DNA from: Hormiphora californensis
Lineage: Eukaryota > Animalia > Ctenophora
Direction of reading: 5' to 3'
DNA: 20,156 nucleotides
NCBI GenBank assembly: GCA_020137815.1
Contig: WFME01000025.1
Coordinates: forward strand, 1 to 20,156
Positions 1 to 20,156 of the stretch are shown one piece after another. Within the stretch, counting starts at the first letter, position 1, and every line of letters begins with the position of its first letter. Under the pieces are notes generated by a model. That model was given only the letters and a program-made list of their open reading frames with translations. It ran no database searches and was not told the DNA's origin. The position numbers were made by a program, and so were the translations under genes.

Positions 1-21
1 GGACAAACAAATAAACGTTAC

Positions 22-138
22 CCGTATCATTGACTGGTAGCTGTTCACGTAATGTGCGATGTCATCAGCTCCCGGGAACCCACTTTATTAGAGCGGAACA
101 AGACCCTTTCCAGCATTCTACCGTAGTTTTCTACCCAC
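22..138 (-). CDS. PLBD2: PLBD2-like coding exon 4 containing the catalytic Cys; the gene continues left of the window
   Basis: cag|GTG...CGG|gtaacg; allowing single-G deletions it reads GSCSALIKWVPG.ELMTSHITWNSYQSMIR, the GSCSALIK...H.TW..Y..M.R Ntn nucleophile motif (Cys codon at 100-98). Confidence 0.8.
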
Positions 139-259
139 CTGTGTAAATGGTAAGTATATTGACTCTTACTTGTCCAACACAACACATGTATGTAGACTGT
201 AGAGCATTATTATTATACGTTTTGATTTAGTTGTGTCACGTACTGCAGTGAGCCTTTAA

Positions 260-706
260 AGGTTGACAAGATACCTAAAACTTTTCGTATATCGTCTTAT
301 TTTGATTTATCATTAATTTTCAGTATTTTTTCAGAATTTTTTGTCGGCTAGAAATATGTGCAAAATAGGGGGCTACTGACAAATGAGTGTGCCTTTTTTA
401 AAATTGATACCGTAATATCTCCGGTTCCTGATGAGATACAGAAACCGTTTTGGTAGCGTTGGAAAGGTCTTATTGAGACCAATCCAACGCAACCAAGATC
501 AAGTCTTTCTTTGAGGAACCGGAAACGTGAATTTCAATTTGCGAGACGCAGTGAGTGTGCCCAGTAAAACCAGTGCTGACAATATCGGTAGACCCCTATT
601 TCGAATTTTTTTTCTAGCCGACAAAAAAATTCTAGAAAAATGCTGAAAATTAATGATAAATCAAAATAAGACGATATACGAAAAGTTTTAGGTATCTTGT
701 CAACCT
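260..706. mobile_element. Non-autonomous DNA transposon (MITE), Kolobok-like
   Basis: ~95-bp TIRs (AGGTTGACAAGATACCTAAAAC... / ...GTTTTAGGTATCTTGTCAACCT) with TTAA on both sides (256-259, 707-710). A TTAA TSD with RR termini fits Kolobok rather than piggyBac (CCC). Confidence 0.8.
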
Positions 707-745
707 TTAATATTAAAAAAGAATACTTTTACAAATAAAAATCAC

Positions 746-895
746 CTTGTCTCCCTCACCGGCACCCAGAGCCGATTCCAAGTCCTCCAGATCACCACTC
801 AGATTCATCAAAAAAGTCTACAGTTGCATTCGTCCGGGGTAGGCGTAGTTAAAACCCTCGTTCAGTCCTTTTAGTTGCGTCAAAATCAGGGACAC
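746..895 (-). CDS. PLBD2: PLBD2-like coding exon 3
   Basis: cag|GTG...AAG|gtgat, 150 nt: VSLILTQLKGLNEGFNYAYPGRMQL*TFLMNLSGDLEDLESALGAGEGDK. QLKGL and LSGDLEDLE are PLBD2 motifs. In-frame TAG at 818-820. Confidence 0.85.
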
Positions 896-1105
896 CTGGT
901 GGATTGTTGTTATGTTCTATAACCCTCCCTTCCCGGGATAATATAAAATAAAAAGATCTTGAACGAAACAAGATTGTTATAATATGTTCTAACCCTCCTT
1001 TGTACAGGGTCGGGCAAGGCAAGGGGATTGTAGCGGTGACGGGATGACGAGAAAAATCTGTCAGAGCATTGGCCTAACAGGGAAACTTATAGTTGCATTA
1101 ATATA

Positions 1106-1206
1106 CAGTCCGACCCCATTTACCGGACCCGAATTTACCAGAAACCATGATTACCGGGCAAAACCCTTCTCCCGAGCGTCTCCGGGCGAAATTCGGGGTC
1201 AGATTG
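1106..1206. mobile_element. Small degenerate MITE (Tc1/mariner/pogo-like CAGT terminus)
   Basis: TA|CAGTCCGACCCC ... GGGGTCAGATTG (10/12 inverted match), with internal TTACC repeats; the right TA is not preserved. Confidence 0.45.
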
Positions 1207-1222
1207 TGCCCATGGAAAGTAT

Positions 1223-1441
1223 ACCTGAGTCCAGTAGATGTCACCAGGGTTCTTCCTTATCATGAATATGTATCATGTTCAGTAGTTACCATGGTTACAT
1301 ATATGCAATTACCTGAGTCCAGTAGATGTCAACCAGGTTCTTCCTTATCATGAATCATGTATCATGTTCAGTAGTTACCATGGTTACCATTATATATGCA
1401 ATTACCTGAGTCCAGTAGATGTCACCAGGGTTCTTCCTTAT
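1223..1441. repeat. Tandem repeat, ~88-93 bp unit, 2.4 copies, overlapping the 3' end of PLBD2-like exon 2
   Basis: ACCTGAGTCCAGTAGATGTC(A)ACCAGG(G)TTCTTCCTTAT starts at 1223, 1311 and 1404. Confidence 0.9.
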
Positions 1442-1547
1442 TATGTGTTCCATCCACTTGAGATTGCTTTCAACAAAACTGGAGGAGTCTCTTACAATAC
1501 GGGGTGGCAGGGTCCCGACAATACCCCTCCATGGTGTTGGTCCAACT
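1406..1547 (-). CDS. PLBD2: PLBD2-like coding exon 2
   Basis: Acceptor ctcactcag|AGT; translates SWTNTMEGYCRDPATPYCKRLLQF/VESNLKWMEHIIRKNPGDIYWTQ (one extra T near 1475), matching the PLBD2 pattern W.NT...YC......YC.RL..F.E.NL.WM.......P...YW.Q; donor CAG|GTAATT. Confidence 0.85.
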
Positions 1548-1613
1548 CTGAGTGAGAGAATTAGGGATAAATAATATTTATTGGGTGCAGTCACGATGAA
1601 TATATTTATTAAA

Positions 1614-1806
1614 CTAGTGGACCCAGGCCATCCTACGGCCCTACCAGGAAACTATTGAATGGCTCCCGCGATTAGCGCACTCCATCCGGATGGCTTAAAA
1701 CTGATCGTTTTTCATATCTCTAACTTCTCAGTTTCCTCTTACTTCTTAGTCCTACCTCTCTATCTCTATCTCTGTCTTTCTCTGTCTCTCTCTGTCTCTC
1801 TCTGTC

Positions 1807-1859
<53 letters not shown>

Positions 1860-2244
1860 ATTTTTATCTCAATTTCTCTGTCGTCACGTCTTTGTCTATT
1901 TTACCACTCTATATGGGGGATCTCATCACGCACAGTGGAATACTGGGTGAAATGTGGGATCTGATACTCACTGGGATGATCTGATAGTCCACTGGGGTGA
2001 TCTGATCATGGCTGGGGTGATCTGATCCTCTATGGGATGATCTGATCTTGGTTGGGGGGATCTGATCCTCAGTTGGGTGATCTGATCATGCATGTGGGGT
2101 ACTCCTAGCATGCTACTTTAATTCTGTAATTCTGTAATTCTGCTACTTTTTACGTGATCTGATCTTGATGACGACGATTTAGGGACCACCAAACATGCAT
2201 GGGTGGGATCAAGTTTCGGGTGTTTTTGTCATTATATAGTAAGA
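1614..2244 (-). mobile_element. Non-autonomous Helitron, copy 1
   Basis: On the minus strand A|TCTTACTATATAATG... at 2244 and ...CACTAG|T at 1614, with a GGCC-GTAGGAT-GGCC hairpin just before CTAG and no TSD. Contains a (TC)n/(TCTCTG)n tract and ~20-bp TGATCTGATC minisatellite units; a homologue lies at 9250-9516. Confidence 0.75.
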
Positions 2245-2394
2245 TATCTCCATCGTGACTGCACCAAATTCGAAACGGGACCATGGGTTTGTCGCTGTCA
2301 GGTGGTTTCTAGAAGCGTGTCAGGCAGTCACATCATGTCAGATCCCGTTTTGATTCTCGTCCGATCTCAGATATCGGGTCCATACGCCACCAGA

Positions 2395-2487
2395 CAGGGA
2401 AACAACCAATCAGAACTCGTTATTTAGGTCACGTGACTGGTTATCAGCCAATCAGGGACCAGTATTTCCTGATTCAGTCGGTTCCTG
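2395..2487. repeat. Short interspersed repeat (CAGG...CCTG ends, central GTCACGTGAC palindrome, two CCAATCAG)
   Basis: Structure seen directly. From memory it resembles a very abundant Pleurobrachia repeat (reverse strand reads QEILVPDWLITSHVT); not verified. Confidence 0.5.
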
Positions 2488-2499
2488 CTATCGACTCAC

Positions 2500-2756
2500 C
2501 TGAAGAATCCTCTCGGCAGTAATGAGCCCCTCCATAGTACCCAGCTGCGCCGACTCTGAATCTCGTCTGAATAGGATCCATTCGTGGTAACACTCAGTGT
2601 AGTCCACCCGTTAGCAGATAGACTGTCCACAAAGGTGGCTTCCGCAATAGATCCTCCTTTGTCATGGTAGATGGGTGTGAATGAGGGAGATAGGTACAGA
2701 GTTTTAGCGCTTATTGTCCCCAGGATTAACAGCCAGCATAGTCCAAGATTGATCAT
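2500..2756 (-). CDS. PLBD2: Phospholipase B-like (PLBD2-type Ntn hydrolase), coding exon 1 with signal peptide
   Basis: ATG at 2756; hydrophobic leader MINLGLCWLLILGTISA; GWTTLSVTTNGSYSDEIQ...GTMEGLITAERILQ resembles the PLBD2 N-terminus; donor CAG|GTGAGT at 2500/2499. The exon is 257 nt, so one base is missing near 2550. Confidence 0.8.
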
Positions 2757-2828
2757 GGCTGAAGGTTGGTTTTATGAATCTTACTATCTATTAATAATAG
2801 TATTATCAGTGTTAACAAGATAGACAAC

Positions 2829-2928
2829 GATCAGCTATTATATACAACACTGATAATTTGGTTTAGTACCATTATATCGATATAATGGTACTAAACCAAA
2901 TTATCAGTGTTGTATATAATAGCTGATC
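2829..2928. repeat. Perfect 100-bp spacerless palindrome
   Basis: 50-bp arms checked base by base; centre TATATC|GATATA at 2878/2879. Confidence 0.95.
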
Positions 2929-3105
2929 AAACCACGCTCTTTAGATTCTATTAATACAACTCCAGTTATCTTCAAACGAGCTGTGGTTGATTTGAAATTA
3001 CAAATGAAAAACCTTGATAATTTTTAATTTAAAATAATTTTTAATTTAAAATAATTTAAAATAAAAACCTTGATAATTTTTATAAACAAAAACGTATGAC
3101 TTGAT

Positions 3106-3152
3106 TTTACACGTCCATTCAAAAGCATCCCTGATCTGAATGGACGTGTAAA
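3106..3152. repeat. 16-bp inverted repeat with 15-nt loop
   Basis: TTTACACGTCCATTCA (3106-3121) / TGAATGGACGTGTAAA (3137-3152). Confidence 0.8.
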
Positions 3153-3754
3153 GCAGGTTACGTGTAAAATACTATTTTCATTGCCATGCAATTTAACTTT
3201 GTCCATAAACTCTTGTCTTTTTTTCCGCCATCTAAATAATTTAGCTAATGGGGGTTTCAAAATGAGCTTGCTGTCTCCCTCTGCCATCGGGAAACGAGGC
3301 ATCATATAACGTGTTGGGCATAAAAAATGTCCCCCCTAGACTAGCATAGTTCCAGATATCGTAGAGCTCTAAAATTTTACACAGTTACTCTATGGGACAA
3401 ATAAATAAGTTCCACAAAATTTCAGACTTTTAGCTCAAAGTTCATTTTTTTGATCAGAATGAACATTGTTATTCATTCCAAAAACATGATTTTTCGGTCC
3501 AGAAGCCAAGCAATTATCTTTGGCTCTCGATTTTCTTTCAAATGCGACCAAGAAAAGCCCAAACGGATATCCACAAGGCAAACAGTGGTCATGTTTCTGA
3601 CTGTTAGTCAGGTCATGTGATCCCCACCGAATCGTGTAAGTTATTCTGAATTGCTAATCAAGATTAGTTGTGGAGAATCACGTATCACAGCCGCTAATGA
3701 GGGATGACGATGATGATTGGCCATGAGATCCGAAGCTCATTAACAAGTCACCTC

Positions 3755-4050
3755 GGTAAGTCTGAAGAACCTGTCCTTTCCTCTCACGAGCGCTCATGAG
3801 TGTATCATGAGTGTTTCAACGTCTCATGAGCGCTCATGAGACATTGAAACAGAGATGGGATGAGACATATGTCTCATGAGCGCTCATGAGCAACGTCTCA
3901 TGAGCACTCTTGATACGCTCATGACACACTCATGACACACTCATGATACACTCATGAGCGCTCATGATACACTCATGATACACTCATGACACACTCATGA
4001 TACACTCATGAGCGCTCATGAGAGGAACAGCCAGGTTCTTCCGACTTACC
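3755..4050. mobile_element. Merlin-like MITE with TCATGA-based internal repeats
   Basis: ~60-bp TIRs beginning GGTAAGTC; exact 8-bp TSD GTCACCTC (3747-3754, 4051-4058). GG termini plus an 8-bp TSD fit Merlin/IS1016. Confidence 0.75.
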
Positions 4051-4287
4051 GTCACCTCTTTACCAAAGTGCTCCCGAATCACATGTCCCTTCTTCGATAC
4101 ACATCCCTCATTAGCGACTGTGATACGTGATTCTTTCCCACTAAGCCTGATTAGCAATTCACGATTCGGTGGGGATCACATGACCTGACTAACAGTCAGA
4201 AACATGACCACTGTGTGCCTTGTGGTTGTCCGTTTTGGCTTTTCTTGGTCGCATTTGAAAGAATTTATTTATTTATTATCTCTGATA

Positions 4288-5852
4288 CAGGGTGTCCCAT
4301 ATATTCTGTGGGTCGGTTGGCGAGCTGTCACGCAAAAACGGTGATAGTAGTGTGAAAACAAACTACGGGAGTGTGCTGGATTAATTCCTTCCTAACTGAT
4401 GGCTTTGTTTTGAAATTAAATTTCAAAAGTTAATTTTTCATGAATGAACATTCCTGTCATTCATTCGTGAATTCTGAAATATTGTTTACCTTGAGTAAAA
4501 AACTTTTCTTTGGCTCGAAATTATCTTTCCAATGAGCACCATAAAAAACAAATTGAAGCACCGGGTCGCATTGCAGGTGAGAAAATGCAAATGCATGATT
4601 TTGGCCATTCCTGCGACTTTCAATCAGCTGTATCACCGCTAATTTTTGTTCAATCCTTTTAAAAGCTTTGGTGAACATCGGTGAAGATAAGACCTTTGCT
4701 CACAAGAAAAATCAAGGTCAAAACTCAAAGTTCATTTTTCATTTTTGGTAGTTCATTCCACTCATTCAGGAAAAAAACATCCCTAAAGTGACGAAAAGGT
4801 TTGGGTTTTGTTTGGCCCATGTCCTGAAACGACAGAGAGGTGTAAAAACGTGTTTCCGGGCTAGTTAGTGGGTGTCCATGTGATCATTTTGATATCTGAC
4901 ACCTTTGCTGAGCCATAATTAAGAGATTTTCTCAAATTCAAACATGGGATACGAGTATTCTGCGATTGGTACCGTGCACCAATAACAAGAGATCCCATAG
5001 CACCTCAAAAATTATGATTAGCTAAATGAAATGAGTTGATTTACGATTGAAAAGATTAAAACCAATGTAAAGTCGGACTAAACGAACATTTTCAAGCGTG
5101 AATCAACTCATTTCATTTAGCTAATCATAATTTTTGAGGTGCTATGGGATCTCTTGTTATTGGTGCACGATACCAATATCAGAATACTCGTATCCCATGT
5201 TTGAATTTGAGAAAATCTCTTAATTATGGCTCAGCAAAGGTGTCAGATATCAAAATGATCACATGGACACCCACTAACTAGCCCGGAAACACGTTTTTAC
5301 ACCTCTCTGTCGTTTCAGGACATGGGCCAAACAAAACCCAAACCTTTTCGTCACTTTAGGGATGTTTTTTCCTGAATGAGTGGAATGAACTACGAAAAAT
5401 GAAAAATGAACTTTGAGTTTTGACCTTGATTTTTCTTGTGAGCAAAGATCTTTGCTATCCAATGTTCACCCAAAGTTTCAAAAAGATTGAAGGTAAGGTA
5501 GCGGTGATACAGCCGATTGAAAGTAGCAAAAAGAGCCAAAATCATGCATGTTCATTTTCTCAACTGTCATGTGACCTGGTGCTTCAATTTGAGTTTTATG
5601 GTGCTCAATGGAAAGATAATTGCGAGCCAAAGAAAAGTTACTTACTCAAGGTAAACAATATTTCAGAATTCATGAATGAACGGCAGCAATGTTCATTCAT
5701 GAAAAATGAACTTTTGAAATTTAATTTTAAAACAAAGCCATCAGTTAGGAAGGAATTAATCCAGCACACTCCCGTAGTTTGTTTTCACACAACTATCACC
5801 GTTTTTGCGTGACAGCTCGCCAATCGACCCACAGAATATATGGGACACCCTG
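4288..5852. mobile_element. Foldback MITE (mariner-like CAGGGTGTCCC termini, TA TSD), almost entirely palindromic
   Basis: TA|CAGGGTGTCCCATATATTCTGTGGG ... CCCACAGAATATATGGGACACCCTG|TA; arms 4288-~5041 and ~5101-5852 around a spacer of about 60 bp or less; no transposase ORF. Confidence 0.9.
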
Positions 5853-6456
5853 TATACATTACAATATAACATGTAATATTGCACCTTCTTGCGTGCTAAA
5901 GAACTGGTACTCGGATAGTTCTGAACATTAAAAGATAGTCTGTTTATGATGGTTTTCAATGAAAAGGTAGTTAGATTAGGTTAAAATTGGCATGCTGCTG
6001 ATAGAATATTGAGTTAATGATAGTGATTAAATTAATAAGATAAAATAGTGTAGATAAGTTAATGCTGTTAAGATTTAAAACAAGAATTATTTGCATTATG
6101 TATCCATAATGCCACGTTTCCCTGCCCTCTTCGATTTGCCATTCAACTCGCCATTAAGCTGTCCGCATTCCGCAAAATGGGGATTTGTGTTTTTCGAACT
6201 TTTAAAAAACGCAAAACATTTTCAATTTCTCAATTTTCCCCAAAAACGCGCGGCCGATATAAAACAAATTTTGCCGCGCGTTACAGTTTATAGCCGCGCA
6301 CACCTCATAAATTTTCAATAGTTTGTGGGCGCGCATGTTACTCCGCAAACTTCAAATCGCGCGCGCCGCACGGTTGCCCCTCGCAACGAAAGTGTGACCA
6401 AAAAATGTCCCTCTACCGATTAGTTAGTATACCAAAATGTCGTTTTCGAATTCTAA

Positions 6457-6525
6457 CCCTGCTATGCCTTTTTACAAAGTAAAAAGGCATCCGGGTGGAT
6501 GCCTTCGGCATCCACCCGGGCAGGG
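6457..6525. other. T-shaped double hairpin (three-way junction) in the LINE 3' UTR region
   Basis: Stem CCCTGC/GCAGGG closes two adjacent perfect hairpins: 12 bp + AAA loop (6464-6490) and 13 bp + TTC loop (6491-6519). Confidence 0.8.
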
Positions 6526-6659
6526 AAATAAGTGTAGATAAGTTTTAATAAATAGTAGATAGAAATATAAAATATGCTGATTGAAGGGTAATTAGTAATA
6601 ATAAGTTAATTAATAGAATAAAATCAACAGTATAATTTAATAAGTATAAAAATATTGTA

Positions 6660-6786
6660 AAACAGTATACAGTGTTGAAACAGTATACAGTGTTGAAACA
6701 GTATACAGCGGTAAAACTGTGGTAGTAAAACAGTATTGTATAATGATCTAGTAAAAAACAGTATACAGTAGTAAAACAGTATACAA
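6660..6786. repeat. Degenerate ~18-bp minisatellite (AAACAGTATACAGTGTTG)
   Basis: AAACAGTATACA recurs at least five times. Confidence 0.8.
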
Positions 6787-6967
6787 TACATAATTTGATT
6801 TAAAGATCAGTAGGAATGAGATTTAATTGTAGTAGAAAACATAAAATAGAAATCACGTAAAATAAAATGTAGTAAAATAATTATATTAAACTAGTATTTA
6901 AGTTCTACTAGTCAATGTAATATTGTAATTCGGCCTTCGGCCAAAAAGCGCCGGGCCCATCGCTCAT

Positions 6968-9218
<2,251 letters not shown>

Positions 9219-9226
9219 TCTCTCTC

Positions 9227-9260
<34 letters not shown>

Positions 9261-9608
9261 ATTTTTTACTCTATATGGGGATCTCATCACGCACAGTGGA
9301 CTACTGGGTGAAATGTGGGATCTGATACTCACTGGGATGATCTGATCCTCAGTGGGGTGATCTGATCATGGGTGGGGTGATCTGATCCTCAGTGGGGTGA
9401 TCTAATCATGCATGTTGGGTGATGTGATCTGATCTTGATGACGACGATTTAGGGACCACCAAACATGCATGGGGGGATCAAGTTTCACCCCTTTTCGCAT
9501 TATATACTTAGTAAGATAGAGGGAGATAATCTTTAATTAAGAAAGGAGATTATCATCGAAAATACAGCTATCTAATGTTAGCTTCACTAGGTTACGGAAT
9601 TTACTCTT

Positions 9609-12600
9609 TTATATGTTACTATTACAGTTAAAAATCAGAGGAATATGAAAGTTAGATTCAAATGCAGAAATGCCAAGCAGTTGCTCCCGAGTTGAGGTTA
9701 CTACTCCCATAGAGGTGCACTTAAATAGTTTGTGGTATGGTGAATCAGGCTGGATCCCACACTCTAAGCAGTATGGAATTGCTGTGGTGGTTCCGATCGC
9801 CCCGTGGGATCTCATGTAGCTATAGGCGAAGTCAACTGGGAAAAACATATTAAACCTGTCAAGTGCCTTGTACAGAGAGGACCAGAATGTAGTAGTTACG
9901 ACAATTTGCTCTGTCAAGTGCTTCTGTACAGAGGGTTTCATGATCACGTATGTATCGATCATTTCCATCGCACAATTCCTCAACGTCTGTGTCCTGTCGC
10001 AGAATACCATGTATTGTTGTTTTCACACTGTCGTCCCACAGTTTACAGCCATAACGGTCCATGGTTTCTTTTGAGTATGAGAAGTCACTTGGGTCCATTT
10101 CAGTAAAGCTGCAGTTCCTTATGAAGGACCTCGAGTTATTCCCCTCCTCTAACGCTTTCCATTCTAGGTATCTCTTGGTTGCAGTTATGTGAGAGAAGAA
10201 GTAGTGATTCGGTTCGGCCTCGATCTGTAGTATCTTTGCTGTCACCGAGTCTGCCGCAGTTAGCCCCTTTAATATGAATTTCGTAGTCAGGGTATCGAGA
10301 GTGACTTCCATAGGTGGTATGGCAGTAAGCAGGTCAGACATTGCCTTCGAAATATGTACTTGACTGCCCAGGATCTTCAGTTTCGCTTTTGCTAACAGAT
10401 CCTTGAAGCTTCCTAGTCGATCACTGAGCGGGAGCCATAGTGGTGCGGCATACAAGAGTTTAGTTTGTACCACTGTTTTGAACAAAAGCGATAATGCGAC
10501 ACTGTTCATACCTTCTGTTCGTGTTGTCCCTGAAGATAGCTTATGCCAGGCAAACCAGCACTTTGATAGCACGAAGGAGGTGTGTCGTTTGAAATCTAAT
10601 TTCTCGTCGACATAAACTCCTAATACTTTGCTTGCACCTGTGTAAGATATCTGTGTATTGCCCAGGAACATCTGTTTCGGCGGCGGTGTAGGTGATGAAT
10701 CCACAGTTCTCGGTCTGATGACGATGATTTCCGTTTTGTCTCGGTCACAGTTTACAACCAGACGCCACTTTCGACACCAATCTCTTATGTAGTCCAAGAT
10801 GGTCTGCATACTTTCCTCGCACTCAGACTGGTCTCCCACAGTTATTACTGTGCCATCATCCGCAAATTTAAAAGCTTCAGAACTACCACGGATTGTCTCC
10901 GGTAAGTTTCTAGTTGACAGGAAATCAGATACATAGATGATGAAGAGAAGTGGCGATAGAATAGCTCCTTGTGGCAGACCAATCAAACCACAACTTCTGA
11001 ATCTACCAAGGTTACCATTTATCCTCAAAATAACCTTTCTGTGAGAAAGCATCGCATGAAGAAGCCGTAATATCTTACCACGAATGCCCATCGTTTGTAG
11101 TTTATGTATCAAACATGGAACAGGTACCGAATCGAAGGCCTTCTCGAAATCAATAAACAGGATATAGGCTGTAGCTTTTCGACGTTTGTTCTCGTGGAGT
11201 GTCGACAAGAGTTTGAAGAGATATCTCGTGGTATTCCTGACGGGAAGGAATCCCTCCTGTTCTTCGTCTAAGGTTCCCTCCTCATCAAAATAGTTCCTCA
11301 TCCGCTTATCCAAAACTCTTTCCAAGAGTTTCCCAATGTAGCTGCCAATTGTGATGGGCCTGTAGGCTCCGGGTGAGAGGTAAGACTTTTTACCGGCTTT
11401 CTTGATGAATGAGACTATTCCGGTATCCCAGGGCCATACTGATGTTGTGAGACAGCAGCTGAATAATCTCGAGAGGTACATAACTGCAATGTCTCCAAGG
11501 TGTTTGAGAACAATAGGGTGGATCCCTAGTCCGTCAGTTGATTTTCCACTGCTTTTCTGTGCCTTAATAGCCCGTGTGACTTCCTCCACTGAAACTTCCT
11601 TGTTTAGTTCCTCAATTTCCTCATCCTCTGGAGTTGTATCCTCTTCCAAAATATCTTCGACTCGCTCACAAATGTTCCTGTAGTGAGCTTCATCAAAGTT
11701 CTGGTTCCTCAAATGCTTTCCGCCAAAGAAGGTGTCGAATAGTATATCCTCTTTCTCAGCTTTACCGTGAATCAAAGTATTGCCATCCTGTAAGCAGCTT
11801 ATAAAATTTTCTTCAGGCATAAGGAACATATGCCGATATCTTTTCCAGAATAGCATAGACTCTGATACATTTAGTCCACTAAGGCGATCATGAATCCACT
11901 GGTTTTTACTCCTTATCAGGCACTCTTTGAACTGTTCTCGGGTAGTGTCTCGGGTAAGCTTATTGGATATCGTTCTCCTGAATTTATACTGTCTTTGTGC
12001 TGCTCGAAGTTCTTCTGACAGTTCCGTTAGTGCTTGAGACCAATAAGGTTTCGAAAATCTGCATACCGTTTTTGTGGGTATAAATAACTCAGTTGCTTCT
12101 TTAATTATATCCAGTAGGTTGCTAAACATCTCATTTGCGTTCTGCTCCTCGTTAAGACCCAATTCCATGAGCCGAGCGTCAATGAACTGAGTCCAATGCT
12201 CCCAATCTGCCTGTCTGTAGTCAGGAACACACTTTCTTGACGTGCTATTAGAGGTTATTCCAAGGTATGTGATAACTGGAATGTGACCACGGTCTGGAGC
12301 TCCAGTAAAGAGACAGTAACTACCATCCTCATCCGTCCAGGGTCCATCAAGAGCAAATCCATCGTTACCAAAGCGGAGGCATAAATCTATAACGCTTCCA
12401 CCCTGTGTACAAAGGAAAGTATTACTTCTGGGTGACATGATATCTGCACGTTGCCTTTCACAGAAATCCTCGAGAGTTCGTCCTTTATCATTTGTGATCC
12501 TATCTCCCCACGATAATCCTCTAGCATTGAAATCACCTAGAACATATAATGCCCCGATCTTGTTCCCATTGCAGTATCTCCATGCATTCTGGAGAGTGTC

Positions 12601-12924
12601 AAGAAGGTCCGAAATGTCCTCAGTAGGGCTGCAGTATACCGATGCAAACATCGCAGGTGCCAAGGAAACTGTCACAACTGCAAACACTGCTTCAACATTG
12701 GGGGACTCCAAACAACTTAGCGAGGTATTTACCGATAAGGTCACACCGTAGCTGTTAGATAGTCCGTATGTAATCATATCTTGAAACGTATTGTCAGGTG
12801 GAATATATCGTCCAGTTTCCTGGAGGGCCAGAACCGAAATGTTCCTCTCCGAGACGTATCGGTCCAATGCTATAATAGATTGTTGAGAGAGTCCGCTCAC
12901 GTTTAGTTGACATAGGCTAGCCAT
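9609..12924 (-). CDS. LINE ORF2: AP endonuclease + reverse transcriptase + C-terminal CCHC finger (one frameshift at ~9960-10010)
   Basis: APE motifs QLNVSG, LQET, GDFNA, SVIDL, GHIPV; RT motifs YRPIT, QEGF, FIDFEKAFDSV, GLPQGAILSP, FADD, KVLGV. The overlapping frame 9609-10010 supplies CLECGIQPDSPYHKLFKC. No RNase H is recognisable. Confidence 0.92.
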
Positions 12925-14521
12925 AGTTCACATTGACACGGGATAGATATTCAGGGCAGGTTTCTAGACATGGCAGAGTGATCTCCTTTCGTTTTACAGT
13001 TTGGACAACAGAGGTGGTTCCGGTTTGTTTTTGCAGGACAATCTTCAAGTTGGTGATTCTCATCAGAGGAGCTGCAATGAGGGCATCTCTGTTTCGATCT
13101 ACACCATTGCTCCATATGCCCGAAGCGCCAACACTTATGACACTGCGGTAGATTTCTCCGGGGTTTAGGAGTGTATTGCCTGATTCTGAAGCAGCGATTA
13201 TCGATAGTGAAAGTTTTGCCGATATTAGCATCTCTCTCCTCCTCTGTGTTGAATATCAGGAGAAGGCTTTGTCTAGGTTTTCCGTTGAATCCTTTGAATC
13301 GGTGGATCGAAGTCGGAGCTTTATCTGCTAGCTGATTTTTACAAGCTTCCATGAAATTATCTTCGGTATACTCAATATCAGCATAATCAACAGCTGCTTT
13401 ACATCCTTCCGGTGTTAGTGTCTCCTGGAGCAGTTTGCCTTGGTGGGGTGATCGGTATCTCCAAAGAATGTTGGTTCCCAGTCCCTCACCACCCTTAGTG
13501 CGTCATTTGGAGTAGCAACCTCAATCAAAAGTGTACAACGCATGGTAGATTTACATTGAATAACTTCTAAACATGGATAATATGAGTTAAAGTGCTTCAT
13601 GGTTTTAATCGACGTGCTAAGGAACTTTTGATAATCAACGATGCCTGTCACAGATATTGTTTTATTTGGATCACACAAAGATTTTGACACAGAAGGTTCA
13701 TTGGAAACATTAGGTTTCATGGATTTAACGGTTTGATTCTCTGTCTCTTCTGGGGTGTGTCCAGTCAACACTTCTCGGTACCCAGTCACTCCCTTTTCTT
13801 TCTCACTCTCCTTACCTCCCTCTCCTCCCCCAAGCAAGTATTTCAATTGTTCGTTTTTCGCGGCTAACAATTCCCTTTGCAGAGTCCTTACTTCATCTTT
13901 CGAAGATTCCAATTCCCGTTTCAGTTTTTTAACATAGTCCATACTCATCAAGTCTGCTATCGCTGGGACCATTTTGTAGGCCGTTTCCAGAATAAAAGTC
14001 GTTGTATCACAGACGTCCTTCTTGTTACCCATATCCTTCTCTGTTGGGGGTTGGACGTGTTTTCCCCGTTGAAGTTGGTCGTATAAATCTCGAGATGAAT
14101 GGATTTTCGGAGGTAATAAAGCCCCTAGTAAGTCGATCAATCCGTTAAAAACGGTGTTGGCAGGGTCCTCTTCGGATTCTGTGTCCGATTGTTCCGCAGG
14201 GATTGTTCCGCAGGGGACGCTCCCTGATATCAGGGCACGGCGCGTTCCTGCATGCCCGCCGCCCGGCCATCATGTGCAGATGGTTCTGTGGGAACCATGT
14301 GACATTGCTGCGCGTCACGTAGATTGAATGGAAAGTGGAGCTAACGCGCACGTCAGCACTCACTTGCTTGCCGACCTTGGGAACTGCCGACCTTGGGAAC
14401 TGATGCCTGGGAATCTCTAACTGGTGCCTTCTGGTGTCTTCTCCCGAGTATTATCCAGACATTCCTCTGGAACATCTTTATCTGAGACATGCTCCTCTTC
14501 TTGTCCTCCACTGGTCGCCAT
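12917..14521 (-). CDS. LINE ORF1, gag-like nucleic-acid-binding protein (coiled coil + three zinc knuckles), frameshifted in this sequence
   Basis: Fragments 13415-14140 (coiled coil) and 12951-13352 (CHKCWRFGHMEQWC, CPHC...H....C, CPNC....H); the C-terminus CPEYLSRVNVNYG* is in the frame ending 12917. The ATG at 14521 (MATSGGQEEE...) is an inferred start; the reading frame clearly extends to at least ~14220. Confidence 0.8.
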
Positions 14522-14563
14522 ATCGTTTCGTTCTGCCCTTTGGGGCGGTTACATCACTCCATT

Positions 14564-14604
14564 CTCAAATTAATTTGTTTAAAGTAGTGTTGAAAAGTTT
14601 GAAA
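14564..14604 (-). other. Spliced-leader-like exon sequence forming the 5' end of the LINE
   Basis: TTTCAAACTTTTCAACACTACTTTAAACAAATTAATTTGAG matches my recollection of the ctenophore (Pleurobrachia) SL exon. It is followed by AATGG, not a GT donor, so it is not an SL RNA gene. Confidence 0.75.
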
Positions 14605-14830
14605 GAAAATCGAAAGTCAAATGAAATTGTTTAACATTTGGACCAAATAGTCAAGTTTTTCGGAATAAATGACAATGTTCATTCCGATAAAAAAATGAAC
14701 TTTGAGCTAAAAGTCTGAAATTTTGTGGAACCTATTTATTTGTCCCATAGAATAACTGTGTAAAATTTTAGAGCTCTACGATATCTGGAACTATGCTAGT
14801 CTAGGGGGGACATTTTTTTTGCCCAACACG

Positions 14831-15835
14831 TTAGTATCCAAGAGTATCCAAGAGAAGTTTAAATTTAGGTAGTAGAGCATGATTTGATCGGTTTTGAGAG
14901 TAGCGATATTTTAAAATGATGGCACCGACCATGAGATTAGTGACAACACTTGCTATCAGGATAAAGACAATTACATAGGCCTTTTTGATTCTACAGCTCC
15001 TTGTATCCACGGGTCCTGTTATGAAGAAATGGGCAATCTTCACACCTTTCCGAAGCCCATATTGGTTTTGTTGACAAGCCCTTCGGGTGTAAAACATGAT
15101 TTGACGGTCGACTCCTCATTCTCTGAGATCATGTGCTAATGTTGCATTGACTGAATGAACTTCACGGCATCATGGATACTCTAACAAACGTTTACAAAGT
15201 CTAACATTCCTGTTTTCGTTTCTATGGCAAACTTCACAGGTGCTCCATCCTCCATTATCAAACTCTACATCCTTCTGCTCCATGACAACCCACGATATTC
15301 TGCTCCGTGATCATGGAAGAACCTGAGGTATTAATACTCAGGATGAAGCGTGGAAATGTCCGACTTGTGGGAGAGGTTGTGTTGTATGGATGTTACGGTA
15401 ATGGGCATGTCCAGATACCCACGTGGCTTGTGGACAATGATCTAATTGTGAGGTTAGAAACCGTCCCAGTTTGGTCGAGTTGTCTGAAAAGAAAAACATT
15501 TTTCACCAGTTTGCCTTTTAGAGATGCAAAACTAGATATGAAATGTAGGATTTTATTATGGCTACAAGTTGTACCTGAAACCTTAGAACACGCGAACGCG
15601 AAGGTCGAGTTGTTATAAGTGCACAATTATGATCCGAAACCACAGGTCGAGGCAGATTTCTTGTACTTTGTGCACGATCCTGTGAGTGCCACTAAGTGTA
15701 ACTACCTCACGAGCCTGCGGATTGATGTAGTTTTACTTTTTGACCGAGCCTGCGAGGTCTAAAGTGAAAGATCTGGGACATTATGGTTGACGTCAGGTAC
15801 AACGAAAATAAAAAAAAACACAACCAAAAGGCCAT
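14831..15835 (-). pseudogene. Disrupted, apparently intronless type I membrane protein (signal peptide, Ig-like segment, WSTCEVC Cys motif, TM helix); loosely FAM187-like; pseudogene or sequencing errors
   Basis: MAFWLCFFLFSLYLTSTIMSQ leader; SNLTIRSLSTSHVGIWTC Ig E-F strand motif; GGWSTCEVCHRNENRNVRLCK; TM AYVIVFILIASVVTNLMVGAIIL followed by KYR; several stops and frameshifts between the pieces. Confidence 0.5.
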
Positions 15836-16106
15836 TATAAAATTGCATTGTACAACAATAGTGAGAGAGACTTTAGGGCAGAAAATAAAAAACACCACAA
15901 TCGAACGAATTCATGATAAGGTAGCAGGCAAGATTATTAGTATAAGGATACGATAACGCCTGAAAAAAAGGAAATAGATAAAGAGATGAGAGATTAAGAA
16001 GTGAAACAAAAGAGTGAGAGAGAGCTAAAGAATGTTTGGGGGTCCAGGCGTTCGTACTGTATCTTGATCTCGGTGCCTGCAAACGGCTTGAGAGTGTGAC
16101 TAAAGA

Positions 16107-16252
<146 letters not shown>

Positions 16253-16323
16253 GAAGCGTTTCGTCCACACGCTTATCTTTCTAACGGTTTTTACGTACGT
16301 GCACGCAACGTGTAGTTCGAAAT

Positions 16324-16436
16324 GCAGCGGTGTTATAAGTTTTCTGTATCACTGCAGCCGTTATACGGAAAACTTATAACACTGGCCGCAGTTTATACAT
16401 GAAAACTTTTATACACTGCGCAGTGTTATAAGTTTT
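16324..16436. repeat. Cluster of direct and inverted GTGTTATAAGTTTTC motifs (probable MITE relic)
   Basis: Motif forward at ~16330 and ~16422, inverted at ~16368-16382 and (degenerate) ~16401-16416. Confidence 0.6.
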
Positions 16437-17484
16437 CGCCGGGCTTACAGCAGTGATCCTAAAGAATTATATTATATCCCAAAATTTTACAATTTATAAA
16501 TTGTATAATCCCCTTTTTTTTGGAAACTTTAATTAAAGTTTATGACTTACTCGGTGTGTTTTACCTGGGTAGATTCTTCCAGAACGATCATTTGAACCCA
16601 CAATCCTTCTTCCGGTGTAGTCCAACAGCCTCTGGAAAGGAGGCACCCTCAGCCTGACCCCATCGTTATCCCTCCCCAGCCGCCACAAACAAACCCCAAC
16701 TCAACCTCCCCTGGATCACCACTCGGGGCGCAGTGTCATTCTCATCACACAACCCCACGGACTTCTATCCTATCTACTACGGGTGCCTGGGCTTGCCACT
16801 GCAGCCCACAAGGGACTATCGCAAAAGCGATCATCGCCGGCACTAGGAGAATAGCCCCCCCTTCCCTCCCCACCATAGGAACTGCCCACAGAGGCACAGG
16901 TTCGCATATAGGTGTGCTTCGGTTTCGGGAGCTCAACTCCTTCGAGATTCTTTATCTTGATTCTTCTTTCTGTGATTCTTGGCTTCGTGCTTCTATCCCC
17001 CATCCATCCCCCTTCGACAAGAGGTGGGGGGGAGTCTCTTTCTATTCTTGAGCTTGTCTCGATTAGCTTGATAGTTAACGCGGTGTTGTTTATTATCGTT
17101 TTAACATAGGTTAAGTTGTACAAGGTTTTGCCTCAAATTTTTTAGGAATTAGGTCACACCCGCAAATTAGGTTTTTGGGTTTTCATTATTTATAGTTTAA
17201 TTATAGTAACTTGGAATTGGTCTGTCATATGGTATATGACAAAGAAGATTTCTAAACAATTATAAGTGGCAGGACGGTAAACACAATAAATACTCACATT
17301 TGTGATGTACCCCTACCACCGATAAGCTAACTTAAAGCGAATTAGACACAAGGATGTCTCTATAGTACCTGTTTTCAGAATCCTCACTTTGGGACGGGTG
17401 AGGCGGGGGAGGGTGGGTGGGGAGGAGTGGTGGGGTGGGGGGGGGTGGGCGGGGGACGTGGTGGGTGGAGGCAAATAATCGAGA

Positions 17485-20156
17485 TTAATGGTGACTATGG
17501 TTACATATATGATTCGTTTCGGTTTAGTGCTGGAATATACCATGTTTCGCTGGGAAAACCCAAGATCGCGCTTCGTTTGAAACGAGATCGGAGAGCTGTG
17601 CAAAAATAGATAAGTCTGCCACAACTGAGTTAGGAATGAAAATGGATTTTTTTAATTAGCACATGCGTGACTCTAGATATCGCGGTAGTTGAGGGGAGAG
17701 AGAGAGATTGTTTTCTCTGTTAAAAAAAAAAACGATGAGAGAAAGAAGCGTTTAAAAAAAAAAACTGAGGGGGGGTGGGGGATTGAGAGTTGTGTTGTAC
17801 ATTTTTCTTCTCTTTTCTTCTTTTTTTCTTCTTCCTGGTCCCACTTTCTCGTTTTGATATCTCTCTCTGCATACGCTCGTCATCTCTCTCTTTCTTTCCC
17901 ACTCCGCTATTCCCCCCAACCCTTTATCGTTCTCTCTTTCTTCTCTCTTGGCGGGAGAGAGAGAGGGAGACCGGAGAAGGAATCTGTAGGGTCGGGAGAG
18001 ATTAAAAAAATGTGATACTATGTTTTACTATATATTGAAATGTGAACTATGGTTTACACATATTAATTTTCTTTTCGGTTTAATAGAGTTTATTATCCTT
18101 CTCTTTACTATATTCTTCTCGCCCTCTTGCCAGTGGCGCGTATTGTCAGATACCGGGAAGTTCTCCCAGGCGCGCCGCTGGGAGAAGGGTAGCTTATTTT
18201 TAATATGCTAGCCGCCACTTGGTCGGATAAAAAAAAAAACTGGTTTCAATCACGACGACGCATCCCGAGGCGTAGCCGCGGGAGAGGCGGAGGGTTTAAA
18301 CCTATAACGCGGTCCGTGGCAAGAGTTTATATTTTATATACCCTGCTTTAGAGTTGTTTGTTACAAGTATTACCCCTACAAGAGAGAATCACTAATCAAA
18401 ACAACACAAAGAGAACTGGAAACAGTCCAAAAACATCTCTCAATTTGAGTGTAGCACTGTTTTGTAACAGTTTATAGGAGAAGAGAGCAAGAATAACAAG
18501 ATATGGGGCATGGCCAGACATACACCCAGAGTAATTGAGATGTTAACCAAAAGGAAGCCGTCGCAAGAGAGTAATTGCCCACGGAATTGTTGTTTCTTTC
18601 TCCTCCCATTTAGTGTGTAACGCTTTCTTCCAAACAGTGTTTCCCTCTGTATTTCAGTAAAGACTGATCATTTGACACACACACTTTGATGTAACATAGG
18701 AGTAAAAATAATAACCTGCCAACCTCCAGTGGGGAATAATCTTGCGCTGGACTGGCTGGTTATCGAAAGCCGCGCTAGTGGGACTTCCTCTTTTTAAACA
18801 CTGCGCATTATTTAAGTTAGCAAGGGAGCAGGGTATATACCATGTTCGCTGGGAAACCCAAGATCGCTCTTTGAAAGGAAACGAATCGGAGAGCTGTTCA
18901 AAGGATAAGTCTTGCTGACAACTGAGTTGAAGTGAAAATGGATTTTTTTTAATTAGCCACAAGTGCGTGACTAGATATCGCGTAGTTGAGGAGAGAGAAG
19001 TATTGTTTTTTTCTCTGTAAAAAAAGATGAGAAAGCCTAACGAGGGGGGGGGGGGGTGCGCGTGTCTTTTCTGTCAGTAAACCGGAGCTTGGCGAGAGAG
19101 AACGAGGAGAGAGAAGAGCGAGAGAGCGTTAAAAAACTGGAAAAAAAAACAAAAGTTTCTCTCCTCTTGCGGGAGAGAGAGAGGGAAGACCGAAGCAGGA
19201 ATTGTAGTCGGGAGGAGATTAAATTGAACGATGGGTTACATAGAGATTAATGTGAACTATGGTTTCCTATTATGATTCGTTTCGGTTTAGGTAGAGTCGC
19301 CTGAATAACCATGTTCCGCTGGGAAAAACCCAAGTATCGCTCGTTTGAACCGAGATCGAGAGCGTGCAAAAAAGATATAAGTCTTGCGCACCCTGATTTA
19401 GGAAGTGAAAATGGATTTTTTTTTAATTAGCACAGTGCGTGACGAGATAAAATCGCGAGTTTGATGGGATAGAGAGATATTGTTTCTCTGGAAAAAAAGA
19501 TGATAAGAGCGTTAAACTGAGGGGGGGGGGGGGGGGGGGGGGTGTTGGTGGGTGGGGTGTTTGTTTTTTTTGGTTATATTTTTATTTTCTGCAATTCAAA
19601 AAGGTAGATTGGAGATAGAGAAGAGAGAGAGAGAGAGCGTTAAACTGGAAACAAAGTTTCTCTCTGGCGGGGGAGAGAGAGAGGGAGACCGAGAATGAAT
19701 TGAGTCCGGGAGATATTTAAATGTGAAACTATGGTTACAATAGGATTAAATATGTGCTATGGTTACATATTATTATTCGGTTTCGGTTAGGAGTCGCTGG
19801 ATATACCCAACCATGTTCTCGCGGGAAAACCCAAGATCGCCTCGTTTGTGAACGAGAATCGTAGAGCTGTGCAAAAGAGATAATCTTTTGCTGCACAACT
19901 GAGTTAGGAAGTGGAAAATGATTTTTTTTAATTACAGTGCGTGAACTGAGATATCCGCGTAGTTTTGAAGGGGAGAGAAGAGATTGTTTCTTCTTTTCTT
20001 CTCTCTGTAAAAAAATATAGAGAAAAAAGCGTTACAAAACTAGAGCGTTAAACAAAAACACAACTGAGAGTTCAAACCAATCAAAAACCTGAGGAAAACT
20101 AAAAAAAAAACTTTAAAACTTAAACTGAGGGGGGGGGGGGGGGGGGGTGAGAGGGT
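17485..20156 (+). repeat. Direct repeats of a ~500-bp unit (4 copies, the last three in tandem), heavily indel-degraded
   Basis: CCATGTT(T/C)CGCTGGGAAAACCCAAGATCGC...GAAAATGG..TTTTTTAATTA...poly-G...GCGGGAGAGAGAGAGGGAGACC recurs at ~17540, ~18840, ~19310 and ~19810 (the last copy is cut off by the window end after the poly-G). Confidence 0.85.

Follow-up and report, generated by a model that had tools for sequence, protein, structure and literature searches.

Spliced-leader sequence at the 5′ ends of a clade of ctenophore LINEs: a candidate route for restoring a retrotransposon 5′ end

Spliced leaders and retrotransposons in other hosts

Every LINE must restore its own 5′ end in each cycle, and the known means are an internal promoter or a self-cleaving ribozyme. 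Among elements associated with spliced leaders (SLs), those of the NeSL, CRE/SLACS and CZAR kind are retrotransposons that target SL genes. In NeSL and CRE/SLACS (PMC4640811), as in the ctenophore LINE described here, a non-LTR element stands directly behind a leader exon; those elements, however, use a restriction-like endonuclease and have the leader as their target, whereas the ctenophore LINE encodes an APE endonuclease and its leader moves with the element. The trypanosome L1Tc/ingi elements with Pr77 are likewise LINEs in a host that trans-splices its mRNAs, but by the available accounts an internal promoter and an HDV-like ribozyme let them do without trans-splicing. An Rfam scan gave no match above threshold in the window, by which is meant the whole 20,156-nucleotide stretch of Hormiphora californensis DNA analysed here, or in eight related loci.

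Elsewhere, transposon RNAs use host trans-splicing directly, as is also proposed below for the ctenophore LINE. An SL is found on about 30% of Hydra transposon Iso-Seq reads (PMC12220107), and in the Caenorhabditis elegans element Cer1 SL1 is present on the short spliced mRNA alone, the full-length RNA being reported as not trans-spliced (PMC3315495). Both cases are described in those sources at the level of RNA, whereas the ctenophore LINE is known from DNA. In the SL-relic retrogenes of dinoflagellates (PMC5585692, PMC3942190), a trans-spliced RNA was reverse-transcribed and left its leader in the genome. There, however, host genes are described as having been copied in trans, and their relics are often stacked, while in ctenophores the autonomous element itself is tagged. 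A close precedent concerns flatworms, where 597 discarded SL loci with partial leaders were tied to LTR and LINE elements, and where the same idea was voiced, namely that such loci may stem from integrated transcripts of trans-spliced retrotransposons (PMC12582326). In the available text of that paper the idea occupies one sentence, with no junctions, duplications or families. The ctenophore case adds a junction, a near-complete leader, several families, a candidate acceptor copy and another phylum, and thus provides junction-level evidence for a LINE 5′-end route that has so far been suggested just in passing. No report of SL-headed LINEs in ctenophores was found in the openly searchable literature, and a passage search of PMC7986045, PMC8557442, PMC4558846, PMC12460157 and PMC4233971 turned up nothing on them.

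Anatomy of the element and its leader

The window contains a decayed but full-length, two-ORF, APE-type LINE, spanning 14597 to 4264 on the minus strand and inserted in a palindromic MITE. Its features, from the 5′ side of the element onward, are as follows (where no strand is given, none was assigned).

14608 to 14833: portion of the host palindromic MITE that flanks the LINE on its 5′ side
14598 to 14607, minus strand: 10-bp target-site duplication, 5′ copy
14564 to 14604, minus strand: spliced-leader relic, bases 4–44 of the 44-nt ctenophore SL, its first 7 nt overlapping the target-site duplication
14522 to 14563, minus strand: 5′ UTR, 42 nt, with a core (about 14533–14562) common to sister families that also follow an SL
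12951 to 14521, minus strand: ORF1, broken (insert, and frameshift near 13417), with C-terminal Cys/His knuckles
14192 to 14428: 237-nt high-copy repeat, an in-frame insert in ORF1 that holds 4 early stops and is absent from the organism B contig
9538 to 12924, minus strand: ORF2, with APE endonuclease, reverse transcriptase and C-terminal CCHC motif, frameshifted near its 3′ end
4264 to 9537, minus strand: 3′ UTR, AT-rich and broken up by nested insertions, with inferred limits for the pieces
6905 to 9519: nested repeat, with a second copy near 1841–2246
7341 to 9182, plus strand: reverse transcriptase fragment of another LINE, inside the nested repeat
4288 to 5852: nested foldback DNA element, flanked by TA
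4254 to 4263, minus strand: 10-bp target-site duplication, 3′ copy
3307 to 4263: portion of the host palindromic MITE that flanks the LINE on its 3′ side

An earlier note on this DNA, made from the sequence alone, had described a full-length, APE-type element sitting in a MITE. The domain matches and the flanks, both of which belong to one MITE, bear out the type and the location; the element is indeed full-length, but it is decayed, with frameshifts and nested insertions. A domain search of ORF2 matched PF14529 at residues 93–183 and PF00078 at residues 508–763, with no RNase H match in ORF2 or in the relatives searched. P0001, an intact relative, stops about 60 residues past its own CCHC motif and has no domain match to a restriction-like endonuclease. 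The broken ORF1 resembles ORF1 in 10 of the 11 relatives tested, and four of eight relatives gave weak PHD or zinc-knuckle matches below the cut-off. The ATG at 14521, 42 nt downstream of the leader, is the ORF1 start, as the note had thought likely, because the four early in-frame stops all fall inside the 237-nt insert, which lacks a counterpart in a related contig. That insert is very deep in the organism A sequencing runs introduced below. The very short UTR that the note had remarked on is not a general trait: in relatives, 175–557 nt separate the leader end from the first ATG of a long ORF1. At 14553–14562 (minus strand), directly behind the leader and inside the UTR core common to sister families, lie two tiny upstream reading frames (ATG-GAG-TGA and ATG-TAA). 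The 3′ end has a (TAAA)n-type tail (about 4264–4279), and there are no LTRs. The nested repeat at 6905–9519 is presumably Helitron-like, judged by its end features, and the foldback element at 4288–5852 we take to be Tc1/mariner-like. Elsewhere in the window, 2829–2928 forms a perfect, spacer-free 100-nt palindrome, and a repeat that contains G-runs and measures about 500 nt is present in several diverged copies at 17478–20156.

A first search for a duplication near the end of ORF2 (9000–10000) found none, the true 3′ end being at 4264. The 10-mer at 14598–14607 occurs again at 4254–4263 and nowhere else on that strand, and the outer flanks, when joined, align across the insertion point with the opposite arm of the palindromic MITE. 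Together, the two copies and the rejoined flanks establish a true target-site duplication, as had been claimed. It had also been claimed that the leader lies directly inside this duplication, which is not quite the case: the first 7 retained leader bases are also the last 7 of the duplication, leaving 34 nt of leader inside it. The leader block belongs to the inserted DNA. Non-LTR insertions are known to show microhomology at their 5′ junctions (PMC2881922), and pairing through the 7-nt overlap is the likely reason why the first three bases of the leader are missing.

The leader itself is a 41-nt block at 14604–14564 (minus strand) with the 3′ end AAATTAATTTGAG. It is identical at 41 of 41 positions to bases 4–44 of the published H. 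californensis leader, a 44-nt sequence reported on 56% of long cDNA reads and at 718 genomic positions (PMC8527503). Such a match excludes chance and identifies the block as the ctenophore SL exon, as the earlier note had proposed. In keeping with an mRNA leader, the block is also found at positions 5–49 of a 355-nt contig from an RNA-type run (X14), in which the leader was the one part of the element covered. A leader identical to that of host mRNAs therefore heads a retroposed sequence, which is the mark of an SL-relic retrocopy. The note had allowed that the block might be part of an uninterrupted MITE consensus; its inner 34 bases, however, are not MITE sequence, and a MITE origin was rejected. 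Also rejected was the possibility that the window holds an SL RNA gene: neither a GT donor follows the leader exon nor, within the next 120 nt, an Sm-like site, in agreement with what had been noted. Just outside the junction, the MITE arm at 14618–14635 (minus strand) resembles the 3′ end of the leader at 15 of 18 bases; this stretch aligns without gaps to the other MITE arm, and the likeness is probably drift.

A leader exon at the head of a non-LTR element could in principle be target DNA, the element having inserted site-specifically behind the leader exon of an SL RNA gene in the manner of NeSL or CRE/SLACS/CZAR. Targeting of SL exons is known, and target-specific clades exist among APE-type elements as well (Tx1, R1; PMC4640811). 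At the window locus this account was rejected, as 34 bases of the leader lie inside the duplication, both flanks are one MITE rather than an SL RNA gene, and no SL intron follows the 3′ end. Moreover, the 5′ flanks of four leader-bearing relatives discussed below (L012, L013, L014 and L021) have no match to each other among the matches listed. Taken overall, SL-gene targeting is very improbable.

Leader junctions in sequencing runs and distant relatives

Public sequencing runs contain the same family and sister families. Six runs from one organism (A) contain 0.73–0.79 of the element's words and five from another (B) about 0.1. Seven runs were aligned to the window, and two of them, X1 and X10, gave no records at the junction, an outcome that filtering can produce. 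In run X2, a 166-nt contig spans the UTR and 28 leader bases with one difference. In run X7, from organism B, all four junction contigs pass from the UTR core into the leader, with 1–6 extra bases in between that differ among contigs. The 2170-nt contig of this run repeats the last 6 leader bases at the junction; it ends inside the leader, so this copy may be the same old insertion as that in the window. Three of the four junction-crossing records listed for run X6 carry the leader, one of them from a sister family and with 5 extra bases. The earlier note had conceded that, were this copy alone in having the leader, a one-off template switch would be the better explanation. Since leader–UTR junctions recur in a second organism, in other samples and in sister families, a single accident of this kind was rejected. 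The fourth X6 record is identical to the window over 14493–14565 and then continues into a degenerate TTAGGG-like repeat with no SL. The last bases of its flank, TTTAG, abut the junction exactly, in the position expected of a splice acceptor. This SL-less copy, represented by 28 flanking bases in one contig, could also be a 5′-truncated insertion that was joined at an AG by chance. Beyond the 3′ end of the leader, contigs with loose ends numbered 34 in X2, 20 in X3 and 34 in X7; they agree only at about 0.4, and what comes after genomic leader copies is therefore highly varied, a diversity that hints at numerous relics and not at uniform SL genes.

The family also has more distant relatives. 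Among 134 protein matches to ORF2, 83 close ones form a well separated group, the nearest named relatives being from Pleurobrachia and Mnemiopsis and the others unnamed or hypothetical proteins. An alignment of 35 ORF2 relatives, used to search metagenome contigs, retrieved 63 loci. Of these, 28 were placed in one clade with the named ctenophore proteins and the window (0.947 support in the reverse transcriptase tree), 33 form a sister group in the trees and 2 stand apart; the 28 include L011, L019, L020, L040 and L050, which are in neither tree and were placed by DNA similarity, weakly so for L019 and L020. Clade relatives were absent from viral and prokaryote contigs in the search with the clade alignment, the leader pattern had no match in viral contigs, and searches of solved structures and the Atlas returned just generic LINE matches.

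In the clade, 20 of the 28 loci have their first base within the element and hence lie outside leader scoring; six have a 5′ flank. Four of these six (L012, L013, L014 and L021) carry, just upstream of the UTR, a block of 42–48 nt that ends in TTGAG and is free of G for 30 nt or more, even though their endonuclease regions are 28–42% identical to each other. One further contig begins inside such a block, and L052 and L054 start 17 nt and 13 nt, respectively, before a TTGAG. Across the six leader-bearing elements, identity in the endonuclease region is 28–43%; L012 and L052, at 43% identity there, have exactly the same 17 nt at the leader end. A search of 589,182 positions with the window leader gave scores of 54 for L014 and 38 for L013, against 34 for the best of 20 shuffles; L012 and L021 did not stand out. 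Pairwise matches to the window leader gave a p value of 0.001 for L014 and for L013, a weak 0.018 for L021 and 0.49 for L012, and the match of L012 to L013 gave 0.007. We infer that these blocks are the SLs of their own hosts. A pattern of 30 G-free bases followed by TTGAG, defined after these matches had been seen, occurs four times on the sense strand in the clade, each time before ORF1, against a mean of 0.5 and a maximum of 3 in 200 shuffles. It has three antisense occurrences in the clade (one 3′ UTR site) and is absent from all 33 sister-clade loci.

As to whether each full-length copy starts with an SL, which the earlier note had asked, the four flanked relatives above do have a leader-like block, but L007 and L009, which belong to one family, begin at a 12-nt stretch ending in TTGAG with no long leader. 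A further member of that family, L008, adjoins an RPL21 gene whose close relatives cluster with those of Mnemiopsis, Bolinopsis and Pleurobrachia. Given this ctenophore-type neighbor, the L007 family is either a ctenophore counter-example or a doubly truncated case. The RPL21 reading frame, at L008:2841-3323, is intronless and begins about 500 nt past the 3′ end of the LINE.

Several features of individual relatives deserve description. An 11-nt word that borders the leader of L014 on its outer side is present again after the tail of the 96.9% identical L015, a result reached by 6 of 2000 shuffles; the repeated word is likely a second duplication enclosing the leader. L013:1-20 consists of short tandem repeats of the leader's first bases before the leader-like block, possibly a product of slippage at the RNA's 5′ end. 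A hairpin in the 5′ UTR (L014:485-540, L018:74-130, L048:20-75 and L054:52-108) is common to otherwise distant families and keeps the same loop, with stem changes that are paired; three of these four loci were scanned against Rfam without a match. In the sister clade, an ATGGCG/AGATGGC-type motif, a pattern chosen after being seen, occurs in the first 700 nt of 12 of the 33 loci (L022–L025, L029, L033–L035, L039, L041, L043 and L055) and in the first 1500 nt of none of the 28 clade loci. We take it to resemble YY1-type internal promoter motifs.

At L014:384-389, a donor-like GTATGT directly follows the leader-like block, with no Sm-like site in 120 nt. It may be chance or the captured start of an SL gene, and falls outside the account preferred here. 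The latter possibility would suit a history in which one capture of the leader, or a few, made it an inherited part of the element that is transcribed with it, perhaps as a piece of its promoter, with no need for trans-splicing in each round. A promoter role for relics has been proposed in dinoflagellates by Song et al. (PMC5585692), and the element is known here from DNA. Yet the window's leader is identical at all 41 positions to a host-type SL although the copy around it has decayed, families just 28–43% alike carry leaders, two of them with the same 17-nt end, and the SL-less copy breaks exactly at the leader's AG. Such inheritance of a captured leader is therefore unlikely. Alternatively, the chimera might form in cDNA, the reverse transcriptase jumping from the 5′ end of the LINE RNA to SL RNA or to an SL-capped mRNA. 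Template jumps are part of non-LTR integration (PMC2881922), and both the 1–6-nt spacers and the GTATGT of L014 could be their scars; such products, however, should carry intron or mRNA sequence, whereas the junctions in X2, X6 and X7 lie at the 3′ end of the leader or no more than 6 nt away from it, making template jumping a distinctly unlikely source.

A probable trans-spliced intermediate and its meaning

Judged from sequence, SL-headed LINEs are a clade-level phenomenon and not a one-off. The preferred explanation, considered likely, is that LINEs of this ctenophore clade usually transpose through an SL trans-spliced RNA; the DNA products are observed and the RNA steps reconstructed from them. 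A source copy would be transcribed from upstream, and the spliceosome would attach the SL at an AG immediately upstream of the 5′ UTR. ORF2 would then copy the capped RNA to its end by target-primed reverse transcription, whereupon the end of the cDNA would pair with the target through the 7 shared bases and the 3 unpaired bases would be lost. Against this reading stand the starts of L007 and L009, which lack a long leader, and the block of L012, no closer to the window's leader than shuffles are.

Either the flanking DNA of a master copy or the GAG of the relic itself would supply the acceptor AG. In the latter version, which the earlier note had favored, the terminal AG of the relic would serve as acceptor, such that any read-through transcript regains an exact, capped 5′ end. 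The sole AG of the retained relic does stand at its end. GAG, however, is a rare splice acceptor in general, which counts against this version, though the rule may not hold for ctenophores. Five of five copies have a single relic, with no second full relic upstream of the leader (flanks of 13–500 nt), unlike the stacked relics of dinoflagellates (PMC5585692). This singleness fits both sources of the acceptor, as an SL-less copy with TTTAG at its junction would equally yield single relics. The sister junctions with 1–6 extra bases, one of which repeats the leader's last 6 bases, indicate that the junction is not always restored exactly. Self-regeneration through the relic thus remains a tentative sub-model of the preferred reading. 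Source copies with a flank-supplied acceptor are the more likely origin, and the SL-less TTTAG copy favors such master copies.

The SL-headed habit may be a passive outcome of a host that trans-splices most of its mRNAs. A bolder proposal, possible though rather doubtful, is that the clade has no promoter or 5′-end device of its own and depends on the SL, that acceptors are supplied by the TTAGGG-like repeats of master copies or by the relic, and that many of the hundreds of leader copies so far unexplained in ctenophore genomes mark the heads of these LINEs or of RNAs that the LINEs copied.

If true, borrowing of the host SL would be a third way to restore the 5′ end of a LINE, and the SL-headed LINEs span a deep clade in an early-branching animal phylum. 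The finding also offers an account of the 718 leader copies in Hormiphora and the 491 in Mnemiopsis, which are given without a source where they are reported (PMC8527503), and cautions that genomic leader copies are not all SL genes. Finally, the SL tag marks full-length insertions and may allow them to be dated against the turnover of the SL itself.
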